Shown one piece after another: positions 1 to 64,000 of a DNA stretch of 64,000 nucleotides; position 1 is the first letter of the stretch; each line of letters opens with the position of its first letter. The position numbers and the translations under genes are program-made. Below the pieces are notes generated by a model. The model saw only the letters and a program-made list of their open reading frames with translations. It was not told the DNA's origin and did no database searches. Origin of the DNA: an uncultured Spirochaetota bacterium (GTDB taxonomy: Bacteria; Spirochaetota; Spirochaetia; SZUA-6; Fen-1364); NCBI GenBank assembly GCA_963781885.1, contig CAWAHW010000005.1, positions 224,001-288,000 of the forward strand, given 5' to 3'.

Positions 1-229
1 GTCGCCGCGGCAGGGCTCCTGCGCGAGATGGCGCCCCACCGGACGCGGGCAGCGGCGCGCGCGCCGGGCAGCGCACGCGGACGGACGGGCCAGGGGGACG
101 GGCAGGGGACGGTGAAAAAACGCCCCCGACATCGCAGGGGCAGGGGGGGGAGGCCCCGCGCGACGGGTGCCGGGCCGGGCGCGCCGCGCGGGCACGCCTG
201 ACCCGGGCGCCGGGAGCGGCGCGCCGTCT

Positions 230-1423
230 TTACTTCACCGAATCGATGCGCTTCAACAGGGCATCAACCCTGTCGCCGTACGTCGTCTTATCCGCCGTCT
301 TTGCGAATGAAAGATACTTGCTGGCATCGGCGTTCTTGCCCGCGGCGAAGGAGTTCACGCCGAGGGCGTAGTTGATGACACCGGCCGTCGCGCCGAGCTG
401 GAATGCCTTGAGATAGTCCTCTTCGGCCTTTGCATAGTCCTTCTTCGCGTAGCTCACCAGACCCTCGTAGTACCACGCCGTGCTGTTCGTCGGGTCGAGG
501 TCGATGCACTTCTGCAGGGAGGAGTCGGCTGCCGCGAGATCGCCCGAGCCGTACTGATCGATGCTGTCCTTCAATAAGTCGGTGGATGTCTTGAGGGAGA
601 GGATGTAGGTCTGGAAATCCTGCTGCAGCGCCTGGTCGGTGAACCAGGAGAACGCGCGGGCAACAACCTTCTGGGAGTTGTCATCGAGGCTCGCCTTCGG
701 CGACAGCGCGGTCACGGAATCCCACATCGCCCGGCTGTAGGCGCGCTGGGAGGAGCCCAGGAGGAACTGCACGAATCCCCACGACTCCGGTGCAAAGACG
801 TCCATCTGCGACTGCGCCTTGTCGCGGGAAATCGTGAGCAGGTCGGAGACCGAAAGAGGCGTCGTCGCGGAGCCGGCCGCCAGGAGCGACTTCAGCGGGT
901 CCAGCCACGCGAAGTTCGGCTTCAGCGTATAGGTACCGGCCGTTGCATCCCAGGAGGCGGTTTCCAGGTACGTCGCGACGCCTTCCCGCAGCCACACGGG
1001 CGGGTTGTCCACGAACGCCTTCACGAACTGTATGGCCCCCTGGTGGAGCAGCGACGCGGTGAACGCGGGCTCGTCCTTGGGGAAGCACAGCAGCTCCGAG
1101 CGTTCGGGGTCCGACCAGGCAATGAAGACGAAGTCGGTGCGCGTCTGCGAGAGGACCTTTCCCAGGTAGCCGTTGAAGCTGTCGATGTCCTTGAATATGT
1201 GGACCCGGAGCTTCGTCGAGAGAGTGGAGAGGTCGAAGTGGTAGACGTCGTTGTACAGGGACACGGCGGCTTCCATCCGCTTCGCAACGTCATCCGACTG
1301 TGCCTGGCTGGCATCGGAAATGACGCGGTAATGGTCGGTTTCCGACGTGAACTGTGTCGCATCCTGCGCAAAAAGCACGAGCGGGATGCAGAAAAAGAGG
1401 GCGATCAAGAGGGTTTTCCGCAT
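230..1423 (-). CDS. Secreted DUF1570/peptidase-MA-like domain protein with C-terminal TPR repeats
   Basis: N-terminal signal peptide; LLHQGAIQF...PVWLREGVATYLE resembles the DUF1570 HExxH/WLxEG core; TPR helices at the C-terminus; GGAGG RBS. Confidence 0.7.
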   Translation of the reverse strand: MRKTLLIALFFCIPLVLFAQDATQFTSETDHYRVISDASQAQSDDVAKRMEAAVSLYNDVYHFDLSTLSTKLRVHIFKDIDSFNGYLGKVLSQTRTDFVFIAWSDPERSELLCFPKDEPAFTASLLHQGAIQFVKAFVDNPPVWLREGVATYLETASWDATAGTYTLKPNFAWLDPLKSLLAAGSATTPLSVSDLLTISRDKAQSQMDVFAPESWGFVQFLLGSSQRAYSRAMWDSVTALSPKASLDDNSQKVVARAFSWFTDQALQQDFQTYILSLKTSTDLLKDSIDQYGSGDLAAADSSLQKCIDLDPTNSTAWYYEGLVSYAKKDYAKAEEDYLKAFQLGATAGVINYALGVNSFAAGKNADASKYLSFAKTADKTTYGDRVDALLKRIDSVK

Positions 1424-1440
1424 ACCACCTCCTCGTATTG

Positions 1441-1469
1441 ATCATAGTCAGGGGGCACCGGGCTGTCAA
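1441..1469 (-). promoter_or_regulatory. sigma70-type promoter TTGACA-17-TATGAT
   Basis: Read on the minus strand just upstream of the RBS of 230..1423. Confidence 0.7.
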
Positions 1470-1471
1470 AT

Positions 1472-2125
1472 TTATCCTGCGGGTGGGGGGCCCGCAGGGG
1501 GGCGCCCGGCGGGGGGACGCAGCCGGCCGTACGCGGGCCGTACGACGGTCTTTTCCACGAATTCCTTCTCGCTCCTGCGCAGCCCTTTTTTCGAGGTGAG
1601 GAGGATCTTCACCGACTCGAAGAAAATGTGTGGATAGTTCCTTTTGATTTCCACGGCGGGCACGGGGATGATGTGCTTGCCCTGCTCCGCGCGCGTCTTC
1701 AGGGCGTGGGCGATCTCTGCCCGCGTGGAGACCTCCTCGATGCTGATGAAGCGCTGGATGGGCAGGAGGCCGAGCGTCGTGGCGATGCGCTGCACCATCT
1801 TGCGGGACGTCGCGATGATGAGGATGCGGCCGGCGCCCTGCGCCGCGAGCGCCTGACGCACCTCGTCGATCTGGTCGGGGTTGGCGAAGACCGCCGTCTT
1901 GATGGCGCTGAGGATGCCCTTCTCCTTCTTCGCCGATCTTCCCGCGATGATCTTTTGGCCGCGGATGAGGAGGCCGTCGTCGATGATCAGGTCGATGCGG
2001 AAGCGGCGCGCCACCTGTCGTGCCTTGAAGCTCTTGCCCGTGCCGCTCTTGCCCACGAGCGCAAAGACACGCCGCGCCCGGAAGAGCCAGGGAAAGAGAC
2101 GCCTCAAAACGGGAAAAGCCTGCAT
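1472..2125 (-). CDS. P-loop ATP-binding protein (GKSGTGKS / IIDDGLLI family)
   Basis: Walker A GKSGTGKS, then IIDDGLLI..IIAGRSAKKE; ATG at 2125 in frame of ORF 1472..2815. Confidence 0.7.
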   Translation of the reverse strand: MQAFPVLRRLFPWLFRARRVFALVGKSGTGKSFKARQVARRFRIDLIIDDGLLIRGQKIIAGRSAKKEKGILSAIKTAVFANPDQIDEVRQALAAQGAGRILIIATSRKMVQRIATTLGLLPIQRFISIEEVSTRAEIAHALKTRAEQGKHIIPVPAVEIKRNYPHIFFESVKILLTSKKGLRRSEKEFVEKTVVRPAYGRLRPPAGRPPAGPPPAG

Positions 2126-3600
2126 GCCGCGTCCGGTCCTGGCGGTAACAGTACACCGGGCGCGGGGGAATGCATACCGGCGCAGATGCCGGCGGGTGAC
2201 GGCCGGGGCAACCGCAGGAGGCGCAGGACGCGCAGGTAATCGCGCTCCTCTCTCTGCCAGCGCTTGTTGAGCATGCTCGCGTACAGTCCGATGAGGAAGC
2301 CCGGCAGCCTCCCGCGCAGGAGGCGCGCGGCGACGTGCACGGGTGAATAGAAACGGGTATGGGCGCGGATCTGGGCGCGCTGGAGCTCCCATGGCGTGAA
2401 TCCGCGGGGGAGGAACTTCACGTGGTGCGCGTCGTAGGTGTCCCATGCCTTGTCGATGAGCCTTCCCTCGGCGACCATCTGGGTGTAGAAGCCCGATCCG
2501 GGCAGCGGCGTGAGGATGAGGAACTGCGCCGAGTCGATCTTCTCCGCCAGGGCGAAGTCCACCGTCGCGCGGGCGGTTGCCGGCGTGTCCGCGTCGAAGC
2601 CGAAGACGAACATGCCGTGCACGTGGATGCGCCGCGCGCGTATCGCGCGGATGGCCTGCCGGATCTCCTCCACGGTCTGTTTCTTGTTCATCTCCTTGAG
2701 CGCCGTCGGGTCCACGGATTCGAGGCCGATGAAAAGCGTCGCGCAACCTGCCTTCGCCATCAGGTCGAGAAGCTCCGGGTCGCGCGCGACGTCGGTGCGC
2801 ACCTGCGTGGACCACTGGAAGCCGAGCTGGAGCCTGATCATCTCGCGCAGCAGCTCCTTCGTTTTCACGGGATTGGCGGTGAAGTTGTCGTCATAGAAAA
2901 AGATGATCTGCTTGCGCGGGTCGTAGTGCGCGAGCTCGGAGATGATGTTGGCGGTGCTTCGATGGCGGTAGCGGTGGCCGAACATGCCGGTGACCGAGCA
3001 GAAGGTGCAGTCGTACGGGCATCCACGCGAGGTCTGGACGGGGACGGTGACGCGCCCGAAACCCGACGAGCCGAGCTTCGACTTGCCTTCCATTTTGAGG
3101 AGCGAGAAATCGGGGAAGGGGAGACTGTCGAGGTCTTCGACGGGCGCGGCGGTCGGATTGCGCCGGACCACGCCTCCTTCTTTCCACACGAGCCCCGGCA
3201 CCTTGTCCAGGGAGCCATTGCCGTTCAACGCCTCCACGAGCAGGGGGAAGCCCTTTTCACCTTCGCCCACGACGCAGAAGTCCGCGTGCGCGAGCGCCTC
3301 CTCCGGCAGGAAGCTCACGTGCGGGCCGCCGATGACGACAGGCATGCCCCGGCGGCGACACTCGTCAGCGATGGCGTACGAAGCGCTCGCGGTTGCCGTG
3401 ATGGTGGAGATGCCGACAAGGTCTGCCTCCAGCCCCCGGGCCCAGATTTCCCGTGCCTGCATGAAAAGGCTTTCCGTCTGGTATCCCTTGTCGCGAAGAA
3501 TCGTCGCAAGGAGGATGCCTCCCAACCGGGGCAGCTCGAACTTTGAGAATATGTGCAGGTGATCGTTCTTGGGCTCGATGAGTGTGACCTTTCTGATCAT
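2104..3600 (-). CDS. B12-binding domain radical SAM protein
   Basis: GGPHVS B12-binding region, SRGCPYDCTFC (CxxxCxxC), FFYDDNF, IGLES; ATG at 3600 with GGAGG RBS. Confidence 0.9.
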   Translation of the reverse strand: MIRKVTLIEPKNDHLHIFSKFELPRLGGILLATILRDKGYQTESLFMQAREIWARGLEADLVGISTITATASASYAIADECRRRGMPVVIGGPHVSFLPEEALAHADFCVVGEGEKGFPLLVEALNGNGSLDKVPGLVWKEGGVVRRNPTAAPVEDLDSLPFPDFSLLKMEGKSKLGSSGFGRVTVPVQTSRGCPYDCTFCSVTGMFGHRYRHRSTANIISELAHYDPRKQIIFFYDDNFTANPVKTKELLREMIRLQLGFQWSTQVRTDVARDPELLDLMAKAGCATLFIGLESVDPTALKEMNKKQTVEEIRQAIRAIRARRIHVHGMFVFGFDADTPATARATVDFALAEKIDSAQFLILTPLPGSGFYTQMVAEGRLIDKAWDTYDAHHVKFLPRGFTPWELQRAQIRAHTRFYSPVHVAARLLRGRLPGFLIGLYASMLNKRWQREERDYLRVLRLLRLPRPSPAGICAGMHSPAPGVLLPPGPDAACRLFPF

Positions 3601-3646
3601 GGTTCCCTCCCACATGAAAGCAAGCGAATAGAGATGTTTAAAAAAC

Positions 3647-3675
3647 AAGATATACGTATACGTATGGTTTGTCAA
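3647..3675 (-). promoter_or_regulatory. sigma70 promoter TTGACA-17-TATCTT with a perfect 14-bp palindrome ATACGTATACGTAT (3652-3665) in the spacer
   Basis: Read directly; AT-rich island upstream of the radical SAM gene. Confidence 0.65.
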
Positions 3676-3679
3676 GAGC

Positions 3680-3712
3680 AAAAAAAACGGCGCGCCGCGC
3701 GTGCCGTTCTTT
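3680..3712 (-). terminator. Intrinsic terminator after mlaD
   Basis: AACGGC...GCCGTT stem followed by T8 on the minus strand. Confidence 0.6.
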
Positions 3713-3728
3713 CGGGATTCCCGGGCTG

Positions 3729-4670
3729 CTACTGCTCGAATATCGTGCTGAGACCGGTCACGACCTTCTGCGCGTCGTGAGTGACCGTCACGAGGCCCTT
3801 GGAGATCTCCTGGAGGTTGTTCACCGTGTCTTCCAGGCTCTGGGCCGTCGCGGGGGCGCTCAGGGCGCCAATGACGGACTTGTCCGACGTGAGCTGGGTG
3901 ACCGCGCTCTGTATGTCCGCGGTGCTCTTGCGGACAGCCTTCAGCGAGGCGGCGAGGTCATCGGAGCTGTCCGTGAGATTCGTATCGAGCTTCGCCAGGA
4001 GCTTCTCCGTGGTGACCGTCACGTCGGTGACGGCGCCCTGCAACTGGGTGATGGACGACGTGATCTGGTTCGTGATGGTGGGGACCGCGGCGGTCATGGT
4101 CACGGCCCTGTCCGTGATGATCCGCACGTTCTTCGCCGTGGCCGCGATGTCCTTCAGCGAGCTGTCCAGGGCGGCCTGGTTCTTGTCCAACGTGTCAATG
4201 ACCCGCTTCAGGCTCGTGGCGAGGTCCGTCACCATGCCGACGGTGTCGCCGCCGAGCAGGTCGGTGATGTTGAAGGACGGCACGCCTTCGAAGACCTGGC
4301 CCTCCTGGACCCGGGGATTTTCCTTCGGTCCGGGCTTCTGCTCGATGTACATGTCGCCGAGGATCCCCTTGGAGACCAGCGCGAACTGGTCGCCCGTCCG
4401 CACGATCTGCCCGGGCTTGAACGTGAGGGTGGCGACGATGGTCTTCTCATCCTCTTCCGGCACGATGCTCGTCACCGAGCCCACCTTGAGCCCCGACTTC
4501 CGCACCCACGCGCCCGAGTTGAGGTCGCCGACGGAGGTGAAATGCACCTTGATGGATACCCCGCGGGTGAACTGGAAATTATTGATCAGGAGATAAAGGA
4601 AGAGCGATGCCGCGAGGGCCAGGAGGGTGATGACGATCACCCGGAGTATGCGCGATGCCTTAGTAGCCAT
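3729..4670 (-). CDS. mlaD: MlaD/MCE family protein
   Basis: N-terminal TM, MCE domain (GDLNSGAWVRKSGLKVGSV, KGILGDMYI), long helical C-terminus. Confidence 0.85.
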   Translation of the reverse strand: MATKASRILRVIVITLLALAASLFLYLLINNFQFTRGVSIKVHFTSVGDLNSGAWVRKSGLKVGSVTSIVPEEDEKTIVATLTFKPGQIVRTGDQFALVSKGILGDMYIEQKPGPKENPRVQEGQVFEGVPSFNITDLLGGDTVGMVTDLATSLKRVIDTLDKNQAALDSSLKDIAATAKNVRIITDRAVTMTAAVPTITNQITSSITQLQGAVTDVTVTTEKLLAKLDTNLTDSSDDLAASLKAVRKSTADIQSAVTQLTSDKSVIGALSAPATAQSLEDTVNNLQEISKGLVTVTHDAQKVVTGLSTIFEQ

Positions 4671-5410
4671 TGCTCTGCCCGGATCCTTTCTCGGTTTTCA
4701 ATGAAGTGGACGTAGATCGGGGAATCCTTCCGAAAGCCGTCCTCTCTTCCCGCCTGGGCGATGATTCTCTGGTCTTCGAGCAATGCGATGCGGTCCGCGA
4801 TAAAGCGCGTGAGGTCGATGTCGTGCGTGACGACGAGCGACGTGATTGCCCGCTCGTCCTGGAGTCTCTTGATCATCGATTCAACGATTGCCGAGCTCGC
4901 CGGATCCAGGCCCGAGGTCGGCTCGTCGTAGAGCAGGTAGCGCGGCTCCAGGATCATGGCGCGCGCGATGGCCACCTTGCGCTTCATGCCGCCGGAAAGC
5001 TCCTGCGGCATCGAGGTCGCGCTGTCCTGCATGCCCACGAGGTCGAGGTAGCTGTCCACCTTCAGGTTGATCTCCCGCGGCGTCGCGGACTTGTGATAGA
5101 CGAGCGGGAAGGCGACGTTCTCCCGGACGTTCATCGAATCGAAAAGCGCCCCTTCCTGGAACAGCATGCCGATTTTGCGCCGGATGGAACGAAGCTCCGC
5201 CCGGCCGGCGTTCACCACTTCGTCCCCGTCGATCGTGATGCTTCCCGCCTGCGGCCGGAGGAGACCCGTGATGCATTTGAGGAAAACCGACTTGCCGATG
5301 CCGCTCCGTCCGACGATCACGGTGGTGAGGGATTCCTCCACGTCGATGCTGAGCTCGTGGAGAACCTCGCGTCCGGGAAAGGAGAAATGAACATCGCGCG
5401 CGCTGATCAC
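4637..5410 (-). CDS. mlaF: MlaF/Mkl-type ABC ATP-binding protein
   Basis: GRSGIGKS, LFQEGALFDSMNV, LSGGMKRKVAIAR, YDEPTSGLDP; start uncertain (GTG 5410 or 5434). Confidence 0.85.
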   Translation of the reverse strand: MISARDVHFSFPGREVLHELSIDVEESLTTVIVGRSGIGKSVFLKCITGLLRPQAGSITIDGDEVVNAGRAELRSIRRKIGMLFQEGALFDSMNVRENVAFPLVYHKSATPREINLKVDSYLDLVGMQDSATSMPQELSGGMKRKVAIARAMILEPRYLLYDEPTSGLDPASSAIVESMIKRLQDERAITSLVVTHDIDLTRFIADRIALLEDQRIIAQAGREDGFRKDSPIYVHFIENRERIRAEQWLLRHRAYSG

Positions 5411-5495
5411 GGCCCGCTCCCGATGACGACCCACGGCGCGGCCGGGCGCTCTCCTCCGTCGTGATCATCGCGGTGCGGCTGGAGCATGCAGGACG

Positions 5496-5585
5496 ATAGT
5501 AGTGTCCCCGCGACGGGCTGTCAAGATTTTCCCGCTCCCGGGCGCCCATTCCGGCTTGACACAATCGAATGCTCCAAGGGACACT
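5496..5585. promoter_or_regulatory. Back-to-back divergent sigma70 promoters
   Basis: Minus strand: TTGACA(5524-5519)-17-TACTAT(5501-5496). Plus strand: TTGACA(5556-5561)-18-GACACT(5580-5585). Confidence 0.65.
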
Positions 5586-5592
5586 CAGCCAG

Positions 5593-6075
5593 ATGCTTCC
5601 CCAGCGCACCCTCGACACGCTTACCCGCATTTTCGAGAATCCCGTCTTCCTCTCCGCCCTCTCCAGCTGGCTCGTCGCGCAGGTCCTCAAGTCGTGCATC
5701 ATGCTCGTCCGCAACCGCCCGCGCTCCGCGCGGGAGATACTCCTCCACATCTTCTGGGCCACGGGGGGAATGCCCAGCAGTCACTCCGCGGTCGTCGCAT
5801 CGCTTGCGACATCCGCCGCATTCGTGGAAGGCCCCAATTCGACCCTTTTCTTCGTGACCCTCTTCTATGCAATGCTCACCTTGCGGGACGCGCTGGGTGT
5901 TCGGCGTTCTGCCGGCGCGCAGGCCAAGGTGATCAACCAGCTGATCAAGGATCTCTCGCCCCATTTCGCCCTTCGCAGCCGGTTCGTGAAAGAGGTCCAT
6001 GGACACACCATGCCGGAAGTGTTCGTGGGCACGCTGCTGGGCTTCTTCATCGCGGTCGCCTTTTGCACGCTGTAG
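5593..6075 (+). CDS. Divergent PAP2 family (DUF212) protein
   Basis: TGGMPSSHSA, DALGVRRSAG, GHTMPEVFVG motifs. Confidence 0.9.
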   Translation: MLPQRTLDTLTRIFENPVFLSALSSWLVAQVLKSCIMLVRNRPRSAREILLHIFWATGGMPSSHSAVVASLATSAAFVEGPNSTLFFVTLFYAMLTLRDALGVRRSAGAQAKVINQLIKDLSPHFALRSRFVKEVHGHTMPEVFVGTLLGFFIAVAFCTL

Positions 6076-7626
6076 GAGGCGCCGCCGGTCGGCCGGGAAA
6101 GAACGCGACCCCCGCGTCCTGGGGGCTGGGACTGCTCGTCTGCGCGGCCCTTGCCGCGTGGCTTCCGCTGGCGCGCATGCCCGCCTTCCAGCCGACGCGC
6201 ATCTGGCGCGGATACCAGACCCTCCTTCTGAGTGCGGGACCTTCCGGGGCGGGAGCCGCGCGGGTGATTGCCCAGGCGCTCGGGCCCGGGGTGGCGACAG
6301 AGGAGACCTCGACTGTCGACTTCTGGAGCTTCACCGGCCTGGAGAGTGTTTCCCTTTCAGGGCTGGATGCCCGCATCGATCCGCGGGACCCGCGCCGCGA
6401 CTCCTTCATGGACCGGGCAAAGGGATACTTCCAGGCGTCCAACGGCGCCGAGATTCTCTACATCCCGGCGCGCCTCCCCGCGGCGCGGGTGTTCCTCCGC
6501 ATCGCCGCGCACCTGGGCTTGCCCGCGCGGGGCGCGTGGCATCTCATAGAGTTCGACCCGGTGGAGAAGTTGCTCGCCGTGCTCGGGCTTTTTGCACTTG
6601 CCCTCTTGCTCGCAGCAGGCCAGGAATCGCCGCGCCGCATCGCGTTTCCCATTGCCGCTGCAGGGGCGCTGGTCTGGATCCCGTACGTGCTTTCCGGCGG
6701 GCTGGACCGGCTGGCAATCGCCCTGGCCTCCCTCCTGCCGTGGTCCGAGCTGATGAGGGTGCTCGTGCTGCTCCACGGATGGGACGAGAAGCTCGTGCGC
6801 GAGATGAGGCCCTGGCTTGTCGCGCTGGCGGGGGTTGCCGGTGCCGGCCTTGTGGTGGAGTGTTTGCTCGCCGGGCCGTCTCTCCTGCCCTTGATCGCCT
6901 CCATCGCGCCCTTTCTCGGAGCTCTCCTCCTCCTGGCCGGCATCGCAGGAGTCTGGGGAAGGGCAAAGAGGAAACGGAAAAAGCGGGCGGCTTTCGCGCC
7001 CATCCCAATTGTGCGGCCAGCCCGGAAGGCTGCGCGTTTCCCGCGCGCGGCGCTCATCGTTGGTGCAGGTCTTCTCGTCGCGGCCGCCATCGTTCCCCTT
7101 CTGCGCGACCAGCCCCTGCCGACGCCGCTTCCTCTCGCGGACGCACGGGGTTTCTCGTGGGAGGCAGTCGCGCGGCTGGGCAGGGGAGCGGGCTCCGGAC
7201 GCCTGCCCGATTTTGCAGGGCTCGTCCTCCACGAGGCGTTCCAGGAAGCGATGACCTTCGGGCGCAGCGAAGGCCTGCCCGTTCCCGATGAGCGCGTCTA
7301 CCTGCGCACCTACACGGACGATGGTTCGACGGGGGTCGTGACCGAACGCCAAAGAATGGCAAAGACATTCGACGCGGTTCTGGCTGAGGAGCGTGCTCGG
7401 GCGCTCGACGCCGGGAAGCATCGGTGCGCTGCTCCAGGCGCAGGAAAGGCCTGCTGCGGTCGCGGTCCGGGGACCGTTCCGCTGGATCGCAGGGGAGCTG
7501 CTCGCGGTCCTCCTTGCCCTGGCGGCGCTGCTCGTGCTGGTCGCCCGGGATCCCGACATGCGACCCTTGATCGAGGGCATTCTTCTACGCTTTAATAGCA
7601 AGGCGCGGCGAAATCAGATTCCATGA
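6063..7626 (+). CDS. Hypothetical multi-pass membrane protein (frameshift near 7378; start uncertain)
   Basis: Hydrophobic segments in ORF 5502..7595 continue into ORF 7393..7626, which abuts rnfC. Confidence 0.6.
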
Positions 7627-8930
7627 CGGACACAAGGAAACTCCCGAACGGCGGCGTCAACCCGCCCAACGACAGTCACATTTCGCGCATGGCGCCCATC
7701 TCGAACGCCATGGTGCCGTCGCGTGCCGTCATTCCCCTGCTCCAGCACGCGGGAACCCCCGCACGCTGCGTTGTACAGCCGGGAGATACCGTCACGGAGG
7801 GCATGCTCATCGGCAGGGCGGAGGGAGCGCTGTCAGCCAATGTCCACTCCTCCATTCCCGGCACGGTGGTCGCCATGACGAACCTCACGCTGCCCGGCGG
7901 CCTTGCAAGCCAGGCCGTCGTCATAGACCTCGAGGGGGAGTTCGGGAAATCCGGCAAGCCGCGGCAGCCCCGGCCCTGGGAGGGCATGTCGCGAAAGGAG
8001 CTGCTCGGATGCATCCAGTCGGCGGGCGTGGTGGGGCTTGGCGGCTCGCTCATGCCGACGCACCTGAAACTGGCGACCGCACCGGGCAGTCGGGTCGCCC
8101 TGCTCGTGGCCAATGGCATCGACGGGGAGCCGGCGCTGAGCGCGGATTTCACGCTCCTGCGAGAGAAGACGGCGGAGATCGCGGAGGCCCTGCGCATCTG
8201 CCGCGCGCTGCTTGAGCCCGAGCGCATTGTGCTCGCCCTCGGGGAGGATGCGCGGGAGCTTGCGGCCGGCTTCGAAGCGGCATTCGCCTCGGCAAAGCTC
8301 GCCGGCGAGGTCGTGATCCTTCCTTCCACCTATCCGCAGGGGCACGAGCAGCTCGTGTTGGGCTCCCTTGGCGTCACCGGGGCGACCGGCGGCTCCGTGA
8401 TCCTCAACGTCGCGACCCTCCATGCCGTCTACGAGGCCATCGTGCTCGACCGGCCGCTCATCGAGCGGGTCGTCACCATCGCCGGTTCACCCGTGGCCAG
8501 GCCGCGCAATCTCAAGGTCCGGCTGGGCACGCGCCTGGGAGACCTTTTCGAGGAATGCGGCGGTCTGCTCGCGGCGCCGGGGAAGATCGTGGTGGGTGGT
8601 CCGATGCGCGGGGTCGCCGTGAGCTCGCTCGACATTCCCGTCACCAAAGGGACGTCGGGCGTGACGGCGTTCGACGAATCTGCCGCCCGCACGCGCCCCG
8701 AATGGCCGTGCATCCGCTGCGGGGCGTGCGTCGAAGTCTGCCCGTGGGACCTCGTCCCGACGCGTCTCTACAAGCTGGTCCGGCTGGGATCCCTTGCCAT
8801 TGCCGACAAGGAAGGCCTCTCCCGGTGCACGGAATGCGGCTGCTGCGCTTTTGCCTGCCCCTCGCATATCCCCCTGGTCGCCGTCTTCCATGACGGGAAG
8901 AGAGCTCTTGCGGAGGACGGGAATGGCTGA
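7623..8930 (+). CDS. rnfC: Electron transport complex subunit RnfC/RsxC (divergent)
   Basis: IPLLQHAG, SANVHSSIPG, PTHLKL, YPQG, GGPM, two CxxCxxCxxxCP motifs. Confidence 0.9.
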   Translation: MTDTRKLPNGGVNPPNDSHISRMAPISNAMVPSRAVIPLLQHAGTPARCVVQPGDTVTEGMLIGRAEGALSANVHSSIPGTVVAMTNLTLPGGLASQAVVIDLEGEFGKSGKPRQPRPWEGMSRKELLGCIQSAGVVGLGGSLMPTHLKLATAPGSRVALLVANGIDGEPALSADFTLLREKTAEIAEALRICRALLEPERIVLALGEDARELAAGFEAAFASAKLAGEVVILPSTYPQGHEQLVLGSLGVTGATGGSVILNVATLHAVYEAIVLDRPLIERVVTIAGSPVARPRNLKVRLGTRLGDLFEECGGLLAAPGKIVVGGPMRGVAVSSLDIPVTKGTSGVTAFDESAARTRPEWPCIRCGACVEVCPWDLVPTRLYKLVRLGSLAIADKEGLSRCTECGCCAFACPSHIPLVAVFHDGKRALAEDGNG

Positions 8931-10022
8931 CGAACGCGCCTCGACGGGGCCCGCCGGGCTTGTTCTATCGTCGGCACCGCACCTGGGCATGCGCTCGTCA
9001 TCCGCCCGCATGTCCTGGCTGGTGGCGGCAGGCCTCGTTCCCGCTGCGGCCTGGGGATCTTCATCTTCGGTGCCCCTGCTGCCATCGTCTTGGGAGTTTC
9101 GGTGGGCTCGGCGCTGGCAGCAGAGCTCCTGTCGTCGCTTTTCTTCAAGAGAGTGACGATTGCCGATGGCAGCGCGTTTCTCACCGGTCTCATGATCGGT
9201 CTCTTCATGTCCCCGGCGACGCCGCTTTATGTGCCAGCAGCGGCATCGGTATTTGCGATCCTCGTCGTCAAGCAGAGCTTCGGCGGTCTGGGGCGCAACT
9301 GGATGAACCCGGCGATGGGGGGGGTGCTCTTCTCCCTCCTCTCCTGGCCCGGGTCCACCTCCCATTGGGCCGGAGCGCTCGCCGCGGACAACGCGCTGCC
9401 GCCCCTGGTGGCGCTGCGCGCGGCGCTTCCGTCGTCCACCGGGGGGACGCCGCTTTCCCTGCTTGCGGCGAGCGGCTATCGCTGGAGCGATCTGGACGCG
9501 GGTGTCATCTCCTGGGTCAACACGCACGTGCTTTCGCCTCTGGGCACTGCTCTTCAGCCGGGGACCTTTGACCTGCTGATCGGGCGGGCCCCCGGCCTGA
9601 TCGGTGAGCTTTCCGTGCCTCTCCTCCTGCTCGGCGCCGCTTTCCTGCTGCGGCAGAGGATCATTCGGTGGCGCGTGCCGGTCTTCTTCCTCTCCACGTT
9701 CTTTCTCCTGAGTCTGCTCCTCGGCGGGATCGCTTCCGGCGGGAGCTGGCTTTCCGGCGGCCCAGGGTTCCACCTCTTCTCAGGAAGCGTCGTGCTTGGC
9801 GCTCTCTTCGTGGCGAGCGACCCGGTCACCTCGCCGCTCGCAAAGCGCGGGCAGAGCATCTACGGCGGCTGCCTGGGCGTTCTTGCATTCGTCATGCGGT
9901 TCTTCGGCTCGCTCGGCGATGGCGTCGCGGTCGCGATCGTCCTGGGCAACTGTATCGTGCCGCTCATCGATCGCCTGGTCGAGCACCGGGCCGTTGCCGT
10001 GAGCCGGGAGCGCCGATCATGA
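8923..10022 (+). CDS. rnfD: RnfD/RsxD membrane subunit (frameshift near 9055)
   Basis: SSAPHL...MSWLV, DGSAFLTG, KQSFGGLGRNWMNPA, PGLIGE, SDPVTSP; ATG 8923 joins ORF 9090..10022 across a G run. Confidence 0.85.
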
Positions 10023-10696
10023 AGTCACCGGGAGCGCGCGACAACCCGTACAACGGGGAGCTTGCCCTGCTTATGAGCCTCACCCCTGCAATTGCCGTGG
10101 CAGTCCGGGTTATCGATGCGTTGTGGTTGGCGGCCGGTGTCGTGGCCGTTCTCTTTCTTTCCTGCGCGTGCATGTCCCTGATCGTGCGGGCAGGGATTCC
10201 CGTCATGCAGAAGGATGCTTCAACCTCGCGCGGCCGCTTTTTCTCCGCGCTCGTCGTGAGCTCGGTGCTCACGGCGTCTTTCGAAATCCTCCTGATGAAG
10301 GCTGACCCGGCGGCGAGCGCAAGTCTCGGCATCTATGCGCCTCTGATCGCCGTGAACTTCCTCGTTCTCGGCATGACGCGCAATGCGGGAACCGCGGCCT
10401 CCCCGGGAGGCGAGCTTGTCGATGCGTTGGCCAAGGGCATCGGTTTCGCGGCGTGCCTGCTTCTTATTGCGATTCTGCGGGAAGTGGTGGGTGCCGGGAC
10501 GATCACGCTTTTCCCTGTCGGCACGTTCAGAGGCGTGATCGCCGTTCCCGGGCTGATCGATGACCCCGCCCGCGCGCTGGGGCTCAGCGGTGGCGGGCTG
10601 ATCTGCCTGGGCTATCTTGCCGCCCTCAGGCGTGTTGCGCAGAAGCGGCGGGCCGCCGCTGTCGCGGTCGGGCCGACGAAGGACGGCGCCGCATGA
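10019..10696 (+). CDS. rnfE: RnfE/RsxE membrane subunit (divergent)
   Basis: SLGIYAPLIAVN, LREVVGAGTI; position between rnfD and rnfA. Confidence 0.8.
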   Translation: MKSPGARDNPYNGELALLMSLTPAIAVAVRVIDALWLAAGVVAVLFLSCACMSLIVRAGIPVMQKDASTSRGRFFSALVVSSVLTASFEILLMKADPAASASLGIYAPLIAVNFLVLGMTRNAGTAASPGGELVDALAKGIGFAACLLLIAILREVVGAGTITLFPVGTFRGVIAVPGLIDDPARALGLSGGGLICLGYLAALRRVAQKRRAAAVAVGPTKDGAA

Positions 10697-11286
10697 GCTG
10701 GATGGGCATCATCCTCACCTTCGCGCTGGTCGACAACGTGGTGCTCTCCCGGCTCCTCGGGGTTACCTCCGGAGTCTGCATGCCGATCGATATGCGGACG
10801 GCGCGCCTGGTCGGGCTTTTCACCGCGATCCTCATGGCGCTGGCCGGCTTCGCGGGCTGGGCGGCGGACAGCCTCCTCCTGCTTCCGTTTGGTTTCGTTT
10901 TCCTGCGCACGCCCGTTTTCGTGCTGCTCGTCGCCGGGCTCGCCTGCGGCCTGCATGCCCTTGCGCGAAGCGTCGCGCCCCGGCTCCTGGATGCGGCAGG
11001 CGTGTCGTTGCCCGAGATCGCCGTCAACTGCGCGACGATCGGCGTCGTCCTGATCAGCACGCGGGTGGGCTTCAGCGCGGCGCAGAGCGTCGTGGTCGGA
11101 CTCTCCGCGGGCCTGGGCTACTTCATCGTGACGGCGCTGATGACGGCGATCCGGGAGCGGCTTGAGGTCGAGCAGACGCCGGAAGCGCTGCGGGGCTTTC
11201 CCCTCCACCTGATCTCCGCGGGGTTGCTCGCCTTTGCGTTCATGGCATTCGATCGCGCGTTCCTCTTGCGTCTCCTGGGCGGCTGA
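10693..11286 (+). CDS. rnfA: RnfA/RsxA membrane subunit
   Basis: LVDNVVLSRLLG, IAVNCATIG, AIRERL, PEALRGFPLHLISAGLLAFAF. Confidence 0.85.
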   Translation: MSWMGIILTFALVDNVVLSRLLGVTSGVCMPIDMRTARLVGLFTAILMALAGFAGWAADSLLLLPFGFVFLRTPVFVLLVAGLACGLHALARSVAPRLLDAAGVSLPEIAVNCATIGVVLISTRVGFSAAQSVVVGLSAGLGYFIVTALMTAIRERLEVEQTPEALRGFPLHLISAGLLAFAFMAFDRAFLLRLLGG

Positions 11287-11296
11287 AGGAGTGTGA

Positions 11297-13318
11297 ATGG
11301 GGCGGACGGGAATCATCGTCGGCACGCACAACCATCTTCCCCTGGGACGCAGCGAGGCGTCCGCCGAGCGGCTCTACCAGGAGGCCCTGAAGCCGCTCCT
11401 CGCCGTGCTCTACCGCTGCCCGGCGTTTCCCATGACGCTCCACTACAGCGGGATCCTGATGGAATGGCTGGAAGAGGCGCATCCCGAGTTCCTTGCGCTC
11501 CTGGGTGAAATGGTGGGCCGCGGCCAGATCGAGGTACTTGGCGGCGGCTACTACGACCCGATCCTGCCGATGCTCCCGATGAACGACAAGCTCGGACAGC
11601 TGGAGAAGATGACCACGTGGCTGCGCGTGCACTTCGAGACGCGGCCCCGCGGGTGCTGGATCGCGGAGAAGGTATGGGAGCCGGCGCTCGCGTCCGTGCT
11701 CCGCGCGAGCGGCATCGACTACACGTTCGTCGACGACGGGCAGTTTGCCCTGGCAGGAGCCGCGGAGGGATCCCTGTGGGAGCCGGCGATCATGGAGGAC
11801 CAGGGGAAGATCATCTCGCTCCTCCCCGTCGCGGACAGGCTGTCGCGGCTTGCCACCACCTCGTCGCCCGGGGAGGTCATCGAGCGCCTGCGGCACCTGC
11901 CCTCGACGTCGGGGAAACCCGGCGGTGGGGGGCATCCCCTTGCCGTCATCATGGACGACGGCGCGACGGCGGTTTCGACCTTGCTGCGCGACGGCTGGCT
12001 GGAGGAGCTCGTCCGCTGCGTCGCGGAGAACGCCGACTGGCTGGAACCGGTGACGGCGGGGCAATACCTCAAGGATCATCCGCCGACGCATCGTCTCTAC
12101 GTTCCCGCGAGCGCTTCGGCGAGCATCATGAGCTGGAGCCTCGCTCCCGGCCGGAGGGAGGCGTACGAGCGTCTGCGCGGCCAGGCGGACGCCGGGGAGG
12201 AGCAGTTCCTCGTCGGCGGGAATTTCCGCAACTTCCTGGAGCGCTACCCCGAGGCATGGCTCCTCTACGCGAAGATGATGAACACGCACGTCATGGTGAG
12301 CCAGGTGCGGGGCGACAAGTACAAGAAGAAGGCCGCGCAGAACGAGCTGTGGAAGGGGCAGTGCCACTACGCGTACTGGCACGGTGTGACCGGCGGCATC
12401 TATGAGAACGAATTGCGCAAGGCGACGTATAGGTCCCTCATCGAGGCGGAAAAGATCACGCGCGCCACGGAGATATTCGCTCCGTCGATCATCGGCGTCG
12501 ATTTCGACATGGACGGCAGCATCGAATACCTCTACCAGGGCTCGGAGCTGAACGCGTACATCCACACCGAGGGTGGGGCGCTTTTCGAGCTGGACTTTCT
12601 CCCCGCCTCCTGGAATTACCTGGACACAATGGTCGATCGTGATCCCCTGCCCGGGAACGGTGCGGAGGAAAACGCCGGATCGTCCGCGCCCTATACGCGC
12701 AAGGCTTTCATCGACCATTTCTGCACATCGGACTGCTCGATCGCGGACTTCGAGGCGGGTCGCCACCGCGAGGCGGGGGACTTCACGCGCGGGCTGTACG
12801 ACCTCGTGGAGCTCAACCGCGCGCTTCCCGAGCTCCTGATGCGCCGTGACGGCTCCGTGCTCGTCGACGGCGTGCCGCGGCCCGTCCGCATCGAGAAGCG
12901 CTTCGTGTTCCGTCCCCGGTCGATCGACGTGTACTACCGCGTCACGAATCTTGCCGAGAGCGACCTGGCGACGACATTCGGCGTGGAGATCAATCTCTCC
13001 CTTGCCGCGCGCGGGCCCGAGCATGGAAGGCTTTTCCAGATCGAGGAGAACAGGAAGATGGAGTTCGGCTCCGATGCCTCGGAGATCGACGGCGTGGGCG
13101 CCCTGCTCGTGCGGGACGTGCGCAACGAGGTCTCCGTCACGCTCTCATCGGCAAAATCCTTCCGCTCGTGGAGCGTGCCCGTGCAGACCGCGTCGCGCGC
13201 GGGCCAGAGCGAGTTCCAGTCGCACTGCTTCGTGCCGCTCTGGGCGCTGGCGCTCCACGCGGGGGAGTCCTGGGAGAACCACATGTCCGTGGGCTTCGAG
13301 AAATCCCAGAGCGCCTAG
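11297..13318 (+). CDS. GH57 alpha-amylase / 4-alpha-glucanotransferase
   Basis: HNHLP, GGGYYDPIL, GCWIAEKVWEP, NFRNFLERYPE, GQCHYAYWHG. Confidence 0.9.
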   Translation: MGRTGIIVGTHNHLPLGRSEASAERLYQEALKPLLAVLYRCPAFPMTLHYSGILMEWLEEAHPEFLALLGEMVGRGQIEVLGGGYYDPILPMLPMNDKLGQLEKMTTWLRVHFETRPRGCWIAEKVWEPALASVLRASGIDYTFVDDGQFALAGAAEGSLWEPAIMEDQGKIISLLPVADRLSRLATTSSPGEVIERLRHLPSTSGKPGGGGHPLAVIMDDGATAVSTLLRDGWLEELVRCVAENADWLEPVTAGQYLKDHPPTHRLYVPASASASIMSWSLAPGRREAYERLRGQADAGEEQFLVGGNFRNFLERYPEAWLLYAKMMNTHVMVSQVRGDKYKKKAAQNELWKGQCHYAYWHGVTGGIYENELRKATYRSLIEAEKITRATEIFAPSIIGVDFDMDGSIEYLYQGSELNAYIHTEGGALFELDFLPASWNYLDTMVDRDPLPGNGAEENAGSSAPYTRKAFIDHFCTSDCSIADFEAGRHREAGDFTRGLYDLVELNRALPELLMRRDGSVLVDGVPRPVRIEKRFVFRPRSIDVYYRVTNLAESDLATTFGVEINLSLAARGPEHGRLFQIEENRKMEFGSDASEIDGVGALLVRDVRNEVSVTLSSAKSFRSWSVPVQTASRAGQSEFQSHCFVPLWALALHAGESWENHMSVGFEKSQSA

Positions 13319-14625
13319 AGGTCGATCCTCTCCAGCTTCTGGAAACAGGCGTCGATCCACGCCGCGCTTTCCTGGTAGAAGGAGTCCTGCGCGGAGAGGA
13401 ACTCCAGGAGGGCATCGCGATCGCGCCCCTCGATGAAGTAGACCTGACCGAGATAGAATCGCGCGCGGGCCTCGACATCCGGGGAACGCGGCAGGCTCAG
13501 GAAATCGTCGAGCTTTTTCTGCGCGCCCGGCATGTCGCCGCCGAGGAAGGGACCCTGCACGATCTCCTGGAGACGCGCAATCTCCCCGTTCGGGCTCGGT
13601 GTCAGATCGGAGCGCAGCACCTGCGGCGCGGGTTGGAACGCCGCGGCCGGCGGGAGTTGCGACAGGAGCCGGCCGATCGCTCTTTCGGTGTCCGGCGCAA
13701 CCTTCCGTTCGGCGGGCAGGTCGGGGACGTCCGCGGCGGGCAGGGCGGCTCCGGATTCCACCCCGAAGCTCAAGGCGAGGGAAGGAAGCGGGAGGGCTCG
13801 ACGCTCGGCAACCGGCGCCCGCAGGGAGATGTTCCCCGATCCGACGGGAAGCTGGACCGGCTGCGCGGTGACATTGTCGCCTTTGACGAGCGGAGTCTGG
13901 CCGATCTTGTACAAGCCGCTATCGAGCACGGCGAACCAGTAATCCACCCCGGGGAGCGCGGCAAGAACATAGCGCGTTGTACCGGCCTTCAAGGCCGCCG
14001 TGGAGGTGGTCTTCAGGAGGTCTTCGGGAACCGTGAGGGGCGCGGTGCCCCAGAAGAGGAGAAGGTCGCGGCCGGGATTCGACGTTGAAAATGAAACGGC
14101 GATTCCGTCCCCACCGGTCGTGGGGGCTGCCCGGATGCCCGTGATTGCCGCCGCCAGCTTCTCCTCGGGAGCGGAGGAAGTCGGTGCAATGGGAGCGCTC
14201 GTCTTGTTGCGGAACGGGATGATGAGCGGATAGACCGTGCCGTCGGAATCCTCGAACAGCACGGCGTAGAAGTACCCGTTCCTGTCGGGAGGCGTATCGA
14301 TGTAATACTGCGTTCCCGACGCGGCCTTGCCCACGAGCTGCGCCGTCCCGATGTTTTGCGTCGTGATCTCCACGGACGAGCGGTAGACAAGGCATGTGCC
14401 CTTGGCCCCTGGCGGGTCGACCCACGAAAGCTTCACCTGGTAGTCCACCGGCTCGGCGCTCAGCCGGGAGACGAACAGGGTGCTGGTCGCATCCCCCGCG
14501 GGAGCGGACGCCTGCTGGGCCCCAAGGGGCGCGCCCAGGAGCAGCGCGATGCACAGCAGCGCGAAGCGGCGCCGCGCCGCCGGGCGGTCGAGCGATGCAC
14601 ATGCAAGGTCCGGGCGCTTCGGCAT
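13315..14625 (-). CDS. Hypothetical exported protein (beta-rich N-terminus, C-terminal TPR-like helices)
   Basis: Signal peptide, ARFYLGQVYF TPR-like tail, GGAG RBS. Confidence 0.7.
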   Translation of the reverse strand: MPKRPDLACASLDRPAARRRFALLCIALLLGAPLGAQQASAPAGDATSTLFVSRLSAEPVDYQVKLSWVDPPGAKGTCLVYRSSVEITTQNIGTAQLVGKAASGTQYYIDTPPDRNGYFYAVLFEDSDGTVYPLIIPFRNKTSAPIAPTSSAPEEKLAAAITGIRAAPTTGGDGIAVSFSTSNPGRDLLLFWGTAPLTVPEDLLKTTSTAALKAGTTRYVLAALPGVDYWFAVLDSGLYKIGQTPLVKGDNVTAQPVQLPVGSGNISLRAPVAERRALPLPSLALSFGVESGAALPAADVPDLPAERKVAPDTERAIGRLLSQLPPAAAFQPAPQVLRSDLTPSPNGEIARLQEIVQGPFLGGDMPGAQKKLDDFLSLPRSPDVEARARFYLGQVYFIEGRDRDALLEFLSAQDSFYQESAAWIDACFQKLERIDL

Positions 14626-14670
14626 TCGATTCTCCTTCCCTCCATTGTTGTCGGCTTTTCAGGGTGTTGT

Positions 14671-14910
14671 CCATAGCCATGGATGGCGAGGGCCGACGAG
14701 TCCAGGGACGGACGAGAGGAGGCCCATAGCCATGGATGGCGAGGGCCGACGAGTCCAGGGACGGACGAGAGGAGGCCCATAGCGTAGCGCGGTACGCCGC
14801 GCGAAGGGCGGCAGCCCCGCTTGCGCGGCGAGAGCCGCATGGATGGCGAGGGCCGACGAGTCCAGGGACGGACGAGAGGAGGCCCATAGCGTAGCGCGGT
14901 ACACCGCGCG
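14671..14910 (+). repeat. Three identical 53-bp units (14678-14730, 14731-14783, 14838-14890); units 2 and 3 are each followed by a near-identical 20-bp hairpin tail
   Basis: Unit CATGGATGGCGAGGGCCGACGAGTCCAGGGACGGACGAGAGGAGGCCCATAGC read three times; tail GTAGCGCGGTAC(G/A)CCGCGCG at 14784-14803 and 14891-14910. Confidence 0.95.
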
Positions 14911-14967
14911 TGAGGCGCTCTCCGCTTTACAGGCCTGTGCCGCGCCATTGCCGTACTATTGGCCATC

Positions 14968-15240
14968 ATGTTTGTCGCCGTGGCCTGCGATTTTGCAAAT
15001 GACGATCACCGCAAGGCAGGCTATGACCTGATGGTGCAATATGGTTTCCGCAAGGTCCTGAAGGACGCTTTCGAGAGCGCGACACTCTCCGAGACGGCGC
15101 TCAACCGTCTCAAGAAGGACCTTGACCGGATCGCCGATTCGGACGACAGCATCCGCCTCTACCAGTTTCCCGTCGATGGCACACTCGCCATCACGATATT
15201 GAAGGACAAGAAGTGGCGGCGGCTGATCGTGAAGGCGTAG
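14968..15240 (+). CDS. cas2: Stand-alone Cas2-like (VapD/Cas2 fold) protein
   Basis: 90 aa; beta1 ends in Asp (MFVAVACD); YGFRKVLKDAFE matches the Cas2 YGxRVQxSVFE pattern; DSIRLYQF matches DSIRIY; no other cas genes in the window. Confidence 0.7.
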   Translation: MFVAVACDFANDDHRKAGYDLMVQYGFRKVLKDAFESATLSETALNRLKKDLDRIADSDDSIRLYQFPVDGTLAITILKDKKWRRLIVKA

Positions 15241-15255
15241 AAGGCGGGAGGGGAT

Positions 15256-16387
15256 ATGGTGCTCAGCGAGCTGGAACAGAAACTGCAGGCCCTCGGGGCG
15301 CAGATCGAAGAAACCTGGAGGGGTCTTTGACCCTGCGGCGCTCGAGCGGGAGATCGGCGAGATCGAGAACAAGACAGCGCAGCCCGATTTCTGGCAGGAC
15401 AAGGAAAAGGCCGGCGAGGTTCTGTCGCGTCTGAAGGCGCTGAAGCGCCGCTACGACCCGTGGGCGAAGCTTCGTACGGATTTCGACGACCTTTCCGGGA
15501 TCTGGCGCCTGGCCGTCGAGGAAAAGGACGAGTCGCTGGAAGCGGACCTGCGCGCGTCGTGGGAGGGGCTTTCAAGGCGCTACGGCGAGCTCAAGGTGCT
15601 GGAGCTGCTCGGCGGCGAAAACGATCCCTCCTCGGCGTTCCTCACCATCCACTCGGGAGCGGGCGGCACGGAGGCGTGCGACTGGGTGAGCATGCTCTAT
15701 CGCCTCTATACGCGCTGGTCGGAACGGCACGGGTACACGGTGGAAATACTGGACATCCTGGAGGCGGAAGGCGGCATCAAGAGCGTGACCGCGCAGGTGA
15801 ACGGGGCCTACGCCTATGGGTACCTCAAGGCGGAGACCGGCATCCATCGGCTCGTGCGCATCTCGCCGTTCGATTCCAATGCGCGGCGCCACACTTCCTT
15901 CGCTTCCGTCTTCTGCTTCCCGGTGCTGGACGACACGATCGACGTCGACATCAAGCCTGAAGACATCCGCATCGACACCTATCGCGCCGGCGGGGCCGGC
16001 GGTCAGCACGTCAACAAGACGGACTCGGCCGTGCGCATCACCCACCTGCCGACGGGCATCGTCGTGCAGTGCCAGAACGAGCGCAGCCAGTACAAAAACA
16101 AGGCCTTCGCGATGAAGGTCCTCCGCTCGCGTCTGTACGAATACTACAAGAACGAGCGCGACAAGGACCGGGAGAAGATTGAGCAGGAGAAGAAGGACAT
16201 CTCCTGGGGCAACCAGATCCGCTCCTACACCTTCCAGCCGTACACGCTCGTGAAGGATCACCGCACGAAGTTCGAGGCGGGCAACATCCAGGCGGTGATG
16301 GACGGCGAGATCGACTCCTTCATCGAGGAATATCTCAAGATGCTTTGGCGGGGAAAGAACGATGGCGGTCAACGTTCTGATAGTTGA
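15256..16387 (+). CDS. prfB: Peptide chain release factor 2 with programmed +1 frameshift
   Basis: MVLSELE...WRGL, then CTT-TGA-C at 15325-15331; SPF and GGQ motifs downstream. Confidence 0.95.
15317..15331 (+). promoter_or_regulatory. prfB autoregulatory frameshift cassette (internal SD + CTT TGA C)
   Basis: GGAGGGGT CTT TGA C. Confidence 0.9.
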
Positions 16388-16730
16388 CGACCTCGCCTTC
16401 ATCAAGATCGTCCTGCGCGACATCATCGAGAAGTCGGGTTTCCGTGTCGTCGGCGAGGCGTCCAATGGCGAGCAGGCCATCGCGATGTACCAGGACACCC
16501 GGCCCGACGTCGTGCTCATGGATATCACCATGCCTGGCATGGACGGCCTCACCGCCCTGGAGAAGATCCGTGCGATCGACCCCGCCGCGCGGGTGATCAT
16601 CTGCTCCGCCCTCGGTCAGCAGCGTCTCATCGTGCAGGCGATACAGCTCGGGGCAAAGGATTTCATCGTGAAGCCCTTTCAACCCGCCCGGGTCGTGGGC
16701 GCGCTCAAGAAAGCGCTCGACATCACGTGA
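16362..16730 (+). CDS. cheY: CheY-like single-domain response regulator
   Basis: LIVDD, MDITMP, CSALGQ, FIVKPF. Confidence 0.85.
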   Translation: MAVNVLIVDDLAFIKIVLRDIIEKSGFRVVGEASNGEQAIAMYQDTRPDVVLMDITMPGMDGLTALEKIRAIDPAARVIICSALGQQRLIVQAIQLGAKDFIVKPFQPARVVGALKKALDIT

Positions 16731-18233
16731 TGAGAAAGGCGGCCGCGCTTCTCCTCCTTGCCCTCTCCGTCGTTCCCGCCTTCCCGCAGACGACGGGGCA
16801 GACCGCGAGCACGCAGCCGGCGACGGGCGACACCAGCAAGAGCAGCACGCAAGGGGCACCGGCCGGCGCGACGCAGAATGCGCCGGCGGCACCGACCGGG
16901 CCGGACCTCAGCATTCCGAAGGACGGCGACGCGTCGTGGACGATCGGCTTCAGCGCATTCTCCGCCGAGGGCCTGTCCACGGAAAATGAGTATCTCGCCT
17001 ACAGTCTTCCCCTCCTCCTGATGGACGCCGCGAGCGGTCTCACGACGCACACGCTTTCCGACGAGGAAAAGGGGCTCGTCGCGCGCGCCGTCATCGACCG
17101 GGAGCTCGCCACCGCCGATGCCGCCATCACCAGCGCGCGCCACGACCGCAGCGCATTGGTCTTCGGCGATGCGCCCCCCACGGACGCTGCCCGCGCGGCG
17201 GCTGACGCGAAAATCACCTTCGCCGAGGCGCGGCGCACGTTTCTCGAGGCGCTCGATCTTTCCAAGATTGCGGTCGCCGATACGAAACCGATCGCCGTCA
17301 AGAAAGGAACGGGCGCGGGCATGCTCCTGGACACGCCCCTCGTGCCGCCCGCCGTCTACTGCGCGCGCCAGGGCATCGCCATGCTGGTCGGGGGATCCAT
17401 ACGCGAGGGGCAGGGTTATCTCCTCCTTGATGTCTGGGCCTTCGACGCGGCGCGCGGCAAGACGGTCTTCACGTCGCGCAACGCGGCGCAGCGGGACGAG
17501 CTGTATACGTCGGTTGCATCGATGGGAAGGGACCTCGCGGCGGACATCCTCGGCACGCCGTGGGCGCTCGTGGTCTTTTCCCCGAGCCCGCAGCAGGCGA
17601 GCCTCTCCGTCGATGGGAAGCTGGCGGTCACCGGAGGCTCGCCGGCTCTGTACCTGTCTCCGGGGCCTCACGAGCTTCGCATCGCAGCGCCCGGTTACGA
17701 CGAGGTCGTCCGTTCGGTCACGCTGGAGCAGGGGACCGAGACGCGGATTGATGATGCGCTCGTGCGCTCCTCCCCGGGAGCCGTCACCGTCTCGACGGAC
17801 CCTGAAGGGGCCGATCTCTACCTCGACTCGGTTCTGGAAAGGAAAGACACCCGTATCGGTCGACGTTCCGTCTCTCCGGACACGGGGGCTGCTGTCGTTG
17901 GACGGCTACTATGACAAGTCCTTTTCGTTTTCGACGGGTCCTGCCACCGCATATTCCTTTTCCCTGGAGAAGGACATTGGGTCCCGGGATGTCCAGCAAA
18001 AACAGGCGCGTGACGAGTTCTACAACTCGTTCGGATGGTTCGCTCTCTCCATTCCGATTCCCCTGTTCTCGATCGCCCTGGAGAACAATTATGCAAACGT
18101 TGGGCTCGCCACGCCGACGTACATACTCACCGGCACCTATTACGCGGGCGTCGCGTTGAGCGCGGCGCTTTTCACCTGGATGGTGTTCCGCATCATTCAC
18201 TACGTCACCGTGTCCAACGGGACAGCGGGCTGA
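16727..18233 (+). CDS. PEGA domain-containing exported protein (frameshift near 17831)
   Basis: Signal peptide, PEGA repeats (PGPHELRIAAPGY; STDPEGADLYLD..GKTPV); continues in ORF ending 18233. Confidence 0.75.
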
Positions 18234-18242
18234 GGGGGGAGA

Positions 18243-19121
18243 ATGGCCTGGAAAGGCATCGGCCGGAGACTTCGCGAGATTTTTCAGTCCCGGGACTTCG
18301 ATGAGGGATTCTACCAGGAGCTGGAGGATGCGATGATCGAGGCCGACATGGGAGTCCGCGTCGCTTCGGAAGCGTCCTCCTACCTTCGCCAGGCCGCCCG
18401 CGACGAGCACCTGGGGACGCGAGAGGACATCCTGTCGACTTTGAAGGGATGGCTTGCGGACTTTCTTCGCGCCGGTGAGATCCCGCTCGCCGCGGACTCG
18501 CTCACGGTGCTGCTCGTTCTCGGCGTCAACGGGGTGGGAAAGACCACGACCATTGCAAAGCTCGCCCACCACTTTCGCGCGCACCGGGGCGTGAACGACA
18601 TCGTCCTTGTCGCGGGGGACACTTTCCGGGCAGCGGCCATCGACCAGCTCAAGGTCCTTGGCGGGAGGCTCGGGCTCCCCGTGGTGGCGCAGGAGCCCGG
18701 CGCGGACCCCGGCGCGGTGATATACGATGGCATCTCCTTCGCGGCGGCGCGCGACGCGCGGCTGGTCATCGCCGACACCGCGGGCCGTCTGCACAACAAG
18801 GATGCCCTGGTCAAGGAGCTCGCCAAGGTGGACAAGATCGTGCGTGCCCGGGTGCCGCAGGCGGCGTATCGAAAGGTGCTCGTCCTGGACGCGACGACGG
18901 GTCAGAACTCGCTCGCGCAGGCGGAGGTGTTCCACGCGGCCGTCGGGGTCGATTCGATCGTGCTGTCGAAGTGCGACTCGACCGCAAAAGGCGGCATGGT
19001 CGTTCCCATCTGCCGCCAGCTTTCGATTCCCTTCTCCTATCTCGGCCTGGGTGAAAAGCTCGACGATCTGGAAGTGTTCGAGCCTCTTGCGTACCTCGAT
19101 TCGCTCTTCGGAGAGACATGA
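18243..19121 (+). CDS. ftsY: SRP receptor FtsY
   Basis: GVNGVGKTTTIAKLA, DTFRAAA, DTAGR, DATTGQN, AKGG. Confidence 0.95.
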   Translation: MAWKGIGRRLREIFQSRDFDEGFYQELEDAMIEADMGVRVASEASSYLRQAARDEHLGTREDILSTLKGWLADFLRAGEIPLAADSLTVLLVLGVNGVGKTTTIAKLAHHFRAHRGVNDIVLVAGDTFRAAAIDQLKVLGGRLGLPVVAQEPGADPGAVIYDGISFAAARDARLVIADTAGRLHNKDALVKELAKVDKIVRARVPQAAYRKVLVLDATTGQNSLAQAEVFHAAVGVDSIVLSKCDSTAKGGMVVPICRQLSIPFSYLGLGEKLDDLEVFEPLAYLDSLFGET

Positions 19122-20200
19122 AAGCGACCTGCGCCGTTCTCCTTCTGCTTGCCCTCGCACCGTGCAGCCACGCTGATCCCCTCCTGTACAGGTCGAACAG
19201 CTTCGGCATGCTCCTGGAGCCCATCCAGCGCTTCCGCCGCGACCAGACCGAATGGGTAGTGGAAGTGGAGAAGAACGGCGCGAACGAGACGCGGCGGCTC
19301 TACGACAATGGCACAGAGACCCACCGGTGGGAAACGACGGCGTTGCGGAAGGACGGGGGAAGGATCGAGCGCGAGCTTGCCGGCTCCACGCTGGTCGCCG
19401 TGCGGACATATGACGCGGCGGGATCCGTGCTCCAGGAGGAGCAATTCACGGGCGGCGCATTGTCGCAGCGGGCCGTCTACTCCTATGCGGGCGGAAGGCT
19501 CCTGCGCGTGCGGGTGCAAAACGCCGACGGAAGCCTCAGCTACACGGAAGACTACCTTTACACCACCACCGGGGCACTCCGCCAGGTGCGGCGTACGCCC
19601 GCCACGGGCGATGCGAATCTCGCGGCCTATACCTATGGGTCGCAGGGGCTCTCGGTGACCCGCACCACTGTCGGCGCCGTGACGAACCTCGATCGCTACG
19701 ACTCCCGCGGCCGCGTCGTCCAGAGGGAAAGAAGCGTCGACGGAAGCCCGGTGTCCCGGGAGGATTTCACCTTCCGGCCGGATGCGGATTACCTGCTTTC
19801 CTCGGTGGAAGTCTTTCCCGCTGATTCACGGCGCATCGACCGCGGCTACGACGAGAAGGGGCACCTGACGGGCGAGACGACAACAGTGGCGGGGAAAGTG
19901 ACGGACACGGTCCTATACGCGCGGGACGGGGAGGGCCGCGTGACGATGGAGACCCGGCACGGACCGAATGGCCTCGAGGTGTGGAAATACACCCTTGACG
20001 ATGCGGGGAAAGTGACGCGCGAAACCTACGCGGTGGGAGGGACGCTTGCCAAGGTGACGGTGTACGGCGCCGACAAGCTCAGGACAGAGGACCTCTACCG
20101 GGAAGGGGAGATGTTCCTCAGGGTCTTCTACGACGGGGACACCCGCCTGCGCGAGCAGGTCTTTGTCGACGGCGCCATGGTGCGGGAGAGACACTACTGA
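19118..20200 (+). CDS. Hypothetical exported protein with YD-like beta repeats
   Basis: Signal peptide; repeated YDxxG motifs; lies between ftsY and lolE. Confidence 0.7.
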   Translation: MKATCAVLLLLALAPCSHADPLLYRSNSFGMLLEPIQRFRRDQTEWVVEVEKNGANETRRLYDNGTETHRWETTALRKDGGRIERELAGSTLVAVRTYDAAGSVLQEEQFTGGALSQRAVYSYAGGRLLRVRVQNADGSLSYTEDYLYTTTGALRQVRRTPATGDANLAAYTYGSQGLSVTRTTVGAVTNLDRYDSRGRVVQRERSVDGSPVSREDFTFRPDADYLLSSVEVFPADSRRIDRGYDEKGHLTGETTTVAGKVTDTVLYARDGEGRVTMETRHGPNGLEVWKYTLDDAGKVTRETYAVGGTLAKVTVYGADKLRTEDLYREGEMFLRVFYDGDTRLREQVFVDGAMVRERHY

Positions 20201-21534
20201 TGCGGGGCTCGCTGCCGCTCCTGCTGGCGTCCCGTCATTTCCGCACCCGACGGCGCGAGGCGGGAAACGCCTCGACGATACTCTCGGTGGCGGGAATCGC
20301 GGTCGGCGTGATGACCCTCACCGTCGTGCTCGCGGTCATGAACGGTTTCCAGCTTGGGTTCATCGACAGCATCGTGGAGATCAGCTCCTATCACCTCCAG
20401 GCACGACCACGCGTCGACGCCGGCTCGGCGGCGCCCTCCCCGACGCTCGATGCCGCCGTGATCGCGGCGCTGCACGACGTCCGCGGCGTGACGGCCGTCG
20501 TGCCCTATGCGGAGCGGCAGGCGCTCGTCGAGCGCGCCTTCCAGCGCCCCCGCGCGTGCATCGTCCGCGCTGTGCCACCTGACCTCACGGTCATGGACCC
20601 GGCGCAGGCCCGCATGCTCGCGCTGGAAGACGGCAGCTTCGACCTGCGGGATCCGGCCGACGTCGTCATCGGCGCGGAGCTGTCCCTGGCGCTGGGCGCG
20701 CGGGTGGGGGATGCGCTCTCGCTCAGCTCCTACACACCCGGGGCGAACGGTCGGCCCGTTCCCCGGCGCGACGGGTTCCGCGTGACCGGCATTTTCCGCT
20801 CGGGCAATTACGACTTCGACACCGGAATGGTTTTCATCTCGCTCGCCGCCGCCGATACCCTGTACGGCGGGGGGGCGCCGCTGCCCCGCACGTGGGGGAT
20901 CAAGCTCGCGGACCGGTTTGCCGACGGTCCCGCCCTCCGTGCCGTCACCGCGCTCCTGGCGGGGACGGGCTTCGTTGCGGAAAGCTGGCGCACGTACAAC
21001 AGGTCCTTCTTCGACGCGCTTTTCGTTGAGAAGCTCATGATGATGGTGCTCGTCGGCCTCATCTTCCTCGTGGTGGGTTTCAACGTGTACCATTCGCTGC
21101 GCCGCAGCGTGCACGAGCGGATGGAGGAGATCGCGGTGCTCAAGTCACTCGGCGTGCCCCCGCGGCGCATCCAGGCCACATTCATTCTCGAGGGATTCTT
21201 CATCGGCGGGGCAGGCGCCGTCCTCGGGATGCTCGCGGGGCTGGTTCTCTCCGTGAACGTGAACGAGGTGTTCGCTCTTGTGGAGTCGCTCGTGAACGGC
21301 ATCCTCGGCCTGGGCCGCGTGCTCTTCCTCGCCCTTTCCGCGAAAGGGGGCTCCTCTTCATTTGCCATCTTCTCGCCGACGAGCTTCTATCTCACGCAGG
21401 TGCCGTCGCACGTCTACCTGCGCGAAGCGTTCATGGTGGCCGCTTTCGCGGTTGCCGCGTGCACGGTCGCCGCGCTTGGCGCGTCGCGCGCCGTCTCCCG
21501 GTTCCGACCCGCCGAGGTGCTCCGCTATGAGTGA
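20200..21534 (+). CDS. Lipoprotein-releasing ABC permease (LolC/E family)
   Basis: GIAVGVMTLTVVLAVMNGF, EIAVLKSLG, PAEVLRYE. Confidence 0.9.
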   Translation: MRGSLPLLLASRHFRTRRREAGNASTILSVAGIAVGVMTLTVVLAVMNGFQLGFIDSIVEISSYHLQARPRVDAGSAAPSPTLDAAVIAALHDVRGVTAVVPYAERQALVERAFQRPRACIVRAVPPDLTVMDPAQARMLALEDGSFDLRDPADVVIGAELSLALGARVGDALSLSSYTPGANGRPVPRRDGFRVTGIFRSGNYDFDTGMVFISLAAADTLYGGGAPLPRTWGIKLADRFADGPALRAVTALLAGTGFVAESWRTYNRSFFDALFVEKLMMMVLVGLIFLVVGFNVYHSLRRSVHERMEEIAVLKSLGVPPRRIQATFILEGFFIGGAGAVLGMLAGLVLSVNVNEVFALVESLVNGILGLGRVLFLALSAKGGSSSFAIFSPTSFYLTQVPSHVYLREAFMVAAFAVAACTVAALGASRAVSRFRPAEVLRYE

Positions 21535-22234
21535 TGGAATGCCTTCTCCCGCGGCGGCGGCGCCGCTCGTCAAGACCCTCGGCCTGGAGCGTCGTTTCCT
21601 CACCGGTGTCGAGACGCTGGAGGTGTTGCGGGGCGTGGACTTGAGCGTGCCCCGGGGCGCAACCGTGGCGATCTCGGGTGAGAGCGGCTGCGGCAAGAGC
21701 ACGCTGTTGGGGCTCATCGGGGGACTGGATCGACCTACCGCGGGCCGGGTGATCGTCGAAGGCACCGACATCACCGAGCTCACGGAATCCGCTCTCAGCG
21801 CCTACCGAAACCGCGCCGTGGGTTTCATCTTCCAGTTTCATTTTCTGCTGAAGGATTTCACCGCGCTGGAGAACGTCGTCATTCCCGCGATGATGCGGCC
21901 CGAGTCGCGCAAGGCGCTGCGGGAGCGCGGCCGCGCGCTCCTTGCCGAGGTGGGGCTTGAGGGCAGGCGGGACGCGTGGCCGCACGAGCTTTCCGGCGGG
22001 GAGCGCCAGCGCGTGGCCGTGGCGCGCTCCCTCATCAATGGGCCGCCGCTCGTCCTGGCCGACGAACCGACGGGCAATCTCGACGAGCGCAACGCGCGCG
22101 CCGTGGAGGACATCCTGTTCGACCTTGCCCGCGCGCACGGCAGGACGATGATCATCGTCACGCACGACCCCGCGCTCGCCGCGCGCGCGAGCAGCCGTTA
22201 CCTGCTCGCCGGCGGCGTGCTCTCACCCCTATGA
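21527..22234 (+). CDS. lolD: Lipoprotein-releasing ABC ATP-binding protein
   Basis: GESGCGKST, GFIFQFHFLL (LolD motif), LSGGERQR, ADEPTGNLD. Confidence 0.9.
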   Translation: MSDGMPSPAAAAPLVKTLGLERRFLTGVETLEVLRGVDLSVPRGATVAISGESGCGKSTLLGLIGGLDRPTAGRVIVEGTDITELTESALSAYRNRAVGFIFQFHFLLKDFTALENVVIPAMMRPESRKALRERGRALLAEVGLEGRRDAWPHELSGGERQRVAVARSLINGPPLVLADEPTGNLDERNARAVEDILFDLARAHGRTMIIVTHDPALAARASSRYLLAGGVLSPL

Positions 22235-23532
22235 TGAGGTTCGTTGCCTTCCTGGGCGTGCGCGTGCTGCGCGGAAAGGGGGGCACGGCACGCTACCTGC
22301 GCGGCGCGGTCATCGGGATCGCCGTGAGCCTCGTTCCGCTCATCGTCGTGATGGAAGTCTCCACGGGCATGATCGAGGGGATCACCGCCCGGCTCCTGGA
22401 GGTCGGCACCTACCACCTGCAGCTCGCCCTGCCGCCCGACACGTCGGTGGAAAGGCTCGACAGTCTTGCGGGAGCCATCGGCGCCGTGTCCGGTGTGATT
22501 GCCGCGGTGCCCGAGCGGCAGGGAACGGCCCTTCTCGTTTCCTCCCGGGGCGCCGCGGGCGTGAGCGTCCGGTTCGTCCCGCCGGATGTTTTCGCGCGGG
22601 ACGGCGGTTTCCGCTCCTTCATGACAATGCGCGACGGCGCAGACGATCTCACCCGGACCGATTCGATCCTCGCAAGCTCGGCAACCGCGGCAAGCCTCGG
22701 CATCAAGGCCGGCGACCGCGTGACCCTCCTCACGACCTACGGGGAGGACATGAGCGGGCTGCCCCGGCTCACGCCGCTCACGGTCAGGGGCATCTACGAG
22801 ACGGGCTACCAGGAGCTGGATGCAACGCTGGCATACGCGCCGCTCGCGCTTGCCGACCGCGTGCTTTCCCCGCGCACCGTGCGCACGATGATCGGGATCA
22901 AGGTAACTGATCCCTTCGGCGATCTTTCCACCGTGAGCCAGGCAGTGGCGGACGCGACGGGCGGGAGCGTCCGGGTGGCGACCTGGCGCGAGATAGAGTT
23001 TGCGCGGCTGGGGAGCTTCGCCACCACCAAGGCGCTTCTCCTCCTCATCATGGCGCTCGTTGTCATCGTGGCCTCCGTGAACGTCTCATCGTCGGTGCTC
23101 ATGATCCTGTTCGAAAGGCGTTTCGACCTGGGCATCCTCAAGAGCGTCGGCGCGAGCCCGCGCTCCCTCGCCCTTTCCTTCCTGGGCGCGGGTTTCGCCA
23201 CGGGCCTTCTCGGGACCGTGCTGGGGATCTCGGCGGGTCTTCTCGTGGCCGTCAATATCAACGAGGTGATGGCGGGGCTGGAGTGGATCGTGAACCAGGG
23301 CATCGCCTTTGCATCCCTTGTGCGGACGTCCTTCAATCCGGCGGCAACGCCCCTGGGCTCGTTCACCCTTTTCAACAGCGCGTACTACCTGAAGCAGATC
23401 CCCATCAGGATAAACGCGGGCGAGGTGATCGCCGCCGCCGTGGCATCGCTCGCCCTTTCAGCCGTTGCCTCCTACATCCCCGCCGCTCGCGCGGCGCGAA
23501 CCCGACCGCTGGAGGTCCTGCGAAAGGTGTAA
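22231..23532 (+). CDS. Lipoprotein-releasing ABC permease (LolC/E family)
   Basis: FtsX-like permease; GILKSVGAS, PARAARTRPLEVLR-type tail. Confidence 0.88.
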   Translation: MMRFVAFLGVRVLRGKGGTARYLRGAVIGIAVSLVPLIVVMEVSTGMIEGITARLLEVGTYHLQLALPPDTSVERLDSLAGAIGAVSGVIAAVPERQGTALLVSSRGAAGVSVRFVPPDVFARDGGFRSFMTMRDGADDLTRTDSILASSATAASLGIKAGDRVTLLTTYGEDMSGLPRLTPLTVRGIYETGYQELDATLAYAPLALADRVLSPRTVRTMIGIKVTDPFGDLSTVSQAVADATGGSVRVATWREIEFARLGSFATTKALLLLIMALVVIVASVNVSSSVLMILFERRFDLGILKSVGASPRSLALSFLGAGFATGLLGTVLGISAGLLVAVNINEVMAGLEWIVNQGIAFASLVRTSFNPAATPLGSFTLFNSAYYLKQIPIRINAGEVIAAAVASLALSAVASYIPAARAARTRPLEVLRKV

Positions 23533-23651
23533 ACGCCGCCACGCGCCGAAACCGAAATGTCGCCAGGAGCGACCGCGTTGGCACCTTCCGCACGGTGTAC
23601 CGTGCTCCACATAGAAATCCCACACTGTTTTATGTATACTTGGGCGTGGCG

Positions 23652-24146
23652 ATGAAATGCGAGATTTGCGGCCTGAAGGACGCAGTCATACACATCCGAC
23701 AGATACAAAAAGACCTCGTGCACGAGCTGCACATCTGCGAAGAGTGCGCGCAGGAGAAGGGCCTGATGCGCGAGGAGGATTCCGAGCTCCCCATCGCCAA
23801 CCTCCTTTCCGGGCTTCTGGAGGGCAAGGACCTGACGGGCGCCGGTGAAGTGAAAGAGGCATGCCCGAAGTGCGGCATGAAGGCCTCCGAGTTCCGCAAG
23901 CAGGGAAAGCTCGGCTGTCCGGAGTGCTTCCATGCGTTCGAGAAGGATGTGCGGGCCATCATCTCGCAAATGGCGGCACGGCCGCGGCACTCTGGCAAAG
24001 CGCCCCGGGCGGCGGCAAGCGAAGCCGCGGCTGCCGTGAAGGAAGACGGCTTGCGAGAAGAGCTGCGGGACGCGGTCGAGCGGGAAGAGTACGAGCTGGC
24101 GGCACGGCTGCGCGACCGGCTGCGGGAGCTTGAACCGGATGTTTGA
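23652..24146 (+). CDS. mcsA: McsA (CxxC motifs + UVR domain)
   Basis: Four CxxC pairs, GKLGCPECF, AVEREEYELAARLRD. Confidence 0.9.
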   Translation: MKCEICGLKDAVIHIRQIQKDLVHELHICEECAQEKGLMREEDSELPIANLLSGLLEGKDLTGAGEVKEACPKCGMKASEFRKQGKLGCPECFHAFEKDVRAIISQMAARPRHSGKAPRAAASEAAAAVKEDGLREELRDAVEREEYELAARLRDRLRELEPDV

Positions 24147-25219
24147 GTTCACCGGCCTCGCCGACATGAAGGGGTGGATGAATCTGCCGGCGCCGGACGC
24201 GGAGCCGGCGGGCTCGGTTGTCATTTCCAGCCGGGTGCGTCTGGCGCGGAATCTTGCCGCCTATGCGTACCCGGGACGCATCCCGGCGGACCAGGAGAAT
24301 GAGTGCCGCGAGCGGGTCGTCGGCGCATTCCGCGGCTTGCCGAACGCGGAAGATTTTACGATATTGTCATTGGACGACCTGCCGGCGCTGGACCGGCGCA
24401 TCCTCTTCGAGCGGAATCTCGTTTCCCAGGGATATTCAGTAGAGAAGCGCAGGGCTGTTGCCCTCAGCATCGACGAATCAGTCGTCGGCACCATCGGGGA
24501 CGAGGATCATCTGCGCCTGGCCGCGCTGGGCTGCGGCTCGTGTCTGGAGCCCCTCCTCGCGCGCCTGGATGCGCTGGACACGGCTCTGGAGGAATCGCTT
24601 TCCTACGCCTTCTCGCCCGAATGGGGCTACCTGAACACGGCGATCACGAACCTCGGCACGGGTCTGAAGGCGTCCATGATGCTCCACCTGCCGGCGCTGT
24701 CGATGAGCGGCCTCATCAAGAGGGCCGTGAAGGCATCGGCGCAGCTGGGGCTTTCGATACGCGGCTTCTACAGTGAAAGCATGGACTCGCTGGGCGACAT
24801 GTACGTGATCGCCAACGAGATCACGATCGGGCTCGCGGAGAAGGAGATCATCGGAAACTTGGGGCGCATTGCCGTCCAGCTTGCCGGCTATGAGAACCGC
24901 ACCCGCGAGGAGCTCCTTGAAAAAAGGAGGGTGGATATCGAAGACAGGGTTCTACAGGGCGTGGGGTCTTCTCACGTGGTGCCGCTACATGACGCACCGG
25001 GAGGCCATCGAGGCGCTTTCCGCGCTCCGCATGGGCATTGCACTGGGGCTGATCACGTCGGTGGAGATGGCGACCATCACCGCGCTGTTGTTCCTGTCGC
25101 AGAAGTCGCATATCCAGCGGGTGCTCCAATCCCAGGCCGACGTGGTCGACAGCAAGCTGATCGACTACACGCGGGCGAAGATCATCCGCGATGCGCTCAC
25201 GCAAACGAGGGGAGGCTGA
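24139..25219 (+). CDS. mcsB: McsB protein-arginine-kinase homolog (frameshift near 24949; catalytic Cys absent)
   Basis: [24 protein letters not shown]; C-terminus in ORF 24869..25219. Confidence 0.85.
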
Positions 25220-25223
25220 GGCT

Positions 25224-27752
25224 ATGTTCAAGGGTCTGACGCAGCGGGCGCAAAAGGTTCTCACCATACTCGCGCAGGAGGAGGCGAAACGGTTCCATTC
25301 GGACCAGCTCCTTCCCGAGCACATCATCCTCGCCCTCGTGAAGGACGGCGAAGGGGTGGCGGTCAAGGCGCTGCAGCGCATCAAGGTGGACGTCGGCGAG
25401 ATGCAGGCGGAGATCGAGAAGAGCCTGCCGAAGGGGAAGGGCGGCCTGATCCTCGGCGACGTTCCCCCCTCAAAGCGCGGCCAGAAGATCCTGGAGGACT
25501 CCGCGGAAGAAGCCCGCAACATGGGCCACGAGTACATCGGAACGGAGCATCTCCTGCTCGCCTCGATCAAGGAGCAGGGCAGCATCGTCGCGCGGTATCT
25601 GGCGCGCTACAACATCACGCCCAACGGCCTGCGGGAGGCCATCCTCCAGATCAGCGGCACCGGCGACTACAAGGGCTCGCCCGCCCAGGCGGCCAAGAAG
25701 AAGGCGCAGGCCCCGACGAAGAAGCCGACCCCGACGTTGGACGAGTTCGGCCGCGACCTCACGTCGTTTGCACGGGAGAACAAGCTCGACCCCGTGATCG
25801 GCCGGGAAAAGGAAATCCAGAGGGTTATCCAGATCCTCGCCCGACGCACGAAGAACAATCCCGTTCTCATCGGCGAGCCGGGCGTCGGCAAGACGGCCAT
25901 CGTGGAAGGTCTGGCGCAGAAGATCGTGGACGGCACGGTGCCGGAAGTGCTCGTCGGCAAGCGCGTCCTCACGCTGGACCTCGCCTCGCTGGTCGCCGGA
26001 ACGAAGTACCGCGGCGAGTTCGAGGAGAGGCTGAAGAGGGTCATGAAGGAGATCCTGAGCGCCGGCAACGTCGTTCTTTTCATCGACGAGCTCCATACGA
26101 TCATCGGCGCCGGCGGCGCGGAAGGCGCCATCGATGCCTCCAACATGCTGAAGCCGGCCCTGTCGCGTGGAGAGCTACAGTGCATCGGCGCCACGACGCT
26201 GAACGAATACAAGAAGCACATCGAGAAGGACGCAGCGCTGGAGCGCCGGTTCCAGCCCATCTACGTGTCCGAGCCTTCCGTGGAAGAGACCGTGGAGATC
26301 CTCAAGGGCATCAAGAAGAACTACGAGGAGCACCACCGGGTGGTCTATACCCCGGCCGCCGTGGAGGCCGCGGCGACGCTGTCGCGGCGCTACATCACGG
26401 AGCGCTACCTGCCCGACAAGGCCATCGACCTGATCGACGAATCCGGCTCCCGTCGCCGCATCAAGAACTCCATCCGCCCGCGCGAGCTCGCGGACCTGGA
26501 AAAGGAGATCGAGCGGCTGAACCTGGAAAAGACCAGCCTCGTGAACACCCAGAACTATGAGAAGGCCGCGGCCGTGCGCGACATGGTCCGGCAGCTCAAG
26601 GGCAAGGTGGACGAGATCAAGAAGAGCTGGGAGAGCACGATCACGGTGGAAGAGAACGTGGTCGACGTGGAGGACATCCAACAGGTCATCTCCGACATGA
26701 CCGGCATCCCGCTCGCGCGCATCGTGCAGAGCGAATCGCAGAAGCTCCTGAAGATCGAGGACGAGCTGCACAAGAAGGTCATCGGCCAGGAGGAGGCCAT
26801 TTCGGTCATCGCCTCCGCCATCCGCCGGTCGCGCACGGGTCTCTCATCCGCGCGCCGGCCCCTGGGCTCCTTCGTCTTCCTCGGGCCCACGGGCGTCGGC
26901 AAGACACTCGTGGCAAAGACGCTCGCGGAGTTCCTCTTCGGCGACGCGGACGCTCTGGTGCGCATCGACATGTCGGATTTCATGGAGAAGCACAATGTCT
27001 CGCGTCTGGTCGGCGCGCCCCCCGGGTACGTCGGCTATGAAGAGGGCGGCCTGCTCACGGAGAAGGTGCGGCGACGGCCCTTCAGCGTCATCCTCCTGGA
27101 CGAGATAGAGAAGGCGCACCCGGATGTGTTCAACATCCTCCTGCAAGTGCTCGAGGAAGGACAGCTCTCCGACAACCTGGGCCACGCCGTTTCCTTCCGC
27201 AACTCCGTGATGATCATGACCTCCAACCTCGGCGCACGGGAGATCAACAAGGACTCATCCCTCGGCTTCCAGTCGGAAGAGGGCGGCATGAACTTCAAGG
27301 ACATCCGCAACTACGTGATGGCCGAAGTGAAGCGGGCGTTCAACCCCGAGTTCATCAACCGCATCGACGAGATCGTCGTGTTCCACAACCTCGACAAGAC
27401 GCACCTCAGCCAGATCTTCGACCTGATGGTGAAGGAGATTTCCGACAGGCTTGTGGAGCAGAAGATCACGATCACCGTGCGGAAGAAGGTGCGGGAGCAT
27501 CTCATCGACAAGGGCTTCGATGAGAAGTTCGGCGCGCGTCCCCTGCGGAGGCTTCTCCAGAAGGAAGTGGAAGACCCCCTGTCGCTGGAAATACTCAAGG
27601 GGCGGTTCACGGCCGGCGACGCCATCGACATCGAGATGCGCGGCGACAAGATCCTTTTCCGCAAGCAGGAGATCCGCAAGGCGCTGAAAGCTCCTGCACA
27701 GCCCGCGGGGCTGCTCATGGACGAGAAAGAGGCGGAGAAAGTCACCACATGA
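25224..27752 (+). CDS. clpC: ATP-dependent Clp protease ATPase ClpC
   Basis: Clp-N repeats, [24 protein letters not shown] middle domain. Confidence 0.95.
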
Positions 27753-30698
27753 ACGTCGGCGGGAGGGCGGGGGTGAGGCGTCTCCTTGCTCTCGCGTTCC
27801 TCCTGCTCGTGACCCCCTGCTTCGCCGGCCCGGTTGATGACCTGCTCACCGTCGGCAAAAAGGCTTTTGCCGATGCCCAGTACACGCTCGCCATCTCGAG
27901 CTTCCAGAAGATACTGGACGAATATCCGGACTCCGCATCCGCGGAGGAGGCCGCATACCTGCTGGGCATCTCCCAGTTCTATGCCGGACGATGGGCGGAG
28001 TCGCTGGATGCCTTCTCAGGCTTCCGCACGCGCTTTCCCTCGTCGAGCCTGATACCGCGCACCTCCTACTGGATGGGCGCCGCCCTCGTGAACCTCGGCA
28101 GGTTCAAGGATGCGCTTGATTCGCTTGGCCCGGTCTCAAACGACGCGGGAGGCGGGAATCCCTATCGGCTCAATGCAAAGCTGATTTCCGGCGTCGCCCT
28201 CGAAGGCCTCGGCCGCGACGCGGACGCCGCGGCAGCCTACGGCGCGGTGCTCGCCGATCCGGCGGCCGGCTCCCTTGCAGCGGAGGCGACCTATCGGCTC
28301 GCGGGCACCGAGCTCCGGGCGGGCAGGTATGCATCCGCGCGCGATCTCTACGGCAGGGTGCTCATCGACGATGCACGAAGTCCCTTTGTCCAGGATGCCC
28401 TGTTTTTCCTGGCGGAGTGCGAGCTTTCACTCGGCAACCTTGCAGAAGCGCAGAAACGCTATGAGACGCTCCTTTCCCTCTATCCCGATTCCACCCACCG
28501 GGAGACCGCAGCGTACCGCCTGGCCGAGATTGCCTGGCGCCAGAAGAAAGGGCCGGCCTCGATCGACCAGCTGGATTCGCTGGAGCGGCAGTATCCCGGC
28601 GGCGCATTCACGGGGAGCACTCTTCGGCTTCGCGCGGACATCGCCATGGATCAGAGGAGGTACGATGATGCCGCTGCCGGATACGAGGCGGCAGCGGCGG
28701 CCCTGCCGGATGGCAGGGAAAAGCAGGAGGCCCTCTATTCGCTGGGCATCGCGGAAGCCGATCTCCAGCACACCGATGCAGCCGCGTCGGCATTCGCGCG
28801 CGCCGGCTTCGGCGGCTCCGCTGAAGTCGCGCAGGCGGCGGGATACCAGGCCTCGCTCCTGCTGGCGCGCGCGGGTGAGACCGCACAGGCCATTCCGCCT
28901 CTTGACGCCTGGCTGCGCGCGTTTCCCGACAGCCCGGACGCGGAACAGGCTCTCGGGCTGTCGGCGGAGCTGAAGAAAAACCAAGGTGACCTGCCAGGGG
29001 CCATTTCGCGGTGGGGTGAGCTCATCAAAGATTTCCCGCAGTCGGCATCGCTTTCCGAATACCTTTTCCGCAGGGCCGCCGCGTTGCGCGCGGCCGGCAA
29101 CCCCTTCGCGGCCCTGGACGACTACCAGCGCATTGTTTCCGACTTTGCTTCCTCCCCATGGCGGGATGAAAGTGCTTTTGCAATCGGGTCTATCTACGCC
29201 GAAAGGGGGGAGTATCCGCGCGCCCTCCCTTTTTTTCAGTCCGCGGCCCAGTCATCCAAAGAGGGTGATCTGGGCGAGCGCAGCCGCCTCTCCGTTGCGC
29301 TCTGCCAGTTCAACATGGGAAGCTTCTCCGCGGCCCTTGCAAGCTTCCAGTCGTTGCGCGCAGCCATGCCCGCGAGCATTCCCGAGGGAACGATCGTCCT
29401 TTACATGGGTCGGGCCTTGTATCGCATGGAAAGGCTCGACGATGCAGCAGTCCGGCTCCGGGAGGCGGCCGATCTCCTGTCCGGCAGCGCCGATCCCCTT
29501 GGCGCCGATGCCCGCTACTGGCTGGGATGGTCGTACCTGAGGCTCGGCCGGCTGGCGGAATCCCGCGATGCATTTCTCGACCTTGCCCGGACGTATCCGC
29601 AGGATGCCCGCGGCCCCGAGGCGCTCTTTCGCGCGGCTGTCGCCGAGACGATGCGTTCCAACGACGCGGCGGCAATCGGGCTCTTCGACCAGGTGCTCAT
29701 GCTTCCCCATGACGCGGTGAGCGACGACGTGCGTGAGCAAACGCTCTATGAACGGGCATGGGCTTTGAGCCGGACGGGCACGGCGGCGGAGAGCTCCCCC
29801 GCATTTCGAAGATCTGGCGCGGCAGTATCCGACGGGCAGGCTCGCGCCGCAGGCCTTCTTTACGCTCGCGGAAAAAGCCTTCGATGCCGGGCGCTATCCG
29901 GAGGCCCGTGATGGGTTTTTTCGTGTTGCCCACGATTTCCCGCGCAGCCCGCTTGCGCTGCAGGCAGGCTACTGGGGCGCCGAATCCATGCGCCGCGACG
30001 GGGACGCGGCAGGCGCCGTCAAGGCTTTCTGGGCGTGTCTTTCCGCCGGTGCGAGGTCGAGCGTTCTGACGGCCGGTCTCGACGGGTTTTCCGCGGCGCT
30101 TCACGCTGCCGGCGACGTTGACCTGGCCCGCACCTATGCCAGACTTGCGTCCGGCGCCGGCGCTCTTTCTCCCGATGCCGCGGCAGGCGTGCGTCTTGCC
30201 GCCGCGGACATTCTTGTCGCCTCCCAGCCCGACGAGGCGCTCGCCATCATCACGGATGTGCGGCGGGATGCCCCGGCCGAGCCTTTTGCCGGCCAGGCAA
30301 GCCTGCTCCTTGCGAAGTGCTACGCGGCGGAGAAAGACTGGGACCATGCGCTGGATATCCTCGGCGTGCTGGAAAGCTCGCGCGCCGACGAGATTGGCGC
30401 TCAGGCCGCCCTCCAGCGCGGCGACACGCTGGAAGCCATGGGACGCACCGCCGATGCAATCGATGAGCTTGTCAAGGTGGGATACCTTTTTCCCGATTTT
30501 GCCGATCTTGCCGCCGAGGGGCTTTTCAACGCGGTGAGACTGGCGCACGCCCGGGGGGACGAGCAGAGGGCCGCGCGCCTTGCCCAGAATCTCCTTGCAT
30601 CGTATCCGACCACCAAGTGGGGCTTGCTGCTCAAGGCCCAGGAGAGGAAGGGGCCGGCGCCCGCACCGCGCGCGGACGCCTTGCGAAAGCAGGACTAG
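27749..30698 (+). CDS. Large TPR-repeat exported protein (frameshift near 29805)
   Basis: Signal peptide and many TPRs with YP turns; continues in frame of ORF 29988..30698. Confidence 0.8.
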
Positions 30699-31396
30699 GA
30701 GCCGCGGGCCCTTTCGATGTCCCTGCTCAGCACGCGAGCGACTTTTCGCGCCGTTTCCCGCGCAAGCTGGGAAAAGCCAGCGGCAAGCTCGTCCGGCGTC
30801 AGGTCTGAAAACACCGTGGCGCTCACCATGTTGCCGACGATCTGGCCGAGGCCGAACATGGCGGGGCTGGCAGCCTGCTCGACCGTGATGTCGCGGCTCC
30901 AGATGATATCCCGGCTCATGCTGTCGTGCAGCTCCGCGACGAGCCTGATGCGAAGCGACACGGCCGTCCCTGCGGTGCGCGCCTCCATGCCCCAGTCGGT
31001 GATGTCGAGCGAAAGGACATAGTTGGCGTCCCGCAGCGATCCGGCCGACTCGGCGCCGAGCGCGGTGGCGCAGGCGGTGAATGTCTCGTCGCGGATCATG
31101 CCCGGCACGTCGATGGAGGCAAGGCCTTCCCGCATGGCGTTTTCCGCCTGCTGTGCCTGGTTGGCCTTCGCGAGGTTGGTCATGACGCTGAGCGCGCTGA
31201 ACACGAGATTGTGCCCGTCCAGCGTAACGTCGTACTGGACGTCCAGGCGCGGAGCCGGTGGCATGGGCATGTCGACGGCGAGCTGCGCGCCCCGGAAATC
31301 GTACGCATCCAGCCTGTTCATCGAAGCGCACGAGGCGAGCAGCACGGATGCGGCAATACCCGCCGCAACAACTGTCATCTTCAGCACCGTTTTCAT
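30695..31396 (-). CDS. Putative lipoprotein
   Basis: Lipobox LLAS-C after a hydrophobic signal peptide. Confidence 0.7.
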   Translation of the reverse strand: MKTVLKMTVVAAGIAASVLLASCASMNRLDAYDFRGAQLAVDMPMPPAPRLDVQYDVTLDGHNLVFSALSVMTNLAKANQAQQAENAMREGLASIDVPGMIRDETFTACATALGAESAGSLRDANYVLSLDITDWGMEARTAGTAVSLRIRLVAELHDSMSRDIIWSRDITVEQAASPAMFGLGQIVGNMVSATVFSDLTPDELAAGFSQLARETARKVARVLSRDIERARGS

Positions 31397-31487
31397 TTGA
31401 GCTCCTTGTCAATGCAACACCGGGAAGGCTTTCGCGGGGCACCCGGCTTATTCTACCAGGAGCGAGCGAGGGACGTCACTCCCGGAC

Positions 31488-32903
31488 TTAGCCGCCCTGA
31501 ACGAGCGCGGCGCTGCGTCGGCGCAGGCTCTCTGCGGCGGCGTCGGCGGCGCGGCGGACCGCCGTGCCTGACAGCCTGACGGGAAATGCCTGAACCGCAA
31601 CGACGCGTCCCGCCAGGACGCCGACCTTCAGGATGATGGAATCCTCTCCGCCGGCAGTGCCGTCCATGCCGGGGAATATGAAATTGCCCAGCGAGTAGGC
31701 AATCAGAGCCCCCCCGCGCGCCTCCAGGCCCTGGATGACATGCGGATGTGAGCCGATCACGAGATCGGCGCCCGCGTTCACCAGCGCGCGGTAGGAGCTC
31801 TCCTGCTGCGGCGTCGGGCGCGTGTTCCACTCCTCGCCGCCGTGCACGAAAGCTATGTTGAAGGACTGCGGCGAAAAGGCGCGCGCGGCGGCAGCGAGGC
31901 CGGCATCGTCCAGCCAGAGCATGCCGGCGGCATCCCCGGCGGCGCGCGCATCCCGCCTGCCGTCGAACCCCTTTGGGTCCGCCGGAAATGCGCCGAATGA
32001 CAGGACCCTGATCTCCGTCCCTTTGATGCTGACGACATAGGGAGCCTCGGCGTGGTTCTGATCGCGACCCACACCGGAGGTACCGATACCGGATGCTGCC
32101 AAAGCGCCAAGCGATTCGACAAAGCCCTGCCTGCCGAAATCAAAGCTGTGGTTGTTGGCGAGGGAGAGATAGGAGAATCCCGCCGACGCCAGACTCTCCA
32201 GTGCGCGCGGGTCGAAGCGGAAGTTGTACGACTTGAGCACAGGAACGCCGGATGCTCCCGCCACCGCCTCGAGATTGCCCAGGAGAAGGTCGGCCGCATG
32301 GAGAATCGGAAGCGTGTCCCCGAGGACGCGCGCAGGGCCGTCGGGCGCGAGCAGCGCCGCATCCACGCCCCGGGCCGGCATGATGTCGCCAACGGCCTCG
32401 ATCCAGGCGATCCGCGCGGGCGCAGGTGGGGCGGCGCGCGCAGGAAGGGAATCGAACCATGCGCGCAGATCGGGGTCATCGCCCTGAATCCCGACGGCGA
32501 GATCGCCGACGAGTGCGTAGCCCGGCTGGTCCGGGAAGAGTCCATCGAAAGGAAGCGCCGTGTCGGGAAGCGTGATGCTGTCCAGCGGGACGACGCGGAG
32601 GGAGCCTGTCGCCGCAGCCGCGCGGCTGGCCGGATGAGGCACCTCCCAGATTTTCGCGACGGGAGCCAGAAAGACGCTTTCGACGGTTCGGGATCCGGGA
32701 AATGCGCCGATGCGGATCACGATCCTGTCGGTCGCTTCCGGCGCGGATGGCACGATCCTGACGGTTCCAGGGGGTGGATGCGCGGCGGCCAGCTTCCCCC
32801 ACGCGCGCAGCAGGTTGTCAGGTGCGTCGAGGCTCACCGTGAGGCAGTCGCACGAGGCGAGCGCTGCCAGGAAAATCGCCAAAGAAATGAGAATGCGCCG
32901 CAT
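31488..32903 (-). CDS. CapA/PgsA family metallophosphatase-like protein
   Basis: VGDIM, GNLE, LANNHSFDFG, HGGEE, IGSHPHV, YSLGNF. Confidence 0.88.
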   Translation of the reverse strand: MRRILISLAIFLAALASCDCLTVSLDAPDNLLRAWGKLAAAHPPPGTVRIVPSAPEATDRIVIRIGAFPGSRTVESVFLAPVAKIWEVPHPASRAAAATGSLRVVPLDSITLPDTALPFDGLFPDQPGYALVGDLAVGIQGDDPDLRAWFDSLPARAAPPAPARIAWIEAVGDIMPARGVDAALLAPDGPARVLGDTLPILHAADLLLGNLEAVAGASGVPVLKSYNFRFDPRALESLASAGFSYLSLANNHSFDFGRQGFVESLGALAASGIGTSGVGRDQNHAEAPYVVSIKGTEIRVLSFGAFPADPKGFDGRRDARAAGDAAGMLWLDDAGLAAAARAFSPQSFNIAFVHGGEEWNTRPTPQQESSYRALVNAGADLVIGSHPHVIQGLEARGGALIAYSLGNFIFPGMDGTAGGEDSIILKVGVLAGRVVAVQAFPVRLSGTAVRRAADAAAESLRRRSAALVQGG

Positions 32904-33010
32904 GCCCGTGCACGACGCTACTCCGAATGGGGGAGGAGTGTCACCCGTTTCCGCACACGGTCCGAATCCCCGCTGATTGCGCCGCCATTGAAGAAAAGCT
33001 ATCATGCGGC

Positions 33011-34411
33011 ATGGTCAGACGTATCGAGGTATTCGACACGACGTTGCGGGACGGCAACAAGCTGCCGTTTGCCATGCTCTCCAGCGCCGACCGGCAGGCG
33101 CTTGCGGCGCAGCTCGCGCGGCTCGGCGTCGACGTCATGGAGGCGGGTTTCCCGTCTACCTCGCCGGAGGAGGCCGCGTGCGTCAGGCGCATCGGTGAAG
33201 AGACGCGGGGGCCTTATGTCGCCGCCCTTGCCCGCGCGCTTGCCTCCGACGTGGACACGGCGCTGGAAAGCCTTCGCAGCGCGCAGAAACCCTATATCCA
33301 CATCTACATGTCCGTTGCGCCGCTTTTTCTCCGGCAGGTTCTCAAGCTCCGCGAGGAACAAGCGCTGAAGAATCTCGGCACCTGCATCGCCACGGCGAAG
33401 GCGGCAAAAGTCAGGGTGCAGTTCTCGCTGAGCGAGGCGCCGCATGCGAGCGGCGCGTACTTTGCCGAGGTCTGTCGGGCCGCGGCGGAGTCCGGCGCCG
33501 ACGTCATCAACCTGGCGGACACGAACGGCATCATGGTCCCCGACGCCATGGCCGCGCTGGTGGAGGATGCCGCCCGCGCCATCGCGCCGCACCCGGCGAT
33601 CATCGGCGTGCACTGCCACAATGACCTGGGGCTCGCAACGGCGAACTCCCTCGCGGCGCTGCGGGCGGGCGCCGGCCATGTCGAAGTGACAGTCGGCGGC
33701 TTCGGGGAGCGCGCGGGCAATGCGGCGCTGGAGGAGATCGCCATGCTCCTCTCGGCCTACACCGGCCGGTTCGGGCTGACGCACGGCATCCGACTTGAAG
33801 AGATCGGTCCTACGGCGCGGCTATTCGAAAGCCTCACGGGCGTGCACGCGCACCCCAACAAGTCCATCATCGGCCAGGCTGCGCTCGTCGCGGCGCCGGG
33901 CGGCTTTGCGGGAGAGTCCCTGGACCCCGAGTTGAGGAAGCTGCTGGACGAGCGCACCATCGGCAGCACGCCGGGCGAGGCTCCTGCAGCGACGCCGGCG
34001 GAGCCCGACCAGGGGCCGTATGCCTTGGAGGCGTATAACGTGCTCAGCAGCTCCCATTCACCGCCCGTCGGGCTCGTCGTGATCAGACGCGACGGCAGGT
34101 CGCTCACGCAGACGTCGCACGGCAGCGGCCCCATCGATGCGCTCTTCAGCGCGGTGGACAAGGCGCTGGGCTTCTCCACGCGCATGGTCCTGTACTCCGT
34201 CTCCACGCTCGCGGCAGGATCGGAGGCGCTGGCCGAGGTGACCGTGACGGTCGAGCTGCGCGGACGGAGGTTCCACGGCCGACATCGCAGCACGGACGTG
34301 ATCGAGGCGAGCCTGCGCGCGTACCTTCGCGCGTGCAACGCCATTGGCGAATCGGGCATCCTGGAAGGTCCGTCCGAGTTCCACGTGACCGGCGAGTATC
34401 TCTGGGAGTAG
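33011..34411 (+). CDS. LeuA-like (DRE-TIM) synthase with C-terminal regulatory domain, divergent
   Basis: DTTLRDG, MEAGFP, HCHNDLG, GERAGNA, GSGPIDA, STDVIEAS. Confidence 0.8.
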   Translation: MVRRIEVFDTTLRDGNKLPFAMLSSADRQALAAQLARLGVDVMEAGFPSTSPEEAACVRRIGEETRGPYVAALARALASDVDTALESLRSAQKPYIHIYMSVAPLFLRQVLKLREEQALKNLGTCIATAKAAKVRVQFSLSEAPHASGAYFAEVCRAAAESGADVINLADTNGIMVPDAMAALVEDAARAIAPHPAIIGVHCHNDLGLATANSLAALRAGAGHVEVTVGGFGERAGNAALEEIAMLLSAYTGRFGLTHGIRLEEIGPTARLFESLTGVHAHPNKSIIGQAALVAAPGGFAGESLDPELRKLLDERTIGSTPGEAPAATPAEPDQGPYALEAYNVLSSSHSPPVGLVVIRRDGRSLTQTSHGSGPIDALFSAVDKALGFSTRMVLYSVSTLAAGSEALAEVTVTVELRGRRFHGRHRSTDVIEASLRAYLRACNAIGESGILEGPSEFHVTGEYLWE

Positions 34412-34435
34412 ACCGTCTATCGGCGCCGCCGAGCC

Positions 34436-35585
34436 TCAGTCGCGGCTCAGCCTGAGGCAGGAGACGACCGCGAGCAGCGGGAAAGCGGCGGCCACGATCA
34501 TCATCGTACGCATCCCGACGAGCTCCCCCAGGCTTCCCAGCGGCACCATGGCAAGACCCGCAAGACCCCAGGAGAGGCCCATGATCAGTGACGATGCCAT
34601 GGCAGGCGAGTTGCGGGAGTGTTTCTGTGCGAGCAGGATGAGAAGCGGGTTGGAAAACGTCAGCACGGTCCCCGCGCAGATGATGAGGATGGCCCCCGCA
34701 GCCGAAGGGAAGAGAAGGTAGCCGGCAAGGGCGAGGGGCGCGCCGACCGCGGCGGAGACGAGCACCAGGACCCTCTTGCCCGTCCTGCGGGAAAGCGAGC
34801 TCACGAAAATGGAGGCCACCGCGCCGATGGCGAGCATCACGGTGAAAAGGATGCCGATCGATGTCACGCTCGTTCCCTGCTCTGCCATGGAGACCGGGCA
34901 GGAAGGTGCTCAAGCCCCTCACACCGACGTTGAGACAGAAGTTGACGAAGATGAGCCGCAGGAGCATGACGAGGTCGGCGCGGTCGGCAAAGAGCTGCCG
35001 CCAGGTCGTGTGCGCGACGCCGAGGGTCCGCCTTTTCAGCTCGCGCGACGGCAGAAGAAGCGCGAGGCTCAGCGCGACGAGCACGGCAGGCACGGCGAGC
35101 ATCGGCGTGGCGTGAAAGCCCCACAGCGCAATGAAGAACGCGATGGCCGCCGGGCCCGCGGCATAGCCGAGATTTCCGCCGGCGCTGAATATCGCCATGC
35201 CGATCTCGGGGTGGCGTCCGCTCAGGCTGGGCGTCACCGAGGCGCCCTTGGGATGAAAGGCGGCCGAGCCCAGGCAGCCGAGGAACAACAGGCAAAGGAA
35301 GACGCCGAAAGACGGCGCGGGACCCAGGAAGCTCACAAGCACGCCGGTGAGGAGCGGCGCGAGGTACAGCGACGCGGAAACGCCGAACCTGTCGAAAAGC
35401 ATGCCAAAAAGGGGCTGGCTGAGGGCGGAGGCGAGCGCGGCGACCATCGAGACCGCGCCGACCAGCGAAAGGCTCAGGCCGAACTTCTCCATGATGATCG
35501 GATACAGCGGCGTGAGGAAGCCCATGTAGATGTCATTGAAAAAATGGGCCGTGGCGACGAGATAGAGGATGGGGGAAAGGGGCAC
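34436..35585 (-). CDS. MFS transporter, Fsr-like (frameshift near 34896)
   Basis: HFFNDIY, QPLFG, AAFHP, GGNLG; C-terminal half in ORF 34436..34888. Confidence 0.85.
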
Positions 35586-35601
35586 GCGGGGATCCCGATG
35601 C

Positions 35602-36165
35602 TCAGCTGTTCACACGTTCCTGGTATTCGCGCGTCTCCGTGTTCACCAGTATCTTGTCGCCCTGCTTGATGAAGAGCGGCACCTTCACCTTCAACCCCGT
35701 CTCACAGGTGATGACCTTCGTCGCGCCGCTCACCGTGTCGCCGCGCTCCGCTCTTTCCGCCTCGGAGACGGTGAAGATCATCTTCGTGGGCAGCTTGATG
35801 TCGATCGGGGTCTGCTCCCAGAAGACGACCTGGTAGTTCTCCCCGTCCTTGAGGAAGTCGCGCTTCTCCTCCTCCCCTTCGATGGGGATCGTGAACTGTT
35901 CGTAATTCTTCACATCCATGAAGGCGTAGCCTTCCGCGTCGGCGTAGAGGAACTGCACCTCCTTGAACTCGACGGAGACGTCCTCCAGGTTGTCCTGCAC
36001 TTTGTTCGTCTGCTGCAGGACGCGCCCGGTCTTGATGTTCTTCAGCTTCAGCCGTACGAACGCGGAGCCCTTGCCCGGGTTCACGTACTCCCGCTCCGTG
36101 CACACGTGGGGCTGGTTGTTGATGAGGATGAACGTGCCTTTTGCGATATCACTGGCCTTGATCAT
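35602..36165 (-). CDS. efp: Elongation factor P
   Basis: VNPGKGSAFVR, RGDT, VPLFI, NTETREY. Confidence 0.95.
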   Translation of the reverse strand: MIKASDIAKGTFILINNQPHVCTEREYVNPGKGSAFVRLKLKNIKTGRVLQQTNKVQDNLEDVSVEFKEVQFLYADAEGYAFMDVKNYEQFTIPIEGEEEKRDFLKDGENYQVVFWEQTPIDIKLPTKMIFTVSEAERAERGDTVSGATKVITCETGLKVKVPLFIKQGDKILVNTETREYQERVNS

Positions 36166-36186
36166 GTGATTCCTTTCGCGTCTTTT

Positions 36187-37180
36187 TCAGGAGTGTCCGT
36201 GCAGTATAGCGGAAATCGGGAACAAGATCACCCCCTCCAGGGATTTTTCCCGGCGGAAGACCATCTCCAGGCGATCCAGGCCGAGGGCGACGCCGGAACA
36301 TTCGGGAAAGCCGGCGGGGAATATCCGCGCGAGCTCCCGGTCTGTTTCGTGGGGAATGCGGGAGCCCTTCTTTCTCTCCTCCTCGTGGGCAATCAGCGCC
36401 CCCAGAAGGTCGGGGTCGGTTTCTTCCGTGTAAGCGTTGGCGATCTCCACGCCGTCCGCGTACAACTCCCACCGCTGCGACCACGGGGTGCCGGTCTTCT
36501 GCCGCGCGGTGGTGGGAACCTGCCGTGGATAGTCCAGGAGCACGAGCGGCTTCGCCCGGGAGAGATTCGGCTCGACCACGGTCAGAAAGATGATGTGGAA
36601 GGCCTCCTCCCACGTGGGCCGTGCCGGGCATGGCCACGCCGATGCGCGCTGCCTCGCGCACGAGGCTCCCCACCTCCTGGCATTTCTCCAGGTCGATTCC
36701 GGCGTGGCGCTGGAACGCCTCTGCCATCGTGAGCCGTCGGAAGGGCGGAGAAAGACGGCGGCGCGTGCCGGGCGCCGCATGCTCCATCAGGCAGTCGAAG
36801 AGCGCCTCGGTGTGATCGATGGATTCCCGGTAGCCTGCGTCCATCGTGTACCATTCGAGGAGGCGGAACTCGGGGTTGTGATGGGGGCTGTCCACGTCGC
36901 CGTTCCTGAAGCTCCTGCTCACCTGGTAGATGTTGCCCGATCCGAGAGCAAGCAGGCGCTTCATCCACAGCTCGGGAGAGGGGATGAGCCACAGCGGCCG
37001 GGGCTCGCCTCGTCGATCCAGCAGCTCCGTGCGGAAGACCTCAATAGCGGGCTCGGGGATGAGAAAGGGCGCCAGCGTCGGGGTATCGACCTCCACGTAG
37101 CCGCGGCTGTCGAAAAACGCGCGCACGGATGCCTGGAACCGTGCCTGTCGGATGAGCCTCTTTCGGAGCGTGGATTCCAT
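36187..37180 (-). CDS. epmA: EF-P lysine aminoacylase EpmA/GenX (frameshift near 36622)
   Basis: SPELWMKRLLA, FRNGD..HHNPEF, EIANAY.E, CSGVALGLDRL; adjacent to efp. Confidence 0.9.
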
Positions 37181-37306
37181 TCCGGGGGGAGTATAGCAGA
37201 AAAAGCGCCGCGGTTTCGCGTCTGCGGCGGCGCGCGGCCTGCGCGAATGTCACCAGGAGTGACTGCGATAGACACGGCCGGGCATGATCCGTATATTGAT
37301 TGGGCC

Positions 37307-40275
37307 ATGGAAACCCGTGAATCGATACACGGCTTTGACGTCGTTCTCACGGCGCGCACTGCCCGAATACCGGGCGGATGGCCTGCATCTGCGCCACCGG
37401 GCGACCGGATGCGAGGTTCTCCATCTTGCCACCGCGGACACCGAGAATCTTTTTGCATTCTGCTTCACGACGCCACCGCGTGACGATACGGGGGTGTCCC
37501 ACATCGTCGAGCATTCCGTGCTCAGCGGCTCGGCCAAGTATCCCGTGAAGGAGCCTTTCTCCGTGCTCATGAAGGGGAGCATGCACACCTTCCTCAATGC
37601 GCTCACGTACCCCGACCGCACCGTCTATCCCGCATCAAGCTGCAATCACGCAGATTTCTTCAACCTTCTCGACGTCTACGGGGATGCCGTCTTCCACCCT
37701 CTCTTGCGGAAGGAAACATTCATGCAGGAGGCGTGGCGGCTGGAGGCGGGGGAGGGGGGACGCGGAAGGGCCGCGGTACGTCGGGATTGTCTACAACGAG
37801 ATGAAGGGCGCGCGCGCGAGCCCCGATTCCATCGCCGCCGAATGGACGGCGCGCTCGCTGATGCCCGACACCCCCTACCGCTACGATTCGGGGGGCGATC
37901 CAGCCCATATCCCCGGGCTCAGCCTGGAGGCCGCGCGCGCGTTCCAGGCAGGCTTCTATCATCCTTCCAATTGCCGGATATTCCTCTACGGCGACATCCC
38001 GGTGGAGGAGCTCCTGGCCTTCCTCGATGAGAAGCTGCTCCGCGGCTACACGGCGCAGAGCGTCGATGCGGCGGTCCTGTCCCAGAAGGCGTGGTCCGCG
38101 CCGCGCCGGGTGGTGAAGACCTACCCCGTGATGCCGGAAACTCCGCTGGAAAAGCGGGCCATCGTCACCCTTGCGTGGCTGCTGCCGGCCGTCACGGACT
38201 CCGTGGAGCTGGTCACGCACGAGGTGCTCTCCGAGGTCCTGGTAGAAAGCGCCGGCTCGCCGCTGCGCAAGGCGCTCATCGATTCCGGTCTCGGAGAGGA
38301 TCTCTCCCCCGTGAGCGGCCTGGAGACCGATCTCAAGCAGATGATATTCGCCGTCGGGCTCCGGGGAACGGACGCCGACCGCGAGGAACCCATCACGCGC
38401 CTTATCCTCGATACGATCGGCGCGCTCTGCCGGGACGGGCTCGACCGGGGGCTCGTGCAGTCGATGATAAACCGGGTGGAGTTCCGCCACCGGGAGATCA
38501 AGGGAAGCGGATCGCCGTATGGCCTCCGTCTCATGGGGCGCGCCCTGCGCGGTTGGGTCCACGGCGCGGATCCTTTTGATGCGCTGGAGTTTTCCCGTTC
38601 GATGAAGGAGCTCACGGCCCGCATGGCTTCCGATCCGCGCTACCTGGAAAAGAGGCTGGACGCGGGTTTCATCTCCAATCCCCATCGCCTGACGCTCGTC
38701 GTCGACGCCGACCGGGGGCAGGAGCAGCGCGAGCAGGAGGAGGAAAAGGCGAGGATTGCATCCGTCTGGTCGCGCCTGTCGCCTGCCGAACAAGAGGCGG
38801 TGCGCGGAGAGACGCGTGCGTTCAAGGAGTACCAGGCAGCGCCGGACTCGCCTGAATCGCTCGCCCTTATCCCGTCGCTGCGTCGCACGGACATACCTGA
38901 AGCCGTGGAGCGGATCCCCCACAAGGACACCGTGACGGCGTCCGGCGTGCCGCTCGCGTTGCACGATATCTTCACGAATGAGATCGTCTACCTGGACCTC
39001 GTGTTTCCGACGGAATCGCTCACCGGGGAGCACTCGCTCCTTTTGCCTCTTTTCGGCAAAGCCGTGTGCGGCTCCGGGCTTCCCGGCACGCCGTATGACC
39101 ACGTGGCCCTCGATCTCTTCCGTCTCACGGGGGGCTTTTCCGCCGCTCTCGACGCCGGAGGGATCGCCGGCAGTGAGACGGACTTTGCCCAGCACATCTT
39201 TTTCCGCACGCGCTTCCTGCGCCAGAATCTCCGGGACGCGACTGCCCTGATCGCGCGCCTCCTGACCGCGGCGGACTTCCGGGATCTGGAGAGGCTGCGG
39301 GACATGATCCTGGAGCTGCGCAACGACATGAAGGCGGCGCTCGTGCCCAGCGGTCACCATTTCGCCATGCTCCGCGCGGCCGGCATGATCTCCGCGTCCG
39401 TCGCACGCGAAGAAGAGTGGAGGGGCATCACGCAGCTCCTCTACCTTGAAAAGCTCGCGGGAACGCTGGAGACGGACCTTCCAAGGATCGCCGGCGCGCT
39501 GGAGCAGATTCGCGCGGCGCTGCTGTCGAAAAATCTTCTCATCGCGAACGCCACGTCCGCCGTCGACAGCTTCGAAGAAACGGCGCGCGCCGTGGACCGG
39601 CTCGCCTCCGCCCTTCCGGCCTCCGCGACCTCCATGGCGGCGCGCGCGGCGGCGGGCTCCAAGGCCCGGCCGCCAGGGCTCGGCGCGGAGTCGCTCGTGG
39701 CAAGCGCTCCCGTCGGATACGTCGCGCGCGCGGTGCCGGGCATCCGATTCGACCATCCCCTGAGCGGACCCATCGCCGTGCTGGGCCACATGCTCTCCAC
39801 GGGATACCTCTGGGAGAAAGTGCGCATGGAAGGGGGCGCTTATGGCGCCTTCTCATACCCGCGGAACATGGACGGCCTCTTCCTGATGGGATCCTACCGC
39901 GACCCCCATATCGTGCGGACCATCCACGCATTCGACGACGCTCTTGCTTTGATGGAGGAGGGTGAGCTTCCACCGGAGGAAGTGGACCGGGCCGTCATCG
40001 GCACCATCGGCAGGGAAGACCGACCGCTGGATCCGGGGGAAAAGGGCTTCGTGAGCATCCAGCGCAAGCTGCACGGGGTCACTGACGACGCACGCCAGGC
40101 GCGCCGGAGCGCCTTACTTGCCGCGGACAGGAAAGGGATCGCCGAAGCGGCGCATCTCCTGCGCGCTTCCGCCGGTCGGGGCTTCACGGCTGTGATCGCC
40201 AATCGCGCGGCGCTCGCCGAGGCGGCCGCGGAGATGCCGGCGCTCGCGGGCAGGATCATCGAGCTTCCGGAATAG
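37307..40275 (+). CDS. M16C presequence-protease-like insulinase (frameshifts near 37345 and 37755)
   Basis: HIVEHSVLSGS (HxxEH), FLNALTYPD, GIVYNEMKG, YHPSN, VRMEGGAYG, SYRDP. Confidence 0.9.
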
Positions 40276-40290
40276 AAAGATGCGGCAGTC

Positions 40291-41218
40291 ATGAATCTCG
40301 AAGTATTCGTTCTGGGCACGGGGGGAATGATGCCCCTGCCCGGGCAGGGGCCTGACCTCGGTCCTCGTGCGGCGCGAGGGGGAGCTTTTCCTCTTCGACT
40401 GCGGGGAAGGCACGCAGATCGCGCTGCGGCGGCTGAACCTCCGGTGGAAGAAGATCACGAGCATTTTCATCTCCCACACCCATGCAGATCACGTCACGGG
40501 CCTCCCCGGCATCCTCATGCTCTCGTCCCAGGTGGACAGGAGCGAGCCCCTCTGCATCTATGGTCCGCCGAAGATCCGCGAGTTCGTCGAGGCGATGCGG
40601 CGCACTCTGGACATGTACATCAACTACGAAATCGTCGTGCGCGAGATCGAAGGAGGCACGACGGTGGTGCAGACGCCGGAGTATGCCATCAAAGCGCATA
40701 CACTCGTGCACACGAAGCCGTGCCTCGGCTACAGCCTCGTGGAGAACGAACGCCCGGGCATATTTTTCCCCGACAAGGCCCTTGCCCTCGGCGTCCCGCG
40801 CGGCCCGCTGTGGTCCAAGCTCCAGAGCGGCGAGGCGGTCTGTCTCCCCGACGGCGCGACCGTGCGGTCCGACCAGGTCATGGGCGACGAGCGCAAAGGC
40901 CGCAAGTTCTGCTTCGCCACGGACACGACCGCGGCGCCGGGGCTTGCCGATTTCGCCCGCAACGCGGACCTTTTCATCTGCGAAGGAATGTTCTCCAACG
41001 AGTTCACCGACACCGCCGCGGAAAAGAGGCACCTGACGGCGTCGCAGGCGGCGCGTCTGGCCCGGGAGGGAAACGTGAAGAAGCTCGGGCTCATCCATTA
41101 CAGCCCGCGGTATTCCGAGCGGGAGCTGAAGACGCTGCTGGGCGAGGCGCGGGAGATATTCCCCGAAGCGTTTCTCACGCGCGATCTCCAGCACATCGAG
41201 ATGCCATTCGAGGATTAG
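40291..41218 (+). CDS. rnz: Ribonuclease Z (frameshift near 40343)
   Basis: LGTGG, FDCGEGTQ, SHTHADH, GVPRGP exosite, HYSPRY. Confidence 0.93.
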
Positions 41219-41252
41219 CAAAGTCGGCGGAAAAAGCGGGCAGGGAGAAGGT

Positions 41253-42176
41253 ATGAGAATCGCAATCGTCGGCTCGGGCGCCATGGGATCGCTTTTCGGA
41301 GGGAAGCTTTCGCTCGCGGGGCATGACGTGGTGCTCTACGATGTCTACCGCGAGCACATCGATGCGATCGTCTCCGCCGGACTCGCCATCGAGGAGGCCG
41401 CCACCGGCCAGGTGACAGTCGCGCGTCCGCGCGCCAGCGTGGATCCTTCCGCCGTCGCCGATGCGGAGGCCCTCATCATCTTCGTCAAGTCGACGGCCAC
41501 GGAGGCGGCGGCGGAGCAATTCTGCCGCATCTCCTCCCGGGCGGCGATCGTCCTCACCCTGCAGAACGGGCTGGGAAACGAGGAGATCATCCGGGCACAT
41601 TTCGGTGCGGAGCGCACGGCGGCCGGTGTCACGTCGCAGGGCGCGACATTCCTCGGGCCCGGCCGCATCCGTCACGCCGGGACGGGCCCGACGCACATGA
41701 GCATGTCCGACGGGAACAACGCGCGGCTGGACGCCCTTGCAAAAGCCCTGTCCTCCGCTGGCTTCGAAACCCACGTGGAGAAGGACGTCTCGGGCTTGAT
41801 CTGGAGCAAGCTGGTGATCAATGTGGGTATCAACGCGCTTACGGCCCTCACGGCACAGACGAATGGGCGCCTTCTGGAATCGGAGGAGACGCGATCTCTG
41901 ATGGAAGACCTTGTGAAAGAAGCGGTCGTCGTTGCGCGCGCACGGAATATTCATCTCAGCGACGACGATCCCATCGGCCGGGTGCGCGAGGTCGCGGCGA
42001 TGACGGGCGCGAATCGCTCGTCGATGCTCCAGGATTTCGACCGCAAGCGCCCGTCGGAGATCGACTTCATGAACGGCGCCATCGTGCGGGAGGCCGCGCG
42101 GCTGGGCATCCCCGCGCCCGTCAATGCCACCGTCACGCGGCTCGTGAAGGCCGTGGAAAAGGCGCGTCAGGGATGA
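41253..42176 (+). CDS. panE: 2-dehydropantoate 2-reductase
   Basis: GSGAMG, LQNGLG, WSKLVIN, SSMLQD, EIDFMNG. Confidence 0.92.
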   Translation: MRIAIVGSGAMGSLFGGKLSLAGHDVVLYDVYREHIDAIVSAGLAIEEAATGQVTVARPRASVDPSAVADAEALIIFVKSTATEAAAEQFCRISSRAAIVLTLQNGLGNEEIIRAHFGAERTAAGVTSQGATFLGPGRIRHAGTGPTHMSMSDGNNARLDALAKALSSAGFETHVEKDVSGLIWSKLVINVGINALTALTAQTNGRLLESEETRSLMEDLVKEAVVVARARNIHLSDDDPIGRVREVAAMTGANRSSMLQDFDRKRPSEIDFMNGAIVREAARLGIPAPVNATVTRLVKAVEKARQG

Positions 42177-43423
42177 TCTCCGCGGACGAAGAGCGCCTTC
42201 TTTCACGCGTGAAAATCGAAGAGCTCGTGACGTTGACGCAGGACCTCGTCCGCATCGATTCGGTCATCCGGCCCGAGACGGGAGGCACGGAGAGGAACGT
42301 CGTCGCCTATCTTGCAGACTGGATCCGCCGCGAGCTCTCCTGCGAGCCCCTGATCGAGCAGGTCGTTGACGGTCGGGAGAACCTCATCGTCACGATCGAC
42401 TCGGGCCGGCCCGGGCCCTGCCTCATGCTCGAAGGGCACACCGACGTCGTGAGTGAAGGAAGCCGCGACAGGTGGCAGCACGATCCCTTCGGCGGGGAGG
42501 TGGTGGACGGCCGGTTGTACGGCCGCGGCTCCTGCGACATGAAGGCGGGTCTTGCCGTCGCCCTGGTCACGGCGCGCACCCTCGCGCGGGCGGGCGGGGG
42601 ATGGTGCGGCAGGCTGCGACTGGGTTTCCTCTGTGATGAGGAAGGCATGATGCTCGGCATCAAGCACTACATCCAGGCCGGCCATGCGGATGACGTCACC
42701 GCCTGCCTCCTGCCGGAGCCCGAAGAGAACAATCTCTGCATCAGCATGAAGGGAGCGATCCGCGCCATCGTGCGCGTGCGGGGCAGGATGGCCCACGGGG
42801 CGATGCCGCTGACCGGCATCAACCCGAACACCCGCCTGGCGCGCATCGTCCTTGCTTTTGAAAAATACGAGACGGAGGAAAAGGCCCGGTGTGGCCGGGA
42901 CCCCTTCCTGGGTCTCCCCTCCGTGACGTTCACGGTCCTTCAGGCGCCGCCCACGGGTAGCCCTGCCCAGCTCAACGTGATGCCTGGCGAGGCGGAAGCG
43001 TTTGTCGACATCCGCACGACCCTCGGCCAGAGCCACGAACAGGTGCGGGACGATCTGCGGGCAATACTCAGGCTTCTTGCCTCCGCCGACCCGGATTTTC
43101 ATGCGGACATCGACTTCATCGATGACCGACCCGTCGTGGGAATACCGAAGGACGAGCCAATCGCGCGCATTTCCGCGGAGGCATTCCGGGAGGCAACCGG
43201 GCGTGAGCCTGTTTGGAATGGGGTTCCCGGGGCTACGGATGGCACATTCCTCAGTTCGATGAAAGGCATACCGTGCCTGGTTAATGGCCCCGGACCAAGG
43301 CATATGCCTCATCAGACGGACGAATATGTCGAAGTCGGGCAGGTATACGAAGCAGCTTGTATTTATGTGCTCACGGCAATACGTTATCTGGCATGGAAGC
43401 CTGATATCTCAGATCGTCATTGA
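42173..43423 (+). CDS. M20 family (ArgE/DapE-like) metallopeptidase/deacylase
   Basis: GHTDVV, GRGSCDMKAG, DEE, TDG, HQTDE. Confidence 0.9.
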   Translation: MISADEERLLSRVKIEELVTLTQDLVRIDSVIRPETGGTERNVVAYLADWIRRELSCEPLIEQVVDGRENLIVTIDSGRPGPCLMLEGHTDVVSEGSRDRWQHDPFGGEVVDGRLYGRGSCDMKAGLAVALVTARTLARAGGGWCGRLRLGFLCDEEGMMLGIKHYIQAGHADDVTACLLPEPEENNLCISMKGAIRAIVRVRGRMAHGAMPLTGINPNTRLARIVLAFEKYETEEKARCGRDPFLGLPSVTFTVLQAPPTGSPAQLNVMPGEAEAFVDIRTTLGQSHEQVRDDLRAILRLLASADPDFHADIDFIDDRPVVGIPKDEPIARISAEAFREATGREPVWNGVPGATDGTFLSSMKGIPCLVNGPGPRHMPHQTDEYVEVGQVYEAACIYVLTAIRYLAWKPDISDRH

Positions 43424-43448
43424 CAGATGGCTGGCAATCCCATAAAAT
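43420..43448 (+). promoter_or_regulatory. sigma70 promoter TTGACA-17-TAAAAT for the Liv-type ABC operon
   Basis: Read directly; an imperfect palindrome CTGATATCTCAG (43401-43412) lies just upstream. Confidence 0.65.
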
Positions 43449-43458
43449 CGGCGGATAT

Positions 43459-44226
43459 ATGGGAGGGCCCATTCTCACGATCAAAGGACTCTGTAAATCC
43501 TTCGGCGCTCTCCTTGCACTCGACAACGTTGATATAGAAATAGTCGCCGGCAGCATTCACGGCATCATCGGCCCGAACGGATCGGGAAAGACCACACTTT
43601 TCAATTGCATTACAGGCCTCCTCTCGCCTGACTCCGGCACAATTGCCATGGAGGACAGGGAGATCACCGGGAAGCGCGCCGACCTCATCTCCAATCTCGG
43701 GATACGGCGCACATTCCAGTCGGGCAAGCTCGTTCCGAGCTTGACGGTGCGGGAGAACGTGATGTGCGGCATCAACGACAAGGTCGGAAGAGCAGCCGTG
43801 GACGCGGCGTTCCGCCTTCCCTTCGTCCGCTCGCGGCGCGAGGACGAAATCTGCGACCGGGCCGAAAAGGTCCTCGGCCTCGTGGGCATGGCAGACAGCG
43901 CGAACCGGTGGGCCAGCGACCTTGTCTGGACGGAACGCCAGCTCGTCCAGATCGCCCGCGCGCTGGTCACCCAGCCGCGGCTCCTTCTCCTGGACGAGCC
44001 CGCCTCCGGCATGGGGGTGAAGGAAATTGAAAAGGTTGAGGAGATCATCACGCGCATCCGGGCGATGGGCATCACGGTGGTCGTGGTCAGCCACGACGTG
44101 AAGATGCTCATGAACCTGTCGGAAATGGTCACGGTGCTCAATTTCGGCCAGAAGATCGCCGAGGGTGTGCCGGAAGCCATTCAGAAAGATCCCCGTGTGC
44201 TGGAGGCCTACCTTGGCGTCCAGTAG
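43459..44226 (+). CDS. livG: HAAT/Liv-type ABC ATP-binding protein
   Basis: GPNGSGKTT, RTFQ, LDEPASG, EAYLG. Confidence 0.85.
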   Translation: MGGPILTIKGLCKSFGALLALDNVDIEIVAGSIHGIIGPNGSGKTTLFNCITGLLSPDSGTIAMEDREITGKRADLISNLGIRRTFQSGKLVPSLTVRENVMCGINDKVGRAAVDAAFRLPFVRSRREDEICDRAEKVLGLVGMADSANRWASDLVWTERQLVQIARALVTQPRLLLLDEPASGMGVKEIEKVEEIITRIRAMGITVVVVSHDVKMLMNLSEMVTVLNFGQKIAEGVPEAIQKDPRVLEAYLGVQ

Positions 44227-44977
44227 CGCGGCCGCTCCCTTCCGCGGTAACCGCGGAGTTGGCGGCATTCCGGCACCCCTGCTTTCCATCGAATCGCTTT
44301 CCGTGTCCTACGGCCACATCCGGGCCTTGAAAGGAGTGAGCCTCGAGGTCAATCGCGGCGAGATCGTCGTGCTCATCGGCGCCAACGGCGCGGGCAAGAC
44401 CACGCTTCTGGAGTCGGTGCTCGGCATCAACGCGCAGGTGACGGGCAGCGTCATCTTCGACGGGAAATCCATCAAGGGCCGCGCGGCGGACCGCAATGTC
44501 CGCTCAGGTTTGTGCCTCGTCCCGGAGGGACGCGGCGTTTTCGCCTCGATGAGCGTCCTGGACAATCTCCTCCTGGGCGCGCACAACAATATGCGCAACG
44601 TCACGGCGCACCTGGACCGGGTCTACGAATGGTTTCCCATCCTCCGACAGAGGCGCGACCAGGTGGCGCGCACCCTGAGCGGCGGCGAGCGCCAGATGCT
44701 CGCGATTGGACGCGCGCTCATGTCCGCGCCCCGCCTCATCATGGTGGACGAGCCCTCCATCGGGCTTGCGCCGATCGTCGTGAACGACATCTTTGCCATA
44801 TTGAAGAAGCTCAACGCGGAAGGTTATACGATCCTTCTCTCGGAGCAGAACGCGTACAAGGCGCTGCAGTGCGCGCACCGCGGCTACGTGATGGAAACTG
44901 GGCTTGTGACGCTCGCGGGGTCCTCCGCGCGCCTGTTGAGCGACCCCGGCGTCAAAGCCGCGTATCTGGGGGCATAG
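44213..44977 (+). CDS. livF: HAAT/Liv-type ABC ATP-binding protein
   Basis: GANGAGKTT, VPEGR, LSGGERQMLAIGRA; TTG start after GGAGG. Confidence 0.85.
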   Translation: MASSSAAAPFRGNRGVGGIPAPLLSIESLSVSYGHIRALKGVSLEVNRGEIVVLIGANGAGKTTLLESVLGINAQVTGSVIFDGKSIKGRAADRNVRSGLCLVPEGRGVFASMSVLDNLLLGAHNNMRNVTAHLDRVYEWFPILRQRRDQVARTLSGGERQMLAIGRALMSAPRLIMVDEPSIGLAPIVVNDIFAILKKLNAEGYTILLSEQNAYKALQCAHRGYVMETGLVTLAGSSARLLSDPGVKAAYLGA

Positions 44978-44980
44978 GGC

Positions 44981-45865
44981 ATGCAGGTTTTCATCGCCCA
45001 GGTCATCAACGGTCTTTCGACGGGAAGCATTTACGTGCTCCTCGTCACCGGCTTCAATCTCCTTCTTCTCGTGGCGATGATCATCCACTTCTCCTACCCG
45101 CAAGTAGTTGTCTTTTCCATGTATATAGCGTGGCTGGTGATGAAGTACACGGGCAACAGCGTCGTGCTGGGAATCCTCGCGGCCCTCGCCTCGTCCATTC
45201 TGCTGAGCCTCATTTCGGCACCGCTCTTCCAGAAGGTCATGAAGAAGCGCGGAGAGGTGGACATCAACACCAGCATGGTGCTTTCGATGGGCATCGGGAT
45301 GATCATCACGGATATTCTCTCCCACGCGTTCAACAGCGGCCTTCCCATCGCTTTCCCTGCTTCCCTCGTCGGCAGCGCCCCGCTGTTGCGCATCGGCCTG
45401 ATCAGCGTCACGACGGGCCAGGTGTGGTCGATGGGGATCGGCATCGTCGTCGTCAGCCTCTTCTTTCTGCTGCTCTACCGCACCCGGGCGGGCCGGGCCT
45501 TTCGTGCGATCGCGGAGGACCCCAGCGGCGCACGGCTGGTGGGCATCCCGCTCCTTCGCACCGGCCTGTACAGCTACACCCTTTCCGGGCTTCTCGGGGG
45601 AACCATCGCCGTGATGTTTGCCATGCTCCTGGGGTATGCCTCCCCGGGGCTGGGTGAGCAGGTTGCGCACAAGGTGCTCGCCGTCTCCATCATCGCGGGC
45701 CTGGGGAACCTCGTCGGTGGGCTCTTTGTCGGGCTTGGCCTGGGGATCCTGGAGGCGCTGGTCCAGGGCTACGTTCCGGGCTCCTGGTCGAATGCCATTG
45801 CATTCGTCATCATGCTCGTCATTATCCTGGTGAAGCCGAAGGGTCTCTTCGGCTCAAAGTTGTAG
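44981..45865 (+). CDS. livH: HAAT ABC permease
   Basis: NGLSTGSIY, GRAFRAIAED, KPKGLFG. Confidence 0.85.
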   Translation: MQVFIAQVINGLSTGSIYVLLVTGFNLLLLVAMIIHFSYPQVVVFSMYIAWLVMKYTGNSVVLGILAALASSILLSLISAPLFQKVMKKRGEVDINTSMVLSMGIGMIITDILSHAFNSGLPIAFPASLVGSAPLLRIGLISVTTGQVWSMGIGIVVVSLFFLLLYRTRAGRAFRAIAEDPSGARLVGIPLLRTGLYSYTLSGLLGGTIAVMFAMLLGYASPGLGEQVAHKVLAVSIIAGLGNLVGGLFVGLGLGILEALVQGYVPGSWSNAIAFVIMLVIILVKPKGLFGSKL

Positions 45866-45869
45866 GGGG

Positions 45870-46775
45870 ATGACGGTGCCGCTGCCGCTCTACTACTACA
45901 TGGCCATCGCCGCAGTGAACATTCTTCTGAGCTGGGCCATGTACCTCCCCTATAGGGTGGCACACCTGCACTTCATCGTCGTGGCGAACATGGCCATCTC
46001 CGGCTACACGGCGGCTTACCTCGTCATGAATCTCCACGTGCCCTTTGGCCTTGCGCTCGTCGCGGGTTTCGCATTGGGGGGCATCATCGGGTTCATTGTT
46101 TCCCTTTTCATTGGGGATGCGCCGACATTCGCCGTCGTCATCGTCGGATTTACATTCATCTTTATCACGCGCACCGTCATCGAGAACCTCAAGGCGGTGG
46201 GCGGGGCTTTGGGCATGTTCGGCCTCCCCAATATCGCGGCCACCCCAGGAGCCCACCGCTGGACCATGCTCGCCATCCTGTATGGCCTTGTGCTCCTTGT
46301 GGGATTCCTCATCCACAGGTTTGACAACTCGCGGCTGGGAAGGGCTGCCTCCGCCGTATTTGTCGACAAGGAGCTCGCCGCCTCGCTCGGAGTGGACATC
46401 AAAAAGCTCGGCATGCTCCTGCAGACGTTCAGCTGCACCATCGCGGGCGGCATCGGCGTGTTGTACGGTTTCATCTACAAGAGCCTGTACCTGACCTTCT
46501 TCGATTTCTCGCTGGTCGGCATCGCAATGACCGTCATCTTCGTGGGGGGATACGCGACGCAGTGGGGCGCGCTGGTGGTCGCTCCCATCCTCTACGGCGT
46601 CCCGCTTCTCTTCCCGCCTGCCATCCAGTCCTGGCGCATCGTCATCTACGGGGCGCTTCTCATCCTTGTCCTGGTGCTCAAACCGGAGGGCTTCCTCACG
46701 CGACGATTCGTTTATACTCTAGGCAGCTTTCTTTCGGGACACCGAAAGAAAAATCATAGACAGGAGGACATATGA
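45870..46775 (+). CDS. livM: HAAT ABC permease
   Basis: SRLGRA, AASLGVD, VGG, PEG; hydrophobic. Confidence 0.8.
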   Translation: MTVPLPLYYYMAIAAVNILLSWAMYLPYRVAHLHFIVVANMAISGYTAAYLVMNLHVPFGLALVAGFALGGIIGFIVSLFIGDAPTFAVVIVGFTFIFITRTVIENLKAVGGALGMFGLPNIAATPGAHRWTMLAILYGLVLLVGFLIHRFDNSRLGRAASAVFVDKELAASLGVDIKKLGMLLQTFSCTIAGGIGVLYGFIYKSLYLTFFDFSLVGIAMTVIFVGGYATQWGALVVAPILYGVPLLFPPAIQSWRIVIYGALLILVLVLKPEGFLTRRFVYTLGSFLSGHRKKNHRQEDI

Positions 46776-47929
46776 AGAAAGCACTTGGGCTGATTCTTGT
46801 GGCGCTTTTCCTGGCCTCGGGGCTCGGCTTCGGCCAGACGGTCGTCGCCAAGGAATGGGACATTCCTTTCCTGAACTGCCTCACCGGCCCCATCGCCGCC
46901 TACGGCGAGCTCTTCCAGTGGAGCGCCGAACGCGCCGCATCGGAGATCAACGCGGCCGGCGGCATCAAGGGCAAGCTCGTGAAGATCGTCGGCGTCGACA
47001 CCGGCTCCGACCCGCAGAAGGGTGCCGCGGACATGGCGTTCCTGGTGAACAGCACCCTCGTGGCCCTGGGCCCGGTTCCCGAGCCGGTCATCCTCGCCTC
47101 CATGCCCATCGCGGTGGAGGCCAAAATGGTCTCGATGACGGTGAGCACCTCGTACGAGTACGCCGCCAAGTTCTTCCCATGGACGGTGTCCTTCCTTCCG
47201 CCGACGGAGCAGCGACTTGCCCCGCTCGTCGCGGCCTGGGCGAAGAAGTTCCCCTCCATGAAGAAGGTCGTCCAGATCATGACCAACTACGGCCCCTGGC
47301 CCGGAATGGTCGATGCGCATGCGAAGGGGCTCACGTCCCTGGGCATCACGATGCTGCAGAACGTCGAGGTCCCGCAGGACGCGGTGACTTTCGGCCCGCT
47401 CGTCGTGAAGGCCCTGGACCAGAAGCCTGACGGCATCGTCATCTCCACATTCCCCGACAAGACGGCCAAGATCATCCAGGAGCTGAAGAGCCGCGGCTGG
47501 ACAAACATGAACCAGGTCCTGATATTCTCCAGCGGCGACGGTCCGGACCTCTACTCGACGGGAGGCAAGGATCTCAACGGCGTGTACATCTACAACTACC
47601 TCAACCCCGACTTCTCAAGCCCGCGCTGGGACGCGATGAAGGCCGCCTACAGCAAGGATCACAACGGCACCGAGGCGCCGAGCCTCCTCACCAACTACTA
47701 CGACGCTGTTTTCATGATCAAGGAAGCCATTGAGAAGACCGCTGTCACGGGGGATCCCTCGAAGCTCGCCGCCGAGCGCAAGATGATCTCCGACTACATC
47801 GCCAACGTGAAGGGCTTCCAGGGCGTCATGGGCGCCTGGGACATGGTCAACGGCGTTGCGATGAACAAGCCCAACTATATCTTCATGATCCAGGATGGGA
47901 AGAAGGTCAACGCGACCGTGGTGCGCTGA
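46772..47929 (+). CDS. HAAT ABC substrate-binding protein
   Basis: Signal peptide, LTGPIAAYG, EINAAGGIKG, YDAV. Confidence 0.85.
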   Translation: MKKALGLILVALFLASGLGFGQTVVAKEWDIPFLNCLTGPIAAYGELFQWSAERAASEINAAGGIKGKLVKIVGVDTGSDPQKGAADMAFLVNSTLVALGPVPEPVILASMPIAVEAKMVSMTVSTSYEYAAKFFPWTVSFLPPTEQRLAPLVAAWAKKFPSMKKVVQIMTNYGPWPGMVDAHAKGLTSLGITMLQNVEVPQDAVTFGPLVVKALDQKPDGIVISTFPDKTAKIIQELKSRGWTNMNQVLIFSSGDGPDLYSTGGKDLNGVYIYNYLNPDFSSPRWDAMKAAYSKDHNGTEAPSLLTNYYDAVFMIKEAIEKTAVTGDPSKLAAERKMISDYIANVKGFQGVMGAWDMVNGVAMNKPNYIFMIQDGKKVNATVVR

Positions 47930-47958
47930 GGCGCAGCGCGGGCAATCCGCGCAAATGG

Positions 47959-47990
47959 AAAAAAAGGGGCTCCCCCGGGGGCCCCTTTCT
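47959..47990. terminator. Bidirectional intrinsic terminator
   Basis: A7-GGGGCTCC...GGGGCCCC-TTTCT between convergent genes. Confidence 0.7.
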
Positions 47991-48957
47991 ATTTCACGCT
48001 CATGTCCCGAAAGGAGGGCACGCCGCGCAGCTTCTCCGCCGAGCGCACGGCATTCACCACCGCCTGCGCCGTTACCTCGGCAGCGAGTGCCCCCACGCGG
48101 TTTGGATCCGCTTGCTGCTGCCCCGCGCCCATGCAGAAAATGACATCCCCGTCCCCCAGCGTATGCACGGGATTTATTGTCCGCGCCAGACCATCCTGCG
48201 CCATGATTGCGATGCGCGTCGCGGTGGCCTTCGTCAGCAGCGCGTTTGTGGCCACGACGCCGATGGTCGTGTTGGTGGGAAAGCCTTCCTTGTAAAGGCC
48301 GTCGGCCGATCTGAGCAGGCTCATTGCGCCGGCGATTCTGCTCCTGTCTGCGGTGAGTGTGCCTGCCAGAAGCACCCCGGTCGCGGGGTCCGAGACGTCA
48401 CCGTTGCAGTTCACGACGACCAGCGCGCCAACGACGAGGCTGCCCACCTGCACGCTCGCCGTGCCCAGACCGCCTTTCATCATGCCCTTGATATTCCCGA
48501 CAAGCCTTCCGATGGCGGCCCCCGTGCCTGCCCCGACATTTCCCTGGCGTTTTTCGTGCGCGGAAGCGTTGTCGCACGCGGCGTAGCCCATCGCAGCGTC
48601 AGGCCGCGCTTTTCCTTCCGTGAAGCCCAGATCGTTGAGGACCGCGCCCGGAACGATCGGGACGAGCGCCACACCGACGTCGAAGCCGATCCTGCGTTCC
48701 TCCAGGAACCGCATGATCCCTCCGCCGCAGTCAAGGCCGTATGCGCTTCCCCCGGCAAGAAAGACCGCGTGTGCGACCGGAATGACATTCTCCGGGCGCA
48801 GCGCATCGGTCTCGCGCGTGCCCGGCGCGCCGCCGGATGCGCTCACACCCGTCACCGCGCCCGCGCGGCAGATAATGACCGTGCAGCCGGTGCCCCCCTC
48901 CAGGTCCTGGGCGTGACCGACCTCGATGCCGGCGACGTCCGTGATGGAACCGCTCAT
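47989..48957 (-). CDS. P1/S58 (DmpA-like) peptidase
   Basis: SITDVAGIEVGH, GGAPGTRETD, GGSAYGL, GAGTGA, NTTIGVVATNA, DGD. Confidence 0.9.
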   Translation of the reverse strand: MSGSITDVAGIEVGHAQDLEGGTGCTVIICRAGAVTGVSASGGAPGTRETDALRPENVIPVAHAVFLAGGSAYGLDCGGGIMRFLEERRIGFDVGVALVPIVPGAVLNDLGFTEGKARPDAAMGYAACDNASAHEKRQGNVGAGTGAAIGRLVGNIKGMMKGGLGTASVQVGSLVVGALVVVNCNGDVSDPATGVLLAGTLTADRSRIAGAMSLLRSADGLYKEGFPTNTTIGVVATNALLTKATATRIAIMAQDGLARTINPVHTLGDGDVIFCMGAGQQQADPNRVGALAAEVTAQAVVNAVRSAEKLRGVPSFRDMSVK

Positions 48958-49100
48958 GTGTCTGCCTCTCACGTGCTGAATTGATCCCCGAGCGGGAACG
49001 CCCACAAAGAGATGCCGCGGGGCGCAGATCGACATTGAACCCGGCGTGACGCCTTGTCAACGCGGCCACGGCGTCCCGTGGCTGCGCAAAATGACTCCGC

Positions 49101-49129
49101 TTGCACCGGCGCGCCAATTGCGTTAATCT
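49101..49129 (+). promoter_or_regulatory. Putative panB promoter TTGCAC-17-TAATCT
   Basis: Read directly upstream of the GAGGAG RBS. Confidence 0.5.
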
Positions 49130-49158
49130 CAGTGACACCCCTGTGAGGAGCATGCAAC

Positions 49159-50013
49159 ATGAGCGACATCAAGAAGATCATGATCCCTGACCTGCTGGCG
49201 ATGAAGAAAAGCGGAAAGAAAATTTCGATGATCACAGCGTACACGTTCCCGCAGGCGCAGTGCGTGGACGAGGCGGGCATCGACATCATCCTGGTGGGAG
49301 ACAGCCTCGGCATGGTCGAGCTGGGTTACAAGGACACCGTGCCCGTGACGATGGACGAGATGCTGAGCCATACGCGCGCGGTCATGCGCGGTGTGACGCG
49401 CAGCCACGTGGTGGGCGACATGCCCTTCATGTCGTACAACATCAGCCGCGAGCAGGCGGTGACGAATGCCGGCATCCTGTACAAGGACGGCGGATGCGAC
49501 TCGGTGAAGCTGGAGGGCGGCCAGGAGATGGCGCCCATGGTGAAGGCGATCGTCACGGCAGGCATCCCGGTTTTCGGCCATATCGGCCTGACCCCGCAGA
49601 CGGCGAACATGCTCGGCGGCTTCAAGGTGCAGGGCAAGTCGCTGGACGCCGCGCGCAAGGTGGTGGATGACGCGCTGGCCCTCGAAGAGGCGGGCGTCTT
49701 TGCCATCGTCCTGGAAGCCATTCCGCGGCAGCTCGCCGCGATCATCACGGAAAAGCTTTCCGTGCCGACAATCGGGATCGGCGGCGGCCTGTCGTGCGAC
49801 GGGCAGGTGCTCGTGCTCCACGACCTCGTGGGGCTCTTCCGCAGATTCACGCCAAAGTTCGTGAAGGTGTATGCCGACATCTATGCCGTCCAGCTCCAGG
49901 CGGTGAAGGCGTATGTTTCCGACGTGCAGGAAAAGAAATTCCCGGCGGAGGAACACACGTACACGATGAAGGATGAAGCGGTGGCCGAGCTCCGCAAGGC
50001 CCTGCACATGTAG
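49159..50013 (+). CDS. panB: 3-methyl-2-oxobutanoate hydroxymethyltransferase
   Basis: LVGDSLG, DMPFMSY, VKLEGG, GHIGLTPQ, DGQVLV. Confidence 0.95.
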   Translation: MSDIKKIMIPDLLAMKKSGKKISMITAYTFPQAQCVDEAGIDIILVGDSLGMVELGYKDTVPVTMDEMLSHTRAVMRGVTRSHVVGDMPFMSYNISREQAVTNAGILYKDGGCDSVKLEGGQEMAPMVKAIVTAGIPVFGHIGLTPQTANMLGGFKVQGKSLDAARKVVDDALALEEAGVFAIVLEAIPRQLAAIITEKLSVPTIGIGGGLSCDGQVLVLHDLVGLFRRFTPKFVKVYADIYAVQLQAVKAYVSDVQEKKFPAEEHTYTMKDEAVAELRKALHM

Positions 50014-50024
50014 GGGACGCGGCC

Positions 50025-50969
50025 GTGATAGAAGCCCTCGGTCTGTCGAAACGGTACGGCACGCTGGAAGCAGTCCGCGACGTCTCGTTCACTGTCGGCG
50101 CGGGAGAGATACTCGGCCTGCTCGGACCCAACGGGGCGGGCAAGACCACGATCATGAAGATCCTCACCTGCGGGCTTTTCCCCACGGCCGGGACCGCCCG
50201 GGTGGGCGGCAACGACGTGCTGACGGCGCCGCTGGCAGTCAAGGAATCCATCGGCTATCTGCCGGAGAATGCCCCGCTGTATCCCGACCTCACGGTCCGT
50301 GAATACCTTCGATTCATCGGTGACGCCCGCGGTCTCCGCCGCGCGGAATGGCTGCGTGCCCTGGAGCGGGTCGTCGGCGCGTGCGCTCTTTCCGACGTGA
50401 TCGACCGGCCGATCGGCGAGCTGTCCAAGGGATACCGGCAGCGCACGGGGCTTGCGCAGGCGCTCCTGCACGATCCGCGCATCCTCATCCTCGACGAGCC
50501 TACGACAGGGCTGGATCCCAGCCAGATCGTGGAGATACGCGAGCTCATCCGCAAGCTGGGAACGGAAAGGACCGTCATGCTCTCCTCCCACATCCTCCAG
50601 GAGGTCGAGGCCACCTGCCATCGCGTCCTCATCCTGTCCGCGGGGAGGGTCGTCGCGCAGGGGACAAAGGAGGAGATGGAGCGGGGCATGCGCGGGGAGA
50701 CCCTTCTGGACCTCACCCTGCGCGCGCCTTCCGCGCTGGACACCGCGCCGCTTGCGAAGGTGCACGGCGTGCGGCGCATCGTCTCGGAGTCGGCCGGCCC
50801 GGAAGGCAGGCGGGAGCTGCGCCTGGCGCTCGCACCCGACGCGGGCGCGGAGGAGGCCGTATTCGATTGGGTCGCGTCGCAGGGGGCGAAGATCGTCGCC
50901 ATGGTGCCGCAGCGCATCAGCCTGGAGGACATCTTCCTTTCGCTCACGGAAAGGCAGCAGGAGACATGA
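50025..50969 (+). CDS. GldA-like ABC ATP-binding protein
   Basis: GPNGAGKTT, LSKGYRQR, DEPTTGLDP, SSHILQEV. Confidence 0.85.
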   Translation: MIEALGLSKRYGTLEAVRDVSFTVGAGEILGLLGPNGAGKTTIMKILTCGLFPTAGTARVGGNDVLTAPLAVKESIGYLPENAPLYPDLTVREYLRFIGDARGLRRAEWLRALERVVGACALSDVIDRPIGELSKGYRQRTGLAQALLHDPRILILDEPTTGLDPSQIVEIRELIRKLGTERTVMLSSHILQEVEATCHRVLILSAGRVVAQGTKEEMERGMRGETLLDLTLRAPSALDTAPLAKVHGVRRIVSESAGPEGRRELRLALAPDAGAEEAVFDWVASQGAKIVAMVPQRISLEDIFLSLTERQQET

Positions 50970-51685
50970 AGACCATGACCATTGCGCGCCGCGAGCTGCA
51001 GGCGGCGTTCAATTCCCCCGTCGCCTACATCGTCGCGGTTGCCTACCTCGTCTTCACGACCGTGTGGGTCTTTTTCCTCAACAGTTTCTTCGCCCAGAAC
51101 GAGGCGTCGCTCCGCGTCTACTTCACCATCGTGCCCACCGTGTTCATCTTCCTCGTTCCCGCCCTCACGATGCGCTCGTGGGCCGAGGAAAGGAGAATGG
51201 GGACGCTGGAGGTCCTTCTTTCACTCCCGTTCCGCGAAGGGGAGGTGGTGCTGGGAAAGTTCGTCGGCATCTTCGGGCTGCTCTTCCTCGTGGTCGTCCT
51301 GTCGCTTCCCCTGCCTCTCTCCCTCTCCCGTCTGGGGCTTTTCGACTGGGGACAGATCGCCGGGCAGTACATCGGGGTGCTCCTGATCGGCGCCGCCGGC
51401 ATCTCCGTGGGGCTTTTCATCTCGGCGTTGTCGACCAACCAGGTCGCCGCGTTCATCCTCACTGGTCTTGCACTCGTTGCGCTCACTCTTGCCGGCCAGC
51501 TTCAACAATTGGTCGGCATGCCGGACTGGCTTTCCGCCGCCCTGGGCTACGTTTCCTTCGGGCATCACTTCGACAGCTTCAACCGCGGCATCATTGACAG
51601 CCGCGACCTGCTCTATTTCCTGCTCGCCATCGCGCTCTTCCTCTTTCTGAACGTGCGGGTATTGGTGGTGAGGAAGTCGTCATGA
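50966..51685 (+). CDS. GldF-like ABC-2 permease
   Basis: FNSPVAY, PALTMRSWAEERRMGTLE, RGIIDSRD. Confidence 0.85.
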   Translation: MKTMTIARRELQAAFNSPVAYIVAVAYLVFTTVWVFFLNSFFAQNEASLRVYFTIVPTVFIFLVPALTMRSWAEERRMGTLEVLLSLPFREGEVVLGKFVGIFGLLFLVVVLSLPLPLSLSRLGLFDWGQIAGQYIGVLLIGAAGISVGLFISALSTNQVAAFILTGLALVALTLAGQLQQLVGMPDWLSAALGYVSFGHHFDSFNRGIIDSRDLLYFLLAIALFLFLNVRVLVVRKSS

Positions 51686-53313
51686 GGGCGCGGGCAACCG
51701 GACACCAGCCGCGGAGCCCCGTCAAAACGCGCGAGCTTCAGCGCCGCGTGATTGCGCTGCTCGTCGTGCTCGACATGCTGCTCGCGTTCCTGGTGAGCGC
51801 GCGCTTCTTTTTCCGCGCGGACCTGAGCCGCAATGGGATCTACACGCTTTCCGCCGCCACGCGTTCCATGGCTGCGGGCCTGCCGGAGCCTCTTTCCATC
51901 ACCTATTACGTCTCCGACACGCTGCGCAGCCGCTCGCTTTTCCCCTCTCAGATCCAGGACCTGCTGGACGAATATGCCACGTGGTCGCGCGGCCGCATCA
52001 GCGTGCGCGCGGTGGACCCCCTGAAGTCCGGGCAGCCCGGCAACGTGGAATCGCTCGGGGTGCAGGCGCGGCAGATGCAGGTCGTGGAACGCGACCAGGT
52101 CAACGTTGCCACGGTCTACAGCGGCATCGTGCTGCGCTACCTCGACAGGGTCGCGGCGCTGCCATTCGTGTCCGATCTCTCCACGCTCGAATACGACCTT
52201 TCCTCGCAGATCCGCGCGCTCGTTTCCGCCCGCACGCGGACGATCGGCGTCCTGCTGGGAGACGCGCGCAGGAGCCTCGGCCAGGATTACCGCTACCTCC
52301 AGCAGGAGCTGGGCTTCCAGTTCAAGGTACAGGAGGTGGAGCGCGGCAACGCGATCCCCGCGGAGGTGGGTGTGCTCTTCGTGATCGGCACCCATGATAT
52401 GGACGACGCGGCAACCTTTGCCGTGGACCAGTTCATCATGCGCGGGGGCAAGGTGCTTTTCGCGGTGGACCCCGTGGACGTCGATCTTGCGGCGGGCCTC
52501 GCGGCTAGGGTAAACAAGAATACGGCGGTCGAAGACTCTCTCGGCGTTTACGGCGCCCGCGTCACCCCTGAGATCGTCCTGGACACGCTCGACCAGCGCA
52601 TCTCTTTCAGCATCCAGCAGGGCAGGTACATGATCGTGCCCTATCCCGCGTGGATCGCCGTTGCGGCGCGCAACGCGGATGCCACCCACCCCATCACCGC
52701 GCGCTTCGGCGGGCTGGACCTGTACTGGGCGGCGCCCGTGACGCCGATCGAGCGCCAGGGCGTGACGGCGGAGGTGCTTGCGCGGACGTCGCCGAACGCC
52801 TGGACGATGAAGGAGCCTTTTGAAACCAACCCGATGATCATGCAGACCATGAAGGGGCCGACGGAGGGATCCCCTTCCCAGATCGATGTCGCGCTGGCGC
52901 TCACGGGCACATTCCGAAGCGGCTATGCCGGCCGCCCGGTGCCGGCCCGGCCCGGCGACACGGCGTCGCCCCCTGCCGCAACGCAAAGCCCGCCGACACG
53001 CATCATCGTGGTGGGCGACGCCGCCTTTGCCTCGGACATCGCCCAGTATACGCAGGCGAGCTACAACATGACCTTCCTCTCCAATTGCGCCGAATGGCTT
53101 TCGCAGGAGGACGACCTGCTGGCGATCAAGACGCGCGCGCAGACCGACACGCGTCTGGACAGGCTTCCCGATCCGGCGGCAAAGGCCGCGGCGATGCAGA
53201 CAAGCATCGCGCTGAACGTTGCAATCGTGCCGCTTCTGGTCATCCTGGCGGGGGTGATCCGGCTCCTGCGGAGAAGGGGGCGAAAGCATGAGTCGCCGGG
53301 AGAATCGGCATGA
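51682..53313 (+). CDS. GldG-like ABC auxiliary protein
   Basis: DLS..YTLS, LEYDL, DQFIMRGG, WLSQEDDLLAIK. Confidence 0.85.
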   Translation: MRARATGHQPRSPVKTRELQRRVIALLVVLDMLLAFLVSARFFFRADLSRNGIYTLSAATRSMAAGLPEPLSITYYVSDTLRSRSLFPSQIQDLLDEYATWSRGRISVRAVDPLKSGQPGNVESLGVQARQMQVVERDQVNVATVYSGIVLRYLDRVAALPFVSDLSTLEYDLSSQIRALVSARTRTIGVLLGDARRSLGQDYRYLQQELGFQFKVQEVERGNAIPAEVGVLFVIGTHDMDDAATFAVDQFIMRGGKVLFAVDPVDVDLAAGLAARVNKNTAVEDSLGVYGARVTPEIVLDTLDQRISFSIQQGRYMIVPYPAWIAVAARNADATHPITARFGGLDLYWAAPVTPIERQGVTAEVLARTSPNAWTMKEPFETNPMIMQTMKGPTEGSPSQIDVALALTGTFRSGYAGRPVPARPGDTASPPAATQSPPTRIIVVGDAAFASDIAQYTQASYNMTFLSNCAEWLSQEDDLLAIKTRAQTDTRLDRLPDPAAKAAAMQTSIALNVAIVPLLVILAGVIRLLRRRGRKHESPGESA

Positions 53314-54294
53314 GCTTCCGCACCTCTGTCACCGCCCTTGCGGCGGTATTCATCGTCCTGCTTGCTGCGTTGATCATGGGCGCAGTTTTTACACCGGAGT
53401 CCACGTCGAAAAGGGCGGCTGACGCGGCCCTCTTTCCGGGGCTGCATCCGTCGCTCGTCAGACAGATCGAGATCAGTGACGCAACGACCCGGCTGCTCGT
53501 CACAAAGGCGGCCGGCCAGGATGCCGCCGGGCAATGGCTGGACACTGGACATCGCGGGCGTTCCGTTTCCCGCCTCGCTGGCACGGGCAGACGGCTTTGT
53601 GACTAACATGGCAGCGTTGACGCGCGGCACCCTGGTGACCCGGGATGCCTCCTCCACGGCCTCGCTGGGCCTGGGAACCGGCTCGGGAAAGCGGGTCATC
53701 CTCCATGGCGCAGGCGGCGACGTGCTTGCCGAGCTCCGTGTGGGAAATGCGGCGACAGGCTCGCAGGGCATGTACGTTCAGCCAGCGGGCCGGGCAGAGG
53801 TCTACCTGACGGCAGCATCGCTTTCTTCGGCGCTGACGACGGACCGCACCTATTGGGCCGAGATGCGGATACTGCCGCAGGCCGTCACGGGAGATTCCAT
53901 AATCCGGCTTTCGGTCACGCAGAAGAAGGCTTTTGCCTGGACCGCTACGCGGGAGCCGAATGCGCAGAACGTGAATGTCTGGGTGATCGAAGGGAGGACG
54001 GGCCTCAAGATCCGGCAGGACAAGCTCAACTCGATCGCTTCATCGGTTGCCGGCATCTCAGGAGGCGACTTTCTTCTGAACCGGCAGCTTGCGCCGGACG
54101 CGTCGACCGCGCAGGCGGTCATCGAGGTCACGGGAAGCGACAACAGGTCATACACGCTGCTCTTCGGCGCCCGGCAGGCGGACGCGCGCTATCCCTGCGT
54201 TCTGGTGGGCAGCACGGTATCCTGGCTCGTGCCGGAATGGCGTTTTCAGGAAATCATCACGAGCGAAAAGGCGTTTACGACAGGCTCCCCGTAA
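53310..54294 (+). CDS. DUF4340-like protein (frameshift near 53530)
   Basis: N-terminal TM in ORF 53310..53606; body in ORF 53476..54294; typical partner of Gld-like ABC. Confidence 0.65.
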
Positions 54295-55516
54295 GGGAGG
54301 TGCGGAATCGGGAGGCGTCGGCGCGGAAGCCGATGACCTGGTTGCCGCCTTCACGCGACGCCTTGGCGACCGCGATGTCGGCCTCTTCGCGCAGGACGTT
54401 CTCTTCGATCAGTCTTCCGCCGCGCGAGCTCACCCCGATGGAGACGGTTCGCCGCATCCCCTCTATTTCAGTCTCCGCGGTCTTCTTGCGGAACTCCTCC
54501 AGCACGCGTACGGCAGCGTCCACCTCGGAGTCCGGGAGAACGACGGTGTAGCCGTCATTGCCAGCCTCGAAGATGAGGTCATGGAGCGGGAAAGACTGCT
54601 TCAAGAGGCGCGCGATCTCCGCGGTCACCAGGGGAAGGCGCTGGTCGATGTAGGGCTCATCGATGCGGATGCGCGCCACGGAGATGTCCTGGGCCGACGA
54701 GGAGGCGCGCTCCAGCTCGGCGCTCAGCCGCGGCTCGAGGAACTCCGCCCAGACCAGCCCCGTGCGGGGGGATGTGAGTCCCTGCGCTTTGGGCTCGGAT
54801 GCTTCCTCGACGGCAACCGGCTGCGGACGTCGCAGTGCCGGTTCCACAGGTGCCGGCGAGGGCGTTTCTTCACGCCGCGGCGCAGCCTGCTGCGGCACGG
54901 GCGAGGAGGGGCGCGCGGCGGCGGCCTCAGGCCGTGCCTGTCGGGGGGCGCGGGCGGAGGAATCGTCAGTCTGGACGCTCATGAATATGAGGATGACGAC
55001 GCCGCAGACCAGGAGGAATGCAAGGAAAAGGTACAGGTCGTCGCGGACCACCGGATACAGGTCCTCACGGCCCATGACGACGAAAAGTGCATCCAGCGTC
55101 AGTCCCGCCGCTTCTCCGGGGAGTGGCTCGCTTGCGAGGAAATCGTAGCCGCGGCTCATGTCGTAGGCGGGTGTGCCCCGCCATTCGGGTGTGGGCTCGG
55201 CGGGAACTTTCAGATAGGACCTGCTCCGCGAGACGACGTAAAGCAGACCGTCGGTGGGGGAATGCACGGAGAGGAGCAGGAGCCGCGGCTCGGCGTCGAA
55301 CACGTCCTTCATGTTCCTGGCGAACTCGGGGGTGCCGAAGCCGCCGGTGGAATCCCGCAGGGAAACGGCCTTTGCGACAAGGGCAGGGACCCGCTCCCGG
55401 GCGAGCTCGGCATTGTGCCGCCGCGACTCCTCGATCCGGAAACCCGTGAGCCCGACGATGAAGAGGAAGAAGACGCCGCTCACGATGAGGAAGATCCAAG
55501 AAAAGCGCTTATCCAT
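54275..55516 (-). CDS. Membrane protein with degenerate GGDEF domain
   Basis: Two TMs, Pro-rich linker, SPRTGL, GNDGY at the GGDEF position, TVSIGVS, AD.A...A..EGGN. Confidence 0.75.
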   Translation of the reverse strand: MDKRFSWIFLIVSGVFFLFIVGLTGFRIEESRRHNAELARERVPALVAKAVSLRDSTGGFGTPEFARNMKDVFDAEPRLLLLSVHSPTDGLLYVVSRSRSYLKVPAEPTPEWRGTPAYDMSRGYDFLASEPLPGEAAGLTLDALFVVMGREDLYPVVRDDLYLFLAFLLVCGVVILIFMSVQTDDSSARAPRQARPEAAAARPSSPVPQQAAPRREETPSPAPVEPALRRPQPVAVEEASEPKAQGLTSPRTGLVWAEFLEPRLSAELERASSSAQDISVARIRIDEPYIDQRLPLVTAEIARLLKQSFPLHDLIFEAGNDGYTVVLPDSEVDAAVRVLEEFRKKTAETEIEGMRRTVSIGVSSRGGRLIEENVLREEADIAVAKASREGGNQVIGFRADASRFRTSLTGSLS

Positions 55517-55608
55517 GCTGCTCTCCCCACGCTGTCGGGAGTATACTCTCTTTCACCCCTCCCGGGGAGGTCGGGGGAAGAGAAGACGAGACGGAACCGG
55601 AGGTCAGG

Positions 55609-56436
55609 ATGAGGGTGCGCAGACGTTGCCTTCCCCCGGGGTGGTATCCAGACACCGCGGAGCAGACCCGGCAGGCCATCGACGAGCTGGCGGAAAAGCT
55701 CCCGGCGGATGGCGCGACCGGTGTCGCCGGTGTGGCGCCGCACGCGGGTTGGGAGTTCTCCGGCGGCATTGCGCTGGAGGTTCTGTCACGAATTGCTCGC
55801 GGCATGGACACTATTGTCATTATCGGCGGGCACCTCGGTCCGGCTGACGGAATCCTTTGCGCCTTCGAGGACTCCTTTGAGACGCCCCTCGGTCCGCTTG
55901 CGGCCGATCGGGAGCTGCTGGACGCCCTGGGCCGCGCGGTGAAGCTTTTTGAGGACAGGCACCAGGACAACACGGTGGAGATACAGCTTCCTTTCATCCG
56001 GTACCTTGCCCCCGGCGCGCGTGTTCTGGGCATGCGGGCGCCGCCCTCACCGGAGGCGGAAACGCTGGGAGCGGCGATAGCCGAAGCCGCGGGGGGTCTT
56101 GGCCGCAAGGTCGCCGTGATGGGGTCAACCGACCTCACCCACTACGGGCCCAATTACGGGTTTGCTCCCGCAGGCTCCGGGCAGACCGGTCTTCGCTGGG
56201 TGAAGGACGTCAATGACAAGAGGATCATCGATTGCCTGCTGGCGCTCGACACAGGCCTCGCGCTGGAACGCGCGCTGCGGGAAAGATCGGCCTGTTCCGT
56301 CGGGGGGGCACTGGCGGCAATGGGTTTTGCCCGGTCGCGCGGGGTCCGTCACGGAACGCTCTTGAGCTACGCAACGAGTCAGGACATTCACCCGGAAGAA
56401 TCCTTCGTGGGATACGCCGGCGTGCTCTATTCCTGA
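55609..56436 (+). CDS. amrB: AmmeMemoRadiSam system protein B (MEMO1 family)
   Basis: GWYP, APHAGWEFSG, EIQLPF, STDLTHYG, SFVGYA. Confidence 0.88.
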   Translation: MRVRRRCLPPGWYPDTAEQTRQAIDELAEKLPADGATGVAGVAPHAGWEFSGGIALEVLSRIARGMDTIVIIGGHLGPADGILCAFEDSFETPLGPLAADRELLDALGRAVKLFEDRHQDNTVEIQLPFIRYLAPGARVLGMRAPPSPEAETLGAAIAEAAGGLGRKVAVMGSTDLTHYGPNYGFAPAGSGQTGLRWVKDVNDKRIIDCLLALDTGLALERALRERSACSVGGALAAMGFARSRGVRHGTLLSYATSQDIHPEESFVGYAGVLYS

Positions 56437-58117
56437 GAGCGGGCGGGAAAGGTCGCAAGCGTCCGCCTGACGCGCTCGATCGACCAACGGCGCGCCGCCT
56501 CGACCGACCTGTCGTCCGCAGTCTCCGCGGCCGCAGTCCGCCGCATATTCGCCGCAACCGGCAGGAGGGTCTGCACGATCTCCCGGCTTCCGGTGGAGAG
56601 TGACGACGACCACGCGCCCGGAATGGGCGGAATTTCCCCGAGGCTTTCGAGATCGCGTTCATAGCCTGAGAGTAGCTCCCGGATGTCCACGCTTTGCTTC
56701 GGACCGTTCCACGCGGGGTCACGGCGCGGCATGGAGCCACCCGCAGGCCCGGCGCCGTGGGCGACAGGCAGCGGCAGGCCACGACCTGGTGCCTGCGTCA
56801 CCTCGGCATCCATCGTCTGCAGCATCTCGGCCAAACGGTCCCTGTATGCCGTCATGACGGGCGTCGTGTAGAGCCATCCGACTTTCGATGCAGTCGCTCG
56901 TACTGTCGGAAGCATGCCAGAAGCGCGGCAAACTGGGATTCGATGGGTGAGAGCCTGTCCTGCCGGCAAGCAAAAAAATCGTAGAGATAGGTGCCGCGCG
57001 CATACATCTTGCCGTCAGGGTAGGAATAATCGGCCCCGTAAATGGAAATCTCGCGAGCGCCGAGGGACCGCGCGAGCGACACGGCCGCATGGGTTACGTT
57101 GCCGCCTGACATGTCCAGGCGCGGCAGGGCGAGCCCCCGCGCGCGAAAGTAGGAAAGCAGGGGGTGGGCACTCGCGGCGAACGCCACGCGGCCATGCATG
57201 CGCGCGAGGAGAGGCGGCGAGGCGGCGTCGAGAACGACGAGCGAGTTTTCCGGTACGCCGCGCATGAAATGAAGGTAGCTGTGGTTCTGGCAGTCGATCG
57301 AAACGACGGCGCCCGGGATAATTCCCACGGCGCGCAAGGCGGGAAGCGACGTGTCGGTGGCAATAATAAAGGATTCCTTCTGCCGCGCCGCAATTGCCGG
57401 CAGGGAGTCTTCGAGCGAAGGCCCCGCGGCAGTGACGCACGCGGATTGCACCGCAGGCAGGGGCTCCGGTGTCTCCGGCATGGACGCAAGGTTGCAGAGC
57501 ATGTTGGCCAGCCAGCGCTTGCCGAAATGGGCCTGTACTCCATAATCCGCACGCACGGAGTCGACGGCCCTCTGCACCTCGGCGGCAGCCTTTTGAAAGA
57601 AAGGAGCTTCGATGTCGCACCAGCTTCGCAGGGGAAGGGTGCGCAGGCTCCCCATCAGACCGGGGAGCCAGTCGGAGATGAGCCGGGCCCGGAGAGTGTG
57701 AGAGCCGGGAATCAGCGTGATCCGCGGGTCGCGAAGCACGGCTTCCATCGGGATGCTTGCGAGCAAGGAGCGCATCACGGCCAGGTCCTTTTCCACGATA
57801 AAGATGTGCGAGACATCGGGCCGCGCGAGCAATGCCGAAACGATGAGCCCGGAACCGAGCCCGAAAATAACGACGCACCCGCCCGATGGCAGCGAGGCTG
57901 CCACCCGGCGCGCCTCTTCCTCGGGATCGTAGAGGGAGTGCAGGGGTGCAACGCCGCCTTCCTGGCGTACGACGGAAACGGGCGCGCCCGTTCGGGCACG
58001 TGCGATGCCGATGCGCGGGTCAGGGTCGGAGGCGAGCAGCGCGCGGACGAGGTCGGGTGCACGCGCCCTCAGTGCTTCCAGGTTCGACGCAAGCACGCCC
58101 GCGGAAGCGCTATTCAC
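56427..58117 (-). CDS. DUF115/Maf (MptE-like) family protein (frameshift near 56915)
   Basis: LHSLYDPEEEA, FGLGSG, AAGPSL, ATDT, SIDCQ, GGNVT, GADYSY. Confidence 0.8.
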
Positions 58118-59729
58118 CGAGTGACTTCCGTGCAAGGGCGTCGATGAACCGGCGGCAATTCTCAAGGATTTGCTCCGCCGCGCGCCGCGCGCCGGCATCA
58201 TCGCGCACGCGCAGCCTTTTCCTGCATTCGATCAGGCCGCGAGGCTCGATCATGCAGGGCAGCGCCAGCGCGAGCGGCATCTGGTCGAGCGCAAGCGGCA
58301 TGTTGATTTGCGCCATCAGGGGGCGTGGGTCGGCGAGCACGGTGCGCCATTCGGCGAGGATGCCCTGCACCTTGTTCCTGCGCTGCGGGAGCCGGGGAAA
58401 GTCCACAAGCAGGCGCCAGGGCGCCGCGGATGGGGCTGAGCCGAAACCATGCAGAAGTGTCTTCAGACCGGCACGGTCGAGTGATCGCAGTCCGGGAATC
58501 GGCACGGGGGAGGGAAGGAGCCGGAATATCCTCTGCGATCGGGACGCGGGCATGGCGCCGAACCACCCCGCGTAGGTGCGCATGGCCGGAGTCGCACGGA
58601 CGCCATTTAGTCTCGTGAGAGGTGCGTCGTGGAGCTGGATCGATCTGCCGTACCAGAGGCCGTAGTGGGGATGGCACCGGTCTGCCTGGAGCTGCAGCAG
58701 CCTGTCGAAAGCATTCGGCCGCGCATGCGACCTGATGTCGAGGCTGCACATGTCCAGGCCGCTGATGACGACCGGCGCCCGGGTGAAGGTGAGCGCGAGC
58801 TCCAAGGCCGTCGCGGAAACGGTGCCATGCGGTGGAATGAGAGGGGCGGCGATTCCGGCGGCGCCCAGCAGCGCCCGCTCGTGAAAAACAGGCTCCGCGA
58901 GCAGGAACGTGGGGGTCGTCCCGCCGCGGGAAGGCCGCAGGTCCCATGCCCCGCGCGCGGCGGAGAGGGGCATGGCGATGGGGCAACCGGGCGCGTCGAA
59001 ATGCAGGTGATGCATCGCGTAGTAGCCGGGGTCGGTCATGACGACCAGATCGGGCGCGACGCCGGATGCCTGGAGCGCCGCGCAGGCGGAGGGAAGCGCC
59101 CACACGTCCATCGCGGCGCGCATCTCTCGAATCAGGGGCAGGGCGTCTTCCAGCGTGGGGCCCGACGCGGCGATCAGGACGGGCCTGTCCGCGCCGCACG
59201 GCGCGCCGCCGAGCGGCCGTTCGATGCCCAGGAAGTTGCAGACGCTGTTGCGCATCCACAGCCTTCCCGCGGATGCAATCGTGGCAAAGCTGCCGCCGAG
59301 CTCCTGCGCGACCTGCCGGACCGCTTCACGCGCTTCCCGTGCCACCTGGGGGAAGAGCTGCGCCGCCGGGGCCCACTCGATGACGCGAAGGCCCTCGGCA
59401 TCCAGCTCGCCCAGTTCCCGGCGGAGAAAATCGATGAGGGGGAGCCCGCTGGCTGGATGCCAGCGGGGAACGCCGGGCGCGGAGGCATCGTGAACTTGCG
59501 TCGAATAAAAAACCCGGATCACCCGCGCCGCGGGACAGGCCGCCTGCGCGGCCTCGCTTACGTAGCCCAGGCCTTCCCCGAGCACGATGACCGTGGCGGG
59601 AGGATCGCCGCCCAGGTTTTCCGCGACGAAACGCGCCGCCTCCTTGCGGGGGTCATAAGGTGAATGGAATGAAACGCCGTCGACCTTCAGCGAGGGCGCA
59701 CCCGATCGCGCGGTGAAGGCCTCGATCAT
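58110..59729 (-). CDS. DUF115/Maf (MptE-like) family protein
   Basis: FHSPYDPRKEA, GEGLGY, ASGPTL, TDPGYY, HGTV, GLDM. Confidence 0.8.
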   Translation of the reverse strand: MIEAFTARSGAPSLKVDGVSFHSPYDPRKEAARFVAENLGGDPPATVIVLGEGLGYVSEAAQAACPAARVIRVFYSTQVHDASAPGVPRWHPASGLPLIDFLRRELGELDAEGLRVIEWAPAAQLFPQVAREAREAVRQVAQELGGSFATIASAGRLWMRNSVCNFLGIERPLGGAPCGADRPVLIAASGPTLEDALPLIREMRAAMDVWALPSACAALQASGVAPDLVVMTDPGYYAMHHLHFDAPGCPIAMPLSAARGAWDLRPSRGGTTPTFLLAEPVFHERALLGAAGIAAPLIPPHGTVSATALELALTFTRAPVVISGLDMCSLDIRSHARPNAFDRLLQLQADRCHPHYGLWYGRSIQLHDAPLTRLNGVRATPAMRTYAGWFGAMPASRSQRIFRLLPSPVPIPGLRSLDRAGLKTLLHGFGSAPSAAPWRLLVDFPRLPQRRNKVQGILAEWRTVLADPRPLMAQINMPLALDQMPLALALPCMIEPRGLIECRKRLRVRDDAGARRAAEQILENCRRFIDALARKSLGE

Positions 59730-59735
59730 GGGCGA

Positions 59736-61073
59736 TCAGCCCGCGAGCGCGTCGAGGATGCCGCGGAGCTCGCCGCCGTCGGCGGGCCATGATGCGGTCT
59801 TCAACACGCGCGGACCGCTCGATTCGCCGTGCGCGCCATTGCCGCCGAAAAGCCCGCGGAGGAAGCCCGCCATCTGGTGGAGGAAAAGATCGAGATCGCG
59901 CTGATCGAAGTCCGGGAGCCCGACGATGAACCTGCCCTGACGGACCGCCGTGATCCTGCCCAGGTCCGCGAGGAAGGACCCGAGGAAATAGGTGATGTCC
60001 TCGTGGAGACGAAAGGGGTCCAGGTGCGGGTGAGCCACGATGACGGCGCGGGAGAAATCCTCCAGCGAGAGGGACACCAGGAGGACGCGCGTCGGCGCGG
60101 TGCCGAGCCCCGAGATGAAACGCGTCATCTCGTTTCCCGGCGTTGTCTCCGCGGCATTCTGCGCGGCCGATACGACGATGCCCGCGTCCGCCATGCGGGA
60201 CGCCCGCGCGGCGTAGATGCGGTTCGCTCCAGCCAGTGCGACCTGCGCAAGGCAGGCAAGCAGCGCCGCATCGTCGGGGAAAGGTGAGGCGAGGTCCGTG
60301 GCGAGCAGAACGGCAATCAGCTTTTCCTCCGCGATGAAAGGCGTGAGGAACATCCTCGAAATGGAGGAAAACTCGCGGGAGGAAAAATACGCCTGGTACG
60401 GGGCAAGGGAAGGGGCGTCGGCGAGAAGGAGCGGCGCTCCGTTGGCCAGCGCATTCCAGCTTTCCGTGGCGCCCAGGGAGATGCGCAGGCGATGCATGGT
60501 GGTCGGATCGTAGCCCCTGCTCGCCCATGGCGCATATGCCACGCGGAGCGGGTCGAAGAGAAGCAGGGCTCCTTTCCCGATTCCCAGGCGTGTCAGAAGC
60601 ATGGAGAAGAGCTGGGACGGCAGCTCGACGCCGTCCGGCAGCGCGCGCAGCGCGGCAAGCATCTCCGCGGTCAGGGCCTGCGGATCTGCCGCGGGCGGAG
60701 CGGCGACCGGAGCCGGGACGGGCCGCGTTTCGCTTTCGGTCTTGAAAGGAAGTGGCGCTTCCGCGAAGTGCTCATCGGCAGGGAGGCCTTCTTCGATTTC
60801 CACGGTCTCTGCGGATGGCCCGCGTGGAAGAAGGGACGCCGGCACAGCCGGCGTCCCTTCCTGCGCAAGGGGAAGTCCCGTCGAAATCCTGTGAAGGAGA
60901 CCCGACCGAGGCTTTTCCCGAATGTCGGCGGCAGCCTGCGCATCATCGGGCACGGTGACCGGCTGAACGTCGGCGGCCGCGGCGGAGACTGAAGATGGTG
61001 TCTCGTCTCTGGTGGCGGCATGAATGCCACCGGGTACGGTGGCGGCGTGGGCCGCCTTCCGCAGAAGGCCCAT
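59736..61073 (-). CDS. Hypothetical protein (disordered N-terminus, GAF-like core)
   Basis: Long ORF coupled to neighbours; GALLLFD..YAPWASRGYD.TT.HRLRI segment. Confidence 0.6.
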   Translation of the reverse strand: MGLLRKAAHAATVPGGIHAATRDETPSSVSAAAADVQPVTVPDDAQAAADIREKPRSGLLHRISTGLPLAQEGTPAVPASLLPRGPSAETVEIEEGLPADEHFAEAPLPFKTESETRPVPAPVAAPPAADPQALTAEMLAALRALPDGVELPSQLFSMLLTRLGIGKGALLLFDPLRVAYAPWASRGYDPTTMHRLRISLGATESWNALANGAPLLLADAPSLAPYQAYFSSREFSSISRMFLTPFIAEEKLIAVLLATDLASPFPDDAALLACLAQVALAGANRIYAARASRMADAGIVVSAAQNAAETTPGNEMTRFISGLGTAPTRVLLVSLSLEDFSRAVIVAHPHLDPFRLHEDITYFLGSFLADLGRITAVRQGRFIVGLPDFDQRDLDLFLHQMAGFLRGLFGGNGAHGESSGPRVLKTASWPADGGELRGILDALAG

Positions 61074-62951
61074 TTACTCGCCTAGTCCCAGGTCCTCGAA
61101 GAGCTTCTTGTACATCACGAAGTAGTCGGAGCTCGCGAACTCCTGGATTTTTTCATCGGGCAGGGCTTCAAGAAGGTGATCCATATACTTCAGCACCGTG
61201 CGAATTTCGTCTTTCAGGTTGTCGGGGATGCTCGTTGCCTCTTCGGCAGGGGCGGCCGCCGCGGCGGGCTTGCCCGCCGGTGCAGGGGACTCGCCGAGCT
61301 CTTCGAGCTCCGGGATGAGCTCCTGCATCTCCTCCGCCTCTTCGGCAGATTCCTGCAGATTCGCCTCATCCTTTGCGAGATCGGATTCGAACTCTATCTC
61401 GATCTCCTTCTCCGCTGCAGGCGCCTCGGTGCCCTCGTCCGGTGGCGATTCGAGCTCGCCGATCTCAAGGTCGTCGATGACCGGCGCGACAGGGACCTCG
61501 TCGTTCAATTCCTCCGCTTCGGCGGCTAGCGCCTCCAGGTCGACATCGGCGGCGAGGTCGACGCTTTCATCGGCCTTGTCCTCCGCGGCGGTGACATCTT
61601 CCAGGGGCTCGACGTCCGTCTCCTCTTCCGTGAGCGTCTCCAGCTCATCGACCTGCTCGGGGACCGCGTCGATGACGGTCGGCTCCTCGCCCAGATCGAG
61701 CGTTTCAAGGTCGATGGTTTCGCTCCCTTCGTCGTCCAGCGGCGACGAGGCGGGCGCGATGCTTTCCACCGCGGCAGGCTCCGTTTCGATTTCTGGTATT
61801 CCTTCCAGGTCGAGCTCCGGCAGGCCTTCCGTGCCCAATTCCGCGCCGGACGCGGCAGGCTCGGCTGCAAGCTCATCCAGCACGAGCTCGGAGGGAAGCT
61901 CTTCCAACGCGGGCTCGTCCATCGCGGCAGTGTCCGAGGTTGAAAGGATGTCGTCGTCGGCAAGAACGAGGGTATCGTCGCCCGGGGTATCGGTGCCCGC
62001 CGTCTCGTCGCCCAGCTCGAGGTCCAGGGCTTCAGGCACGGACGCGGCTGCTTCCGGGGCAGGGGTTTCGTAGCTCAGGATGTCTTCCTGCGGGTTCTGA
62101 TCCGCGCTCACGGTCTCATCCGGGGCAAGATCGAGATCCTCACCCAGCGTGGGAACCTCGGCCGCTTCTTCCGTGATCTCCGCCGTATTGAGGATGTTGT
62201 CCAGCTCGTCGCCCGTCAAGGCGATCGTCTCGTCCTCATCCTCGTCGAAGAATCCGCCCTGCGCTTCGGCGCTCACGGGAGCTTCTTCGTCGGCCGCACC
62301 CGCGGTCTTGCGCAGGCCGGAAAGCTCCGTGCGGAGCTGCGTGAGGTCCGTGCGGATGGAGCGGAGCTCTTCCTCGATGCGGGAAAGTATTTCCGCCGAG
62401 GATGACGAGGCGGCGCGGTGCTTGGTGGTGACGGAGGCAAGCTCGCTCTCCAGCGCCTCCAGATCGCCGAACTTGTCCTGCTCGGTGCCATTCTCGGACA
62501 GGGTGACCTCGATCTCGGTGCCTTCCGCGCCGGAGGAACGGGCGGCTTCGCTGTCTTCCTCGAGCTCGGGAAGCTCCTCGTCGGTGGGCTGTCCCAGGGC
62601 GATGTCGGAAACCACCGTGCCCTCCGTCACCGATTCGATGTCGGGAAGCTCGGACTCCGACAGGAGCGGCTCTTCCTCGGGGACAAGGACGTTTTCAGAC
62701 GCCGCCTCGGGATCGAGCTCGGTCTCCAGCTCGTCCAGCAGCTTCTCTTCTTCCGCGGTGAGCTCGCTGTCTTCAGGGGCGACAGCGGCAACGGCCGCCG
62801 CGGAAGGGCGGGAGCCGTCGAGGTCGGAAAGCTCGAAGGAATCCTCAAGCGCAGGTGCTGCGGCGACTGCGCGTGGTTTCACCTTCACCCAGACGCCGTA
62901 CTGTTCCAGCTTCTTTTCGCTCTCGGGGCTTCCCTGCTTTTCCCTTGCCAT
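61074..62951 (-). CDS. Very acidic, low-complexity hypothetical protein
   Basis: E/D-rich 625 aa; ordered islands LEQYGVWVK, a coiled coil, GGFF..DEDETIALTGDELDNIL, and a C-terminal helical bundle. Confidence 0.75.
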   Translation of the reverse strand: MAREKQGSPESEKKLEQYGVWVKVKPRAVAAAPALEDSFELSDLDGSRPSAAAVAAVAPEDSELTAEEEKLLDELETELDPEAASENVLVPEEEPLLSESELPDIESVTEGTVVSDIALGQPTDEELPELEEDSEAARSSGAEGTEIEVTLSENGTEQDKFGDLEALESELASVTTKHRAASSSSAEILSRIEEELRSIRTDLTQLRTELSGLRKTAGAADEEAPVSAEAQGGFFDEDEDETIALTGDELDNILNTAEITEEAAEVPTLGEDLDLAPDETVSADQNPQEDILSYETPAPEAAASVPEALDLELGDETAGTDTPGDDTLVLADDDILSTSDTAAMDEPALEELPSELVLDELAAEPAASGAELGTEGLPELDLEGIPEIETEPAAVESIAPASSPLDDEGSETIDLETLDLGEEPTVIDAVPEQVDELETLTEEETDVEPLEDVTAAEDKADESVDLAADVDLEALAAEAEELNDEVPVAPVIDDLEIGELESPPDEGTEAPAAEKEIEIEFESDLAKDEANLQESAEEAEEMQELIPELEELGESPAPAGKPAAAAAPAEEATSIPDNLKDEIRTVLKYMDHLLEALPDEKIQEFASSDYFVMYKKLFEDLGLGE

Positions 62952-63155
62952 TCCTGTCTCCTGAGGATGCGTTTGTCGCCATCCCCATTATCGGCGAAAC
63001 GTCCCCATAATTCCATCGATTCCCAAACAACAGTTTACGCCGGCGATTTTCAGGTTGTCAATTGGATGCCGGGGTCTGTTCGGTGCCGCCAGGACCTGAC
63101 GGGGCCGTTTCCACTCATTATTACGCCAGGGCCCGCCGTTATCAAAAGAGAACAC

Positions 63156-63602
63156 ATGCGGCGACTCCTGCCCCTGCTCATCGTCCTCTTCATCATCGCG
63201 TCCCTGGCGATATTCCTGTTCGGGGACTCTGGTCTCATCGCCTATGCGCGTCGCGAGCATTACCGGGAGAACCTTGCCGCGAATGTCAGCGCGCTTGCCG
63301 CGCGCCACCAGGCTCTGGAGGCGGAGCTTGCGCAGCTGAAGACGAACAGGGATACCACAATCGCCCTTGCGCGCGGGCTGGGGCTGTACGCGACGGACGA
63401 CAAGATCGTACAGCTCGAAGGCAGGGTGGCGAAGAGCGAGGTCTACGCGATGGGAGATCTCCTCAAGATGAACGATTCCGACGGCAATCGCAGCTCCATT
63501 TTCAAGCTGGCCGCCTTCATCGCCGCGGCGCTCCTCATCCTGGCGGCGTTCATTTCCGCGCGCGCACCCCGCAGGAGGGCGCTTGGTCATCACGACAGAT
63601 AG
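63156..63602 (+). CDS. Septum formation initiator FtsB/DivIC family
   Basis: TM, FGDSGL, coiled coil, ARGLGL. Confidence 0.75.
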   Translation: MRRLLPLLIVLFIIASLAIFLFGDSGLIAYARREHYRENLAANVSALAARHQALEAELAQLKTNRDTTIALARGLGLYATDDKIVQLEGRVAKSEVYAMGDLLKMNDSDGNRSSIFKLAAFIAAALLILAAFISARAPRRRALGHHDR

Positions 63603-64000
63603 TCCCGACTGCCTGGAAAGGCTGATCAGGGTTCTCTCCGAAGGCGGGGTCGCGATCGCACCGGGAGACACGATGTACGGGCTGATCGGCGTGGCACCCG
63701 GCACGGAGGATCGCATCCGTCGCATCAAGGGGCGCGGCGAAGACAAGCCCTTTCTCCAGCTCATTGCCGATCCTGCGTGGACCGCCCGTTTCTCCGATTT
63801 TCAGCTTCCGGGCAAGATTGCCCGGCACTGGCCGGGTCCGCTCACCGTCGTGGTACCCGACCGGGCGGGTGGGACGTTGGCGGTGAGGATGCCGGATTCG
63901 GACTTCCTGCTCCGCGTCCTCAAGGGCGTTCAACGGCCGCTCTATTCCACCAGCGTGAACCGGGCCGGATCCCCTCCGCTTCAAACGGTCGCGCAGATGC
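63583..64000 (+). CDS. tsaC: L-threonylcarbamoyladenylate synthase (Sua5/YrdC), runs off window end
   Basis: TTG after AGGAGG; PGDTMYGL, IKGR..DKP, WPGPLT, AVRMP, STSVN (my own translation; not in the ORF track). Confidence 0.88.
   Translation, partial: MVITTDSPDCLERLIRVLSEGGVAIAPGDTMYGLIGVAPGTEDRIRRIKGRGEDKPFLQLIADPAWTARFSDFQLPGKIARHWPGPLTVVVPDRAGGTLAVRMPDSDFLLRVLKGVQRPLYSTSVNRAGSPPLQTVAQM

Follow-up and report, generated by a model that had tools for sequence, protein, structure and literature searches.

REP/BIME sequences are short, GC-rich extragenic palindromes that occur in tens to hundreds of copies, form mosaic arrays after genes or within operons and carry a 5′ GTAG; in enterobacteria, REP sequences have been proposed as 3′ structures acting against 3′ exonucleases or Rho. 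MIRUs are tandem intergenic units of 46–101 bp within operons, which are co-oriented with the gene, hold small ORFs and overlap the flanking stop and start codons with their ends. GGA hairpins are, to our knowledge, not a known feature of MIRUs.

CsrA is a global regulator whose dimer bridges sites over a working range of 10–63 nt. Sponge RNAs for CsrA are well established in the Gammaproteobacteria (CsrB/C, RsmX/Y/Z), while elsewhere the papers considered here describe only candidates and one titrating mRNA leader (PMC4333381, PMC4894983). High-affinity CsrA/RsmE sites are CANGGANG apical hexaloops with an optimal site spacing of 18 nt, a leader with two hexaloops titrates CsrA, and FliW-type lineages tend to lack CsrB/C sponge RNAs (PMC4894983). 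The titrating leader is that of the Campylobacter jejuni flaA mRNA, which belongs to a FliW-type CsrA system (PMC4894983). A spirochaete CsrA binds a GGA hexaloop upstream of flaB (PMC8668096). Pseudomonas TwoAYGGAY elements are described as present in many copies per genome, associated with REP arrays and subject to 'mobile-element-like' expansion (bioRxiv 10.64898/2026.09.22.753630). Among the entries listed for CsrA together with 'repetitive extragenic palindromic', no such element was found, and no spirochaete appears among the titles listed for AYGGAY; the main body of PMC2864571 holds no AYGGAY or CsrA text.

The locus considered here lies in a window of 64,000 nucleotides from an uncultured Spirochaetota bacterium. 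Its 240-bp stretch at 14671–14910 is a mosaic repeat array, inserted specifically in this species and with the module order A-A-R-K-A-R, and is not a gene of its own (Table 1). The initial annotation had described three identical 53-bp units in a divergent intergenic gap upstream of a Cas2-like gene, and both the repeats and the gap, with a 436-aa gene on the minus strand and the Cas2-like gene on the plus strand, are as described. Tandem Repeats Finder (14671–14783, period 53, 2.1 copies, matches 100%) and repeat comparison agree on the units, which, in the register from CATGG, occupy 14678–14730, 14731–14783 and 14838–14890. Unit 3 is without the seven leading bases CCATAGC, in whose place stands the 3′ arm of K, and is 98.6% identical to unit 2 plus R over 73 nt.

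Table 1. Features of the array and its flanks (positions in the window)
Feature	Position	Strand	Evidence or description
436-aa gene, left neighbour of the array	13315–14625	−	No Pfam match
Predicted sigma-70-type promoter, 436-aa gene	14644–14673	−	TGGACA, 18-nt spacer, AACAAT
A module, unit 1	14669–14727	+	Covariance model R1, 76.3 bits
A unit 1, hairpin 1	14676–14687; loop ATGGAT 14679–14684	+	Alignment A2
A unit 1, hairpin 2, outer stem	14690–14697/14718–14725	+	Alignment A2
A unit 1, hairpin 2, inner stem	14700–14703/14710–14713; loop AGGGAC 14704–14709	+	Alignment A2
A module, unit 2	14722–14780	+	R1, 75.7 bits; exact 53-nt tandem copy of unit 1
R module 1	14784–14802	+	GTAG, then hairpin GCGCGG-TACG-CCGCGC; inverted-repeat pair I1
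K module	14808–14838	+	Single hairpin; outer stem GCGGC/GCCGC, variable apical part
A module, unit 3	14833–14887	+	R1, 52.2 bits; hairpin 1 stem shortened
R module 2	14891–14909	+	GTAG, then hairpin GCGCGG-TACA-CCGCGC; direct-repeat family D1
Predicted promoter, Cas2-like gene	14926–14959	+	TTTACA ... TACTAT; by eye, orthologous intergenic regions
Cas2-like gene	14968–15240	+	90 aa from ATG, followed by prfB; PF09827, 29.3 bits, E 1e-6

The array is almost certainly part of a dispersed mosaic repeat, an alternative that the initial annotation had offered as a 'REP-like dispersed element'. BLAST with a 256-nt stretch gave 51 matches on six of the seven contigs of the genome, iterated nhmmer converged on 36 copies, and covariance model R1 gave 42 matches at E ≤ 2e-4, which were grouped by hand into 36 loci. 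Further, A-module matches were found in every congener searched (20 of 20, with 14–82 per genome) and in all four genomes from other genera of the family (4–32 each); outside the family, just 5 of 36 genomes have any. This search gave ~900 matches in all. A tandem spacing of 53 nt is seen again in no fewer than seven other assemblies, and the modules seen in arrays with A are R, K and a REP-like hairpin, P. Exact pattern matches to the palindrome core of R are few, at 12 for the two strands together; a looser form, CRCGG-TANN-CCGYG, has 224 matches vs 7 in a block-shuffled genome. The K module has an asymmetric internal loop (A vs GAGA) and 14 matches to a regular expression, nine of them with the same R hairpin and GGAGG on the 5′ side and with arms kept around differing inserts. 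Because of this variable insert, nhmmer with the R-K linker as the query matched only itself. Simple motif counts for modules other than A were too noisy in this genome of 63% GC.

All six CANGGANG motifs reported initially were found on the plus strand (14678, 14703, 14731, 14756, 14838 and 14863). Six in 193 nt of one strand are a real cluster, yet one that consists of one unit copied three times; the window as a whole holds 83 on both strands, against 45.3 ± 6.3 in shuffles. The proposed helices were likewise all recovered, namely GC/GC, GTCC/GGAC, the outer GGGCC/GGCCC stem with its tandem G.A and the hairpin GCGCGG-TACG-CCGCGC. Across 23 genomic copies, the first three stems are paired in 86.6% of cells vs 67% when shuffled, a fraction reached in 0 of 500 shuffles, and sliding the partner lowers it to 29–35%. 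The covariation score for these copies (alignment A2) is 0.385 vs 0.093 when shuffled, with none of 500 shuffles as high, and double changes occur at 9 of the 15 pairs. In relatives (33 copies from 29 loci, aligned by fitting to the covariance model), 94.7% of cells are paired and 13 of the 15 pairs show double changes.

While the stems covary strongly, both hexaloops keep the form C-ANGGAN-G. None of the 23 copies of the genome departs from the loop bases G13 G14 A15 and G38 G39 A40 or from the closing pairs C10-G17 and C35-G42, and the loop columns are also kept, as judged by eye, in the 27 full-scoring rows of the 33-row cross-genome alignment; the ANGGA loops, whose conservation in homologous copies had been proposed as a check, are thus retained both within the genome and in relatives. 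Hairpin 1 has 3 bp, whereas hairpin 2 is longer, with an outer stem that is either fully paired or contains tandem G.A. The GGA triplets have a spacing of 25 nt inside a unit and of 28 nt from one unit to the next, distances that one dimer can bridge. The plus strand folds at −130.3 kcal/mol (z −6.84) vs −108.1 kcal/mol (z −3.54) for the minus strand. The tandem G.A pairs, together with these energies, therefore uphold the plus-strand preference asserted initially, but the argument from GNRA tetraloops fails on comparison: with nine other genomic copies, the two supposed GNRA hairpins are rather the two strands of one long hairpin, GCGGC-A-GCC...GGC-GAGA-GCCGC.

The A module resembles TwoAYGGAY (RF01731, clan CL00106) in its two hairpins with A-Y/N-GGA-Y/N loops, in its proposed CsrA/Rsm binding and in the tandem G.A pairs of its stem (PMC4333381). 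It differs in that the outer stem encloses the second hairpin alone and not both, in that loop 2 has R and not Y at the second position, in that copies stand in direct tandem and not in divergent doublets, and in that it comes from another phylum, Spirochaetota. Loop 1 (ATGGAT) fits AYGGAY and loop 2 (AGGGAC) does not, and family-wide the second position is N. No basal stem is present here; a 5-bp GCCAC/GTGGC stem is possible, by eye, in copies nested in P. The Rfam search suggested by the initial annotation returned no family above threshold at 14671–14910, with TwoAYGGAY reaching 22.9 bits (E 0.23) on 14689–14756 vs a gathering score of 43. Even this match depends on reading two tandem units across the junction between them; of 20 single copies from the genome, none matched TwoAYGGAY at E ≤ 10.

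With the REP/BIME sequences of enterobacteria and pseudomonads, the A module shares its copy number, its mosaic arrays, its location and a 5′ [AG]TAG, and dispersed extragenic palindromic units with such a tetranucleotide are what the genome contains. However, no RAYT partner was found for it, it stands in direct tandem whereas REPs form inverted pairs, it keeps its loops and not stems alone, and its TAG often doubles as a stop codon. MIRUs are similar in being tandem and intergenic and in overlapping stop codons, but the A unit, at 53 nt, is not a multiple of three. CsrB, CsrC and RsmX/Y/Z share the repeated GGA hairpins and their modular, amplifiable nature (PMC4894983). Each of these RNAs, however, comes from one dedicated gene that has a promoter and a terminator to itself, whereas A sites are spread over ~36 loci within other transcription units or next to them; the locus considered here shows no evident promoter or terminator and is not conserved. 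Finally, the C. jejuni flaA leader has two adjacent GGA hexaloops 21 nt apart, compared with 25 nt in A (PMC4894983), but it is one 5′ leader of a CsrA target, whereas A is a mobile module found mostly 3′ of coding regions.

The presence of csrA and fliW in the genome, listed initially among the points to be confirmed, is borne out: csrA (PF02599, 84.9 bits, G000:C4:176690-176848; a 96-aa ORF) stands in a flgL-like/fliW/csrA operon. A two-site layout is described for CsrA-controlled flagellin leaders, and three of the four flagellin genes of this genome share it, being preceded by a stem-C-ANGGAN-G-stem hairpin ~20–28 nt upstream of a CA(A/G)GGAGG Shine-Dalgarno sequence. The initial reading of the array motifs as CsrA sites also holds at the level of sequence, both loops being C-ANGGAN-G hexaloops of the high-affinity form (PMC4894983) and the GGA lying in a C-G-closed apical hexaloop in all 23 copies. 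On this basis, transcribed A copies are somewhat more apt than not to bind CsrA. Among genomes of the family, csrA was found in 21 of 24, and the three without a match are 60–84% complete. It also occurs in five of seven other families, where the module is found in few or no genomes, so csrA and the module are not exclusively co-distributed.

The local setting does not support a dedicated RNA gene. The predicted promoter of the 436-aa gene, which is the sole promoter-like match of a scan of 14500–15100, forms a block conserved in relatives, and the array starts 3 nt upstream of its −35 hexamer. The predicted promoter of the Cas2-like gene, which that scan did not recover, has a 22-nt spacer here vs 17 nt in relatives, with the ATG 8 nt past the −10 element; the extra 5 nt are absent from one relative's contig. 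The array thus lies upstream of both divergent predicted promoters, and the scan of 14500–15100 detected neither a plus-strand promoter-like site nor anything resembling a terminator. The array may be silent here or only weakly transcribed. Further, none of the 24 loci with orthologues of the Cas2-like gene has an A module between the two genes; in relatives, the gap instead consists of GTTGTCCATAG, 10–90 nt and then the promoter. The array is very probably a recent local insertion, and its link to the Cas2-like gene is incidental.

A-module copies turn over fast between species. At 23 of 26 orthologous sites filled in relatives, the genome under study has no R1 match. Conversely, a copy 5 nt past csrA is found in this genome alone, and autoregulation of csrA through it was rejected, since the copy is present at none of nine congeners' csrA loci. 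Since orthologous sites do not retain their copies, nothing points to a role in regulating particular genes. By eye, ~11 of 29 full-length copies sit within the P hairpin, joined to it at CCGT|GG, and one copy lies inside an operon between rpsL and rpsG. The idea that the outer stem hides the Shine-Dalgarno sequence of the downstream gene was rejected on the four cases covered: the seemingly close starts were ATGs within the next repeat unit, and rpsG has its own Shine-Dalgarno past the module. As a separate observation, a search of sequencing runs for this sequence listed no RNA run and two DNA runs (5% of sampled words each), which yielded 12 short contigs, most of them carrying the A module with other flanks and none spanning the array.

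The 5′ tetranucleotide [AG]TAG has G or A at position 5, followed by an unvarying T6 and A7 and by G8, which 22 of the 23 copies have. Gene context was taken from crude GC3-based gene calls covering 60–80% of each contig. Among 40 further loci, 30 are downstream of a co-oriented gene, and the module's TAG is the stop codon of the upstream gene in 22 of the 40 (22 of the 30 sense-downstream). The genome-wide background of TAG stops is 7–9%. However, when sense-strand TAGs are counted from the stop codon to the end of the gap downstream of it, ~50% of them are themselves stop codons; this control explains most of the effect, leaving a modest excess (22/30), and a special stop-codon mechanism was dropped. 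Orientation in gaps between tandem genes is biased, with 10 sense loci vs 1 antisense in the genome (13 vs 1 as copies), 12 vs 1 for the best match per genome and 13 vs 5 at the 40 further loci, whereas the co-resident P hairpin gives just 9 vs 6. Part of this bias follows from the TAG junction itself, because TAG-stop copies are sense by construction; without them, the further loci give 4 sense vs 5 antisense. GC skew was too weak to give the replication direction on any of the seven contigs, so the strand bias may stem from replication or from transcription.

A RAYT-type transposase does not accompany the repeat. PF01797 (Y1) was found in 12 of 21 genomes of the genus and was not found in three congeners (G012, G006 and G002) that are 96–97% complete and have 55–60 A matches. 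The five PF01797 copies of the genome itself are IS200-like, with end hairpins unrelated to the A module. Inspection of 25 Y1 loci found no A module beside them, bar one 20-bit place common to two overlapping loci. In these profile searches and locus inspections, no enzyme able to move the A module was identified.

Collectively, these observations tip the balance modestly towards a REP/BIME-like mosaic module that carries predicted CsrA docking sites into transcripts. Where an A module lies in a transcript, usually just past a coding region, one unit would bind one CsrA dimer through its two hexaloops, and the units jointly would serve, within mRNAs, to dock or titrate CsrA in a host lineage that has the protein antagonist FliW and no known sponge RNA. 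At the DNA level, the modules would spread and amplify, leaving as visible traces the tandem 53-nt duplication and the joining at TAG or, within the REP-like hairpin, at CCGT|GG.

That the module is instead a purely DNA-level selfish repeat (REP/BIME- or MITE-like), its single-stranded DNA hairpins bound by a mobilising or replication-associated protein and its CsrA match without consequence, is rather unlikely. Fast turnover, tandem amplification, nesting in a REP-like hairpin, the likeness of [AG]TAG to the GTAG of REPs, the insertion between promoters at 14671–14910 and the share of the orientation bias that the TAG junction accounts for would all be expected of such a repeat. It sits poorly, however, with loops that keep the 8-nt CsrA hexaloop consensus (23/23 own copies, 27 cross-genome rows) while stems change freely, with the same hairpin form in three of four flagellin leaders and with only one strand folding well, owing to the tandem G.A pairs; the missing Y1 transposase in G012, G006 and G002, the Y1 loci without neighbouring A modules and the unrelated IS200 ends speak against it too. 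An RNA-level role free of CsrA, in which a stable GC-rich 3′ structure shields mRNA from 3′ exonucleases or blocks Rho, is improbable: stability needs no invariant C-G-closed GGA loops, no T-tract terminators were found in 14500–15100, and some copies lie upstream of divergent genes, as at 14671–14910, even though the RNA would fold very stably, a co-oriented gene precedes the module at 30 of 40 loci, 22 of 40 share a stop codon with the upstream gene, and the copy between rpsL and rpsG is placed as such a role would predict.

The remaining alternatives concern the locus itself. The initial annotation favoured a CsrA-sponge sRNA gene or a CsrA-controlled leader, here of the Cas2-like/prfB operon, and six consensus sites on one strand, co-oriented with the Cas2-like gene, would suit either, as would the odd 22-nt promoter spacer if upstream transcription mattered. 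This is very unlikely, with the array missing from 24 of 24 orthologous loci, no plus-strand promoter-like or terminator-like site found in 14500–15100 and units that are ordinary members of a ~40-copy family. The layout is also similar to that of ToxIN, with short tandem repeats closely preceding a small gene that belongs to a nuclease-like family. A type III toxin-antitoxin-like repeat RNA neutralising the Cas2-like nuclease nevertheless has a negligible chance of being correct, as the gene is conserved without repeats at all 24 relatives' loci and the repeats are dispersed beside unrelated genes. Nor is the triplication at all likely to be an assembly artefact, given tandem pairs at the same spacing in at least seven independent assemblies of relatives and a third copy embedded in different modules, which is no plain stutter.

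For annotation, a single locus is no basis for calling such arrays sRNA genes. With ~40 copies per genome throughout a genus, the A-module family provides a candidate means, open to experimental test, by which Spirochaetota could control or use CsrA at the RNA level. More tentatively, it may constitute a distributed, mobile RNA arm of the Csr system, in which a 53-nt CsrA-docking module copied to gene ends, often together with the stop codon, would recruit dozens of mRNAs, and a set differing between species would rewire the CsrA network. If true, the family would be for spirochaetes what the TwoAYGGAY elements are for Pseudomonas, and would provide an RNA antagonist layer in a FliW-type lineage thought to be without sponge RNAs. 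The parallel with the multi-copy, REP-associated TwoAYGGAY elements of Pseudomonas would suggest that mobile repeats and Csr/Rsm sites have repeatedly become associated.

The array at 14671-14910 (+) is built on a 53-nt module, A, with two hairpins bearing CsrA-type GGA hexaloops. BLAST returned 51 matches to the array stretch on six of the seven contigs of the organism's own 4.64-Mb assembly (G000), and iterated nhmmer searches from one unit converged on 36 copies there. A covariance model (R1), built from an alignment of 23 full-length own copies (A2), gave 42 matches in this genome at E <= 2e-4, which we grouped into 36 loci. Sixty relatives were searched with R1: 20 genomes of the same genus, four from other genera of the family and 36 from other families of the order. 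A modules are present in all 20 congeners (14-82 matches each) and in all four genomes of the other genera (4-32 matches); in the other families only five of the 36 genomes have matches, one with 11 and four with one weak match each. At least seven other assemblies also show A copies in tandem at 53-nt spacing. The initial annotation had offered three readings of the array, a CsrA-titrating sRNA, a CsrA-controlled leader or a dispersed, REP-like element carrying the same motifs, and this dispersal bears out the last.

Tandem Repeats Finder detected a 53-nt period in the array (2.1 copies, 100% identity, 14671-14783), and a repeat search of the window found a longer 80-nt unit, 14731-14810, repeated at 95% as 14838-14917. 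The three identical 53-bp units first described are confirmed, and all six CANGGANG motifs lie on the + strand where they had been placed. In the GC-rich window CANGGANG occurs 83 times, both strands counted, where 45 would be expected; the cluster in the array is real, though the product of one unit present three times. The full order is A-A-R-K-A-R, that is, more than three units, R and K being other hairpin modules. The two 'GNRA hairpins' proposed earlier more likely represent the opposing sides of a single K hairpin, whose arms are kept around differing inserts in nine other copies. The fold energy is -130.3 kcal/mol (z -6.84) for the + strand and -108.1 (z -3.54) for the - strand, on which the tandem G.A pairs would become pyrimidine mismatches.

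Standard pairs fill 86.6% of cells in A2 compared with 67.0% in shuffles (0/500 as high), and sliding the pairing partner drops paired cells to 29-35%. Double-sided changes occur at nine of 15 pairs, with a covariation score of 0.385 versus 0.093 in shuffles. Most of the cells that fail to pair are accounted for by tandem G.A pairs in the two main subfamilies, and some own copies have had the entire outer stem swapped for an unrelated, perfectly paired sequence. Among 33 copies from 29 loci of relatives, whose alignment had been fitted to the model, 94.7% of cells are paired, and double changes are seen at 13 of the 15 pairs. None of the 23 aligned own copies departs from the triplets G13 G14 A15 and G38 G39 A40, which lie 25 nt apart, or from the closing pairs C10-G17 and C35-G42; the genus-wide alignment rows also keep the GGA loops and closing pairs. 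In six own copies the second GGA loop has given way to a nested mini-hairpin (CCGC-TCCTG-GCGG, then AGTTGGAT). The TCCTG in its loop is the complement of CAGGA, and the mini-hairpin is also found within K modules.

Modules and features of the array, its locus and the genome (G000, own genome; C, its contigs; L, loci)
Feature	Position	Strand	Description
Identical stretches, CATGG register	14678-14730, 14731-14783, 14838-14890		three copies
A module, 5' part			in order: C-(G/A)-TAG; 3-bp stem round A-N-GGA-N; GAG
A module, 3' part			in order: 7-8 bp outer stem; GA; 4-bp inner stem round A-N-GGA-N; G-N-R-A; outer-stem return arm
A copies with second GGA loop replaced	G000:C2:738339, C2:864300, C7:556905, C4:423390, C2:1045490, C2:1045610		nested mini-hairpin
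R module			GTAG + hairpin GCGCGG-TAC(G/A)-CCGCGC
K module			second hairpin type, GCGGC-A-GCC...GGC-GAGA-GCCGC
P hairpin	genome-wide, e.g. G000 C2:95050-95140, C6:377970-378130		ATGCCACGG, 4-nt NNTA loop, NCGTGGC
Solo Cas2-like gene	14968-15240	+	PF09827, 29.3 bits; directly upstream of prfB
prfB	15257-16387	+	directly 3' of Cas2-like gene
A copies abutting -35-like hexamer	window 14668-14676, L138, L160, G000 C4:441165, C6:252291	hexamer on opposite strand	
A copy after csrA	G000:C4:176501-176558 (L031 1312-1369)	-	starts 5 nt past csrA stop codon
IS200-like elements	G000 C2:1128940, C2:1141082, C4:799806, C6:11014, C5:309402		C5:309402 is the diverged copy

The array occupies the divergent gap between a 436-aa gene (-) without Pfam match and the Cas2-like gene (+). 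Orthologues of the latter (54-91% identity) define 24 loci in relatives, and the R1 scan found no A module between the two divergent genes in any of them; three of the 24 have A modules ~1.5 kb further upstream. The gap in relatives consists of a conserved block ending GTTGTCCATAG, 10-90 variable bases and TTTACA-N17-TACA(C/T)T, with the ATG a few bases on (anchor pattern matched in nine of 17 listed loci, three more showing the block by eye), and the window carries a ~236-nt insert immediately 3' of GTTGTCCATAG. The block is the predicted - strand promoter of the 436-aa gene, TGGACA-18-AACAAT, the sole promoter-like site from the scan; no + strand promoter-like or terminator-like site was found in 14500-15100. 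The array thus separates two predicted promoters that diverge from it, with a -35 element on either side. Just 6-9 nt lie between the Cas2-like promoter and the ATG, so that the mRNA is predicted to be nearly leaderless; the -35/-10 spacer of this promoter is 22 nt in this genome compared with 17 nt in relatives.

As the array is species-specific and upstream of both predicted promoters, neither a dedicated sRNA nor a conserved leader nor an antitoxin is supported. The lack of an orthologous array and of + strand promoter-like or terminator-like sites speaks against the first two, as originally proposed for the locus, and absence from all 24 orthologous loci against an antitoxin for the Cas2-like gene. 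Several A copies lie within 3-4 nt of a -35-like hexamer of a divergent opposite-strand gene, TGGACA in the window and (C)TTGAC elsewhere, which is kept at empty orthologous sites; the proximity may be accidental or may influence the promoter. Downstream, prfB carries a classic programmed +1 frameshift site (15318-15332, +), CTT TGA C after a Shine-Dalgarno-like GGAGGGG, and its Pfam domains resume in the next frame from 15596.

The five Y1-transposase genes of the genome are IS200-like, four near-identical ~578-bp copies and one diverged, with end hairpins related to each other and unlike any module. The GC content of these hairpins seems to be below that of the genome, suggesting that the elements spread recently. 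PF01797 occurs in 12 of 21 genomes of the genus and was not found in three 96-97% complete congeners holding 55-60 A matches; at 25 Y1 loci no A module lay beside the Y1 gene except at one 20-bit place. Since Y1 genes are patchy in the genus and not flanked by A modules, a RAYT-type partner, the Y1-type transposase associated with REP repeats, is unsupported.

When the flanks of 55 A loci from relatives were matched to the own genome, 26 orthologous sites were obtained, 23 of them without an R1 match here. The A copy after csrA is followed by P-type hairpins, and no counterpart of this A copy was found in the nine congeners' csrA loci examined. About 11 of 29 full-length A copies sit inside the 3' arm of the commoner REP-like P hairpin, with junctions (slashes) ...CCGT/AG...CCCGT/GG... 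(both by eye). In G000, P gives 107 strand-specific matches, spread over 36 loci, and its arrays reach 12 copies.

An upstream co-oriented ORF ends on the module's own TAG in 22 of 40 loci of three congeners, in ~14 of 29 best-hit loci (from ORF ends) and in five of 36 own copies; one A module lies between rpsL and rpsG. At 13 stop-sharing sites empty in the own genome, the stop is TAG in eight, TGA in three and TAA in two (by eye). TAG ends 1152 of 3333 called genes, and 7-9% of harmless C[AG]TAG sites genome-wide are stop codons. In a control limited to sense-strand TAGs at the stop codon or in the gap of up to 400 nt that follows it, roughly 50% are stop codons; the coincidence is therefore largely accounted for, being mostly a TAG-bearing junction plus position after genes. 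The residual excess is modest (22 of 30 sense-downstream loci), and the control cuts down the case for a special overlap mechanism. In tandem-gene gaps, A lies sense versus antisense at 10 versus 1 loci in the own genome, 12 versus 1 best-hit loci of relatives, and 13 versus 5 among 40 further loci of the three congeners, or 4 versus 5 without stop-sharing cases. The bias is partly the same TAG effect, because a stop-sharing copy is sense by construction. P shows no clear bias (9 versus 6); the orientation bias is stronger for A, though not decisively. All gene contexts derive from our crude GC3-based gene calls.

The csrA gene that the initial annotation expected was found (84.9 bits), in an operon flgL-like/fliW/csrA. 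The genome's flagellin genes served as an internal control for CsrA-site form: three of four flagellin leaders contain a stem-C-A(G/C/T)GGA(A/T)-G-stem hairpin ~20-28 nt upstream of a CA(A/G)GGAGG Shine-Dalgarno, the layout of two-site CsrA-controlled flagellin leaders, and both A-module hairpins have this form. According to PMC4894983, CANGGANG apical hexaloops are high-affinity CsrA/RsmE targets with an optimal spacing of 18 nt, a leader whose two hexaloops are separated by 21 nt titrates CsrA, and FliW and CsrB/C sRNAs are anti-correlated; spirochaete CsrA is described as binding the flaB hexaloop GGA-dependently (PMC8668096). Of the family's 24 genomes, 21 gave a csrA match; the other three are 60-84% complete. 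All families searched have it other than f7, a family of the same order, where it was not found in 7/7 genomes (G030, G037, G042, G047, G052, G056, G059), five of them single-contig and 95-98% complete. Given csrA in the genome, the hairpin form common to flagellin leaders and the published site consensus, CsrA would be the obvious candidate ligand of the A module.

The sole Rfam match, TwoAYGGAY (RF01731; 22.9 bits, gathering score 43), runs from the second hairpin of unit 1 across the first hairpin of unit 2, and none of 20 single A copies tested matched. TwoAYGGAY is described as two GGA-loop hairpins with tandem G.A pairs and a proposed CsrA binder (PMC4333381); its Pseudomonas members are reported to occur in many copies (a median of 11-23 and as many as 202), to be linked with REP arrays and to be 'mobile-element-like', with Csr/Rsm sponge action only a possibility (bioRxiv 10.64898/2026.09.22.753630). 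The A module would work like that kind, yet it fails the membership test, and its architecture, arrangement and phylum are different. It has the habit of REP/BIME elements, without a RAYT partner. Within the limits of our literature search, we found no published description of this spirochaete module.

Collectively, the interpretation in the initial annotation is partly supported: its dispersed, REP-like element bearing CsrA-type hairpins stands, and the local sRNA or leader does not. The element would spread and amplify at the DNA level. As its most likely working we lean, by prediction from sequence, slightly towards transcribed A copies docking CsrA dimers. The A module is a testable candidate RNA partner for CsrA in Spirochaetota.
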